Positions 1-64,000 of a DNA stretch of 64,000 nucleotides are shown here, one piece after another; the first letter of the stretch is position 1; each line of letters opens with the position of its first letter. The stretch comes from Octopus sinensis (Eukaryota). The DNA is taken from NCBI RefSeq assembly GCF_006345805.1, contig NC_043004.1, forward strand, positions 89,094,001-89,158,000, written 5' to 3'. The translations under genes were made by a program, and so were the position numbers. The notes below the pieces were generated by a model. The model made no database searches and was not told the origin of the DNA. It saw nothing but the letters and a program-made list of their open reading frames with translations.

Positions 1-1010
1 CAAGTTATGCAGATGATACAAAAGTTTCACAGGCAATACAGAACCCTGAAAACACTATGCACCTGCAATGTGACCTGCACAAAATATACAAGTGGGCTGA
101 AAAGAATAGCATGCAGTTTAATGCTGAAAAGTTTCAAGATTTATGCTATCAGCATGCAAAACTAAATGCAATACCCAATAAATACTCTGGACCTGGTGAG
201 ATTGCAATCCCAGAGGCACAATCAGTGCAAGACCTGGGTATTTACATGAGTAATGATGCAACCTTTCATGTGCATGTTGCTAAATTGGCAATGAGATGTA
301 GGCGGCTGACCGGATGGATTCTTAGAGCTTTTAGAACAAGAGACCAGGAAACCATGATGGTCCTCTGGAAGACACTTGTCCTAAGCCACTTTGACTATTG
401 CTCTCAGCTATGGTCACCAACCAGTGTCAAATTAATCACAGAACTTGAGGCAATCCAACGAAGCTACACGAAGAAGATAGCCTCTGTGCAGCATATAAGC
501 TATTGGGAAAGACTCAAGAGATTAAGACTCTATTCCTTAGAGCGTAGGTGAGAAAGATATGCCATAATATACATCTGGAAGGTCCTGGAAGGACTTGTCC
601 CAAACTTTGACATCGAGAGTTACACAAATACTAGAACTGGGTGCCACTGCATAGTGCCAAGGACTCCAAATTTGCCATCAAGATGTAGGACAAGATACTG
701 TGATAGCTTGGGCTTCAGAGGTCCACAGCTCTTCAATATCCTCCCGAATGACCTGAGAGACCTGCATGGGGTGGATGCAGATGTCTTTAAAATAAAGCTG
801 GACCTCTTCCTGTCAGGTGTCCCAGATGAACCAACTTCACGGCAGGAGGTGCAGATGAGGGCAGCTGCATCAAACTCTCTCATGCACCAAATGTCAATTG
901 CTAAAAAGCATTCGTGAAGTAAAATCATGTAGCAACACCAAATGGCGGTGCCCCAGCATGGCCACAGCACATGAGCTGAAACTAGATCAAATGAAAATCA
1001 AAAAAATGAA
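1..1010 (+). mobile_element. CR1/L2-group LINE, 3' part: reverse transcriptase C-terminus (one premature stop) plus 3' UTR
   Basis: Frame starting at base 3 reads SYADDTK (RT YADD motif at 6-17), then LQCDL..IYKW...M.FN..K, DLGI, LDYCSQLWSP-like and RLKRLRLYSLERR. A TGA at 549-551 interrupts the frame, which continues through GPQLFNILP...FKIKLDLFL to 917. A short 3' UTR and A-rich tail follow. Confidence 0.9.
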
Positions 1011-1076
1011 ATACATACCTACATATATATATATACATACAACCACATATATATAGATACATATATATATATATAT

Positions 1077-1583
1077 GATCTCTTGCAAACAACTTGAACA
1101 TACAAGTGCTACCAGTCAAAAACTCTGCATACCGGAAGCCAGCAAGTGTATGGGATCATCAGGAGGGAATGCGCACCGTTTCGGGGCCTACCTCTCGACG
1201 GCATCAGTGCGCACCAGCCCTTCTCACTGATGTGAGACCCCGCTTGCTAGATCAGCTGGTTATCAAATAAAGCTCAATATTCTTCTAGACATCGCTCATC
1301 ATCTATTTTTAACCGAATCCAGTGGCTAGCCTTCCCCACTGTAGTTTGGATATCGGTCACGGTGGTATTGACTTAACCATGAGTTAGGCCTGACAATAAC
1401 AACAGTCGTCTCACACCGTGTCCAACAAACCCTCTACATCCGACTTCAATTGGAAAATGCTCTGCTTTCCAGCCTGCGTCTTCACATTCCTCTAGGTTTA
1501 CATAACACTCAATCTTTTGAGCCCAAGCGGCATCCATATTATCTTCATGAGGAACCGTTAACTCAACTAGATTTACAACTATA
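1077..1583 (-). mobile_element. Hero/R2-group non-LTR retrotransposon 3' end (restriction-like endonuclease tail plus 3' UTR), 5'-truncated
   Basis: Minus-strand LVELTVPHED...K...Y...GWK...PIEVGCRGF, and after a stop ...KASHWIRLK. This matches the RLE C-terminal motifs of Hero-type elements as I recall them. Flanked by (TA)n. Confidence 0.75.
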
Positions 1584-1586
1584 CAA

Positions 1587-1635
<49 letters not shown>

Positions 1636-1687
1636 TATATACACATACACATATATACATACATGTATGTATATATATATATATATA

Positions 1688-3235
1688 TCATCATCATCAT
1701 CATCGTTTAACGTCCGCTTTCCATGCTAGCATGGGTTGGACGGTTCAACTGGGGTCTGGGGAGCCCGAAGGCTGCACCAGGCCAGTCAGATCTGGCAGTG
1801 TTTCTACAGCTGGATGCCCTTCCTAACGCCAACCACTCCGAGAGTATAGTGGGTGATTTTATGTGCCACCGACACAGGTGCCAGATGAGGCTGGCAGACG
1901 GCCACGCTCGGATGGTGTTTTTTATGTGCCACGACACAGGTGCCAGACGAGGCTGGCAGACGGCCACGCTCGGATGGTGTTTTCTTATGTGTCACCGACA
2001 CAGGCGCCAGACGAGGCTGGCGAACGGCCACGCTCGGATGGTGTTTGTTACGTGCCCTCAGCACGGAGGCCAGTCAATGCGGTACTGGCTACGGTCACGT
2101 TCGGATGGTTTTCTTATGTGCCACCGGCACTGGTACCACAAGGATACAAATTCCATTGATGTTCATCTATTTTGATTTGATTTGATTTGATTTGATTTTC
2201 ACTTGCCTCAACAGTTCTTCACAAGTGTCACAAGAAGGAAGGTATGCACCACGGGTTATGGCTTCACTAGTCTTGCCGGGTCTTCTCACGCACAGCATAC
2301 TTCCATAGGTCTCGGTCTCTAGTCATTTCCATGGTGAGACCTAACGTCCGAAGGTCGTGCTTCACCACCTCGTCCCAGGTTTTCCTGGGTCTACCTCTTC
2401 CATGGGTTCCCTCAACTGCTAGGGATTGGCACTTTCTCACACACCTATCTTCATCCATTCTCGCCACATGACCATACCAGCGCAATCGTCTCTCTTGCAC
2501 ACCACAACTGATGCTTCTTAGGTACAACATTTCTCTCAAGGTACTAACGCTCTGTCGAGTAAGTACACTGACATTACACATCCATCGGAGCATACTGGTT
2601 TCGTTCCTCACGAGCTACGCATGTCCTCAGCAGTCACGGCCCATGTTTCATTGCCATGTAGCATAGCTGTTCGTAACATGCATCATACAGTCTGCCTTTT
2701 ACTCTGAGTGAGCGAGTACCTTTAGTCACCAGCAGAGGTAAGAGCTCCCTAAACTTTGCCCAGGCTATTCTTATTCTAGCAGTTACACTTTCAGCGCACC
2801 CACCCCCACTACTGACTTGGTCACCTAGATAGCGGAAGCTATCAACTACTTCTAGTTTTTCCCCCCGGAAAGTGACGGAAGTTGTTTTCTGCAGATTTTC
2901 GGAGGTCAATGCTCCAGAGCATCTGCCACATACAAAAACTATCTTCCCAGTTAGCCTACCTTTGACATTGCTGCACCTCTTATGTGTCCATAGCTTACAC
3001 TGGGTACATCTTATAGAGTTTCTACCTACACCTTTTCTACAGATCGAGCAGGGCCATCTTCCTGAGGATATTTGTGGATTGTCTACCTTTCTACTTATTA
3101 GTACTTTGGTTTTAGCTAGGTTGATTCTAAGGCCCTCGATTCTAAACCCTCCTTCCACACCTGGAACTTCTCCTCCAGTTCTGATAGTGACTCAGCAATT
3201 AGAGCGAGGTCGTCAGCATAGAGGAGCTCCCAGGG
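1688..3235 (-). mobile_element. RTE-clade LINE, 5'-truncated at the RT YADD motif, with long 3' UTR ending in (GAT)n
   Basis: [27 protein letters not shown], a Cys-rich segment (CSIC...C..C..W.H..C), FRYLGD, RVKGRLY and RRLRWYGHVARM...GRGRPRKTW. Several frameshifts. The ORF ends at 2267. The UTR 2266-1688 ends in ...ggacgttaaac(gat)n. Confidence 0.92.
1861..2140. repeat. About 63-bp tandem repeat (4-5 units) in the RTE 3' UTR
   Basis: atgtgccaccgacacaggtgccaga.gaggctggcagacggccacgctcggatggtgttt recurs at 1861, 1924 and 1987, with diverged units at 2050 and 2117. Confidence 0.9.
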
Positions 3236-3309
3236 GCATATATGCATATATAAATATACATACACATATATATATATATATATATAAATACATATATGCA
3301 TATATAAAT

Positions 3310-3340
<31 letters not shown>

Positions 3341-3361
3341 AATACATATATGCATATATAA

Positions 3362-3392
<31 letters not shown>

Positions 3393-3642
3393 AATACATA
3401 TATGCATATATAAATATACATACATATATAAATACATATATGCATATATAAATATACATACATATATAAATACATATATGCATATATAAATATACATACA
3501 TATATAAATACATATATGCATATATAAATATACATACATATATAAATACATATATGCATATATAAATATACATACATATATAAATACATATATGCATATA
3601 TAAATATACATCATATATAAATACATATATGCATAAATAAAT

Positions 3643-3675
<33 letters not shown>

Positions 3676-3863
3676 AATACATATATGCATATATAAATAT
3701 ACATACTATATATATATATAAATACATATATGCATATATAAATACATATATGCATATATAAATATACATACATATATATATATATATATAAATACATATA
3801 TGCATATATAAATATACATACATATATATATATATATATAAAAATACATATATGCATATATAA

Positions 3864-3894
<31 letters not shown>

Positions 3895-4364
3895 AATACA
3901 TATATGCATATATAAATATACATACATATATAAATACATATATGCATATATAAATATACATACATATATAAATACATATATGCATATATAATATACATAC
4001 ATATATATATATATATATAATACATATATGCATATATAAATATACATACATATATATATATATAAATACATATATGCATATATATATATATATATAATAC
4101 ATATATGCATATATAATATACATACATATATATATATATAATACATATATGCATATATAAATATACATACATATATATATATATAAATACATATATGCAT
4201 ATATAAATATACATATGCATATATAAATATACATATGCATATATAAATATACATACATATATATATATATATATATAAATACATATATGGCATATATAAA
4301 TATACATACATATATATATATATATAATACATATATGCATATATAAATATACATACATATATAT

Positions 4365-4412
<48 letters not shown>

Positions 4413-4625
4413 CATATATGCATATATAAATATACATACATATATGCATATATAAATATACATACATATATGCATATATAAATATACATACATATATGCA
4501 TATATAAATATACATACATATATGCATATATATAAATATACATACACACACACGTATATAAATATACATACACACACACGTATATAAATATACATACACA
4601 CACACGTATATAAATATACATATAT
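3236..4625. repeat. 1.4-kb AT-rich minisatellite built from (TA)n/(TACA)n
   Basis: Main unit aaatacatatatgcatatataaatatacatacatatat (38 bp). It shifts to 26-bp units near 4410-4620. Confidence 0.95.
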
Positions 4626-5286
4626 GATATTTTCGCTTTGCTAATTACAATATTTCAACCATTTAGAAATATTTTTAAGTGAACATTATTTCAAAAATGT
4701 AAGTTGTTTGTACAATAAATATTTATATTTATTTAGCAGACAATATTTTAATGTTTTGGTTAATTATTTTCAATTGAATACCATTACAATAATTTTTTTT
4801 GCCATATTTAAAAAATGTTTTAAAGTGAATATGACATTAAAAATACAGTAAATATGTCATAAAAGACCCATTTGTAAACTCAATGTGAAAAAATTTTTTT
4901 CCACAGGTTTTTTTTTTTTAAGTCAATTGAATGTATCTCACCTCTGAAGATTTGGTTACTATTTCTAGAACGGCCTGCTACCACATAACAGCTATTTGCA
5001 ATAAAGGACCCGAAATACTTGTTATGTGGTAGCAGAGCATGCAAGAAATAGCAGCCAAATCTCCTTTTCTGGGGAAAGGATCCATCAACGTATGATGTCA
5101 ATGTCACAATCATTGAAAGCATGCAAAATAACATGGAAAAGAAGAAAAAAATCACCCACAAAACAAAACTCCATTGCTGAGAAACTCAGGTTTTCCTGGT
5201 AATCCAATGGGTCACGGGTAGTAAAAGCAGAACATTGGAATGAGTGCTCAACACCGCATTGGTGGATAAATAATTTCTTTACTTGT

Positions 5287-5329
<43 letters not shown>

Positions 5330-5873
5330 GCACATATATACATACACATATGTAAGTATATATATGGACCACTGAACTACACAAGTTGTTTTCATTGTTA
5401 GGAAATAAGCAGAGTAATCTGAATGCTAATGGTTAATGGAGAAAGAGAAACTTAACATTCAGGATGTTAGCCCTTCATCAGAAGAAAAGAAAGGAAAAAG
5501 AGACATGGGGAGAGCACATATACATGCATGTATGAGTGTGTAGGTATTGTTAGCGTATTTGTGTTTTCTTTTCTAGATGTTGTTTGCTTGACGTGTAACA
5601 CCAAGACCACCGTCCCTACAAACAGTTTGCAATCTGCAATGACATATTTCCAGTCACTGAACTGTTCATAGTATGAAGGGCTAAAGAAATATTGCCTTAC
5701 ATGGACACTGATGAAGGTTAGCAACAGAAAGAGCATCCAACTGTAGCAAATCTGATTTAATAAGTTTTGTCTGATCCACGCCAGTATGAAAAACTGGGAA
5801 TTAAAACAATGAGGAGGATGCATACAAACACACACATGTATATAAGCAAATATATAAATGCATACAGGCATGC

Positions 5874-5908
<35 letters not shown>

Positions 5909-6378
5909 AATACAAAATGGGACAAGAATGCAAAACATCCAGATAGTTAGGGACAACAAAACATTCAGATAGACGATACAAAGAAAACAAGGACGGGTCA
6001 TTTGGAGTTTTCTTTCCTCAATCGAGTTCCATACATTCATCATACATATCCATAAACAAATCTAGAGATACATCCACACACACACACAATAGGGAATTCC
6101 TTGCCTGCCTATTTAACATGTAACATTTGTAATTCCTATTAGCAAATGAAACACGTGTAATGGTGAATAAATAAAACCAAATAATTTCCAATTTCCTGTT
6201 TTGCTATACAATAACTCTGTAAATAATATTTCCATAATTCTCAATTTTGATATGTGTTTTGACTAGCATACAGCAGCAACTGAGACTACATGTTGGATTG
6301 TAATAATGGAATAAGCAGATATGCTTCTTGGGGAAACAGTTTCGATTTACTCTAACTAGCTACACAATATACACACAC

Positions 6379-6410
<32 letters not shown>

Positions 6411-6411
6411 A

Positions 6412-6460
<49 letters not shown>

Positions 6461-6834
6461 TTAGAAGTATACTTTTGCTACCATGGTTAAAGTTAGGAAA
6501 TGTGGTATAAATACAATAATCATAATTTAACTTTGTTCACATTTCCTGATTATTATACAAAATGATGAAGTGAATACTAATTTACAACAGAAAAATACTT
6601 GTTACCTTAAAATTAAAAACAATATTCAAAATTAAGAAAAAATTGACAACAAAATCATTCTGTGCTTAAGAAAGGTCATACACTTATTTCAACCTTTTCT
6701 CCCTTCTCCCATCATCATGGACTTGATGGTTTGATAGGAGCTGGCTAGGCAGAAGACTGCACCAGACTTCTGTGACTGTTTCGGCAGTTTTTACATCTGG
6801 ATGCCCTTCCTAACACCAACTACCTTATATATAC

Positions 6835-7028
6835 ATCATCATCATCATCATCGTCGTTTAACGTCCGTTCTCCATGCTAGCATGGGTTGGACGGTTCGAC
6901 CGGGGTTCTGGGAAGCCAGAAGGCTGCACCAGGCTCCAGTCTAATCTGGCAATGTTTCTACAGCTGGATGCCCTTCCTAACGCCAACCACTCCGTGAGTG
7001 TAGTGGGTGCTTTTTACGTGCCACCTGC
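6835..7028 (-). mobile_element. (GAT)n-tailed short retroposon (SINE or extremely truncated copy of the RTE at 1688-3235)
   Basis: Near-identical to 1688-1870. Other copies (approximate): 21880-22066(+), 28390-28658(+), 32630-32728(+), 33340-33600(-), 43075-43368(+), 47290-47538(-), 51070-51210 plus 51515-51605(-), 52790-53080(+), 58205-58360(-), 58960-59370(+). Confidence 0.85.
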
Positions 7029-7238
7029 ACATATATATTATTATTGTTATCATTAATCAACAGAAGTTACAGAGTGACTTAAGGGCTGAGAGTTACAAAA
7101 CTCTAAATTCTTGAGTCACTCTGTAACTTCTGATTATTAATAAAAGATATATATACTCATGCTGTGAGCTCTATTTTTCCTGCTTGCATCACCAGTCTTC
7201 TCTCTCTCTCTCTCCCTCTATATATATATATATATATA

Positions 7239-7463
7239 TTTCTTTACTACCTACAAGGGGCTAAACATAGAGGGGACAAACAAGGACAGACAAAGGGATT
7301 CAGTTGATTACATCGACCCCAGTGCGTAACTGGTACTTAATTTACCGACCCCGAAAGGATGAAAGGCAAAGTCGACCTCAGCGGAATTTGAACTCGGAAC
7401 GTAGCGACAGACGAAATACTGCTACGAATTTTGCCCAGCGTGCTAACGTTTCTACCAGCTCGC
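7239..7463 (-). mobile_element. SINE family B
   Basis: Head gcgagctggcagaaacgttagcacg, B-box-like gagttcaaattc, central gaggtcgactttgcctttcatcctttcggggtcgataaa..aagtacc. From memory this resembles a conserved central domain shared by metazoan SINE superfamilies. Many copies, e.g. 19202-19370(-), 20806-21035(-), 28876-29106(+), 35320-35475(+), 37490-37705(+), 42105-42530(-), 44750-44955(-), 49790-50002(-), 50662-50870(-). Confidence 0.88.
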
Positions 7464-7480
7464 TCTATATATATATATAA

Positions 7481-7704
7481 GGCAAGCTGGCAGAAAGGTT
7501 AGTGCGCCAGGTGAAATGCTTAGCGGTATTTCGGCTGTCGTTACGTTCTGAGTTCAAATTCTGCAGAGGTCGACTTTGCCTTTCATCCTTTCAGGGTCAA
7601 TAAATAAAGTACCAGTTTCACACTGGGATCTATGTAATCAACTTAATCCATTTGTCTGTCCTTGTTTGTCCCCTCTATGTTTAGCCCCTTGTGGACAGTA
7701 AAGA

Positions 7705-7706
<2 letters not shown>
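7481..7706 (+). mobile_element. SINE family B, head-to-head with the preceding copy
   Basis: Reverse complement of 7239-7463 with scattered substitutions; separated by a short (TA)n. Confidence 0.88.
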
Positions 7707-7741
<35 letters not shown>

Positions 7742-8542
7742 ATATATATTGTGTGTGTGTGTGTATACACAAACACCTACCATCTCTGTCTCTATGATTC
7801 TTTCATTGTGTGTGTGTGCATAGTATTCACTTTCTCAGCATCTCTTATGTTAACTCTGTGTATCTCTCTCTCTCTCTCTCCTTCCCTATGTCTATAGTGT
7901 GACTGGAAAAATCAACCAACATTTACATTGTCTATAATTATATATAGAGAGACACACACACACAATACATATAGAATAAGCAATATGTATGTATAAACAT
8001 ACATATATACATATGCCTATAAATACACACAGACACATGCACACACACACACACACAGATACAAACAACAAAATCATTTTAAGAACATTCTTTCTCCGAC
8101 AGCAGGAAGTAGATTATGTGGGTCAACTATAACAGACTTCTCCTCTGTCAGTCATACTTATGATACCTTTTCTCGGACAGTGTTTCAAAGCTGGATGCCT
8201 TCCCTGTTGGCAACCCTTTCAGTCATCTCTAATGTAAGAAGCAACTCAAAGAGGTTTTTAACAGCAATGGCATTTAGCCACATGCATACATACAAACATA
8301 TGTATGTAAGCGCTGCAGAGATCAATCATATTTATATTGGCTGTTGACATATAGATATATAATATATATATATAGTGTTGTGTCTGGGGAGAGTAATTTT
8401 CCAAATACGAAATATATATATAGTATTTTCCTGGATTGATAATCCCTTACTATTAGCTATATATATATAGCTAATAGTGAAGGATTATCAATCTGGGCAA
8501 AATACTTCATAAACTCTATTGGCACACCAGGCTAACAATATT

Positions 8543-8768
8543 GTATGGCTCAGTGGTTAGAGCGTCGAGCTTACGATCGTGAGGTTGTGAGTTCGAATCC
8601 CGGACCGGACTGCATGTTGTGTTCTTAAGCAAGACACTTTATTTCACATTTCTCCATGCTGGTATGGGCGACTGCTGGTCTTCCATAAACAACCTTGCCC
8701 AGACTTGTGCCTCAGACAGTAACTTTGTAGGTGCAAGCCCATGGTCAGTGTCTGACCGAAGGGGGTCT
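8543..8768 (+). mobile_element. tRNA-derived SINE family C, internally deleted copy
   Basis: A box TGGCTCAGTGG and B box GTTCGAATCC, then ttgtgttctt.agcaagacacttt, ending ...tgaccgaagggggtct. Fuller copies at 63288-63632(+), 24755-25075(-) and 20468-20737(-). Confidence 0.85.
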
Positions 8769-8862
8769 CAGTGAAGAACTCCAAGTATTCTTGGGCTCCA
8801 GACAAATTGGTTTTTACACAGAGAGATATATAAGACAAGTTATAAATGATGGTCAATATATA

Positions 8863-9255
8863 GGCGCAGGAGTGGCTGTGTGGTAAGTACCTTGCTTACC
8901 AGCCACATGGTTCCGGGTTCAGTCCCACTGCGTGGCATCTTGGGCAAGTGCCTTCTACTATAGCCTCGGGCCAACCAATGCCTTGTGAGTAGATTTGGTA
9001 GACGGAAACTGAAAGAAGCCCGTCGTATATATGTGTGTGTGTATGTTTGTGTCTCTGTGTTTGTCCCCCTAGCATTGCTTGACAACCGATGCTGGTGTGT
9101 TTACGTCCTCATAACTTAGCGGTTCGGCAAAAGAGACCGATAGAATAAGTACTGGGCTTGCAAAGAATAAGTCCTGGGGTCGATTTGTTCGACTAAAGGC
9201 GGTGCTCCAGCATGGCCGCAGTCAAATGACTGAAACCAGTAAAAGATTAAAAGAG
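8863..9255 (+). mobile_element. tRNA-derived SINE family A, full length, with internal microsatellite
   Basis: A-box-like tggctgtgtgg, B-box-like ggttcagtcc, CORE-like cttgggcaag, internal (TA)n(TG)n and tail ggcggtgctccagcatggccgcagtcaaatgactgaaac. More than 20 copies, e.g. 14976-15365(+), 17437-17762(+), 18852-19200(+), 19484-20005(-), 28027-28342(-), 30925-31330(+), 35500-35875(-), 45010-45415(-), 55364-55790(-), 61135-61430(-). Confidence 0.92.
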
Positions 9256-9299
9256 AATATATTTTTCCTTTATGAGTGAAAAATATGTAATGACCATTA

Positions 9300-9785
9300 T
9301 TTATAACTTGTCTTAAGAGATCAAAAGGTTGAAACTCTATTCTCTCCAGTGCCATGATGGGCATTATACTATTTGTACAATGTGGGAAATATTCCACAAA
9401 TATTATCCAAATGATGTCAGTATTGAGTTTATGAGTCACCCAAGGCTAGGCCTCCATGCCATGTGTCCCCAACAAAAGTAGAGTTTGCATTATGTAGGAA
9501 TATTGCAATACAACTTTTTTACTTCAAATGATCCTGTTTTATTCAATGCCATCCCAAAAAATATTAAAATAGGAGATGACCCCACAACATTTAAACAGTA
9601 TCAGGGCAAATTCCTCCAAGAAGTACTAGACAAATCAGCAACACTGGGATACATCTCAGTTAACAACAACTTTTTGCTCAAGTGGTCCATGGTGTCCCAA
9701 AACATGTTTTAAAGGACCTCTCCAAGAGGTGCTATTAAGTTAGTCATTCTCTGGGCCAATAATGTTCAAAACCAATCTAAGTTAG
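9300..9785 (+). mobile_element. Old CR1-like LINE 3' remnant
   Basis: KRLKLYSLQ near 9322-9350, and P.LFNAIPKNI...FK....KFLQEVLD, which parallels the C-terminus at 654-917. Confidence 0.6.
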
Positions 9786-10137
9786 ATATGTGTAAAATGA
9801 CTGCCAAAATGAACAGAAGTTATATAATTACTTAAATTAGCTTACACTTGTTTCTACAATAAGAAACAGTGCACTTTGAGTTGAATGGTTGTGTAACAGT
9901 CTATAGTTTCCTCAGAACCAAGTAAAATAAGCAGAAACAGCACTAAGCTAAAAGTAATTAAATAACTTGTCCTTTTGTCATTCATTAACTAATATTATGC
10001 TCTGGACTCACCCATTGCTTTACTCTAAAACATAAGTATATTGAGTTCTAACAACTGGTTATTAGCATCGCTATGCCTCAGTGAAATCATATATATATAT
10101 ATATATATCCACACATATATATACACACACACTCACA

Positions 10138-10345
10138 TGAGGAGTGCTGAAAAGTTCCTGGCTTTGGGTAAAAAAAAAAGGTTCAGTTAATGATTTTATT
10201 TCACATATTCCCCCTTTCAGATTCACGCACTTATTGCAATGGTCTTTCAGTAATTCTAAGCTCTGTAGAAGAACTTGGAAGGTTGGGCTTTCGACTAGAC
10301 CTTTCACAATACCTTTAAAGACCAGAATTTTCAGCAACCCCTTAT
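10138..10345 (+). mobile_element. Mariner-derived MITE (~210 bp)
   Basis: Terminal inverted repeats gaggagtgctgaaaagttcctgg / ccagaattttcagcaacccct. Further copies at 29117-29331(+) and 36892-37106(-). Confidence 0.75.
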
Positions 10346-11804
10346 AAAATGTATGTGAGTGAGAGAGAGAGAGAGAGAGGGGGTATGGTTTTGTGGCATA
10401 AAGTAGGTCTTGCCATCTACTCAAGGAAATACATAGTAAATGATTCACAAGCACTTAAGCAAACTGAGTCCTCAACTGGTTCCATTTACCAAAAGGTTTG
10501 CAAGGCACCAGAAGGCCCCAAGAGACACATCCATGTCCATAGAACATGATTAATGCTTTATTTTACTGAACCTTCATTTGTTGTTCATGACAAGTGAATC
10601 CATCGTCTCTGTGTGCTTGTGTGTGTGTAGCACACACACATATACATATACACGTGGTGGTGAAAGTCAAATTCTGTCAGAGCACTACTACTTCTTAGAC
10701 ACTGACATCCAAAAAGCAACTGCAACTGAGAGGACATCAACCAGAAAATCATCACTACTACCCCTGCTCTACATACCCCGTGTCCTCACAAGTAAAGAAA
10801 CTACAGAAGTGCTGGTGTTTAATCAGAACAAATATGCATTACACTCCCAACTACTGCAACAACAACCACATCTGAAAGAACCATTCTCTGTTTTGGGTTT
10901 TAAGAAGTACCTGTGCTTCATATTGATTACAGCGAATGAAATGTGCTCAGAAATGCATTCATTTTGGAGATAAACAGATTTACTCCCAATGACTCAATAT
11001 TGGTTGGGATGACAAGAGAATAGGTCCTGCATTCATGGCCCAAGCCATTGGAAACGAGTGTACTAATATATAAACACATTTATGTAAGCACAATCATCAC
11101 CACTTAACATCCACTTTTCCATGGCACTACAAAACAAGTCTCACAAGCCCACATCTGTCGTTGCTCATCCACCTTTATCTAGAGTGAGAAGCAGGAGTGA
11201 TAAAGGCATGAATGAGAGTGAGGAGAGATATGTGTGATGAAAGTATTTAATATTCTGAGACAATTAAGAATATTCATGGCAACATGACAGAGATAACAAG
11301 ATGTCAGAAGTCTTCTTCTCCTTACACATGCATATATATGTATATATATATATATATTCTTCTAATATACATTCACGCACACATACACATACAAACAATA
11401 TATACACACACATACATACACACATATCTATATATATATATATATATATACAGTAACTATTTTGACAAATTAACGTCAAACATTTCTCTACATAAACGTA
11501 AACAAACATTCATCTACATAAATATACACACATACATATAATACATATATATACACATGAACACACACACACAGATGCTGCTGTCGATCGCTAACCCTTA
11601 TGACTGCCTTCTTAGATAATCAACTGTCACACTCCAGGCATCTCTTTGAAAATTGGGTTTACACACATAATCATGACAGAAGCTTGCGAGAGTTTTTTTT
11701 TAGTTTTTCTTTCAAGAAGCACACACACCCACAGATGCACTCACACACACAATTATATATATATATATATCATCATTTGACGTCCGCCTTTCTTGCTGGC
11801 ATGG

Positions 11805-11839
<35 letters not shown>

Positions 11840-12099
11840 AGACACACACACGCGCAGATACAAGTAAGCACACACACAAATCTTTTCCTGCTACATTTTC
11901 TCTCCGTTAACCACATCAACATCTCCAGTAGCTGACAGCATTCAAAGTTTAGGGCACCGCCCCTCATCATCTGACTAATTATTAAAAATCTCAAGAAAAC
12001 ATCTCAACAACAACGGTGCCATCCATCACATTCTCCAGACATGCAAGCTCCCTCTCCCTTTCTCCCCTCTTTCCCCCTTTATTTCTATTCATCTTTCAT

Positions 12100-12300
12100 A
12101 GTGACCACGTATTCTTCCGAAAACAAAACTGGCCTCCCAAGACCTACTTTCTCATCCTTCATCACCAACGGACGTTTCAGATATTTTAACAGCCATCATG
12201 CACAAACACATTCTAGCCAGATCCAAACCAGCTGGTCCACTTGACAAGCAACACCTCATACACCAGCACTTCACAACCATTAAATCAATCCAGTACAGAT
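12100..12300 (-). mobile_element. Highly decayed RTE 3' remnant
   Basis: Minus strand gives WFG/(H)LARM across a frameshift, then LKRPLVMKDEKVGLGRP, resembling the RTE C-terminal WxGHxxRM...GRP motif. Confidence 0.45.
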
Positions 12301-14469
12301 CGCATCTGACGACTGTCTTTTCTACGCCTACTATCATGAACTGTTCTAGGTTTGCTGGTGTTATGCCGATCCAGTTAAACGCATCCTTATGCACTCACAT
12401 CTCCCGTCATCCTACTAGTGTGTTTATACATATGTATTTTTCCCTCCCTGCATTCTCGTAATATTCCTTGTTCCCAAACTGCATCCATTTCTCGATCTCT
12501 TTCGCTGCTAATGTTTTAGTTTTAACGTCTAACCTTCAAAAGTTCAAAATAAGCATTAACCAGTAGTACTTCTCTTTGGAGTCTATTTTCCCTCCACGGG
12601 ATATAATAAAAAGCAAAATAACATCACCACAGACAACAAACGAAGGTTTGGATCGTTTTAAGCAAACCATAGTCGCCACAAGTCAATGACTGTTTTGAAT
12701 ACAAAATATAAAATAAAGCATCATTAATTATTAGAGACTTATTTAATTCTATACTGCTAGGTCTGAGAGGAAAATAGGCTAACTGATATCACATGAACAG
12801 ATGAGATGGCTTAAGTAGGATCGTATATGTGTGTGAAAAATAGAAATAAAAACTATACGAAACGGAAATCTAAAATAACTTGATCTGATACCTCATTATT
12901 CGTTGTTAGGAGAGAGAGAAAGAGAGAGCAATCTTATGTACCATTATAGTTTATGTTCAAGTAACCTTTGCTGATAGAAAGGTTTGGCAAAGAAATGATT
13001 GTGTGTAGGGCAAACGAACAGCAATAAATAGTTTGACTAGCAAAGGAAAATGTCTTGACTGGCAACAGGTAGAGAGAGAAAAAGGACGAGGAGTGAGTAG
13101 AAGTATATAAATGAAGACGGATTTCAAACAAAGCTGGCCGAAACTGTTTGTTAATGGCTCTCATAAACAAAGCCGAGGGAGTAGATCAAATAAGGGAATA
13201 AATTCTAATTCATCTAGTAGTATTGTTTGACTTTGCTATTATGGAAAATATAATTAGTGTGTATAGCAAGTGGATAACGAATGTTTTAAGTATGGCCTGG
13301 TTAGAGTCGTTAAAAGTTCAGTAAAAGCAGAGTTTTACAAGAAACCTGATTGTTGAATGAGTTGGCGGAAATGTTGGTCATATCGCCCGTCCTTGTACAA
13401 TGGTATTCAATGATAACAAGCTAAATAAATATAAACATTAAAAGGGGCCTATAGCAGCAGAAAAATGCTACAAACTAGTTCTACGGGAACAGGACTGACC
13501 TGTGGTTAAACAACAAAAGGTGTTACAGGAACCTAAATTAAATAGTTCAAACCTATGTAAACAACAACTAAAAATATCTATTTCACACAGTTTTCAGCCG
13601 ACGAGGGAGCCTCTACGAGACAGTCGCACGACCTGCAAGAAATAGTAGCCAGGTCAAAATCTACCATAAAGGATAAGATACATTTGTCATGTAGAACCGT
13701 CCTAAATGCAAAAAGAAACACGGGATGGTCAAAGGTGGATCACAAAGCTGACCTGGGGCTAAACGACAACTTTGTTTAATGTATCGATAAAAAGACTAAA
13801 CTATTGTAAAACAATATAAATTAAAGTATCTTCGATGATAGATGTGTATGCTTGTGTGTGTATGTATGTATGTGTGCCAAAATTAATAGAAAAGTTAGAA
13901 GTTTGTGCTAATCTCTTTCTCGTGTGTGAGTGTATGTGTTTGTTTTCGTTCTGCTTTCCTTTTTTCAAATTTAATTTGATTGAGGTATGTAAAGAAGGAT
14001 GTTGGAATTAATATATTCGTGCTAACATTCAAACGAACATGAATGAAATAGGAATATATATATACATATATATAGTAGTGATGCGTTAAACTAGTGAAAC
14101 ACATGCAATCGGTTTGAAATGAAACATAACACTGCATTACTATAATAAAAAAATGGGATGACATTAACTAGCCAACCAACTATTTAACGTCACCCCCGCC
14201 CCCAAGCTATATCAAAAACGACCAAAGACAGCAGTGACAGATGACGGCCACGAAACCAGGTGAGGTGGGAGTTAGTGACCAGCAAAAGCTGTTCTTGTTT
14301 GTTCAACGATGCATTTCATATCATAAAGAGGGGTGGGTGGGCATATAACAAAAATATGAACGATGTAATTTCTCTTTCGAAATAAGCTTCGATAGGTATT
14401 TCTATAACAACTTGGCGTATCCATGTCAGTGGGTGTGTAATGTGAATGTGTGTTTATTTAAATCCTGCT

Positions 14470-14501
<32 letters not shown>

Positions 14502-14629
14502 CAGGGTGTCCCCAAAAAATGTATACACATAGTAGTTCGGCAAAAGAGAACGATAGAATAAGTACTAGGCTTACAAAGAATAACAAATTTACAATTATTT
14601 AAGTTGTGTATACATTTTGGGGGGACACC

Positions 14630-14632
<3 letters not shown>
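14502..14632. mobile_element. 131-bp Tc1-type MITE in (TA)n
   Basis: Terminal inverted repeats cagggtgtccccaaaaaatgtatacaca / tgtgtatacattttggggggacaccctg, with TA on both sides. Confidence 0.85.
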
Positions 14633-14683
<51 letters not shown>

Positions 14684-15430
14684 TTAACGAGTAATCTCGA
14701 GTCATATACATAAACAAGGACAGCAACATTTTACACGAGATAAAAACTTTACACCTCAGCAAAACTGCCAACGAGAGACAGAGAGAGAAAGAGTGGAAAA
14801 GTTCGGCTTTCATAAAGAATGGTTATATCTGTCTCGAGATCTATTATAGCCTTGGATCGTTTTTACTCATTCGCTCTTTCACTACGTCTATCAGCAGTTG
14901 TAATTCAAGTTGTCAGGGTGTGGTCCCGAATATGTCCAGTTTTATTATTATCTTTTTTTATTTTATTTACACACAGGGTGCAGCCGTTGCTGTGTAGTAA
15001 GATGCTAGCTTCCAAGCCACATGTTTCCGGGTTCATTCGCACTGAGTGGCACCTTGGGCAAGTTTCTTTTATTACAGTGCAGGGCCACAGGGCCATTCAA
15101 AGCCTTTGTGAGTGGATTTGGCGACGGAAACTGAAGGAAGCCCGTCGCGTGTGTATATATATATGTGTGTCTCTTTGTGTTTGTCCCCCACCACCGCTTG
15201 ACAACTGGTGTTGGTTTGTTTACGTCCCCCATAGCAGTTCGACAAAGAGGTGCCGACAGAATAAGCTTAGAAAAAAAATAAGTACTGGGTCGATTTGTTC
15301 GACTAAACAGTTCGAGGCGGTGCCCTAGGATGTCCAGTCTAATGATTGGACCATGTAATAGATAAAACACACATACATGCACAGATACATACATACACAC
15401 ACACATACATACATATATATATAGAGAGAG

Positions 15431-15471
<41 letters not shown>

Positions 15472-15665
15472 TAGATATATATATATGCATCGCTTATACA
15501 GTCATCATATGTATACAAGAGAGAGAGACTGAGGTGGGAGACAAAAAGGCAGGCTACACCCAGCATTATTAGAAATGTCAAAAGCTTTGATTAACTCAAA
15601 GACAGAACAGTTATCACTATGGATCCTTAATAATACTTCGAATATACAAAGAAATAAAATCTTAC

Positions 15666-15745
15666 CCAGAAGTTGTCGACAAACGAAGTCATTATTGACA
15701 TTTCATCCACATTTTACAATAAAATGGCGAGCTGTTCTGCTACAG
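15666..15745 (-). other. Candidate first (probably non-coding) exon of a minus-strand gene
   Basis: Directly downstream of the motif cluster on the minus strand; ends in donor TGG|GTAAGA with the intron starting at 15665. The start position is a guess. Confidence 0.4.
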
Positions 15746-15795
15746 GCCAATGCGCATGTGCTACTGAAATCTCGCAAAACTACACGTGATTTCAC
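15715..15795. promoter_or_regulatory. Probable housekeeping-type Pol II promoter
   Basis: Within 70 bp: YY1-type AAAATGGCG (15721), CCAAT (15747), NRF1-type TGCGCATGTGC (15751), TCTCGCAAAA (15770) and E-box CACGTG (15783). The sequence is unique and CpG-retaining. Confidence 0.6.
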
Positions 15796-16039
15796 TTCAC
15801 TCTGCAATTAAGCTCGCACCTTGAAGTGGTAGATAGAGACAGACGACTGACAACTGATTTTTAATTATTTGTCAATTCTTTACGTCATTTAGGAGTTTAA
15901 TTTTTTTTTAAAACTCAGTCGTGTAAACTGTTTCATCTGCTCTACGATACCAAATCTTTGAAGGGTTTATTTTCCATCTCTAATACTAACAAAAAAAAAT
16001 AATAGTTTTATTACTATTATTATCGTTGTCATTATTCCG

Positions 16040-17010
16040 TTGAGGTCGACTTTGCTGTCGGATTCGATAAAATAAGAACCATTCAAGTACTGGGGTCGTT
16101 GTAATCGACTTCACCCTCCCCTCGAAAACTGCTGGCCCTGTGCAAAAATTTGAAATCACCATCATCATTATTTCTAGCAGTAAGGCAATGAGCTGGCAGA
16201 ATCATTAGCCCTCGGGGCGAGTTGCTTAGCGGCCTTTCTTCTGGCTTTACGTTCTGAGTTCAAATTCCACCGTGTTGACTTTACCTTTCATCATTTTGGG
16301 GTCGATAAAATAAGTACCAGCTGATGTAATCGATTAGCCCCACACCAAAAACTGCCTATAGCAAAAAAAAAAGGGATTATGATTAATTATTAAGGCAGCG
16401 AGCTTGTAGAATCGTCAGCGCGTCGAACAAAATGTTTAGTGACATATAGTCCGTTGTTGCATTCTGAGTTCTAAGTCTTTTTGTCCTTTCAGGATTGATG
16501 AAAGACATACCAGTCAAGTACTGGGTGGGGGGTCAGTGTAACCAACTAGGCCCCTCCCTCAAAATTCCATGCCTTCTACCTATAGCAGAAACATTAAGGA
16601 GGCGAGCTGGCAGAATTGTTAGCACCCCAGGTAAAATACTTTGCAACAGTTGGTCTGTATGTTCTGAGTTCAAATACTGCTGAGGTTGACTTTGCCTTTC
16701 ATCCTTTTGGGGTTGATAAAAATAAGGACTAGTTGAGTACTGGGGATCAGTGTAATCGACTTGCCCCTCCCCAAAAATTTCAGGCTTTCTGCCTGTAATA
16801 GGATTAATCATTAAGGAGACGACCTAACAGAATTGTTAGCATGCGACTATTCATACTGAGTTCAAATTCAGCTGAGGTCGACTTTGCCTTTCATCCTTCC
16901 AGGGTTGACAAAATTGGTACCAGTTGACTACTGAGGTCAATGTAAACAACTTAATTCTTTCCCTGAAATTGTTGGCCTTGTACCAAATTTTGAAACCATT
17001 ATTATTATCA
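16040..17010 (+). mobile_element. Head-to-tail cluster of five SINE B copies
   Basis: Units at about 16040, 16182, 16393, 16597 and 16815, each with the aagtacc...ggggtc..tgtaatcgact core and an (ATT)n-type tail. Confidence 0.8.
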
Positions 17011-17387
17011 TTATTTCAAACAGTCTGGATTTATTTTCAACAACCTGAATGAAGCGCATAAATAATTACTTAATATATCAATTATTCTTCTTTGTATTCA
17101 ACTGCATACATAGACTGATATTTATAATGCCCTATGGCATTTTTAGCAAACTGCAAAAACTACACTGCAATAGTTAAAAAAAATTTTTTTTTTTTTCAAT
17201 GCAATGTAAATCACAGCAATCATATGACTTTGGTGTGAATTTCTCTGGTTCTATTTAAAAAAAAAATTACGTTGTACAACTTAGATATATTTCTTTTGTT
17301 GTTTGATTATATTTGTCTTTACGCAGTGACTGGCTTTTGTTTATTTCTCTTTTTCTCTCCCCCCCTCTCTCTCTCTCTCTATATATA

Positions 17388-17438
<51 letters not shown>

Positions 17439-18304
17439 CATAGGAGTGGCTGTGTGGTAAGTAGCTTGCTTACCAACCACATGGTTCCAGGTTCAGTCCC
17501 ATGCATGGCACCTCGGGCTGACCAAGGCCTTGTGAGTGGATTTGGTAGATGGAAACTGAAAGAAGCCCATCGTATATATTTATATATGTATGTGTTTCTA
17601 TATGTTTGTGTGTCTGTGTTTGTCCCCCCAACATCACTTGACAACTGATGCTGGTTCAACTTTACCGGTTCAGCGAAAGAGACCGATAGTATAAGTACTG
17701 GGGTTGATTTGCTCCAGCATGGCCACTGTCAAATGACTGAAACAAGTAAAAGAGTAAAGAGAGATATATACAACTACTAGACAATGGCTTTCATAATTCT
17801 AAACTATTTCTGTTTCTATGAACAAAGAGAACTATATATATATATAAATGTGGCTGTGAGGTAAGAAGCTAACTTCCCAGCCACATGGTTCCAGGTTCAG
17901 TCCCACTGCATGACATCTTGGGCAAATGTCTTCTACTATAGCTTTGGGTTGATCAAAGCCTTCTGTGTGGATTTGGTAGACAGAAAATGAAAGAAGCCCA
18001 TCATATATACATATGTGTGTGTACATCTATCTATCTATCTACCTACATACATACACACACACACGATAAAAGATATCATCAGTAATTCATATATCTGAAT
18101 AAGAAGCACACTCTAAAACATTAGAACAGTAATATATTTGAGTCTAACAAGTCGCCTATACAGCTGAGCACTTTATAGGTGTGAAACCAATAGCCACTCT
18201 CATCATAGCTTCTGTAACTTTGTGCTTTTTCTGAGTAGGGATATTGGCCCAATGTAAACCCATTTTTACGTTTAGAAGGTGTCTGAGGGAGAGAGAGAGA
18301 GAGA

Positions 18305-18660
18305 GATAGTAATTTTGAGAAGGACTAAGAGAGCAATGGAGAGAGAAATGTGTGAGGTAAAGCTGTTTGATAAGAGGAGGACTGAGGATTTGATGGGAAT
18401 GCTGGAGTTGGAAGAATTGGTGGAGTGTTTGGCAAGGGCAAATGGAGTGAGGTGGTAGGGGCATGTGTTGAGAACATGTTCTGAGGAGGGTGATTGTGTT
18501 TGAGATAAATGGAGTGTGAAAGCAAGGTGGACCAAGGAAAAGGTGGAGGAGATTGGGAGGGTTGGTTTGAAAAAGAAGGACACCCAAAACCAGGTGAGAT
18601 GGTGTGAGGACAGTTACTAAGGCACAAAACTCAGATTTAAAACACTGGATGATGATGATG
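18305..18660 (+). mobile_element. RTE LINE 3' remnant (second family)
   Basis: Decayed ARANGVRW.GHVLR...PRKRW...GLKKKDT, ending taaaacactg(gat)n. A second copy lies at 51216-51512. Confidence 0.75.
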
Positions 18661-19013
18661 AAGAGGTGATCCATATCAGTCTGACCTCCATCCTTTGACA
18701 CGTCCAGCATAGAAGTCCCCAACAGGAACTTGCACTCTGCTGGCATAGCTCACAGGGTCATTGTAGTACACAAACCACCACACCACAACAAGGATTGGAT
18801 TTTGTGGGGAACATTACCAAAGTGTCACTTTTCTTTTCTTTTTTTACACCAGGCGCAGGAGTGGTTGTGTGGTAAGTAGCTTGCTTACCAACAACATGGT
18901 CTCGGGTTCAGTCCCACTGTGTGGCACCTTGGGCAAGTGTCTTCTACTATAGCCTCGGGTCGACCAAAGCCTTGTGAGTGGATTTGGTAGACAGAAACTG
19001 AAAGAAGCCTGTC

Positions 19014-19045
<32 letters not shown>

Positions 19046-21298
19046 GTGTATATGTTTGTGTCTGTTTGTCCCCCCAGCATCACTTGACAACCAATGCTGG
19101 TGTGTTTACATCCCCGTGACTTGGCAGTTCGGCAGAAGAGACCGATAGAATGAGTACTAGGCTTACAATGAATAAGCTCTGGGGGTCAATTTGCTCGACT
19201 ATAAAGGGGGAGGGGACCAGTCAATTAGATCGACCCCAGTACGCAACTGCTACTTAATTTATTGACCTTGAAAGGATGAAAGGCAAAGTTGAACTCAGGC
19301 TGTGAAGACAGACGAAATACCACTAAGCATTTCATCCAGCGTGCTAACATTTCTGCCAGCTTGCAACCTTAATGAAGCAGATTTATTGATCAAAAGAATT
19401 CCAGTCTTGACCATTTTGTCATTTAAGGACTATAATATTTGATATTAAAATATTTAATGCCTACCATTATTACCGTATAGTATCTTTATCTTCTACTTAT
19501 TTCAGTCACTGAACTGCAGCCATGCTGGGACACCACCCTGAGGGGTTTAGTTGAACAAATTGACCCTGGTACTTCATTTTAAGTCTGATACTTAGTCTAT
19601 AGATCTCTTTCGCCAAACCAATAAGTTACAGGGATGTAAACAAACCAATGCCAATTGTCAAGTGATGGTGGTATTCAGACAAACACAAAGACATACACAC
19701 ATACATATATACATACATGTAATAATATATATATATGTATGAATGTATGTATGTGTGTGTGTATTTGTATATATATATATATTTGTATGAATGTCTATGT
19801 GTGTGTGTGTTTCTCTCTCTCTCTATATATATATATATATGTATATATATAATGGGCTTCCATACAGTTTCCATCAACCAAATTCACTCAAAAGGTATTG
19901 GTCAACCCAAGGCTATAGTAGAAGACACTTGCTCAAGGCACTGTGCAATGGAACTGAACCTGAATCCACATGGCTACAAAGTAAGCTTCTTAACCGCACA
20001 GCCATGGAGTATGATTCAAGGAACTTTGGCTGCTATTTCTAGCATGTTGAACAACCTCATAGAAACTCCTTTATAGATGCTATCATAATTTGCTTTCAGA
20101 CCAACAACAAAATGATAGGCATTAAAAACATCAAAATGTCTATACTCAGACAATAACACCCTTGCATTATTTTGCTTTTTTTTTTTAATCATTAAACTAT
20201 TATTCTTTTACTGTAAAATAATTGCCATTTCTGGATTCTAGAACATTTCTTTTTTTTTAATAGACCAAACAATAGCCCATATCTGGTGTGTGAGTTTGCT
20301 AATTAGCACTTTGCTAATTACAATTATTGGAGCCTATTTATATTCTACAGCCACCAAAGATGGACAATTAAAAATCAAAACGAACATATGACTAACACTC
20401 AATGAAAGCATTTACAAAGAGTTATAACTGCTTAAAACAGAAAGGCTGCATACTTTTGAAAGGATAAAAACCCCACTTCAGTCATCAATGACCATAGAAT
20501 TGCACCTAGAAAGTGTCCCTGCGAGACACAAGTTCAAGTAGGTTTTTTTTTTAATGGAAGACCAGTAGTTGCCCATGCATACCAGCCTCCCCTCTCTGTA
20601 CCACTAATGTTATCCAATAGAATGACAAAGACCGATACAGCTTGGCACCAGTGACATTGGAAGTCACTTCTACAGCTGAGTGAACTGGAGCAACGTGAAA
20701 TAAAGTGCCTAGATCAAGAACACAAACACACAGCCTGGTGAAAGGATGAAAGGCAAAGTCAACTTCGGCAGAATTTGAACTGAGAACGTAAAGACATGAA
20801 ATACCTATTTCTTTATTACCCACAAGGGGCTAAACACAGAGGGGACAAACAAGGACAGACATAGGTATTAAGTCAATTACATCGACCCCAGTGCGTAACT
20901 GGTACTTAATTTCTCGACCCCGAAAGGATGAAAGGCAAAGTCGACCTCAGCGGAATTTGAACTCAGAACACAGCGGCGGACGAAATACCACAAAGCATTT
21001 CGCCCGGTGTGCTAACGTTTCTGCCAGCTCGCCGCTAAGCATTTTGCCTGGCATGCTAACATTTCTGCAGCTCACCTCCTTTGGCCATAAGAAAATATTA
21101 CCTTGCTTGGAAATAGGTGAGGGTTGGCAACAGGAAGGGCATCTAGCTGTACAAAAGCAGTCTCAGTTAAACCCACGCAAGCATGGAAATGTGAACATCA
21201 AAGAATAATGAGGGCAATGGCAGAGAAGAAGGAGGAGGCAACAGCAGTGGCAGTAATGGTAGAGGTGGCAGTAACAATTATGGTGTTGGTGACAACAA

Positions 21299-22233
21299 TG
21301 CAGAATATTCTGAACAGATCATCAAATATAAATGAGGAATTTGTAGATAATCTGATGCAAATTCTGACCAAAACATCGTTTGATGGAGTTCCAACTATTA
21401 TTTTAACTAGTGAAACTGTAAAATCATTATTGTCCTTTAATAAAACATCAGATGCAGATTCAATTCTTGCTAAAATATGCACCTACAATGGAGAAACATT
21501 CATTGAAAAAAGCTGACAGAACTACATTCCTTAAAAAGGTCAGCAAGTTCCATTTCCCAAGAATTCACAGATGCTAAATCATTCACCTGTATAAAAACAC
21601 AGGTGACATCAATCATATGACAATAATAGATGTATCTCTCTGATGTTAATTGCCAGAAAAATCTTGGCAAGTGCCTTGTTCAATATATTACCAATTAACA
21701 ATCTCCTGACGAAAACCTAGTGTGGCTTCCTTTATGAAACAGACACTGCTGACGTGATCTTTACAGTAAGAAGTAAACAGAGTAGAGTCAGCATATATAA
21801 TCTCTGTTTGTATAGGATCCTTGCCAAATATGGTGGTCTAACCATGTTCATGGTATGGTGTGCCAAATTTATGATGATGTGCAGGTGGCACGTAAAAAGC
21901 ACCCACTACACTCGCGGAGTGGTTGGCGTTAGGAAGGGCATCCAGCTGTAGAAACACTGCCAGATCAGACTGGAGCCTGGGGCAGCCCCTGGCTCCCCAG
22001 ACCCCGATCGAACCGTCCAACCCGTGCTAGCGCAGAAAACGGATGTTAAACGATGATGATGATGATATGCTGCTGAATGTTAAAAACAATGGAGACATTT
22101 GTACCATTTATTGTTACAAATGGTGTGTAACAGGGTTGTGTCTTATTACCTCCCCTTTTTAGTATCACGCTTTCTGGCGTGTTGTTGAAAGCCTACCAAA
22201 CACCTCTATCTGAAATTGCCATTGGGTATAGAC
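21299..22233 (+). mobile_element. Decayed RTE LINE, RT N-terminal half, split by a (GAT)n-tailed insert at 21880-22066
   Basis: P.EFTDA...HLYKN, DNNRCISL, KILA, CGF, DTADVIFTVR, ILAKYG and, after the insert, VTNGV*QGCVL.P.LF. Confidence 0.8.
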
Positions 22234-22234
22234 C

Positions 22235-22310
22235 CAGCACTGGATTAACCATTGATCAAAGTAGGCATGTGCCTAGGGCATCAAGGGAAGGGGAGCAGCA
22301 CCACAGAAAT
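22235..22310 (+). mobile_element. hAT-like DNA transposon terminus
   Basis: cagcactggattaacc...taggcatgtgcctagggc resembles hAT-type termini (CAGxGCCGGATTAA...TAGG...GCCTAGGG). No partner end was found. Confidence 0.35.
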
Positions 22311-24204
22311 GGTAAATGGCTGACAGCACAAAAGAAATCACTTTAAACTTGCTAAAATAATATTCAAAGAGTAAGATACAAGTAAAATGACAATTCATTA
22401 TCGAACACAGAGTCGCTGTTAGAACAGCAGAATATTCAAAGTGGTTTACATGATTGGAAATATAATTTCAAAGTGATCATGCTATCTCGTGTATGAAAGC
22501 AAGAATGTGACCAATGGAATAATCCTTTCTACTATAGGTACAAGGTACAATTAAAGTAATTGAACGAAACAGAGAGCATCTCAAAATAAATACAGTAACG
22601 AAAGGGTTAAATAATTGTGCGTTTGTACATCAGATGCCAAAAGAAGAGCTAACAGTTCTGGTCTAAGTGGACATCAAACGTGTAGTCTGTGGCAATACAT
22701 TTCCAACTAGAATAGGCTTTGTCAATCACAGTAGAAATATAAACAACATTTTTGCTTTGTTTTGCTTGTTTTTTGTTTTTTGTTTTTGTTTTTTTGCAAC
22801 TGCTAGATGATTGTCAGATTTGACAGATGAGCAATCTATACATATCAGCCAAAAATTGATTTTAAGGCATTCTACTAAAGTCCTAGGACAACCAACAGTG
22901 AATTCAGTAGATGGAAACTGTGTAGAAGCATATCTTGTGTGTGTGTGTGTGTGTGTGTGCGTGTGTGTGTGAGTGTGTGCACATATGTCTGTGTGTGTGT
23001 CTTCATGTTTGCGTTTGCCCCACCACTTGATAACCAGTGCTTCTTTGTTTATATAGCAGTTCAGCAAAAGAGACTGATAGAATAAGTACCATACTTAAAA
23101 CAATAAGTATTGGAGTCAATTTGTTCGACTAAACCCTTCAAGGTGATGCCCCAGTATGGCCACACTCCAATGACAGAAACAAGTAAATGATAAAACTGTT
23201 GTTTCCATCTATAATTGTTTCTGATTTTGGCACAAGGCCAGCACTTTTGAGAGGAGCGGTTAGACAAGACCCTCAACCCCACTACTTGATTTTATTGACC
23301 CTGAGGGAACGACAGACAAAGGTGACTTTTACAGGATTTGAACTCAAAATATAAAGAGCCATAACATTAACCACAAGACATTTTTTTTCTGGCAGTCTAT
23401 CAATTCTATTTGCTATCTTAGTGTTCTACAACACTTAAAAGTACTGTCTGTTTCAGCAATAAAAGATCATTGCCCTACTTTGCCCTATTTTGCCCTACCT
23501 TGCTGTTTGTGCACCCTCTTTTTCTTTACACAGCTAATGCAATATTGACTTCTGACTTCTTCTTTTATTATCTTCCTGATCCTTTCAGGGTCGATAAAAT
23601 AAGTACCAGCTGAGCACCAGGATCAGTGTAATCAACAAGTCCGCTCCCCTGAGGTTTTCGGCCTTGTGCCAAAATTATTTATTTTTTCAAACCAATTCCT
23701 TAATTTTGATCAGATTCACCTTTTAACTACCAAATGTCAAATTTATTTTGAATTTATTTAACAGATTGTAGACACATGTATGGCTATGTGGTAAGAAGCT
23801 TGCTTCCTAACCACATGGTCCTGATTTCAGTCCCAATGCATGGCACCTTGGGCAAGTGTCTTCTGTTTATATCTTATGGCCAACAAAAGCCTTGTGAGTG
23901 CATTTAGTAGTCAGAATTTGAAAGAAGCCCATCATATATCTATACTATTTCGCCATGTTGGCCCACTGAACTCGACACATTTTTTCATTCTCTCTCTACT
24001 TATTTTTATTCGTCCCCCAGGGTGTCCAACAATCACCCTCCTCACCAAGCAAGCTTGATGGAGTTGCCAGTTTAGTTGCTGGTGACCCAACCATGCAACA
24101 GGTTGTATTGGGTTACATGTTACCTGTAGTGCACAAGAGAAACCTGACCTAACTAAAACTCATCAAAGGGTGGAAGAACTACTGTGTAGTCAACTGCCAA
24201 TTCA

Positions 24205-24335
24205 ACAAGTACCTTGTCGCGGCGAAGTGCCTGTGTGCTCCTTTGATATGGAGAGCTATGCTGGAGGGAGAGAAATCTTCAGGCAGGTCTTGCCAGGCCA
24301 GACAGGTTGAAGGGTAGGAGACAGACAAAATTGTA
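24205..24335 (+). mobile_element. RTE/BovB-type 5' UTR remnant
   Basis: ccttgtcgcggcgaag...tgatatggagagctatgc...caggtc...cagacaggt...cagacaaaa follows the block order I recall for RTE 5' UTRs. Confidence 0.45.
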
Positions 24336-24594
24336 ACAGCAATAAAATGAAGCATTGACAACTGGGTGTGGATTTAGTTATTGGCAGATCAGATTCCTGG
24401 CTTTGAACTAGTAGGATGTCATGCAAAGGATCTTGAATACAAGACAATGGATGAGACCGTAATATTCCTAGTTAGATGGAAACTGTGGGACCACATGGAG
24501 CAGTGTCCTGTGACTCCTATAGTATTCGCAACCAAATCCCCTATGGGGTGTCCTATGAGACGACCTAGATGAAGATCTATTTATTTCCTCATTC

Positions 24595-24630
24595 CTTTCT
24601 GTCAAAGAGTGTAGGTTTGAAATGTAAAAG
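24595..24630 (+). ncRNA. Degenerate minimal hammerhead-like motif (CUGU-core family)
   Basis: cttt-CTGTCAA-a-gagt-gtag-gttt-GAAA-tg-TA-aaag. This is a CpG-decayed version of the motif at 39655-39690 and shares its downstream flank. Confidence 0.45.
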
Positions 24631-25095
24631 ACTTTTCCATTTTTCCTAAGAGTCAAACTAGTACACTTGCTTATTGTTCTTACACCTGTCTTTCTCTTTG
24701 TTTTTCTATAAATTTGAACTATATATATATATATATGTATATATATAAAAGATAAAGACCCCCTTCAGTCATGAATGACCATAGAATTGCACCTAGAAAG
24801 TCCCCCCCCCCCGAGGCACAAGTCTAGGCAAGGTTGTTTATGGAAGACCAGCCTCACCAGCTTCTCCTCTCCACACCACTGATGTCATCCAAGGGAAAGC
24901 CAAAAGGGCCAATACAGCTTGACACCAGTGATGTCGCAACTCATTTTTACAGCTGAGTGAACTGGAGCAACATGAAATAAAGTGACTTGCTCAAGAACAC
25001 AACACACTGCCCAGTCCAGGAATTGAACTCACTACCTCATGATTGTGTACCCGATGCTCTACTGAGTCATGAGCCTTCACACACACACACACATA

Positions 25096-25134
<39 letters not shown>

Positions 25135-25792
25135 AGAAATAGTTAGACAGATAGATAGATAGACAGACAGACAGAAAGAGAGACAGACAGACAGACAGAT
25201 AGATAAATGTTCGTGTTTGTCCCCACTGCTGCTCGACAACCAATATGGTATGTTTACATCCCCATAACTTAGCAGTTTGGCAAAAGAAACCAACAAAATA
25301 AGTGCCAGGCTTTAAAAGATATAAGAACTGGGGTCTATTTGTTTGACTAAATTTCTTCTTCAAGACTGTGCCCCAGCATGGCCGCAGTCTAATGACTGAA
25401 ACAAATAAAAGATAAATGATTCAGCAACAAAGAAAATTTCCTCTGTATATTTATGATAGCCTCAAGAATATTACTGAGCATAGATTATTGATGGAAAGCA
25501 CCTGGACTTTGTTAGCCACATTCCTGTTTTTATACCGTTGTATATACAATTTGATTAAACAACGAGCATATGTCATTCATTGACATTTATCTGACTGCTT
25601 TCTACCTCACTATTATAGAGAAAGGGTACTGTCAAGGGTCTTCTGAAGGTTAACGAATATAATCTGTCATTGAAAGTCATACTGTTTTCTTTATTTGCAT
25701 ATCCTTAATTGTTTCAATCAACTATATTCCATTAAATCCTCCTGTTTATGCCCTTCATAAAATATCTTTCCTTCTCATGTGCTTTTTGTGTG

Positions 25793-25835
<43 letters not shown>

Positions 25836-26499
25836 ATATATATATATATATATATACACACACATATATATATATATATATGTCTCTCTCTCTCACTTGC
25901 TCTCTTGCCCTCTCTCTTGCTCTTTCTCTCACTTTTCTCTCTCTCTCTCTCTCTTTCATATTTTGTGTGTGTGTATGTGAGTGCATATGTGTATATGTAT
26001 GTGTGTGTATGAGTGTGTATCTGTCTCTCTTTTTCTCCCTCTTTCCCTCTCTCACTTACTCTCCCTCTTTCTCTCACCATCTCTCCCTCTTACATGTACC
26101 ATACATATACATTCACAATATACAGAACAATTTTCTCATGAAATATTTCTTCTTTCTTTTTATTGTGATCAAACATGAGTATATATAAGGCTGAATCACT
26201 TCTCCCTTGTTTCATCCTAATTCATACTGACATATTACACCAAGAATCTAAACATATCATATCCATTGTCCTCAAAATATAAAAGATTAGCAAATATCCT
26301 AATCTACTTCCCTCTTTCAAAACAAGTTGCCAACAGAAATTACTCAGGTGCTTCATCTGCATGAAAAAAAAAGAAGAATCAGACATGGTTATACATGCAG
26401 GTATGGCTGTGTGATCAAGAAGCTTGCTACCCAACCATGTAGTCTTGGGTTCAGTTCCATTGCACAGTACCTTTGGCAAATATATATATATATATATAT

Positions 26500-27420
26500 A
26501 CTAGCTGACGTACCCAGTTATTTCCAGGAAAGCGGGGCTTATCCCTTGGTTCTGTTCTCACAACTGTTTTGCTAAACCGGTAACAACAATACAAACTATG
26601 TAGCCCTTAAAACTGTTTTTGTGCATTTACAGAGAATACCAAACTGTCTTACACAGGATCTTGTTTTTAGGAATTCCTAGTAAGTTATGAAAACCCAAAT
26701 TGTGAAGTCAGTTATGTTATAACATGAAATTAATTACCTGATAGTAAGAATTCAAATAAAGTAGCCCTGGAAAGGGCTTTAATACGTTCCCAGATTATAG
26801 AGAACTTAAAAGGAAATACTAATAAGATATGTATATTAAAATCATGAAGCATGTTATGTAATAACAAGCTAATCAGATATGAGATAATAACAATTCAAAG
26901 TAAATAACTCTGAAAAAAGTTTTTGTGCATTCGCAGAGAATATTACCCTCAGTGGTGCTAGTGTTGGTATATTCATGAATAAGTCACTAACTGAAATAAA
27001 TGGATCTATTGTTTAGGAAAATACTATTTACTTGTCTAAGTGTTGATAAATTGCGAAAATAACTCAAATAGTTTAAATACTAAGAATTAAGCATACTCAA
27101 TTAGATTTATACGAAATAATTTACGAACATGAATGGGCTATTTCCCTTTGCTATATATATATATAAAGTTCCCTTTCAGGAGCGAATGGGTTATTTCCCT
27201 TGGATGCTTAAAAATAATATATTAGTTATACGTAGTAGATATAAGAATCCCTTCCAGGGGCCCTATTATCAAATTTTTCAACAATCTACGTATGTCACTA
27301 GTTTTCAAGACATGAGTTCTACTCATGTGTCAAGTTTCATCAAAATCGATAAAACGATGTGGGAGGAGTTAGATAACAACACCACAAACACACTCACAGA
27401 TTTCCACATATGTAGTAGAT
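26500..27420 (+). mobile_element. Non-autonomous Helitron/Helentron-like element
   Basis: Begins actagctgac..ccc and ends ...tgtagtagat, inserted in (TA)n with no evident TSD. Bases 26815-27420 recur inverted at 56795-57320. Confidence 0.55.
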
Positions 27421-27914
27421 ATATATATGTATGTGTGAGGGTGTGTGTGTGTGTGTTTGTGTCTGAGTGTGTGTATGTGTGTGTGTGTGTGTGTGTGTGT
27501 AAATATATACTGAAGAATTGGAAAATTCTGCCTATTCCTGAATTAAATCGTTGATATCTTACCAGCGTTATAATTCAAGGTCTAAGGAGGATAACTCTTT
27601 TACCTTTTTACTTTTTACATTTTAGTTTTTGTGTTTCCATTTTCCATTTTACGTTTTCCATTTTTTACTTTTCGTGTCTCCTATATGGTGCCTTCTCAGT
27701 TTTTTTTTACGTTTCTTCTCTTATTCAATTATTTTTTTCCATTATATGTAGTTTCTGCCTGAAGAATATATTTCAGATATTTCTCAACACATGAAACTAT
27801 TAGTAGAACTTAAAGACATGTATCATGTCCTTTAAATGAATAATATTTATCTCTCACCAGACGGAGTACATTTTGTGCCGAATTTTCTGTCATGGAACAA
27901 TACATTTTATATAC

Positions 27915-27989
<75 letters not shown>

Positions 27990-28354
27990 TCCAGCATGGC
28001 CACAGTCAAATGACTGAAACAAGTCGTTTCAGTCATTTTAGTCGAGCAAATCGACCCCAGGACTTATTCGCTAAGTTACGGGGATGTAAACACACCAGCA
28101 TCGATTGTCAAGCAATGTTGGAGGAACAAACACAGACACACAAACATATACACACACATACATATATATATACATATATACGATGGGTTTCCTTCAGTTT
28201 CCGTCTACCAAATCCACTCACAAGGCTTTGGTCGGCCTGAAGCTATAGTAGAAGACACTTGTCCAAGGTGCCACGCAGTGTAACTGAACCTGGAACCATG
28301 TGGTTGGTAAGCAAGCTACTTAGCACACAGCCACTCCTACACCTATATATATAT

Positions 28355-28388
<34 letters not shown>

Positions 28389-28625
28389 TACAAACTAGCT
28401 TGTCTAGTGCCACATAAGAAGCATCTATGCCAGTGCTGCGTTGCTTCACCTGTGCTGGTGGAATGTAAAAAGAAAACACCCAGCACAATTTGTAAAGTGG
28501 TTGACATTAAGAAGGATATCCAGCCATATAAACCATGCATCAACAGATAGCTGGAGTCAGGACAGTTCCCAGCTCCATGTCAAACCATCCAACCCATGCT
28601 AGCATGGAAAGTGGATGTGAAACCA

Positions 28626-28659
<34 letters not shown>

Positions 28660-28773
28660 ATAGACCCTTCAAGGAAATGGCCCAAAATTGGCCACAATCT
28701 AATATGTGAAATAAAAGATGAAAGTTAAAAGATCTCTCTCTCCCTCTCTCCCTCTCTCTCTCACTCTCATTCT

Positions 28774-28847
<74 letters not shown>

Positions 28848-29474
28848 ATATATATATATATATATATACATATAAAGGCAGCAAGCTGACAGAAACGTTA
28901 GCATGCCGGGCGAAATGCTTTGTAGTATTTCGTCTGCCACTGTGTTCTGAGTTCAAATTCCGCCAAGGTCAACATTGCCTGTCATCCTTTCGGGGTCGAT
29001 AAATTAAGTACCAGTTACGCACTGGGGTCGATGTAATCGACTTAATCCATTTGTCTGTCCTTGTTTGTCCCCTCTATGTTTAGCCCCTTGTGGGCAATTA
29101 AGAAATATATATATATGAGATGTGCTGAAAAGTTCCTGGCTTTCGGTAAAAGAAAATACAGGAGGATCGGTTAATTATGATTTTATACAACACATTCCCC
29201 TCTCAGATTCACATATTTATTGCAGTGGTCCTTCAATTTTCCAAAGCCCTGTAAAAGAACTCAGAAGGTTGGGCCTCCAAATAGGCCTTTCACAATACCC
29301 TTAAAACCAGGAACTTTTTCATAGCCCCTCAGACATATATATAATTACCATTCACCTAAATCTGGATATACACTTCTTTATTCACATCTATGTAGGCTTT
29401 CTCTTTGGTAATGCTTTTCCCTACATACATGCATAAATGTAATTCTTTTCCTAAATAAATTGCACTTCATATTT

Positions 29475-29556
29475 GAGTTTCTGACAAAGAATAACGTGTT
29501 ACTTAGGCACTCAACTATGAGTCCACTGCATCTTATAACCGAAACAGCTGTAAGCT
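29475..29556 (+). ncRNA. Degenerate type I hammerhead-like motif
   Basis: CTGACAA (CTGACGA after CpG decay) at 29481; GAAA-C-agct-G-TA at 29541-29552 with palindromic CAGCTG. Stem II is long and poorly paired. Confidence 0.45.
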
Positions 29557-29698
29557 AATGAAGTTCATAAGATAATTATTTATTCTTTTGTCATCTCATT
29601 TTTCATATACATATATATATATATATATATATAAAACATTATTGGTGAATTGAAGAAATGGAGCTGAACGCAGATTGAACAGAAATCGTTTTATTTCA

Positions 29699-29778
29699 TT
29701 CTACACGTGTTTCGAAAGGCACAAATTACCAAAATCCAATTGAATAATGGGACCATATTGTGTCTTTCTCTTCAGGAA
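29699..29778 (-). ncRNA. Type I hammerhead ribozyme, identical mirror copy
   Basis: Exact reverse complement of 29879-29958 within the left arm. Confidence 0.8.
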
Positions 29779-29878
29779 GAAAAAAGGAAATCCGTTGGAA
29801 AAACAAAAACAGAACAGAGGCGGAGCAAAAACAAATCGAACTAAGCTCCTAAGAGCCCATGGCGAAACTCCTTTTTTC

Positions 29879-29958
29879 TTCCTGAAGAGAAAGACACAAT
29901 ATGGTCCCATTATTCAATTGGATTTTGGTAATTTGTGCCTTTCGAAACACGTGTAGAA
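29879..29958 (+). ncRNA. Type I hammerhead ribozyme, intact core
   Basis: Stem I ttc/gaa; core CTGAAGA 29882-29888; stem II gaaagacacaa/ttgtgcctttc (10 of 11 pairs); GAAA 29944-29947; stem III C-[acgt]-G; GUA cleavage triplet 29953-29955. Confidence 0.8.
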
Positions 29959-32399
29959 TGAAATAAAACGATTTCTGTTCAATCTGCGTTCAGCTCCATT
30001 TCTTCAATTCACCAATAATGTTTTAATTTCAATTATCCGCACCAACGCACGGTTGCAACGCCAGATGGTTGTACCTCCAACCGTGCTGTTTACTGCTGTG
30101 ATTTTTGCTACTAAGGTATCGGTTAAACTTTTGATTAATCTACTACATGATTATTCATCTTTCTATTTCACATAATATATATATATATATATATTCTTTT
30201 ATCTTTTACTTGTTTTTGTCATTAGACTGTGGCCATGCTGGAGCTCCATCTTTAAGAATTCTTAGTTCAATAAATTTACTCCAGTGTTTATTTTTTTTAA
30301 AAACTAGGTATTTATTTTATCGGTCTGTTTTGACTAACCACTAAGTTACAGGAATACAAACACGCTAACACCAGTTGTCAAGCAGTGGTGGAGGACGAAC
30401 ACAGACACATGCATACACACACACACATGCTCACACATACACAATGGGCTTCTTCCACTTTCCATCTACCAAATACACTCACAAGGTTTTCTTAACATGC
30501 AATCACTCTCTGTGTATGTGTATACGTGCATGTGTGTGTGTAAACATACAATTAATGATTTTTTCTTTATCACATCCAACAAGTATATTGAAGTTTATAC
30601 TTTGCTAATGAGGTCCAATAAGACCAAAACATACCCAGAGTTGTCTCCCTTATTTGCAAAACCAATTAAAATAATACATCAACGAGCAAATGTTATCTTT
30701 TCCTCACTGCATAATTATTATTTATAAGCTCTTTGAAATCTAATTAGTTCATTGATCTTTAATTAGCATACTGCAGTAAATATTTCACAGCAAGCTGGCA
30801 GAATCATTAGAAAGTCATACAGAACACTTTGCTGGTTTTTTTGTTCTGGATCTCTGCACTCTGAGTTCAAATACTGATGAGATCAACTTTGCCTTTTATT
30901 CTTTTGGGATCAATAAATAAAGTGTGCCTGTGTGGTGAAGAAGCTGACTTTGCAACCACATGGTTTTGGGTTCAGTCCCATCACATGGCATTTAGCCCAG
31001 GCTGACCAATGCCTTGAACAAATTTGTTAAACAGAGGCTGTGTGGAACCTTGTTGTATATGTGTGTGTGTGTGTACGTATGTGCACGTGTGTGTGTGTCT
31101 GTGCATATGTATGTCTGTGTGTATGTATGTATATGTGTATGTGCGTGTGTCTGTGTGTATGAATCTCTGTGTACAGATATGTGTATATGTGTACATTTGT
31201 GAACCCCCACTCTCAAAACTTGACAACCGGTGTTGGCTTGTTTATGTCTCCATAACTTAGCAGTTCAGCAAAAGAGACCAATAAAATAAGTAACAGACCT
31301 AAGACACTAGTACAGTACTAGAGTCGATTCTCTCTCTCGTTCTTTATTTTCACCCCACCACCCTCTCTCCCCTCTCTCTCCCTCTCTCTCCCTCTCTCTC
31401 CCTCTCTCTCCCTCTCTCTCCCTCTCTCTCCCCCTCTCTCCCTCTCTAAGATAACAGCTCTGGAGAGAGATGGATGTCACTAACTTTAAATGTCCAAAAT
31501 ACTCGATATATCATAATAGCATGCTTACATCTCCATCAGGAGCTGATGGCCCAAGTCGAGACATTCAATGTGATAAAATTCACCCCAAAGCATCTCCTAA
31601 TATAATAATGTGCATAGTGTTTTTATATATTTGTATATATATATATATATATATTTGTCCAGAATCACGCTGGACATAGAGGAGGAGAGACAATAGTAAT
31701 TCAGTGAAGGAGAAGTAGTGAGAGTAATAGCCCTGACTGAGAGGGAGTGAGAGAAAGTAATAGCAATGAGAGAAATGAAGGGGTGATAGATGAATAAGGA
31801 AGGAAGGGGTGAAAAAAATCAGCATTTCAACTGTGTGAGTATATGTGTGTATGTATGTGTACAAGGGAAGTATGTGAATGTTTGTATGTGGGATTATTAT
31901 GTACCTTATTTAAATATGAAATACTACAATTAGCCATCATGGCACATGGTCAGCTAGTAACTTATATTGAAGGAAGGGCACCTATATTGAATAATGATGT
32001 CTCATTACACAAACATTCAGTTCTCCCTCTTACAGTGGATAGTAACAGATCAGACCAGAACATGGCATTCATAAAAATCCTGCCAGGAACAGGATACACC
32101 ATGACATATATTCACAATGAACACAGATACAAGCCAATGAGAGAGTTTTTATGTGTCTGTCTGACCTGATAGTATTAGCAGCCAAATTTCCATCAGAACC
32201 CACCCAAATATATTTGAAATGAAGAATGGTACAAGATTGAGTACACTCTGTTTGAAAAACCAAACCATAAATGGCATAGTGATGTCTTAAATGTCACATC
32301 AAAGTTGTATCCTTAACTGGCTGGAAAACTAAATTAGCTTCTGTTGTCGTTACTGTTTATTAGTAGAATGGACAAGAGTACCCCTCACTATAAAAAGAA

Positions 32400-32630
32400 A
32401 TAAATGTGCCCTTTTAAAGCTTAGCCAGGCTCATGGGCCCGGTTTCCCGGTTTCTATGGCATATGTGTTCCCCAGCTGGATGGGATGTCAGTCCATCATG
32501 GCGTTACTCATATTTGCCAGCTGAGTGGACTGGAGCAACGTGAAATGAAGTGTTTTGCTCAAGAATACAACGCGTTGCCTGGTCCAGGAATTGAAACCAC
32601 AATCTTACTATCATGGTGCTGACACTCTAA
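32400..32630 (-). mobile_element. tRNA-derived SINE family D (C-like head, different tail)
   Basis: Shares cagctgagtggactggagcaacgtgaaat...gctcaagaa with family C but ends in aaaccgggaaaccgggcccatgagcc...gggcacattta. Partial copies at 33158-33238 and 46065-46270. Confidence 0.7.
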
Positions 32631-33599
32631 CTGGGCCTGGTGCAGCCTTCTGGCTACCCAGACCCCAGTTGAACCGTCCAACCCTTGCTAGCATGGAAAG
32701 TGGACACTAAATGATGATGATGATGATGTTACACATGTTTAGCCTATCTCTCTCCAATGACAGAATACCCAGCCTAAGGAATCTTCTCTCGACATGATGT
32801 TCCAATAGTTGGAATATTCTAGGAAAACCTTTCTATTATATAGCTAAATTAAATGTCCTTGTGAGGTCTTGCCAAACTGTTTGTTTTCTCATTTTACTTT
32901 AATCTATATATATATATGTGTGTGTGTGTGTATGGTATGTATGTGTGTATGTATGTATTCATATAAATACTTCCAAACCACATGGTATTGAGTTCAGTCC
33001 CACTGGACAGCACCTTGGGCAAGTGTATTTTACTATAGCTCCAGGCCATCCAAAGCCTTATAAGTGGATTTGCTAATCAGAAACTGAAAGAAAGAAACTT
33101 GGTGTGTGTGTGTTTATTAGTAGAATGGACAAGAGTAGCCCTCACTATAAAAAAAAATAAATGTGCCCTTTTAAAGCCTAGCTAGGCTCATGGGCCCGGT
33201 TTCCCGGTTTCTATGGTATATGTGTTCCCCAGCTGGATGTGTGTGTGTGTGTGCCCTTGTCTTGACATTAATGGTGATTGTAAATGTGCATCATCGTCAT
33301 ACATGCAATCGCCACCATCATCATCATCATCGCCATCATCCTCATTATCATCATCATCATCATTTAAGGTCCACTTCACATGCTGGCACAGGTTGGATGG
33401 CTTGACAGGAATTGGCAAGGCAAGGGGACCACACTGGGTTTCATAGTCTGTTTTGGCTTGTTTTCTACAATTGGCTGCCTTTCCAAATGCTATCTGGGTG
33501 TACTGGGTGCTTTTTACATGACACCATCACCAATTCTGTTTTTGTTGCACCAGCACCAGAGCAGCACCCACATCAATGCATTTTACATGGCACTTTGGT

Positions 33600-33900
33600 T
33601 TTAGGATCTCAATTCTGTTGTGGTGGACAGGTCTTCTTAAGTACAGCAATGCATCACATATTTCAGTCCTCTGCCATGCCTTTCATAAGGTTCAGTATTT
33701 TGAAATGGGCCTTCAATACATCATCTCTTCTTGCGTCTCCATCTTCCACAACTTCTTTCCACTTGAAGTGATCAGCACTTCTTTATGCAACTGTCCTCAT
33801 CCATTCTGCATCACTTGACCAAACTAGCACAGTCTCCTCTCTTGTACACTGCACCTAATTCTCCTTATGACCAACTTCTCTCTCAATATGGATGTGAGTC
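33600..33900 (-). mobile_element. Decayed RTE 3' remnant related to 2267-2611
   Basis: Minus strand LREKLVIRRIRCSVQERRLC*FGQV; continues into a (GAT)n-tailed UTR at 33340-33600. Confidence 0.6.
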
Positions 33901-33993
33901 ATTTTTCAGTTTCCTATGAAAAATTTGTCCAGCCATGGGGAAATATTCCCTCTGCCCTGTGCAAGAATGAGGAAATGGACATTAAACGATGAC

Positions 33994-34198
33994 AATTAGT
34001 TAGTTAGTTAATTTGGCTCAAAAGCAAATAGCAAGGCCATGTAGGGGGACATGGAGTTAAGTACAGGGTGGTGTTCATGTAAAGAGTTCAGGCCACTTGA
34101 GGTCAAGGGAGGCTTTGAACAAAGCGGTCGTCGGCATCTTCACCATCTCGTCTGGCAGCTTGTTCCATGGATCCGCAACCCGGACGGAGAAAGCTCCA
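33994..34198 (-). mobile_element. CR1 LINE extreme 3' end with (AACT)n tail
   Basis: AFSVRVADPWNKLPDEMVKMPTTALFKASLD is the canonical CR1 ORF2 C-terminus. A short UTR and aactaactaactaa follow. CpGs are intact, suggesting a young copy. Confidence 0.85.
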
Positions 34199-34714
34199 AC
34201 GATGACAGCAGCAGCAGTGATGATGGTAGTAACAATAACAGCTATAGTAATGATAATGATGACGACAAAGATAACAAATGCACCATAAACCAAATCAGTT
34301 AAAATTTTAGAGAACTATAAAATCATTCTTAGTTCCCATAAGTAGCTAATTACATGTTTACTATAAATTTAACTTCAGTTCCCTTCACCGATATTGTTGT
34401 ATCATGACAGGTTTAAATATTAAAGGGTTCGACTGTTCCATCAACCTATTTCTGAGGAAGTCACATTGATTACATCATTGACCTGTTAACATTATTAAAT
34501 AACTGGCAAACCGGTAGTTGATGGTAAAGTTTTGAAGCACTTTTATGCTTGCACACATACATACATACATACATGCAACATACATACATACATACATACA
34601 TACATACATACATACATACATACGTGCATGCATACCTACATAAACACATATATGCACTTGTATTTCCAAAGGAATACATAAATACACATAGACTTATAAA
34701 TATGTGCGAGTATG

Positions 34715-34779
<65 letters not shown>

Positions 34780-34873
34780 TATATACACACATATATATAT
34801 GTAAGTATGTATGTTCTTTTATTCTTTTACTTGTTTCAGTCCTTTGACTGCAGCCATGCTGGAGCACCATATG

Positions 34874-34905
<32 letters not shown>

Positions 34906-37749
34906 GAGGGAGAGATAGAGAAAGAGAGAGACACATACATAAATATATACATACACACACACATACATGCATGCATTTTATATACATCTATCTATATTGT
35001 ATATATACATATATATAAAGTATGTACATGTGTGTGTTTGCAAACGGGTATGTGTGTGTGTGTGTGTGTGTGAGTATGTGTGTGCGTGTGTGCACATGCG
35101 TGCTGTTATTACTCAAATAGAGGAAAAAACAGTAGCAGAATTCCATTTCACATGTACCAGCATGAACACATTCATTACCACCATCATACTTGTCATCATG
35201 ACAGGCTTAACGCCTCTATTCCCATGGCCTTGTGATCTATCTGTGACCGCTTTTCTCATCTGAGCAGATGTACAATGCATTATACTTGGACCTCGAACAC
35301 ACATAATTACAATGTCTAGCGGCAATTTGGCAGAATCACTAGCACGCCGGGCGAAATGCTTTGCGGTATTTCGTCTGCCGTTACATTCTGAGTTCAAATT
35401 CCACCGAGGTTGACTTTGCCTTTCATCCTTTCGGGGTTGATTAAACAAGTACCAGTTATGCACTGAGGTTGATGTACCACAGGGCCCAATGCACTGATTT
35501 ATTCTTTTATTTGTTTCAGTCATTTGATGGCAGCCAAGCTGGAGCACCGCCTTTAGTCAAACAAATCGATCTCAGGACTTATTCTTTGTAAGCCTAGTAC
35601 TTATTCTATCGGTCTCGTTTGTCAAACCGCTAAATTACAGGGACATAAACATACCAACATCGGTTGTCAAGAGATGGTGAGAAGACACACAGACATACAA
35701 ACACACACACACAACAATATGACAGGCTTCTTTCAGTTTCTGTCTACCAAATCCACTCACAAGGCTTTGGTTTGTCTGAGGCAATAGTGGAAGATATTCG
35801 CCCAAGGTGCCACGCAGTGAGACGAGAACCTGGAACCATGTGGTTGGTAAGCAAGCTACTTACCACACAGTTACTCTTTTGCCCAAGAACTTATAATGCT
35901 ACTAGACAACAAGATACAAAACTCAGAATATAGAGAGCCAGAACAAACACCACAAGCTATTTCATCCAATGCTGTAATGATTCTGCCATGATCATTTCTC
36001 AGTTGGGTATACAGACAATCAAACTACTCTCAGTATATGACTGGTACCTATATGACTGATATTTAAGAAATCCTGTAGCTGGCTACTTAATGATTCTATA
36101 AGAATTTTTGCGTATTTATTCATAATGTCTAGGCATGTTCTGATGCAAAATATGCTGGTCACTGTAGTGTATGTCACAGGCGAATAACTTCTCTCTTTTA
36201 TGACAGCAGTGTGTTCAACACACTCAGCCTATTGGTGCATGGCATTCTGGAACACCAGTGTTTTGACATGTTGTGTCTCATCAGTCAGAAGTAACCAGAA
36301 CTCTGAGCCCGAAAAAAGCCATAGGCTTTGTTTATTCTTTCAGCAAAGAAATTATATGCAGATTCATTGTTTATATCTGCAAACCAATAAAAAAAATCAT
36401 TATTTGTACCATGTACAGTGAAATCTGGAATGAATATTTGTGTATTTATTCTTAACATAACTCTGCATGTTCTGATGCAAAATATGCTGATCACTATAGC
36501 GTGTCATATTCTTTAAGAATTTATTTCCCGATAATTTTTTGTATCTTAAACCATGTGTTGGGACTAACGTTGTTATATTTTGGAAGAATCATATTATTAA
36601 AGTCTATGAATACACTCACCAGGTGATGTTTGTGTACTTTCTTTCTTCTTTTTCTAAAAATATTTTTCATCATACCAAACTTGCGGCCTTCTCAGTGAGT
36701 AAAGGTTTTAAACTAATACTGAGCTTATCGCACACAGAGCTGAAGTATGCTACAACTCATCAGAAAAGGGGAAAAGAAAGGAAAGAAAGCTGCAATAAGT
36801 GAAGTAAAGACAGACAACAATGAAAGCTAAAACTGCATGCACAGTATACAGGATAAAACAAAATTTTAAAAAATATAGATAAGTGAACAGTACAAGGGGA
36901 TGCTGAAAAGATCCTGGCTTTAAAGGTATCACAAAAGGCTTGGTTGGAGACCCAACCTTCTGAGTTCTTTTACAGGGCTTAGAAAAACTGAAGGACTGTT
37001 GTAATAAATGTGTGAATCTGAGAAGGAAATATGTTGAATGAAATCATAATTAAATGATCCTCATGTATTTTCTTTTATCCAATGCCAGGAACTTTTCAGT
37101 ACCCCATTGTAATGAGGAAAGTATTCGTAAGTAGTTCAAGAGTAATGCTGGCAAATTTCAGGAAGTATGGAATCTTTAAAGAATTCAATGTCATGATAGC
37201 TAACAACCAATATGGGTAGTTTATTCCATTCTTCAACAATTCTGTGCCTGAAAAAGTGCTTCCAAAAGTCATAGGTGCTGTGCTGTGTATTTTTTTTTTT
37301 ATTTTATAAGCAGGTATGTGGGTGGAACTTAAAAAAGTGCCCAAAGTTTTGAAAATATAACCCATTAAGAAGGCCATAGGATTGGTATGGTGAAAAATAT
37401 TTTGGGGAAAGGAAGAAAGAATGCAAAAAAATAAAAGTTAATCGGTTTTAATATTGTGATTCTTTAAGATGGTAAGCTGGTAGAATCGTTACCATGCTGG
37501 GCAAAATGCTTCACAGCATTTCATCCATCTTTAGTGGCACTTCATTCATCATTTCATCCACTCTGAGTTCAAATTCTGCCAAGGCCAACTTTGACTTTCA
37601 TCCTTTTGGGGTTGATGAAATAAATACCAGTTTGGCACTGGTGTTGATATAATAGATTTACCCCTCCTCCAAAATTGCTGGCCTTGTGCCAAAATTTGAA
37701 ATCCAATAATATGACTCTTTAATAATATAATAATCCTAGAAGACTCCCT

Positions 37750-38105
37750 TTTTTGTGTCTGGTTTGCAAGATTCTTTATGTGAATTTGTATGTTGAAACA
37801 AATTTTGTTGTGTCTAGGGAGAGTCATTATGCCAATATAATTAACACACACACTAGTTTAATTCCACTGTTTCTTTATTATTAGTCAATTGGTTAAATAT
37901 CCAACGAACTAATCGATTGTTTAATTTGTTTTGGTTTTAGTTTTATCAAAGCTCTTTCATTGCTGCTTGCAACATTTTCAATGACCATTGACTTAGTCCA
38001 TTACAGATATTTAACCAATTGACTAATAATAAAGAAGGAGTGGAATTGAACCAGCGTGTACGTTAATTATAATGACATAATGACTCTCCCTAAAAACAAC
38101 AAAAT
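37750..38105 (-). mobile_element. Fold-back insert with ~100-bp inverted arms around a hammerhead-like motif
   Basis: 37802-37901 and 38006-38105 are diverged reverse complements. The family signature ttgcaagattctttatgtgaatttg...gtgtctagggagagtcat also occurs at 38420-38660 (opposite strand), 54485-54760, 43999-44090 and 8376-8400. Confidence 0.7.
37945..37985 (-). ncRNA. Hammerhead-like motif, U3-A8 core variant
   Basis: gtca-TTGAAAA-t-gttgc-aagca-gcaat-GAAA-g-ag-c-TT-tgat. Confidence 0.55.
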
Positions 38106-38986
38106 CCTAGAATAATTATGCTGGAATTTTAAAAAAATAATGAAATTTGTACTATGTACTGTTGGCCATTGCCATGAGATTAAATTTAACATTGTGTTGT
38201 TGAAAAGATTTTTTCTCTTATGTTTTATGAGGGACATGATGAGGAACTGTCATTATGATTGTTCAAACTATTAGCAATAGCAGCTAAATTATTTGCAAAT
38301 CACATCTCTTGCCAAAAAAAAGTAGAGGGAAAACAAATGGGAGATACATATTGAATAAAACAGTCTAAGATGAGTTTTGTTGTATCACCATACCCAACAG
38401 ACCAGGAGCAGAGAAGGCATGTCATTGATGAGGCTGCATCAAAAGAACTTTGATAAACTTACCACATTAATTGATTGACTGAACAATTATTCAAACAGTC
38501 GATTAGTTAATTGGTTAATTGTCAACTAACTGGCAAATAAAAATAAAGAAGAGAAACAGAACCAGTGATTATTAGTGGCATAATGGCCTTCTAGAGATAC
38601 AACTCAAAATGTTTCAACACAAGAGTTCACATCAAGAATCTTGCAAACCAAATATAAAAATGAAAAAACTAAGAAAGGCTTTATCTGGAAAGAGGGGATA
38701 ATTTTGGTTAAAATATTTCTGATTTTAATGCCTGATTTTCAGCTAAGCTATGAGGGCAATGTCAGTCAAGTACCAGTATTTGACCGGTACTTACAATTTC
38801 AACAGAAAAAACAAGCAAGGGTTAGTGACAGGAAAAACATCCCACTGTAAAACAATACCTCAATACCTCAACAATACATTTATCCAAACCATACTAGCAT
38901 AGAAAATAGACATAAAAATAAATGTGTAGACACCTTAAAGTTTTAGAAATAATATTATTATTTAACAGCACGATGCAGCACGAAGT

Positions 38987-39037
38987 TTTGTCAGTGAACA
39001 GGTCGCAGTCTCAAAGCAACGAAAATATTTTGACAAA
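38987..39037 (+). ncRNA. Hammerhead-like motif, G3-C8 core variant
   Basis: tttgtca-GTGAACA-g-gtcgc-agtctcaaa-gcaac-GAAA-a-ta-t-TT-tgacaaa. Stem I has 7 perfect pairs; the stem III region AAATATTT is palindromic. Confidence 0.6.
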
Positions 39038-39654
39038 TTAAATTTAAATGTTGAAGTGAATCTAATGGTTTTATGTGTTTCTTAAATGGCTTATAAACAC
39101 CTTCCACGCTGCAATTGTTTTCGTTCCAGCACACGATCCCAGATCAAGTCACTCGCTATGCAAGTACATCTCCGTAATATTATTTAACCGTTATAATTAT
39201 AAAAGGAATCTATTTTGGTCGTAGATGCTTACATTTAATTTAACTAAGTCACTACTTGTATCAAAGTACAGTTTAATCTCGTCTGTCTGTTATTTTCTAT
39301 GATATCGCTCTAACAATTGTTTCTATAAACTTTTTCCTGGGCTTTATCTTGTCTTATCAGTTTGATTTTATAAGCTATGTTATTATCATTTGCTATGGTT
39401 GTGCGGTTAAGAAGTTCACCTTGTAACCAGATAGTTTTAAGTTCAGTCCCACTAAGCAGCACCTTGGGCAAGTCATTTTTACCGAAGTTTCAGACCAACC
39501 AATGCCTTGGTAGACAGACATTGTGGATACCCACTGTATTATATATATGGAAATAATATATATACGGAGAGTTTACAAAAAAAACAAAAGACGAAGACAG
39601 GTGGTGTACAAAACAAACAGATGTATTAGTATAACGCTCAGGAATAGAAAAAAT

Positions 39655-39690
39655 CTTTTACATTTCGAGCCTACGCTCTTCTACAGAAAG
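39655..39690 (-). ncRNA. Minimal hammerhead-like motif (A6-to-U core variant)
   Basis: cttt-CTGTAGA-a-gagc-gtag-gctc-GAAA-tg-TA-aaag; stems I and II pair perfectly. Confidence 0.55.
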
Positions 39691-40499
39691 GGACACAGAA
39701 AAAACAAGGAGAGAAACAAGCGAGAGCGAGGGATAATTCATCCAGGTTGGTACCATTCAAGCACCCTAGTATAATCCAAGTTCTGGCTAAACTCATTGAA
39801 TGATATGGAATAACTTGCGATTATTTAAGGTAACACAATCATATAGTATATCATTCAATGATAAAGGCTGTAATAATAAAACTGCGTAAATGAATAATTC
39901 TCCATCTTTATTTTAACGTCTTTTTTGTTTGTATATATGTATGAGTGTTTGTGTGTGTGTGTGTGTTAATAGTATATTACATTTAAGGAAGGGATTGGTT
40001 AATTTAGAAAGCACACATGGTGACCTAAACCCATTGCTGTGCCACAGGGAGAAGAGGAGAGGAGGAGAGAGAGAGAGAGAAAGAGCTGACCCAAGTACTT
40101 GAGAGAAAGAGAGAGAAAGAACGAGAGGAAATCAGAGAGAGAGAGAGAGTGAGTGAGTGAGCTAAGAGAAGAAATAACTTCAGTATTTGATTGATACTCA
40201 TTTGTCAACTTCTGGAGAATTACAAGACAAAGTTGGTCTTAGCAAGATTTTGAATTTGAGCACAGAGAACCAGGACAAGTACTGCAAAGCACTATATCTT
40301 GGACAATTCCTCACCTTCGGAAAGAATTCATAGTATGTGGAATAAGTTGGATTGCCATGAGAAATAGAAATTCTAGAAATTCAAGTGGAAGGTGTTGTAA
40401 ACCTGACTGTGGGCAGTGAATGAAGAAAGAATATGCAATGAAGATTTGGGAGATATTTGTGATACTGTTTACAATTGTGAATTTCACTGTCTTATTGTA

Positions 40500-41065
40500 T
40501 TGGGTTGTCTAGAAAGTTTGTGCCGATTTTTAAAGGAAAGAAAAAAGTCAATAAATACTTGCCATTACATTTTTAATCAACCAAATATGAACCATTTTGT
40601 TGCACAATGCGTCTCCATCTTTCCTTTAACATGAAAATACCCTCTTCCCAGAATTGAGGTGGTTTCATGGAAAATAATTCATCAAGATATCTTTTTAAGT
40701 CATCCAAGGAATTGAAATTTTTACCATTAAGACTATTCTGCAGAGACCTGAATAAGTGGAAATCCAAAGGAGCAATATCTGGTGAATATGGAGGGTGGGG
40801 TAACACATCCCAGTCGAGCTGCAGCAATTTTTGTCTGGTTCCCAAAGCATCAAGTGCTGAAAATGAACTTTCTTATCTTCCATTTTAAAGGATTACAGAA
40901 TTAACACAAATTATAGGAACATAAATCTTCCTCCATGAAAAGCTAGCTTAAACTGTGCTCTGAATGGAGGTATAGTTACATCTTGTTTTCTGGACTCAAC
41001 CATGCTCTAAAATAAGTCGAAAGGTAAGCTACTATAAATCGGCATGAACTTTCCAGACAACCCAA
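40500..41065 (-). mobile_element. Internally deleted mariner with both TIRs and TA target duplication
   Basis: TIRs ttgggttgtctagaaagtttgtgccgattt / aaatcggcatgaactttccagacaacccaa. N-terminal MEDKKVHFQHLML is joined to C-terminal WDVLPHPPYSPDIAPLDFHLFRSLQN...ERWRRIVQQNGSY. Confidence 0.92.
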
Positions 41066-41224
41066 TATATATAGTCTGGAAAAATTTAGGTGTTTCAAAT
41101 TTAGCACTTTTGATACCAACCTGCCTGAGACTGATTCTCGGTTCTATGATACAAATGTCCTGCTCTAAAGTGATTTAAGTTAAATCCTCTCATTGTGTTT
41201 CCAACAAAGAACTGTATGTGCATA

Positions 41225-41580
41225 CACATCAGCCTGCAGCTTCTCACCTCCATAGCTACCCATTGCATATGCTGGTACAGACATGTCCTCCATCTCCCAC
41301 TAGATCATCCTAAAAGAGCTTTATTCTCATTCAATACAGTAGCTGCAGCCTGGAAGAGGCCTCATGGCAAGCCCCACACCAGATGGCTGGACATGATTAA
41401 AGAAGATCTCCAGACGCTTGATGTTACCTTGCAGGATGCAGAGGGGCTGGTGTAAGATCATGATGATAGAAAGCACTTGTGGACCTGGTTGGCTCCTATG
41501 CATAATAGGACCATTATGCATGATGGGACCACTAACCTAGGATAACCCCAGCCCCACCAAGCAAAAGCATGAAGCAAGCA
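41225..41580 (+). mobile_element. RTE LINE 3' remnant (third family)
   Basis: WYRHVLHLP...WKRPHGKPHTRWLDMIKEDL. Confidence 0.7.
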
Positions 41581-42179
41581 AACATTAAAATTTTATTTTA
41601 ATTCATGTTCCAAATACCAGGTTAATAATAACAAAGTCCATCTATCCATCTATCTTTCTCAGCCTACTACTCCTGGGAAGATCATGGGGGTAGAATCCTT
41701 AGGTACCTCCTCTACAGGTTACAATCAGAAGCAACCATCATTAGACTTTCCAGCTGGACTCCCAAGAATGACTAATTGAGACTATGGATATTATCCAACA
41801 ATCTCATTTTTGGTCGGCTTCTAGGACTTCTGCAAGCTGGCTGAGTTTGAAGGATCTGTCTTGCAATTCTTACCTTTATTATTTTTTAAAACTTAATTAA
41901 AACAAAGACAGAGTATTTCAATAGAAATATTGTAATGAAAAGGTTAACTGCCTTGGCTAATGACAGCAATATGCAGCCAAGAATCAAATGCCTTGGTTTC
42001 AGACACTATTGCAGAGCTGACAACAAGGTACAAACTGTGAAACCCTTGCTTCTCTATTAACCTGGGATTCTAAAGATTTTATATAACTCCTTACTACTAC
42101 AGGAGCAAGGCTTAAAATTTAGTGAGAGGAGAATAATCAATTACATCAATCCCAGTGCTCAACTGGTACTTATTTCATT

Positions 42180-42404
42180 GGAATCTAAGACATTTACCCC
42201 CCCCCCCCATGAACAATAAACCCACCACTACTAGGAACAATTACCCCTGAGGACAACAGATGATGATTTAGAACTTCTTGATATATCAGAGAGGAGGTAA
42301 TTAATGAAGGGGGTTGTAATTGTCCTAGGGGGCAGTTGTCATCGGGGGGAATTGTCCTAGTGGGGATAATTGTCCCAGGTGAGTAATCGTCCTGATATGA
42401 TTCC
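42180..42404. mobile_element. 225-bp MITE nested in a SINE B
   Basis: Ends ggaatc/gattcc with ATT duplicated (alternatively gaatc/gattc with CATTG). Subterminal ggg..aattgtcc repeats occur in both orientations. Removing it restores the SINE text tatttcattgacccc. Confidence 0.75.
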
Positions 42405-43633
42405 ATTGACCCCAAAAGGATAACAGGCAAAGTCAACCATGACAGAATTTGAACTCAGAACATAAAGATAGACAAAATACCACTAAGCATTTTGTACAAT
42501 GTGTTAACAACTCTGCCTGCTCGCAGCCTTATTGATTTTATAATAATTAACATAAAATTTTAATAAAATATATTTTATGACAAAAAGGTTGACTCTGTCC
42601 TTGCAGAACTCTTAATTAAATAATAACGTTGCAGATATTTTGTTAGGAGTTCATGAACAACCTCTATGACCTAGTTTTGATTCTCAATAGCAATATTTCA
42701 CTTATTTAATTAATGCTCTTGAAAAAAAAATGACTTAAGTACCATTTAGTCACATTTCCACTATGTCTGTGAAACTGATTATTGTAGGCTTTCAATTCTA
42801 CTGTCTATCGAGGCAAGAATGCCATTATTAACACATCAGACTGGAACACTCTGGGAATGTGAGAATAGAGGGAATGGTCTACAAAGCGGTAAATAAGCCA
42901 TACGATATGGACATGTCTTAAGAGTGTAAAGGATGGACATGTCATAGATGTGAGAGTATAGAAGATTATATGTAAAAAAATAGGATAGTCAGATCATATA
43001 GACAGGTTAGATGTGACTGTGTGGTTGATGGTATCTAAAAGATAGACAAGTCAAAAGTATATGACAAAAAACATTCAAGCGAGGTCGTTCCCAGTGCCGC
43101 TGAACTGGCTCCTGTGCCGGTGGCACATTAAAAGCACCATTTGAGCATGGCTGCTGCCAGTACCGCCTGACTGGCCCTTGTGCCAGTGGTATATAAAAGC
43201 ACCCACTACACTCTTGGAGTGGTTGGCATTAGGAAGGGCATCCAGCTGTAGAAACTCTGCCAGATCAGATTGGAGTCTGGTGCAGCCATCTGGTTTCATC
43301 AGACCTCAGTCAAATCGACCAACCCATGCTAGCATGGAAAGCGGACATTAAACGATGATGATGATGATGTCTGTATATTATATCAGAGGTGGTATCAAAA
43401 ACGTTTCCGGATTAGTTCTGTAGTGCATCAACAGATGGCAGCATATGGTTGTGTGCACAATGAGAACTAGCAGTGACCTTCATGTATATATACATGCATA
43501 TACATGCATATACATGCATATATGTATATATACATGCATATACATGCATATACATGCATATATGTATATATATACATGCATATATGAATACAGGACATAA
43601 AAAAACGTTGAACACCATATATATATATATAAT

Positions 43634-43691
<58 letters not shown>

Positions 43692-43850
43692 AGGAAAAAA
43701 CTTTTGATAGGCATAACAAATGCGCAACCAGTAAAAAGAACTTTCACCTAATTAAATTACTTAAATTACTTAAATTATTTTGTCAGCATTTTCTTCATTT
43801 CCTTTTTTATATATCACAACTCGTGTTCCACATCTCCTTTTTTAAATATA

Positions 43851-43894
<44 letters not shown>

Positions 43895-43897
43895 ATA

Positions 43898-44002
<105 letters not shown>

Positions 44003-44107
44003 GTCTAGGGAGAGTCATCATGCCAATATATTGAATATATACACTCCCAAGACAGAACAAAGAATCTTGAAGACAAGATACAAAAGCTATATATATATAT
44101 ATTATAT

Positions 44108-44179
<72 letters not shown>

Positions 44180-44305
44180 AAGTTAATGTTAACAAAAGTC
44201 AGGATTTGTGGCATTCAGTTATTCCATAAGTGAAAAATGCATTAAATACTACAAAATGCACATGTAGGATATACACACACACATACATGCACACACACAC
44301 ACACA

Positions 44306-44359
<54 letters not shown>

Positions 44360-44697
44360 CTATGTCTAAAATATCTATGAGTTGGAAAAAAAACAGGCAC
44401 TTATATATTAGTTTATAGTGTGGGTACATTATTATTATTAATGAAATACAATTATATCCCCATAATAGTCTGATAATAGCCATATTAGCAATTGGTTTCA
44501 CACCAAATGCTGACGGTCAGCCCTGGCTGTCATCGAAAATTACTGTAAGCAATAAAGCCCATTCCATGTTATTCATTTCAACCATTTCTGATGATAGCTA
44601 GGGGTCAATTCTCAACTTCTAGTATTAAACTTGAATGCTATGAGACTAATATTTTATTTTATTATTATTATTATTATTATCATCATTATTATTAATG

Positions 44698-44740
<43 letters not shown>

Positions 44741-45667
44741 TAATAATAATCCTTTCTACTGATAGACACAAGGTCTGAAATTTTGGGGAGGGGTATATAG
44801 TCGATTACATTGACTCCCAGAGCTCAGTTGGTACTTATATCATCGACACTGAAAGGCTGAAAGACAAAGTTGGCATCAGTAGAATTTGAACTCAAGACAT
44901 GAAGACAACTGAAAAGTTACTAAGAATTTTGTCCAGTTTGCTAACAATTCTGCCATGTGAGTGTGAACTCACAAGAAATATATTTAGAGTAAGTAGGTAT
45001 ATTTTTTAAATATCTTTTATCTTTTGTCAGTGACTTGTTTTAATCATGTGACTGTGGCCATACTGGAGCACTGCCTTGAAGAGGTTTTTAATCGAACAAA
45101 TGAACTCTAGAAATTTTTACTTTTTTTCTTTTTTAGCCTAGAATTTATTCTATCAGTCTCTTCTGCTGAACTGCTTAGTTAGAGGGGCGTGAACACACCA
45201 ACACCAGCTGTCAAGCAGAGATAGAGGACAACACACACACAGACACACACACATATATATGACAGGCTTCTTTCAGTTTCTGTCTACCAAATCCACTCAC
45301 AAAGCTTTTGTTGGCCCAAGGTTATAGAAGAAGACACTCGCCCAATGTGCCACTCAGTGGGATTGAACCCTGAACCATGTGATTGTGAAGCAAGCTTCTT
45401 AAAACACAGCTATGCCAATTAACTACTAACCCTAAATAACTACAATTTGAATTACATAAACCTCAAAAGTTTTTTAAAATATATCTACAATAACACTGGA
45501 AAATCTTGTGACATTTTTATTGTTCTATTCTTTCTTTTTCTGTCTGTTTTCACTGGTCATATATTTCCTTAATTAATGAATTAATTAATTATATAAACAA
45601 ATATAAATTAGGAAATACAAAATAAATTGATTTCAATGGAAATCTATAACACTGTTGAAATTCTTAC

Positions 45668-45697
45668 CTTTGCTTTTTCTGTATTATTCTCGGTCAT
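45668..45697 (-). CDS. Candidate short first coding exon, MTENNTEKAK
   Basis: gaaaaATG context, 10 open codons, then a strong donor AAG|GTAAGA (intron from 45667) in non-repetitive sequence. No matching downstream exon was identified. Confidence 0.25.
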
Positions 45698-46296
45698 TTT
45701 TCACTCTACCAACAAAGTAAAGTGATTGTGAATGTCGATCACTAATTGTTGGTAATAATTAGACTGAACGAGATATTTTTGATCTTGTTTGTTGTTGAAA
45801 TATTTGTGATGAATTAAAGTTTATCAGAAAACAAAAAATCAAACATTGACCTCTCTCATTTCAGATAAAATATTCAATAAGATATTTTGAATGGATAAAT
45901 ATATGCGTTTATATTGGTGTGTGTATATGCGTGGGTGCACAAACACACACACAAATACACATAAATAATGTAGATGTATATTTGTATTTTGTGTGCATAT
46001 GTTTGTGTGTGTGTGTGTGTGTGTGTGCGTGCGTGCGTGCGTGTATCAAAAATATCAAAGGTCCTTTGCAAGCCATAAGCTCATTAGGCCAGTCTCCGGG
46101 GTTTTTCAGTGTATGTATTCCCCATTGGACATGACTCTTGTCCATCACATGATGACTCGTGGTTGTCAGCTAAGTGGACTGGAGCAACATGAGACAGTGT
46201 TTAGCTCAAAGACACAAATACATCACTTAGTCCAGGATCTTGAGTACAGCACCCAAACTACTAAGCTACATGCTTCCACATATGTGTATGTATATA

Positions 46297-46571
46297 GGCA
46301 CAGGAGTGGCTGTGTGGTAAGTAGCTTGCTTACCAACCACATGGTTCTGGGTTCAGTCCCGCTGCATGGCACCTTGGGAAAATGTTTTCTACTATAGCCT
46401 TGGGCTGACCAAAGCCTTGTGAGTGGATCTGGTAGGCGGAAACTGAAAGAAGCCCATCGTATATACAGCGGCAGCGGGGTGGCGTCATTTGAAGGCTAAA
46501 ACAATGCGAATATATTGTGACCAGCGATGTGTAGCAACATCTGATGGTCTGGTCGGTCAAGTGATCACGTG

Positions 46572-46611
<40 letters not shown>

Positions 46612-46820
46612 TTATGTATATGTATGTGTGTCTGTGTTTGTCCCCCCAACATCGCTTGACAACCGATGCTGGTGTATTTACGTCCACGTCACTTAGCGGT
46701 TCGGCAAGAGAGACCAAATAAGTACTAGGCTTACAAAGAATAAGCTCTGGGGTCGATTTGCTCGACTAAAGGCGGTGCTCCAGCATGGACACAGTCAAAT
46801 GACTGAAATAAATAAAAGAA
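46297..46820 (+). mobile_element. SINE family A with a 107-bp insert in its internal (TA)n
   Basis: Matches 8863-9255 except for 46466-46572. Confidence 0.88.
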
Positions 46821-48016
46821 TATACATACATGCATATAATGTGTGTGTGTGTGTGTGTGTGTGTTTTGCACTTCTGCCAGTAGCAGTAGTATAAAAACAC
46901 CCAGTACACTCTGTAAAGTGGCTGGCAGTCAAAACCATCCAACCCATGCCATCATGGAAAATGAACATTAAATGATGGTGATGATGATGATGATGACAAT
47001 GACGATGACGACAGCAGTGGTGGTGGTGGCAGTGACAGTGGTGGCGATGGCAGTGGTGGTGGTGATGATGATGATGATATATAAAAGAGTAGAAGAGCTG
47101 GATCCAGAGAATCTAGCAGCATTCTCAGTAAGCTCCTCGTTTGTAACTGGCTATCACTTTACGTAGTCATCAATTACCATGTAGTGGAACATAATATGCC
47201 CTTATAACAGCGAATTCAAAAAATCTAAAACATTAAACTTCTCCACAAAGAGTAAATAAAGCATAAAGTCAGATGATGTGAGAGCCATATCATCATCATC
47301 ATCATTTAATGTCTGTTTGCCATGCTAGTATGGGCTGGACGGTTCGACCAGGGTCTGGGAAGCCAGGAGGCTGCACCAGGCTCCAGTCTGATCTGGCAGT
47401 GTTTCTACAGCTGGATGCCCTTCCTAACACCAACCACTCTGTAAGTGTAGTGGGTGCTTTTTACGTACCGCCGGCACAGGGGCCAGGGGAGGCTGGCAAT
47501 GGCCACAATTGGTTAGTGCTTTTTACATGCCACCAGCACTTATTTTTTTCCCAATGACTTCCCAATAATTACAGCTGTTTCATAACTTTCCATCATGTAG
47601 TATTATCGGTTTTAGAAGGCAAAATTATACATACATGTTTACATCAATATATCTGTTCAGTATTATACAGGTGTATATTCTTAAAGTGATGCAAATAAAG
47701 TAAGCTAACTCATCAGATCACCTGAACATCATGATTATATCGACAATTCAATGAGAGGAATAACAAACATGCCAGACATGTTTGCATGGAAAACCAGAAA
47801 CGACACCACATGGATGAATCTTTTATTTACAAAGATAACACAACATGTCGAGCCATTTTGAGAAAACTGCATGTGCTTTCATGGCAGACTACAAGTAAAC
47901 AATACCATCAAGAAGCCATTGTCTTACAATCAGTGAATGGACACACATGTAGATGAGGAAAATACAAACTCACTCACACAAACATAAACATACATACATA
48001 CATACATACATACATG

Positions 48017-48048
<32 letters not shown>

Positions 48049-48409
48049 CATACATACATACATAAACACATACATGCATGCATGCATACATACATACATA
48101 CATACATACATACATACATACATACATACATACATACATACATACATACATGCATGCATGCATGCATGCATGCATACATATACAACAACAGGTTTCATTC
48201 AGTTTCCATCAACCAAATTCACTGATAAAGTTCTTGTTAGCCCAAGGCTTTAGTAGAAGACATTTGTCCAAGGTGCCATAGTTGAGATGAGAACTTCTTA
48301 ACCATACAGCCATGCCTGTACCTAGCCATACTCTAATAATGAGATAAATTTATAACAATAAGATAAATAGATTTTCCATATCTGAGCCCCCATGCTCTAC
48401 TTACAATGC

Positions 48410-49690
48410 GGAAGGGCCCTAATAAATTCTTTGACAACATGGAAGCAAAAATTAACCAGTTGGCATGATCATTGGGGATTTCGTCTCTAAAGTAGGAGAA
48501 GGTCAATGTAAGAATTAGCCAAGTATGATAGGAAAATACAAACCCGAGACACCAAACAAAGGAGAGCTAGAACTACTGCAGATCTGTGTAGCAAATGGTT
48601 TTACAATAATAAACACTCTGGTCTGTTGTTTGATAAAAGGATAGGCAAAATGGGTCACACCCAACAACTAGGCCCAGATAGATTACATTGTTATTCAGGG
48701 AATGTGGAAGCTATTCTTTAAATACAGAAAAACATACCACTCAGCCGAGGAAGGTCCTGATTAGTTTAAGCTCCTGACAAAAGGTATCATCTTCATCATA
48801 TGAAGTCCACATCTCATGCTGGCATAAATAGGACAGTTTGGTAGAATCCAATCCACCCACAGAATGATTCATATTCCAGTGTCTGCTTTGGTATGGTTTC
48901 TACAGTTGGATGTCATTCCTAATAGCAACCACTTTATAGCATGTACTCTGTGCTTTTTCTTCATACCAACTGTACTAGAGAGGTTACCATGTTGTTTGCA
49001 AGATTATGAACCCCAAAGAGTAGGGTACAACTCTATGCCAAGAAATGAGGGGTAAAACAATATGATGTAAATAAAATTACCACAAGAGCTGTGCTTTGCA
49101 CAAAAGACTGAAATACAAATAGAGGTCACACCTTTGTTACAACTGAATGTAGGTGACAGAGGATGAAGCGTGCATGTTTCTTTCAAAGAAGAAATAAACA
49201 AAGTAATAGAAGAAACTGTAAGCTTGAATTCTTGAACACCATTAAATACTGATTGACCTACCAAAAGGAATAGAGGCAATGTGTGAACATTGGGAGAAAG
49301 CCAGAGCAGAAATGTTGAACAACCTATACAATATCATCAAAGCTAGTGACATACAAAGAACTGAACAAAACAGTAAAGAAAAGAAAAAGAAATAAAAATA
49401 ACTACATGACAAAACATAACTAATAGAAGCTTACTTCAAGAATGATATTAGTCACAAACTTCTCAAGTCAATCTGAAAGACAGGAGAGTAGAATTTAAAA
49501 ACATATAGAGTACTGTAAAAGATAAAGAATGGTGACATATATACAAACACCACCGAGATACTTCAATGTTGGAAAGATCGTTTTAAGCAATAGCTTAACA
49601 ATAAATTCTCACACAACCTTGAAGCAAAATCAGAAATTCTGAATGGTCCATCTGATACAGACATCCAGGGAGAAATAACAAAAGAAATTT
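48410..49690 (+). mobile_element. Decayed RTE LINE: APE endonuclease and linker region
   Basis: MIIGDFVSKVG, LLQICVANGFTIINTL, KWVTP...QIDYIVI, and later VKDKNGD-like...TEILQCWKDRF. Interrupted at about 48785-48990. Confidence 0.7.
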
Positions 49691-50529
49691 GAAAAAGAAA
49701 GATTGCAATAAAAAGCATAAAAAATTACATAAAACGAGAGAGAAAGACTGAAAAACTGTTTGTGGTGTGTAAACTGATAAGGAAGTATATTCTTTTCTAC
49801 TCTAGGCACAAGGCCCGAAATTTTGGGGCAGGGGAGCAGTCGATTAGATCGACCCCAGTACGCAACTGGTACTTGATTTATCGACTTTGAAAGGATGAAA
49901 AGCAAAGTTGACCTCGACGGAATTTGAACTCAGAACGTAAAGACAAACGAAATACCACTGAGCATTTCGCCCAGTGTGCTAACGTTTCTGCCAGCTCTCC
50001 GCCGAACTGATAAGGAAGTATATTATCAGTTTAACTTTATGATTGAACGTAATACCTTTTGTGTTTTGTTTTACAAGGTTTTTGATAATATATTCATCTG
50101 TTCAATAGTTATTACGCATTTGATTCATAAAATAAATTATATTTGTGGTTTGAGTATTTTTATTTGGTGTATTCTCTGATGTATTCATTGCGTCTTCTAT
50201 ACTTCAGTCAGTTGAAATATCTGTTGCTAATTAACTTTTATTTTATTCTATGGATTTCTTTCTCTGATGCTTTGATTATTCACAAGAATATATTGTTCTT
50301 CTAAAGAGTGATTATTTTTTACGACTGACATCTTACAGTTATGTGGGCATTCACTGCCTCCATCAAGATACATCCATCATGCATACAATGGGATTCTTTC
50401 AGTTTCCATCTACTAAATCCACTTGCAAGATTTTAGTTAACTACATGCTTTTATAGACATCACTTGCCCAAGGTAACATACAGTAAGACTGAACCTGGAG
50501 CCACGTGGTTGGGAGCCAAATTTATTGAA

Positions 50530-50562
<33 letters not shown>

Positions 50563-50614
50563 CACGTGCAACAACAACAATAATACTAATAACAACAACA
50601 ATAATAATTGTTTT

Positions 50615-50649
<35 letters not shown>

Positions 50650-50884
50650 CAACAACAATAATCTTTTCTACTGTAGACATGAGGCCTGAAATTTGGGGGA
50701 GGGGGATAGTCGATTACATTGACCCCAGTATTCAACTGGTACTTATTTTATGGACCTCAAAAGGATGAAAGGTAAAGTCAACCTTGATGGAATTTGAACT
50801 CAGAACGTAGTGGCAAACGAAATACTGCTAAGCATTTTGCCCGACGTGCTAACAATTCTGCAACCTCACCATTTTATTATTATT

Positions 50885-50923
<39 letters not shown>

Positions 50924-52602
50924 CTTTCAAAATAGGTTGAAAAATATGGAAGAACGAGAGATAGTTTTAATCATAGGTATTTTATAAATTAACACAATGA
51001 CAAAAGAAAAATGGATATTTTCTACTCAGATTTTAACTGACATGCATACATACATACTTACATACATAACCATCATCATCATCATCATCATCAATTAACA
51101 TTCATTGTCCATGCTGACATTGATTGGCCAGTTTGACAGGAGCTGACCAGCTAGAGTGCTGCTCGTGATCCATGTCGGTTTTGGCATGGTTTCTACAGTT
51201 GGATGACTTTCCTAACACAAATGGAGTGAGGTGGTATGGGCAAGTGTTGAGAAGGGATGAAGAACATGTTCTGAGGAGGCTGATTGCATTCGAGGTAAAT
51301 GGAGCATGAAAGCTAGGTAGAATAAAGAAAGGGTGGAGAGGACAGGTGGAGAAGGAGATTGAGAGGGTTGGTTTGAAAAAGGAGGACACCCAAAACTGGG
51401 CAAGATGGCAAGATGGTGTGAGGGCAGTTGCTATGGCATTGAAGTAGATCCGACCACCCCTGTTAACAGGGACAAAACCCAGGTTTAAAACACTGGATGA
51501 TGATGATGATGACGTACCACTTTACAGAATGTGTTGGGTGCTTTTGCACAGTATTGGCACTGGTGCGTTTTTATGGCACCAGTATGAGTGCTTTTTACGT
51601 GGCACCAACACCCACATATACATATATGTGTGTGAGTGTGTTTTTCATGTATACATGTATACATATTTTGCTTTTCATGCCCAAATTATTATATTATATT
51701 TAATATATCTAATTTGCTTATCCAAATAATAACGTCTCCCCCCTCTCTCTCACTATATATATATAGATATATATATATATATACACACACACATATATGT
51801 GAGTGAGTGTGTGTGTGTGCGTATATGTATGTATGTATATAGACACACACGCACATCATCATAGTATCCATGTAGCGAGGAAAGGACTCCATGCAATCAT
51901 TCAGCTCACTAAATATAGCAGGTAAATTTCCCTCAAATTACACCATTCTGTCCTAAAACAAAATTGAAAAAACACAAAATAAAAATAAACAGGACACATT
52001 TAATGATGTCATCTAATGTTACCCTAGATGTATTATGAACGAATGAAAGGCAGGATGGTCATAACTGGAATACTTTTGATCATAAGTTCAGTCAGTATTA
52101 GGCTGGCCTGGGGCCTAAAACTATGGTAGCTTTGTCCTAAAGATATCTGTTGATCATTGTTACATGTAAAATTATCTTGCTAATTAATATGCATGTATCA
52201 CTATCTACACCGAGATATTTGATAAATTAATACTTTATCAATTTTCATTAATATATATATTTAACTAGCAGAGATACCAGGCCTCGCTTGGGATTAAAAT
52301 GGCATAGTTATTTTTATTGTTTTACTTGCAGCCATGCTGGAGCACCGCCTTTGGTCAAACAAATCGACCACTGGATTCATTCTTTGTAAGCCTAATACTT
52401 ATTATATCAGTGTCTATTGCCAAAATGCTAAGTTATGGGAATGTTAACACAGCAACATCAGTGGTCAAGCAATGGTGGGAGTAGCAACAGACACACACAC
52501 ATACAAATATACACATATATACGACAATCTTCTTTCAGTTTCCATGTTCAAAATCCACTCTCAAGGCTTTGGTCAGCCTGGGGCTATAATATATAATATA
52601 TA

Positions 52603-52657
<55 letters not shown>

Positions 52658-53650
52658 CACACACATGTACATACATATATATATATATATTATATATATA
52701 TATATATATATCTATATATATATATATATAATATATAATGTATATATATATATGTATGTATGTATATATATATATACCCGTGCTTCATAGAACTGTTAAG
52801 ACTGGTCCTCCGGATGGAGAGGATTGTCCTGCAAGAGTCTTGTGCCAGTTCCAGGTAAAAAGCACTTGCACCTGTGCCACATAAATGCACCTGTGTAGTA
52901 CCATGCAAAAGCACACACCACACTCTGTAAAGTGGTTAGTGATAGGAAGAGCATCCAGCCGTAGAAACCAAACGAAATTAGACTGGAGCCTGGTGCAGCT
53001 CTCCATCATGTCAGTTCTGGTCAAACCATCCAACCCATGCTAGCATGGACAACAGACTAGATGATGATGATGATGATGATATAAATGTAAATAAATAAAT
53101 AATCTGATTGCTAAAGACTCAACCAATCAATCACAAATAGTATCTCTGTCATGGGTTCATAATTCATTGTATATACCCCACACTGATATGTAGGAAAAAA
53201 AATAAATGGCAGCTGTTAAAAAAGCATTTAAAATAAATAGCTTGTCTAACTTCAAATCCCATTGACTCCACCCAGCTATACTACACCCAACAGAGGCACG
53301 TTTGTATATGTATGAAACTAGGTGCATACAATTGTATATTTGTACTCCTGTCTGGGTTTATAGCACTGTCATGCAGGTTGTATTCAATGTGTGGATGTGT
53401 GTGCATATGTGTTTGTACATGTGTGAGTTTGTATGTATGTGCACACATGTGTGTGTATGTGACAGTGTGTGTGTGAGTGTATGCATGTGTGTGTGTGTGT
53501 TTGTGCAACTAACTGTGTTTTACTCTGTAGTTTTTTTTTTGTGTGTGTATGTCTTTGTAATTTTATCTCTGGTTCATGATGAAATATTTACAGTTCAGTA
53601 CTTTTCACAATAGAACATTATTTTTAAAGAACTTGCTATTGTATATTATA

Positions 53651-53815
53651 GGCATAGGAGTGGCTGTGTGGTAAGTAACTTGCTGATCAACCACATGATT
53701 CTGGGTTCAGTCCCACTGCATGGCACCTTGGGCAAGTGTCTTCTACTATGGCCTCGGGCTGACCAAAGCCTTGTGAGTGGATTTGGTAGACAGAAACTGA
53801 AAGAAGCCCATCATA

Positions 53816-53864
<49 letters not shown>

Positions 53865-54102
53865 GTGTGTGTGTGTACATGTGTATATATGTTTGTGTGT
53901 CTGTGTTTGATTATTCCAACATCGCTTGACAACCAATGCTGGTGTGTTTACGTCCCCGTAACTTAGCAGTTCACCAAAAGAGGCCAATAGAATAAGTACT
54001 AGGCTTACAAAGAGTAAGTTTTGGGGCCGATTTGCTCAACTAAAGGCGGTGATCCACCAGGGCCACAGTCAAATGACTGAAACAAGTAAAAGAATAAAAG
54101 AG
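53651..54102 (+). mobile_element. SINE family A, full length
   Basis: Colinear with 8863-9255. Confidence 0.9.
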
Positions 54103-54161
54103 TATTATATGAACATGTCTGTATACATATGCACACACACACATATATATATATATATATC

Positions 54162-54811
54162 CAGGGTGTTCAGGCTAAAGTTGATGATTTTTTAAGTACC
54201 AGTTACGCACTGGGATCGATATAATCAACTTAATCCATTTGTCTGTCCTTGTTTGTCCCCTCTATGTGGGCGATAAAGAAATAAGATCAAAGAGGAATTT
54301 GAAGATCTTCCCAGGAACACATTGAGGAATGCATACAGCAGGCTCCAGAGTTGTCTTGAGGCTATGGTAGAAGCTGAGGGTGGCTACATTGAGTGAACTG
54401 TTATCTCCTGGCCATAATTTTTGTTGATATTTTTTTGATATTTTAATGCTTTTATTTCTGGATGGAATATATTGTTTTACTTTGTTTTTGTATCTGGCTT
54501 GCAAGATTCTTTATGTGAATTTGTGTGTTGAAACAAATTTTGTTCTATCTGGGGAGAGTCATACTGCCTTAATATCTAACACACTCACCAGTTCATTCCA
54601 CTCATTTATTTCGCTTCCAAAATTTTTGTTGCTTTTGCAACCTTGTCAATGGAAATTTTGGAAGACACAAAAATAAATAACTAAATAAATAAGTGGAAAT
54701 TGAACTGGTGAGTGTGTTGGGTATTAAGGCAGTATGACACCCCAGGCACAACAAAATATTTTGTTTTCTTCACTTTTTATACAAATTATCAAATTTAGCC
54801 CAGATACCTTG
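54162..54811 (+). mobile_element. Tc1-derived non-autonomous element with nested SINE B tail and fold-back insert
   Basis: Left end cagggtgttcaggctaaagttg; diverged right end caaatttagcccagataccttg; transposase tail IKEEFEDLPRNTLRNAYSRLQSCLEAMVEAEGGYIE*. Confidence 0.65.
54615..54654 (-). ncRNA. Hammerhead-like motif, U3-A8 variant, G12 lost
   Basis: ttcca-TTGACAA-g-gttgc-aaaa-gcaac-AAAA-at-TT-tggaa. Stems I and II pair perfectly. It lies between ~75-bp inverted arms (54535-54610 / 54684-54760). Confidence 0.55.
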
Positions 54812-54874
54812 TGTTTATGTTTCTTTGTAGTATGAGTTTGAAAATCCCATGTGCGTGCATATGTGTATGTAAAT

Positions 54875-54913
<39 letters not shown>

Positions 54914-55005
54914 TGTGTGTGTGTGTGTGTCTGTGTGTGTGTCTGTGTCTGTGTGTGTGTGCATGTGTGTGTGCATGTGTGCATGTGTGTATGTATGTAT
55001 GTATG

Positions 55006-55043
<38 letters not shown>

Positions 55044-55256
55044 GACATTTCAAAAGTAAGTAGATAGCCCTCATTGAATCATTCTATCTTTGAAGACACA
55101 ACTTGGTGTTTCAAACTTGTTAATGTATAATACACAAGGCATGTCTGCAAAATGCTAGATTAAATATTTTAATGCATCAAGTAACATTATTTTGTGCCTA
55201 GAAATAATTCTTTCAAAAATGATGTTGCCTATTTTTTTTTGTCTGTGTGTGTGTGT

Positions 55257-55299
<43 letters not shown>

Positions 55300-55594
55300 A
55301 TGTCTGTGTGTATATGTATATGCATATATACATATATGTGTGTGTATGTTTATATACTTTTTGTCTTTTATCTTTTACTTATTTCAGTCATTTGGCTGCG
55401 GCCATGCTGGGGCACTGTTTTGAAGAGTTTTAGTCAAATAAATTGGCCTCAGGTCTTCTTTTAAGCCTAGTACTTATTCTATTGTTCCCTTTTGCCCAAC
55501 TGCTAAGTTACAGGGACATAAACAAACCAATACCAGTTGTCAAGCAGTGGTGGGAGACAAAAACAGATACAAAGACACACAAGACACACACAAG

Positions 55595-55625
<31 letters not shown>

Positions 55626-56173
55626 TATATATGTATATGACTGGCTTCTTTCAGTTTCCTTCTACCAAATCCACTCACAAGGCTTTGGTCAGCCCAAGGC
55701 TGTTGTAGAAACACTTGCCCAAGGTGCCATGCAGTGGGACTGAACCCAGAACCATGTGTTTGGGAAGCAAGCTTCTCACCACACAGCCACATATATATAT
55801 GTGCATGTGTGTGTGGGAGGGGGGTGTCAACACTATTATCATTGTCATCATCAACATCACTATTATCATCATCATCACCATCATCACCATCATCATTGTT
55901 CTGACATCCTTTTTTTTCTATAGCATAGATGAAATTTTATTGAAGCAGACATTCTGTGGTCAAAGGCACTTACTCGTTTTTCAAGTAATGTATTAATTAT
56001 ATCTTCAGTCAACTGGTCCTCACACATCAGCTCAACTACAGAATATTTAATCACTGGAGAAAGCACACAATGTCACTATCTTTCCTTTTGACAGTGCTAA
56101 TGGTACTAAGCTGAACTGATATATATGTGCATGTATTTTTCATGCATGTATGTGTGTGAATGTATATATAATT

Positions 56174-56228
<55 letters not shown>

Positions 56229-56233
56229 GTATG

Positions 56234-56300
<67 letters not shown>

Positions 56301-56440
56301 TATACACATGCATATACATACATATAAACACAGGATTCAATTGTGAACTTAATGAATGGTATTTTTCTGACACTAGATGGAGTACTTTTCTTGTTGATTC
56401 TACTACTAATACATATACACATGCACACACACATATATAT

Positions 56441-56796
56441 ACTAGCAGTATCGCCCGGCGTTGCTTGGGTTTGCTTTGACCCTTTAGAATTGGAATTTTT
56501 GAAAAATAAAAATTTTGCATTATGTAGCTTGTTATTCTCTTTAAGTGAACATTTTTCTGGTTGAAATACACTGAAAAATGGCAACACAGCAGTCAAAAAA
56601 AGCATCTTTTTGATGTAAATAATTTTTGGTCTTAACATTGTCCAATTTGAATTTTATCTTCTGCGGAATGAAGGGCAAGCCTTCTATTATACTCTCAATT
56701 TTGGTCAACTTGCACCTCAGGGTCTCGGAGAAGATAGTTAGTTGAATGCTACCAAACCTGCTACACACAGACAATTTCAGCTTTATATATAGAGAT
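56441..56796 (+). mobile_element. Non-autonomous Helitron/Helentron-like element (second family)
   Basis: Starts actagcagtatcgcccggcgttgcttggg and ends cagctttatatatagagat. A similar 5' end occurs at 52265. Confidence 0.55.
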
Positions 56797-57320
56797 TTAC
56801 TACATGTGGGAAATTCTGTCTGTAGGTGTGTTTGTAGAGTTGTTAGCTAACTCCTCCTACATTGTTTTATCGATTTTGATGAAACTTGACATGAGTAGAA
56901 CTCATGTCTGGAAACCTTATGGCATACTCAGATTGTTGAAAAAAATCGATAATAGAACCCCTGGAAGGGATCCTTATATATAGCCAAGAGAAATAACCCA
57001 TTCATTTTCCTAAATTATTTGGTAAAAATGAAATTAAGTATGCGTATTTCTTAGTATTTGAACTGTTAGAGTTATTTTCGCAATTTATCCAGTACATCCC
57101 TTAAACAAATAGTATTTTCCTAAACAATAGATCCCCTTATTTCGGTTAGTGACTTATTCATAAATATACCAGCACTAGTGCCCCTGAGGGTAATATTTTC
57201 TGGGAACACCAAAAGCCCTTTTCAGAGTTATTTACTTTGAATTGTTATTATCTCATATCTTACTAGCCTGTTATTACGTAACATGCTTTATGATTTTAGT
57301 ATACATACCTTATTAGCATT
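56795..57320 (-). mobile_element. Partial inverted copy of the 26500-27420 element
   Basis: For example ttttatcgattttgatgaaacttgaca.gagtagaactcatgtc is the reverse complement of 27308-27355. Confidence 0.75.
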
Positions 57321-57321
57321 T

Positions 57322-57578
57322 GAGCGAGAGATGAACTGAATGCAAAGATCATAGCAGCATTCACCAACTTAAACAACGAGACCGTCTAGAAAAGTTCCAG
57401 GAGATTCCAAATTTGTCTGGAGGCTGTGGTTGAAGCCAATAGCAATTTTACTGAATAAATGTAATCTTTAGTATTTCAAGATATTTTAATGTAATTTTAG
57501 TAAATATATCTGTTAAAATGAGATGACAGTGTTATTTTCATTTTTGCATAATTTAGATGACAGTTTATTTACCACACC

Positions 57579-57581
<3 letters not shown>
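57322..57581 (+). mobile_element. Tc1 transposase C-terminal remnant with right TIR
   Basis: ELNAKIIAAFTNLN...RFQICLEAVVEANSNFTE*, ending ...cacaccctg followed by TA. Confidence 0.65.
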
Positions 57582-57619
<38 letters not shown>

Positions 57620-57620
<1 letters not shown>

Positions 57621-57993
57621 TTCAGAGATTTATTATTGCTTGTTTACACTTTTTCGAGATCAGTGACTTTTCGTCACTGGAAAAAGGATATATGTATTTG
57701 CATTGGGACTCCTTCACATTGAAGACCGGTTATTGTTGTGCACTGACGATGGGTAAATACCCAGAAACCCAGGTCCGTGTGTATCACGTCAGGTCAACAA
57801 TGGGAAGGATGGCTTCCTTTTGCAAATACTAATAGGGCTCAGAAAGTGTGTCAATAGCCAGCTGGAGAAGATGTTCTCCTGGGGCTACAAGCTACAGTAG
57901 CATCCACCCTTAGTGGTTAGCCACATTTAAGTGGCAAATATACTTCACATTGTCGTGCAGCTACTGTTTATACCTGGTTCAGAGATTTATTAT
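57620..57993 (+). mobile_element. 357-nt hammerhead-containing unit with 17-nt terminal direct repeat (retrozyme-like)
   Basis: gttcagagatttattat occurs at 57620 and 57977, with (TA)n outside both; hammerhead core inside; no ORF of note. Confidence 0.55.
57738..57780 (+). ncRNA. Type I hammerhead ribozyme with canonical core
   Basis: CTGACGA 57743-57749, stem II tgggt-aaat-accca, GAAA 57764-57767, stem III cc-ca-gg, GUC 57773-57775. Stem I is weak (one mismatch plus G-U pairs). Confidence 0.7.
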
Positions 57994-59339
57994 ATATATA
58001 TATTTAAGTTTTTGTCTACAAAATTCACTTGCAAGGTGTTGATCAGCCCAAGGCTACAGTAAAAGACACTTGCTCAAGGTGCTGTGCAGTGGAACTGAAC
58101 CCAAGACCAAAGCAGCAATTCGGGTAGGTATATAATCTGCCTCAAAGAATTCCATCTGAAACATGCGAGCATTGAAAAGTAGAATGTTAAAACAATGACA
58201 ATGCTGATGATCATCATCATTTGACATCCATTTTCCATGCTGGCATGGCTTAGTTTAATTGGAAATGGTAAGCTACAGAGCTGCACCAGACTCCACTCCA
58301 TATAGTATACTGGGTGCCTTTTATATGTCACCGGCACAGATGTTTTTTATGTGTCACTGACATTGATATATTAATAATTTAGTAAAAATTATATCAATCT
58401 TTTCATATCGACCCTCTTTTTAATTTTATCAATTAATACAAGTTACACACTGACATGTGGTGTGTTGTGGCACTGTTTCTGTGTTTATGAGAATTATGTT
58501 AATATAAATATGAATACATGCAAGAAATAACAGCTAAAACACCCTTAAATGATATCTGCCATCTTATAAATGAAAGACTGGGATACTTTTCTTTCGATTA
58601 TATGTATGGTCATGCGTATGCGGGTACTTGAAAATATATTATGGAGTGACAACCGCGTCCTGTATAGTTACAAGCTGCCCTTTGGCATGACATTGAATCT
58701 GTTCATCCACCCTGTTAGGGATATGGTGAAGTCATGGGATTGCAACATGGTAGAGTGTAAAGAGGTAGCAGAAGAGCTCAACTAAGCTAACAACACTTCT
58801 TTATATTGATGCTGAGCAGAGGAATCCGAGAAGATCAATAGTCAGGATCACCAACCTCTATCAAAAGAGTAACTGCAATGCACCCATAGGTGTAATCAAG
58901 TAATGAAAGATTCACTATCACTCAAGCCCCCAATTCAAATTCATAATGGCTTGCAGGATGGCCTACTGTGCTAACCTTGGATCGCAGGGTGACTTGCTGT
59001 GCTTGAGGAGACCTATTGAGTCAAGTACATCATCAAAATAAAAATCAAATGGATAAAAGCACCATCTGAACGTGGCCGATGCCAGCGGCACCTGACTTGC
59101 GTGTTTTGGTGATACGTAAAGAGCACCAACCGATCGTGGCCGTTTGCCAGCCTCCCCTGGCCCCTGTGCTGGTGGCACGTAAAAAGCACCCACTACACTC
59201 ACGGAGTGGTTCACGTTAGGAAGGGCATCCGGCTGTAGAAACACTGCCAGATCAGACTGGAGCCCGGCGCAGCCTCCTGGCTTCCTAGACCCCAGTTGAA
59301 TCGTCCAACCCATGCTAGCATGGAAAACGGACGTTAAAC

Positions 59340-59372
<33 letters not shown>

Positions 59373-59731
59373 TAATGGAATTGGATGGCAACTGAGAATC
59401 ATGGGAATCTGTGAAAGCAGCAGAAAAAGAAAAACATGAATGCTCACTCAGAATTAACCTGAGATGAAACAATAACAGCAAGTGTTAATATAATGATTAC
59501 TTAGTGTGTTCATATCTGTTTGTGTGTGTGCATACTAATAAGTCTGTTGGGTCAAACAAACAGTTATACTATAAGATTAGGGTTGCTGTGTGTTCTAGAA
59601 GCTCAAAAGGTTTAGTTATGGCTGATATATTTGCATATCTTTGACTATTTATCTCTCCTCTTCTCTCTCTCTCTCCAGATCTAAGATAGAGAGAAATCTC
59701 TATCTCCCTAGAACTAAGCTCTCTCTCACTA

Positions 59732-59781
<50 letters not shown>

Positions 59782-59823
59782 AAAAGGAGGTAATCAGAAT
59801 TTGGATAAAAACTATTTTAAGGA

Positions 59824-59867
59824 TTCATCATGATGAATCCCTAAAAGGGACAAAAGTGCTAAATGAG
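59824..59867 (+). ncRNA. Degenerate hammerhead-like motif overlapping a 20-bp palindrome
   Basis: ttcatc-ATGATGA-atccct-aaa-agggac-AAAA-g-tg-c-TA-aatgag. Three substitutions separate it from consensus. Confidence 0.4.
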
Positions 59868-59956
59868 TAACTTTTATGCAAACCCTGACTACCCCATTCT
59901 TAATATATAAAACCTGTACAGCACATCAAACAATCTATATATGCATAAGTGTATAT

Positions 59957-61112
59957 AAAGGGTGGGGCAGAGAGGACGGACGTTTTTGAAATGGCTATTA
60001 CTCAGCCCCAGTGGGAGGGACATATGTCCAACAGGTACCATTCATTCCATTCTTTTTCTTCTCAGGTGAAGCCATGGCACTGTGGACAATAGAGCATTGC
60101 GTGTTTTCCTACAACAGTTATGTGAAGAATAATGAGTCTGTCACAGCAGTTCAGCATGAGTTTTGGTGCCGCTTCAACATTCACCAAAATGAGGCTGTTC
60201 CCACTTGTAACACAATCTTATGTTGGGTGAATGCACTTTGTACACAAAGTACATTAATGAATAGGAGACTGGTAGGGGCACAATGAATGGTACAGACCCT
60301 GGAAAATGTGGAACACGCCAGACAAGCTTTGATACTGAGTTCAAATCGCTCTGTTCAGAGGCATTCCACTGTATTTTGCATGAAGACCGGCATTTCTACC
60401 TGTACAAATTGGTCATTGGGCAACAGTTGAAACCATGGGACTATGCACAGCGGCTTAACTTCGCACGTCAGATGGAAGCAATTTTTAGGCAAATGACAAC
60501 CTCATTTTGTTAATGAGTTTATGAAACTCATTTTATCTCAATGGCATGGTGAATCAACAAAACTGTTGTTATTGGACCCTTGAAAATCCAAGAGAACTTC
60601 ATGAAAGACTACTGGACAGCCCAAAAGAGATGGCCTGGTGTGCTGTTGGAAAAGCTGCCGTCATTGGTCCTTAATTTTTTGAAGACAGTAATGGAAATGA
60701 TGTTAATGTGACTCCAAGCATTACATTGAGATGATAAACAACTTCTTTGTGCCTGAATTACAACAAATACATATGCCTATTCAACGTGTGTGGTTTCAGC
60801 AGGATGGGGCAACGGTCCACACAGCCAGAGGATCAATGGGCATTCTTCATCCTATCTTTGGTGACCGTCTCATTCCCAGGTCTGCTGACATTCATTGGCC
60901 TCCTCAGGCCCCTGGATTTGTTCATGTATGATTATTTCTTATGGGGAAACCTCAAGGTACGTGTATATGCACATAAGCCCCATACATTGAATGATTTCGA
61001 GGACCCAAGTCGACAGAGTAATACTGGAGAGAGTGGAGGCCAACTTCTAAGAATGCCTTTAGAAATGCATCACTGAAAACAAACATCACATGATGTATGT
61101 TGTTTTCCACAC
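59957..61112 (+). mobile_element. Tc1/mariner-superfamily transposase pseudogene (Tc3-like)
   Basis: N-terminal ESVTAVQHEF..RF...VP..NTI..WV, then G.VNQQNC.YW..ENP, WCAV....IGP.FFE, WFQQDGATVHTA, WPP...DL...DYFLWG.LK..VY..KP.TL. Multiple frameshifts and stops; the right end is missing. Confidence 0.9.
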
Positions 61113-61194
61113 TTGATTTTGACAAATGCTAATTCAACACACCTGCATCGGTTGTCAAACGATGTTGGGGGAACAAACACAGACACACAAACAC

Positions 61195-61266
<72 letters not shown>

Positions 61267-61854
61267 GACGGGCTTCTTTCAGTTTCTGTCAACCAAATCC
61301 ATTCACAAGGCTTTGGTCGGCTCGAGGGTATAGTAGAAGACACTTGTTCAAGGTACTATGCAGTGGGACTGAACCCGGAACTATGTGGTTGGTAAGCAAG
61401 TTACTTACCACACAGCTACTCCTGCGCCTACCCACACAGCTACTCCTGTGCCGATGTTTACATTTATACTGGTAGAATGCACAAATCTGTCTCTAATATC
61501 CACCTATCCTAGAAACAGCTGTAAAGTACCACCTACACCTTCCTCTCCATCATTTGTAAGTTTTTCACTTATGATCCCATGGATTTTACTTGCTTATCTC
61601 AGTCAAATCAGTACTAAAGACCTCTTGAATTTCCTTCTACCTCATCCTGAAGTGTACTCATCTATACTGAATCACTGTGAATTTTCACCCACTAGGCCTT
61701 CCTGGTTTCTTGTTATATTTATATATATTTAAATGTCTTTGTCCTTTACTCAATATGTTGTAGAAATATGTTATAAATTGATTTAATGCCTTGCAACTGC
61801 CTGTTCAAATTTTGCTCTATTATACCTATGTATGTGTGCTCTATTATACCTATG

Positions 61855-61894
<40 letters not shown>

Positions 61895-62109
61895 TATGTT
61901 TGTGTGCTTGTGTTTGTCCCCACCACCACCATCGCTGGTGTCTTTATGTTCCCATAACTTAGTGGTTCGGCAAAAGAGACCAACAGAATAAGTACTAGGC
62001 TTACAAATAAGTTTGATTTGTTCGACTAAAGGTAGTGCTCCAGCATGGCTGCAGTCAAATGACTGAAACAAATAAAAGAATTTATAGATAGATAGACAGA
62101 CAGACAGAC

Positions 62110-62184
<75 letters not shown>

Positions 62185-62423
62185 TACACACATATGTATG
62201 ATATATGTACATATAATGATATGTATTATATATATATATATATATTATATAATATATATATAATGTATATGTGTGTGTATATATATATATTATATATATA
62301 TATACACACACATATACATTATATATATATTATATATATATATATAATATATATATATATATATAATGTATATGTGTGTGTATATTATATATATATATAT
62401 ATATTATAATGTATATGTGTGTA

Positions 62424-62473
<50 letters not shown>

Positions 62474-62981
62474 TATTAAACATATAAATATATAAAGATA
62501 CACACACACACCACATACAAACCTCTTCTCATTCTGAAATAGAAGTTAGTTAAGCAAACACTAGAAATGTCTTATGACCATATTGTTGAACTCACATATT
62601 TAATGTTGTAGGTGGACACTGTAGGAAGTAGAATGATTGATTCGCTTACACCAAAGGTGGATGTATCAACCTCATTTGTATTTAAAAGTAGTGTTTTTAC
62701 AGCTATTTATTTTTTTTCTTTTATCTACATTTAAATTTTGAACCTGTTGTGTATGTCTTCTTTTGAATGTATTCACTATTAACCCTACATAGATTTTTTT
62801 TTTTAAAGATTCAGAGATCATTATAGCAGCAACACAAGGCATAGGGAAAAGTTACAGAAGATTTACAACCCAATTCAATTGTTTTTTTTTTTCACAATTC
62901 TATATTTGTAAGACAAGGAATTTATATTCTGCACACTGATTATATTAGCTGAACTGGAGTCCTGATCTTCATTGTTGACTT

Positions 62982-63021
62982 CACTATGTTTCAGCTGTTG
63001 TACTCCAGCCTTCTTTGGGTG
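62982..63021 (-). ncRNA. Degenerate minimal hammerhead-like motif
   Basis: cac-CCAAAGA-a-ggctg-gagtacaa-cagct-GAAA-ca-TA-gtg. Stems are retained but the core is mutated at positions 4 and 5. Confidence 0.4.
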
Positions 63022-63287
63022 TCTCGTGTTGCACTTGGTTGTTGTATTGGAATTTCAAACCTAAACCTTTATTTGATCCATGGGGGTATACTGTTCTCAT
63101 TCCGCTCTCTGAATTTTATGACTTATCTTACTTCAGTGGATTTTTTGTGATTCACCTTACTGCCTTGCCTAGGATTGAGCTCAGAACTACTAGGTAACTG
63201 CACTGCATTAACCAACATCTTTATCTACTAAGCTATGCCTATAGGCATAACTGGATTTTTGTTTCTTGTCTTTTAGTTAGTGAAAAT

Positions 63288-63632
63288 GCATGGCTCAGTG
63301 GTTAGAGTATTGGGTCCATAATCATGAGGTTATGAGTTCAATTCCCGCACCGGGCCGTATGTTGTGTTCTTGAGCAAGACACTTTATTTCATGTTGTTCC
63401 AGTTCACTCAGCTGTAGAAATAAGATGCAATGTCACTGGTGCCAAGCTGTATTGGCCTTTGCCTTTCCCTTGGATAACATTTGTGGCATGGAGAGGGGAG
63501 GTTGGTATGCATAGGCAACTGCTAGACTTCCATAAACAACCTTGCCCAGATTTATGCCTCAGAGGGGAACTTTCTAGGTGCAATCCCAAGGTCATTCATG
63601 ACTGAAGGGGGTTTCACTCTTACCCTTTACCC
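63288..63632 (+). mobile_element. tRNA-derived SINE family C, full length
   Basis: A box TGGCTCAGTGG, B box GTTCAATTCC, body colinear with 24755-25075(-), and a (TTACCCT)-like tail. Confidence 0.88.
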
Positions 63633-64000
63633 TCTTAGTTAGGGACGAAGTTAGTGCCCATGACTTTTGACAAAGCTTTCAGGAATGACAAGGAAGAGAA
63701 AGTTATCTTCAAACCAGAGTCCAAACCAAAATACTTGCAACAAAATGGACTTTACTAAAGGCACCCACGGGACCAGGTGGAGGTGTTAAACCAGGCATTT
63801 GAACTCAGAATGCAGAAAGCCAGGACAAATACTGTTTGGCGTGGTTCCAAGGTAGTTACAGTTCCAGGAATGCACTACCCCAGATTGGTACTTTTTTCAT
63901 CAACCACAAAGGATATAAAGTTAAAGTTGACCTTGGTGGTGTTTGAACTCAGATCATATAGATTCGGATCAAATACCATAAGGCAATCTATCCAATACTC

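Follow-up and report, generated by a model that had tools for sequence, protein, structure and literature searches.

A hammerhead variant in a short octopus insertion

Does a short insertion in the octopus genome carry a hammerhead ribozyme whose 3–8 base pair has been turned round and, if so, where does the insertion come from and would the ribozyme still cut? The question arises from a window of 64,000 nucleotides of Octopus sinensis (contig NC_043004.1), the whole stretch of DNA that was analysed, in which a preliminary description had reported a young insert with the core GUGAACA in place of CUGANGA. The reading that we favour, without regarding it as secure, is that the insert arose by retro-copying from the transcript of a Penelope-like element (PLE), of which it holds the first ~208 nt, with a family-wide G3–C8 hammerhead that probably cleaves itself slowly. 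The features of the window copy, all on the + strand, are as follows.

38956–38966, +: left target-site duplication, 11 bp (read from the sequence)
38967–38971, +: five extra bases repeating element positions 38977–38981 (read from the sequence)
38972–39177, +: copy of the PLE transcript 5′ end, from the start site to the distal reverse transcriptase (RT) start site
38987–38993, +: hammerhead stem I, 5′ strand; 7 of 7 pairs with 39031–39037
38994–39000, +: core GUGAACA; G3 at 38994, C8 at 38999, A9 at 39000
39001, +: extra nucleotide (G) between A9 and G10.1
39002–39020, +: stem II (39002–39006 with 39016–39020) and 9-nt loop II; 4 of 5 pairs here
39021–39030, +: G12-A13-A14-A15.1, palindromic stem III stub (39024–39029) and U17 (39030)
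39031–39037, +: hammerhead stem I, 3′ strand (read from the sequence)
39086–39178, +: opening 31 codons, beginning with the ATG, of the PLE RT-endonuclease ORF; frame open into the element body in loci L413 and L416
39118–39120, +: internal 3′ terminus of short arms, putative RT start site 1, ORF +33 to +35
39121–39177, +: PLE ‘tail’ ending at the distal terminus, putative RT start site 2, ORF +92
39178–39188, +: right target-site duplication, 11 bp (read from the sequence); its first base may also be templated

The coordinates of the preliminary description all agree with the window sequence: the perfect 7-bp stem I, the GUGAACA core with its G3 and C8, and the palindrome (39023–39030, extending to 10 nt at 39022–39031, with GAAA at 39021–39024) are present as reported. 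The extra G at 39001 had gone unmentioned; an additional nucleotide between A9 and G10.1 is described as a hallmark of the minimal hammerheads of PLEs (Cervera and De la Pena 2014, PMC4209133). The reported ‘4 of 5’ pairs in stem II hold for the window copy because of a G>A change at 39018, which is private, CpG-type decay; the family has 5 of 5. A>G at 39033 is a common variant (11 of 109 arms, as we call the single copies of the unit) in which stem I keeps a U·G pair.

The three-way junction with stems I and II and G10.1–C11.1 is in place, as are U4 G5 A6, A9, G12 A13 A14, A15.1–U16.1 and H17; each core letter occurs in at least 95% of arms except G12, a CpG position, at 91%. The 3–8 pair is Watson–Crick, G–C in at least 90% of matches and C–G in a sister family. 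As the canonical identity of C3 and G8 is replaced by G3 and C8, we file the motif as a hammerhead variant. The extra nucleotide (39001), the palindromic and unstable stem III (39024–39029) and the location within a PLE pseudo-LTR are those of a minimal PLE hammerhead, and cleavage is predicted after 39030. A descriptor that allows any Watson–Crick 3–8 pair has its sole match in the window at 38994.

The swap is family-wide and compensatory

The insert is a dispersed repeat. Searching the 2.72-Gb genome gave 4,201 candidates, and among the 40 scored the main matches are 94–98% identical. A pattern of 19 letters in which positions 3 and 8 could be any base has 7,013 matches against 0 for its reversed control; these are arms, not insertions, and decayed copies escape the pattern. 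Since 425 of them lack C8 and 261 lack G3, at least 6,327 of the 7,013 (90%) are G3–C8. C3–G8 was found in nine matches, one in the family and eight in another repeat. G3 and C8 are kept in all of the best 30 family copies and in most coding copies of the parent element, and they are the majority state in all four subfamilies, which range in divergence from 6.7% to 2.6%. GTGAACA is therefore a property of the family, and the genome-wide count shows neither the CUGANGA majority nor the unpaired 3–8 majority that, according to the preliminary description, would have contradicted its reading.

Between subfamilies, changes affect none of the 42 core and stem positions but 8 of 73 other 5′ UTR positions (one-sided p = 0.023), and loop II differs. 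The unit is also present in public runs under four organism labels, where positions 3, 8 and 17 show no variant at 5% or more (four runs, from four organism labels); these runs are assembled contigs, with none recorded as RNA, and bear on neither expression nor cleavage. A metagenome scan returned three loci, of which the two with long matches are short and have no hammerhead-like core.

The reality of the swap is best judged from a sister PLE family (59% RT identity to the parent), 8 of 10 copies of which have a minimal hammerhead at the same place, with C3–G8, C9 and U17; none was found in the remaining two. When the families are aligned, both partners have changed in 4 of 11 pairs, namely one pair of stem I, the 3–8 pair, one of stem II and one of stem III (A15.2–U16.2 in the window family, G–C in the sister), and all stay paired. 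This covariation is one comparison of two lineages (five rows), with the structure drawn from the window copy. The sister’s C3–G8 at the same place, together with compensatory changes in stems I, II and III, makes the swap a real double change, and we are very confident that the motif is homologous to PLE hammerheads and that its swap is truly compensatory, so that a natural swapped 3–8 pair in a hammerhead homologue, as first proposed, is borne out. Because the sister family also has U17, this base preceded the swap.

The same alignment excludes a chance pattern in a repeat, to which we give next to no probability. Such a pattern would agree with the results of Rfam, which has no hammerhead among the best 150 of 199 rows for the window and no match whatever for an intact family copy, and with the window copy folding no better than shuffles (z = −0.14 and −0.90). 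However, the intact family form reaches z = −2.5, and the descriptor matched once in 200 dinucleotide-matched random windows, both strands included.

Two side observations concern neighbouring families. In the sister hammerhead, C replaces the conserved A9 in all eight copies found and in inverted arms (L320 ~7270–7310; L321–L323, L325–L327, L329), a second core variant in the same lineage. Another repeat family (locus centres L091–L094 and L096–L099) has a canonical C3–G8 minimal hammerhead with a stem II resembling that of the sister family.

C3–G8, unpaired G3·G8 and G3–C8 all survive in one genome, and it is conceivable, if doubtful, that the lineage inverted its 3–8 pair through G3·G8, later re-paired as G3–C8. 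G3·G8 makes up 33 of 100 matches listed among the 425 without C8, the mirror change 16 of 100 listed among the 261; among the matches listed, G3·G8 is about three times commoner than predicted from the mirror-image change. Among independent pseudo-LTRs that continue into the element body, five have a core that can be read and three of these five have G3·G8, so that a presumably dead core did not block copying. The full pseudo-LTR/ORF/pseudo-LTR copy at L416 (minus strand; 5′ unit 6316–6108, 3′ unit 583–374) has G3·G8 upstream of the ORF and G3–C8 downstream. In the tree, G3·G8 lies mainly in an older clade (support 85/90), as expected of an intermediate; that clade also holds G3–C8, and one young copy has G3·G8 in its inverted arm. 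With both states in the older clade and in L416, the tree of these sequences does not settle whether G3·G8 was the intermediate. Upstream of ORFs, G3·G8 seems to be over-represented (3 of 5 loci).

A copy of the 5′ end of a Penelope-like element

The unit is not free-standing. It lies directly upstream of an ORF in L413/L331 and L416/L337, it recurs at the 3′ end of coding copies, and some unit copies have upstream sequence in common. In L413 and L416 it continues into the element body, with a start codon that corresponds to window position 39086 and a frame that is open beyond. Since the unit stands in frame upstream of the ORF, the insert is the 5′ UTR of a coding PLE plus 31 codons, and its origin from the 5′ end of a PLE we regard as nearly certain.

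The parent has one ORF, encoding an RT plus, at the C terminus, a GIY-YIG endonuclease with two cysteines between GIY and YIG; L310 has an open stretch of 1042 codons. PF01541 scores above cut-off on the endonuclease piece, while the RT, unscored by Pfam, was recognised from motifs and from homologues annotated as RT. A CX2-5CxxC linker precedes the endonuclease. This is a feature of the Neptune and Nematis clades (PMC8557442), and the motif places the parent with Neptune or Nematis without narrowing it to one. Partial tandem pseudo-LTRs, an inverted 5′-truncated second copy, a tail at one end and a (TA)n target bias, listed as PLE features in PMC8557442 and a preprint, complete the structure of a canonical EN+ PLE. 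A search for the parent through GIY-YIG matches led instead to another PLE family, one with two ORFs, whose DNA is not similar to that of the unit. A two-ORF PLE family at L131, L133 and L135–L137 is young, with many intact RT-endonuclease frames of 780–781 codons, and descriptors found no convincing hammerhead in it.

The insert in the window is bounded by the 11-bp direct repeat reported earlier (38956–38966 and 39178–39188), which is in the sequence and falls within the family’s 10–14-nt target duplications. The parent’s next base after the distal end of the unit is T, the same as the first base of the right duplication. An empty paralogous site was sought and none was found; the downstream flank is single-copy. 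The copied segment is two bases short at its 5′ end and is preceded by the five extra bases at 38967–38971. Short repeats like these are found at other 5′ junctions of the family; the five bases likely record a short template jump as cDNA synthesis ended. Complementarity of about six bases between the ends of the unit (38972–38977 and 39167–39172) closes a long-range stem in the fold predicted, which could possibly bear on the choice of RT start site.

The many CpGs noted earlier are there: nine in the insert, an observed/expected ratio of 1.14 vs 0.38 in the flanks. Its youth is relative. Compared with a near-majority copy of the family, the window copy has changes at 5 of 206 bases, three of them CpG decay and one disrupting stem II, yet its subfamily (mean divergence 5.4%) is older than two others (2.6–2.8%).

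Other repeats share the window. A separate common repeat at 39577–39713, 96% identical to a stretch of L413, lies 390 bases downstream and is no part of the insert. An inverted repeat at 7219–7726, with 254-nt arms that are 87% complementary and have no spacer, consists of two copies of a dispersed repeat, with related copies at 20801–21035 and 28865–29116, and may be another two-armed insertion. Open stretches at 3–548 (+) and 2637–3191 (−) look, by eye, like fragments of LINE-type reverse transcriptase genes.

Arm ends suggest internal initiation on uncut RNA

To characterise the borders we used the first 100 matches to a 3′-side pattern on one contig together with the other arms there, giving 138 arms in 92 insertions. 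Their 3′ ends cluster at two places, ORF +33 to +35 and ORF +92. Short arms end exactly at 39118–39120 in 38 of 138 cases (54 within 39114–39121), and loose ends lie at this position in public runs too; long arms end at 39176–39180 in 67 of 138, a terminus past which the parent element runs on into its body. Of 46 two-armed, head-to-head insertions, 42 are long–short, two short–short, two long–other and none long–long. A larger set (n = 108; partly biased, with some paralogues) has 85 long–short and two long–long. This pattern matches in vitro results for another PLE, whose RT starts at two internal sites. Within the larger set, the arms of one insert agree at 458 of 504 diagnostic bases (91%) vs 57% when shuffled, and share 40 of 498 rare variants (8%) vs 1.2%. 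Such agreement could come from a single RNA, from a single source locus or from later gene conversion. Among 93 pairs scored for target duplications, 36 lie in simple repeats, 29 have none and 28 have duplications of 7–17 nt, 21 of these being 10–14 nt.

At the 5′ side, 60 of 138 arms start within the same five positions, which lie upstream of the ribozyme and not at its cut site. A peak at the cut site was sought and is absent: two of 138 arms begin no more than 2 nt from it, and three junctions can be read as cut-site starts only through stem I microhomology. The inserts extend across the cut site, which means that they were copied from uncut RNA. In 35 of 48 promoter-less copies, vs 0 of 43 promoter-bearing copies (counted over all fetched loci, some array copies included), the start is preceded by a G, and the upstream sequence of promoter-bearing copies has a TATA-like box at −30. 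Cap-derived G is known from LINE-1, and by that analogy we read the G here as a copied cap.

The fixed 5′ end might instead be a splice junction, with the intron retained in promoter-bearing copies and removed from short ones. We think this improbable. The sequence just upstream does resemble a branch point, a pyrimidine tract and AG; the intron of D. virilis Penelope ends beside its hammerhead (PMC4209133); and the TATA-like box is weak evidence for a start site because the genome is so TA-rich. However, short copies have nothing in common upstream of the single G, which would leave a first exon of only three bases.

Even less probable, and by a clear step, is the view of the 208-nt unit as a non-autonomous element in its own right, SINE-like or a retrozyme made from RNA circles, that only borrows PLE enzymes. 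Short matches are certainly numerous (~7,000, vs 403 candidates for the 3′ UTR of coding copies), a few ~400-nt tandem arrays exist on one contig, and animal retrozymes have been proposed to derive from pseudo-LTRs (10.64898/2026.07.22.740005). Yet the unit agrees base for base with the PLE’s own 5′ end, first codons included, and has subfamily marks in common with coding copies. The shared starts upstream of the ribozyme also speak against independence, as do the copies themselves: all 92 sampled insertions are single or head-to-head, not the tandem hammerhead units that define retrozymes, and tandem units of the family occur at a few loci only.

Retro-copying of the 5′ end of a PLE transcript would account for these borders as follows. 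We envision that a promoter in the pseudo-LTR makes a capped RNA that runs from the likely start site through the minimal type I hammerhead to the first 31 ORF codons and beyond. The element’s RT-endonuclease would cut AT-rich DNA with a stagger of 10–14 nt, and reverse transcription would begin inside the start of the ORF, at +92 on one strand and at +33 to +35 on the other. Initiation this close to the RNA 5′ end would copy cap to tail only and yield the thousands of ~208-nt inserts, often with an inverted second arm, while initiation in the downstream pseudo-LTR would yield the rarer coding copies. Since uncut RNA is the source of the short inserts, selection on the ribozyme, if any, would act on master elements.

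Tandem copies were seen at L348–L355 (contig C30, 11.1–12.5 Mb; C12295), where units of ~400 nt consist of the hammerhead unit and ~185 nt of element body. In appearance these are arrays of the retrozyme type derived from the 5′ end of the PLE, and several units have G3·G8.

Would the variant cut?

The 3–8 pair belongs to the catalytic conformation of the hammerhead (PMC3884650). In the PLE of the anole, C3G and G8C each abolish cleavage and the double mutant partly rescues it (PMC11167929), as the preliminary description had stated of engineered swaps; cleavage there requires protein. The description had also called the UUU triplet a poor substrate. U17 is not unusual in PLE hammerheads, being present in 24 of 56 examples by our count, one of them UUU (Fig. 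S3 of PMC4209133). Folding predicts mispairing between positions 3 and 17 at 0.67 with U17 vs 0.98 with C17, and U17 may thus suit G3. One source states, showing no data, that a G3–C8 variant has lower activity with C17 than with G17. On balance we lean towards some residual catalysis in the family form, in which self-cleavage would likely be slow and assisted by dimerisation or protein; the window copy is probably weaker since its stem II is damaged.

The main competing possibility, considerably less probable in our view, shares the PLE origin but holds the ribozyme to be dead or negligible, G3–C8 being a relic and the fold kept for another role, such as binding the element’s protein or shaping the 5′ UTR, or hitch-hiking on a few masters. 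It would account for the missing cleavage footprint among the 138 arms and for the amplification of G3·G8 copies, also upstream of ORFs. The predicted folds agree with it as well: a G3·U17 wobble over the cut site has a probability of 0.67 in the family form and 0.80 in the window copy, and among the palindrome duplexes scored, the catalytic 6-bp dimer helix reaches −0.2 kcal/mol vs −3.8 for a competing 10-bp duplex predicted to bury A13, A14 and U17. The sister family does without A9, and insertion of the anole PLE in vitro was unaffected by hammerhead mutants (PMC11167929). Against this, the 3–8 pair matters only in the catalytic conformation (PMC3884650), so that a double change restoring it is hard to explain structurally, and the core and stems have stayed constant across four subfamilies while loop II varies.

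Relation to known ribozymes and elements

If the pair was truly inverted, this would be the first natural G3–C8 hammerhead family that we found described in the literature searched, where that core appears as engineered only and PLE hammerheads of octopus do not appear at all. Priority is uncertain: Lunse et al. 2017, Hammann et al. 2012, Przybilski and Hammann 2007 or supplement file 1 of PMC4209133 may list it. Inversion by way of G3·G8 would further mean selection on catalysis as such among the PLE masters, for example to obtain more-than-unit, promoter-bearing copies from cut-and-joined RNA, with the mass of short inserts still made from uncut capped RNA. The role of PLE hammerheads is an open matter, as they are almost always present, yet poor cutters and dispensable for insertion in vitro. 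A natural series within one genome (sister C3–G8, minority G3·G8, majority G3–C8) allows one to ask whether catalysis is under selection. Descriptors fixed on CUGANGA or UUGANAA miss whole families, here ~7,000 motifs invisible to Rfam. The anatomy of the inserts provides in vivo support for two-site, two-strand priming, previously demonstrated in vitro for a single element, and accounts for the abundance of short ‘solo’ copies, which on this view are by-products of internal priming.

Among known systems, the minimal PLE hammerheads of PMC4209133 are close in form: they are likewise type I, lie in a pseudo-LTR, and have G10.1–C11.1, an extra base between A9 and G10.1, a short palindromic stem III and frequent U17. 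Most of their copies are solitary and dispersed, with some opposite-strand pairs 100–700 bp apart. The octopus family differs in its 7-bp stem I, in its extra base (G, vs A, C or U in their consensus) and above all in G3–C8, since all 56 representatives of their Fig. S3 start with C3 or U3. The sole core covariation reported in the parts of that study considered here is U3–A8, and the descriptors given would miss G3–C8. Natural U3–A8 hammerheads (Perreault et al. 2011, PMC3088659) are a precedent for Watson–Crick covariation at 3–8, but they keep a pyrimidine at 3 and a purine at 8, whereas G3–C8 reverses both and needs two transversions.

Animal non-LTR retrozymes (10.64898/2026.07.22.740005; PMC7229834) are similarly short, non-coding, derived from pseudo-LTRs, dependent on PLE enzymes and equipped with a type I hammerhead. 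They are built of tandem units with a hammerhead in each, whereas copies of the present family are mostly single or inverted and likely start at the cap site. A close counterpart in mechanism is Poseidon PAc of Anolis carolinensis (Frangieh et al. 2024, PMC11167929), which also has its hammerhead near the ORF start and, in vitro, a tail bounded by two RT start sites within the ORF, AT-rich targets, extension of both strands and uncut RNA as the main template. Its tail measures 30–40 nt vs ~58 nt here, Poseidon is without the CX2-5CxxC linker (Neptune/Nematis type) of the octopus parent, and its natural C3–G8 core overlaps the ORF, whereas the octopus ribozyme lies wholly in the 5′ UTR. The engineered C3G/G8C mutant of PAc, however, has precisely the core that the octopus family carries by nature.

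Follow-up and report, generated by a model that had tools for sequence, protein, structure and literature searches.

Among the metazoan non-LTR retrozymes, the repeats of Mytilus measure 350-390 bp and those of the axolotl 330-350 bp (Cervera and de la Pena 2020, PMC7229834), and molluscan representatives are known from Mytilus (PMC7229834; PMC7761336). The 'canonical' type I hammerhead of animals consists of a helix I of 6 bp, a helix II of 4 bp and a helix III of 1-2 bp with a palindromic loop, and its efficient cutting needs dimers, whereas the minimal hammerhead of Penelope-type elements (PLEs) has a helix II of 7-8 bp, a helix I of 4-5 bp and a reduced or absent helix III (PMC4209133). 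The axolotl hammerhead HHR_Amex2 still cuts although the base of its helix II is mismatched (PMC7229834). Non-LTR retrozymes have been argued to be non-autonomous PLE derivatives, of which dispersed monomers are common (Li, Clavereau and Pollet 2026, 10.64898/2026.07.22.740005). In the PLE Poseidon of Anolis, internal initiation occurs at two sites bounding a tail of 30-40 bp, and uncut RNA is the main substrate in vitro (PMC11167929); PLE tails and (TA)n targets are also described for Neptune/Naiad (10.1101/2021.04.23.441226). In O. vulgaris 190 PLE families have been reported, 31 of them recently active, and the available parts of that repeat annotation, together with a term search of its supplement, hold no mention of ribozymes (PMC13282606). 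The enzyme that moves animal retrozymes, and the role of the circle as template, are still left open in the available parts of PMC7229834, PMC7761336 and 10.64898/2026.07.22.740005. At the locus described here lies one slightly decayed copy of a non-coding repeat of 357 nt that exists in many copies, in our judgement probably a non-LTR retrozyme and likely moved by a PLE enzyme.

The locus was analysed within a window of 64 kb, the whole stretch of Octopus sinensis DNA under study, which is AT-rich and packed with microsatellites and short interspersed repeats. The features of the insert are collected in the table. Its 357-nt unit has a GC content of 0.43, and both size and GC lie inside the retrozyme range (150-450 bp, GC <50%). 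A repeat comparison within the 64-kb window found no second copy of the unit, positions 57618-57993 hold a single insert and no tandem array, no LTR-length repeat was seen at the locus in the repeat searches of the window, and the window contains no tRNA or tmRNA genes. The (TA)n that the initial annotation had noticed outside the insert is indeed present on both sides.

The left flank (57321-57581) gives a translation with one stop, which resembles the C-terminus of a Tc1/mariner transposase, and has a TIR-like motif at its end, directly before the (TA)n run. The right flank (58004-58110) is an antisense fragment of the commonest SINE-like repeat of the window, and it is devoid of ~12 nt that 10 other matching copies have after the TA-rich run; this gap is perhaps a small deletion at insertion. 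Elsewhere in the window, a short MITE-like element with terminal inverted repeats lies between TA runs (14502-14632), and two copies of another repeat, 81-85% identical and on opposite strands, occupy 56763-57320 and 26677-27452. LINE-like coding fragments were observed at 2634-3191 (-) and 552-917 (+). The former contains a PHD-type finger and is broken by an AT-rich tandem array of 1.4 kb (3237-4630); the best named relatives of 2637-3191 are proteins of Octopus vulgaris (82% identity) and of O. bimaculoides, and some of these relatives have an RT domain. A direct repeat with a spacing of 757 nt and exact 17-mers in common (32354-33155) and a 62-nt tandem repeat of 3.2 copies with 91% matches (1857-2056) were also present.

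Table. Coordinates of the insert, of its predicted structures and of the flanking runs (positions in the 64-kb window)
Feature	Position	Strand	Remark
Whole insert (1.05 units): a 357-nt unit followed by 19 nt of another	57618..57993	+	other copies have loose ends starting upstream of 57618 and downstream of 57993
(TA)n run, left flank, likely target	57582..57617	.	
(AT)5 run, right flank, likely target	57994..58003	.	
Redundancy, first copy, 19 nt, element sequence	57618..57636	+	18/19 identical to 57975-57993
Redundancy, second copy	57975..57993	+	57976 is a private change
Hairpin of 7 pairs; loop appears inverted in some copies	57661..57679	+	loose ends before 57673-57676 in X12 and X5
Long predicted arm with the hammerhead at its tip	57711..57808	+	closed by pairing of 57711-57727 with 57792-57808
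Type I hammerhead: helix I of 6 pairs and, across an internal loop, a further 5; helix II; short helix III	57729..57787	+	
Catalytic core	57743..57775	+	descriptor search; predicted cleavage 57775/57776 from established hammerhead numbering
Helix II	57750..57763	+	
Helix III	57767..57774	+	palindromic loop in the family
Hairpin of 6 pairs	57864..57879	+	unphased variants at both members of pair 57868-57875 agree with A-U/G-U/G-C
3' domain: stem 57897-57901 with 57960-57964 around small hairpins	57897..57964	+	one small hairpin at 57920-57935
Candidate Penelope-type 'tail', ~45 nt between the 3'-end clusters (inferred)	57947..57993	+	

Parts of the unit were found in 20 of the 24 public runs listed (11 studies, five organism codes). 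Four runs, X3, X12, X5 and X11, labelled as organisms A, A, B and E, were aligned on 57612-58003 at 85% likeness, and the contigs that matched the unit numbered 3928, 701, 6516 and 2924, respectively, with many variant letters. Since thousands of contigs in all four runs match it, the 357-nt unit is a many-copy repeat family, present in runs labelled as three organisms. The run data consist of contigs, which inform on presence and junctions, not on RNA level, strand or ends, and from which copy number is not readable. None of the runs with the unit is on record as RNA, and X12 counts as an RNA run only by a guess. Contig depth was far higher over 57850-57990 than over the hammerhead; it is in the stretch of low depth that the private letters of this copy are concentrated, and contig depth cannot rank the parts of the unit. 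One truncated copy of 140 nt (57848-57987), with equal flank lengths, was observed both in X3 (record 23, organism A) and in X5 (record 32, organism B). This insertion, common to organisms A and B, implies either that the family predates their split or that the two labels are close. Two motifs of the unit gave no matches in metagenome, viral and prokaryote collections (six of six scans).

The initial annotation had described a terminal redundancy of 17 nt. An exact 17-mer does stand at 57620 and 57977, 357 nt apart, but its length has to be corrected to 19 nt with the family letters: 96-98% of the aligned depth at 57976 is C in each of the four runs, the letter of this copy being private, and the redundancy therefore begins at 57618. 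The 17-mer repeat alone proved little, because such repeats are common in this repeat-rich window (exact 17-mers are repeated within 1 kb at 29 places). The loose ends of the contigs are more informative about its nature. Before 57618 their consensus is the unit's own 3' end (33 contigs in X3, 12 in X11 and 2 in X12; agreement 0.65-0.93), and behind 57993 they give the unit letters from 57637 on and then AT-rich sequence (69, 6, 69 and 33 contigs in X3, X12, X5 and X11; agreement 0.5-0.6). Joints that go back by exactly 357 nt, from unit end to unit start, were three among 15 of the 65 joint rows; they come from the DNA runs X3 and X5, each is carried by one contig per run, and the short side reaches 57 letters at most. 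None of the contigs extends over a whole unit, so no dimer with two hammerheads was seen. The alternative offered by the initial annotation, an ordinary 17-bp TSD, was rejected, as the repeat occurs in other copies with the same context on both sides, where unit end reads into unit start and the unit continues past 57993. The terminal repeat is element sequence, and hence the insert comprises 1.05 units.

The hammerhead core reported in the initial annotation was found at CUGACGA (57743-57749), GAAA (57764-57767) and GUC (57773-57775), which is 124-156 nt into the unit as first annotated. A type I hammerhead descriptor run on both strands returned this core as its sole match in the window, after 32 CUGANGA starts had been examined. 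In 200 dinucleotide shuffles the chance expectation was 0.015 matches per window with a helix II of at least five pairs, and 0.105 with at least three. The closing arm of the long predicted structure holds in 14 of 14 pairs, both with the letters of this copy and with those of the family, and its closing stems also appear in the minimum-energy fold. As for the claim of a canonical hammerhead, the core letters stand and the ribozyme of this copy is not intact. Helix I has 9 of its 11 pairs (5/6 proximal, 4/5 distal), with A facing C in pair 2.1-1.1 (57742-57776). At minimum energy the core takes the form of an alternative hairpin of -16.1 kcal/mol, whereas the hammerhead helices, as constrained, come to +1.5 kcal/mol. 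At the gathering score Rfam gave no matches anywhere in the window, and with E allowed up to 10 the region 57400-58200 gave 18 weak matches, with no ribozyme among them. The locus is a monomer in which both helix I and the palindrome are broken; it is therefore predicted to be inactive, and this copy would cut poorly or not at all.

A different picture emerges with the family letters, that is, those reaching at least 75% of the depth in X3 and X5 and unlike this copy, which were found at 14 sites among 40 of the 89 variant rows. Eight of these 14 sites are CpG-like changes, and this copy decayed after insertion, largely at such sites. With the family letters helix I has all of its 11 pairs (6/6 proximal, 5/5 distal): pairs 57742-57776 and 57731-57785 are repaired, pair 57737-57781 is tightened, and 57767-57774 becomes fully self-complementary, giving a palindromic loop in helix III. 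In nine X3 contigs, read by eye, other letters make up the 5' strand of helix I and pair along the whole of 57776-57781, and X11 has A at 57740 with the pairing of helix I kept. No variant row falls on the core letters among 40 of the 89 listed. The unvaried core among these rows and a helix I whose pairing is kept by different letters suggest selection on the hammerhead fold. By its letters, the family hammerhead is a predicted ribozyme of the canonical, dimer-type animal type I architecture. The pair usual at the base of helix II is G10.1-C11.1; in the family, 57750 is C (A in X11) and faces A at 57763, a position with no variant row among 40 of the 89. Owing to this apparent mismatch, even the family may cut weakly.

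Further folds were examined along the unit. The second hairpin of the initial annotation, at 57661-57679, was confirmed as a perfect 7-pair stem. In some X12 and X5 contigs its loop is replaced by its own reverse complement while the upstream sequence runs forward, so that a micro-inversion between the stem arms appears to have occurred in part of the family. Compensatory change would suit the unphased variants at 57868/57875 and, in the 3' domain, those at 57900/57961 (G-C/A-U). Single variant letters at paired positions of the minimum-energy fold of this copy break the pair in 13 of 23 cases. The stability of the unit fold corresponds to z of -3.7 as a linear and -5.8 as a circular molecule, with 59% of the letters paired, and five of 20 random pieces of the window fell below -3.7.

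The statement that the unit holds no meaningful ORF also stood: the longest stop-free frame in six frames has 70 codons, and five plus-strand stretches of the unit gave no Pfam match above cut-off. Comparison of the 70-codon frame with longer proteins brought up five candidates, none at E 0.01, which is weak evidence from one frame. No RT or GIY-YIG frame adjoins the unit at this locus. The ATG at 57749 was considered as a PLE start codon and discarded, since it needs the private letter 57750 and opens only 27 codons. Taken together, the core match, the contigs in all four runs and the lack of a coding frame bear out the retrozyme-like, multi-copy, non-coding 357-nt unit with a type I hammerhead that had been proposed for this locus.

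The ends of the copies were surveyed in 32 of 14,314 pieces, picked by length, counting the ends with at least 20 unmatched letters. Eight of the 32 pieces had 3' stops, three at 57947-57951 and five at 57987-57994 (two of the latter are one locus), and nine had 5' stops, scattered over 57772-57849; X3 record 19 is the piece that starts at 57772. Among the loose ends, 27 X11 contigs stop at 57948 and pass into AT-rich sequence, and seven X12 contigs stop at 57949 and pass into a CA repeat. Near 57990 the 3' stops fall at the edge of the aligned unit and near 57950 at the variable letters 57949-57952, so that both clusters are possibly in part an alignment artefact, and some of the 5' stops adjoin private changes of this copy (57818, 57839). 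AT-rich sequence follows both 57993 and 57948, in a host genome that is itself rich in AT and microsatellites. The initial annotation had predicted circularly permuted genomic copies, which is not what this small visible sample contains, its 3' stops lying in two clusters and its 5' stops being scattered. The copy ends give a hint of a Penelope-like footprint.

The course of events that we favour can be set out as follows. Head-to-tail copies would be transcribed, and pairs of hammerheads would cut at 57775/57776, in dimer mode because helix III has only 1-2 pairs; the monomers may then be ligated to circles. A PLE RT/GIY-YIG protein would nick AT-rich DNA and start reverse transcription inside the RNA, ~175 or ~220 nt past the cut site, and most products would stop early and leave 5'-truncated pieces. 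The product seen at this locus would contain the full unit, copied through the ribozyme, and 19 nt more, which would call for circular RNA or an uncut transcript of tandem units as template. In the direction of the cDNA, it has 218 nt from its start near 57993 to the cut site and a further 158 nt from there to its end. Because this copy reads through the cleavage site, its template would not be a simply cut monomer; it may have been a circle or a tandem transcript left uncut, or the enzyme may have jumped templates, and the DNA fits all of these alike. The more specific proposal that the copy ends record two-start-site Penelope copying of a re-ligated hammerhead circle, with the mismatch at the base of helix II tolerated, is one that we put forward only tentatively.

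One question is whether the unit might be the pseudo-LTR (pLTR) of an autonomous PLE, in which case the locus would be a solo or heavily 5'-truncated copy and not part of a free-standing retrozyme family. The 3'-anchored, 5'-truncated pieces, the AT-rich targets and the tail-like interval all agree with such an origin, and some PLE pLTRs carry type I hammerheads with a palindromic helix III (PMC4209133). The contigs are also too short to reveal kilobases of upstream sequence, and the agreement of the consensus before 57618 is only 0.65-0.78. However, unit end joins unit start with a period of 357 and with no coding sequence between them, and the full helix I, the 4-pair helix II and the presence of helix III are unlike the minimal PLE form. 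The 70-codon frame, with neither a Pfam match nor a relative among longer proteins, argues weakly in the same direction, and the Poseidon-like ATG at helix II exists only through the private letter 57750. On balance a pLTR origin appears unlikely.

A retrozyme whose hammerhead works is also to be weighed against a short repeat mobilised by a PLE from uncut read-through RNA, in which the hammerhead would survive as an inherited relic, with no cutting in vivo and no circles arising from it. The mismatch that the family seems to have at the base of helix II speaks for a relic, as do two published results, namely that ribozyme mutants of the anole PLE left insertion in vitro unaffected (PMC11167929) and that eight of nine Xenopus retrozyme dimers showed no cleavage in vitro (10.64898/2026.07.22.740005). 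Against it, the core has no variant among 40 of the 89 rows and the helix I variants keep their pairing across lineages, and we regard a mere relic as a decidedly poor prospect. Finally, an ordinary dispersed repeat with a 17-bp TSD, or a DNA-level satellite unit, with a hammerhead-like motif by chance, would suit the many exact 17-mer repeats of the window and the lack of an Rfam match, but is very improbable given that the 17-mer has the same context in other copies, that the family letters improve the ribozyme fold and that a descriptor match is so rarely expected by chance.

We return to the retrozyme as the preferred reading. Retrozymes are known from many animals, a mussel included, so that another family is a modest gain and its value is that of a test case. 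With a family of high copy number whose ends can be mapped in several related genomes, the questions of enzyme and template would become testable by counting: fixed 3' ends would point to a Penelope enzyme, 5' ends piled at the cut site to linear templates, and copies slightly over one unit to circles or tandem transcripts. If Penelope copying of the circle were true, the copies would be direct genomic evidence for a hammerhead circular RNA as a Penelope template by internal initiation. No cephalopod retrozyme was found in the literature searched; the supplement of PMC7229834 may list some, and Repbase, Dfam or the O. vulgaris repeat library may label the family otherwise.

In comparison with the metazoan non-LTR retrozymes, the octopus family has in common a non-coding unit of a few hundred nt, GC <50%, a type I hammerhead of canonical size, many copies and head-to-tail junctions. 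It shares with HHR_Amex1 of the axolotl a short helix III with a palindromic tetraloop, and with HHR_Amex2 a weak base of helix II (PMC7229834). It differs in its octopus host and in the 1.05-unit monomer inserted in (TA)n. On hammerhead type, size, GC, absence of a frame and number of copies, it likely belongs to the metazoan non-LTR retrozymes.

The comparison extends to the EN+ PLEs and their pLTR and tail. Two apparent 3'-end sites, tens of nt apart, lie past the hammerhead, the first of them in AC-rich sequence, and 5' truncation and AT-rich or (TA)n targets are likewise shared (Poseidon, PMC11167929; Neptune/Naiad, 10.1101/2021.04.23.441226). In contrast to these elements, the octopus unit has no RT/GIY-YIG frame at this locus and its hammerhead is canonical, not minimal: helix II of 4-5 positions, helix I of 6+5 pairs and a helix III that is present do not fit the minimal PLE form. 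Compared with Poseidon, the interval between the 3'-end sites is ~45 nt and not 30-40, and the starts would lie 175-220 nt past the cut site and not ~90; the ATG at the start of helix II is placed as in the anole element, but only in this octopus copy. The dispersed hammerhead-repeat monomer and the link to PLEs are shared with the proposal of Li, Clavereau and Pollet 2026 (10.64898/2026.07.22.740005), in which such a monomer is an offspring copy unable to transpose. That proposal covers vertebrates and four invertebrates and was argued from co-occurrence and pLTR homology, whereas the hint in the octopus comes from the positions of the copy ends.
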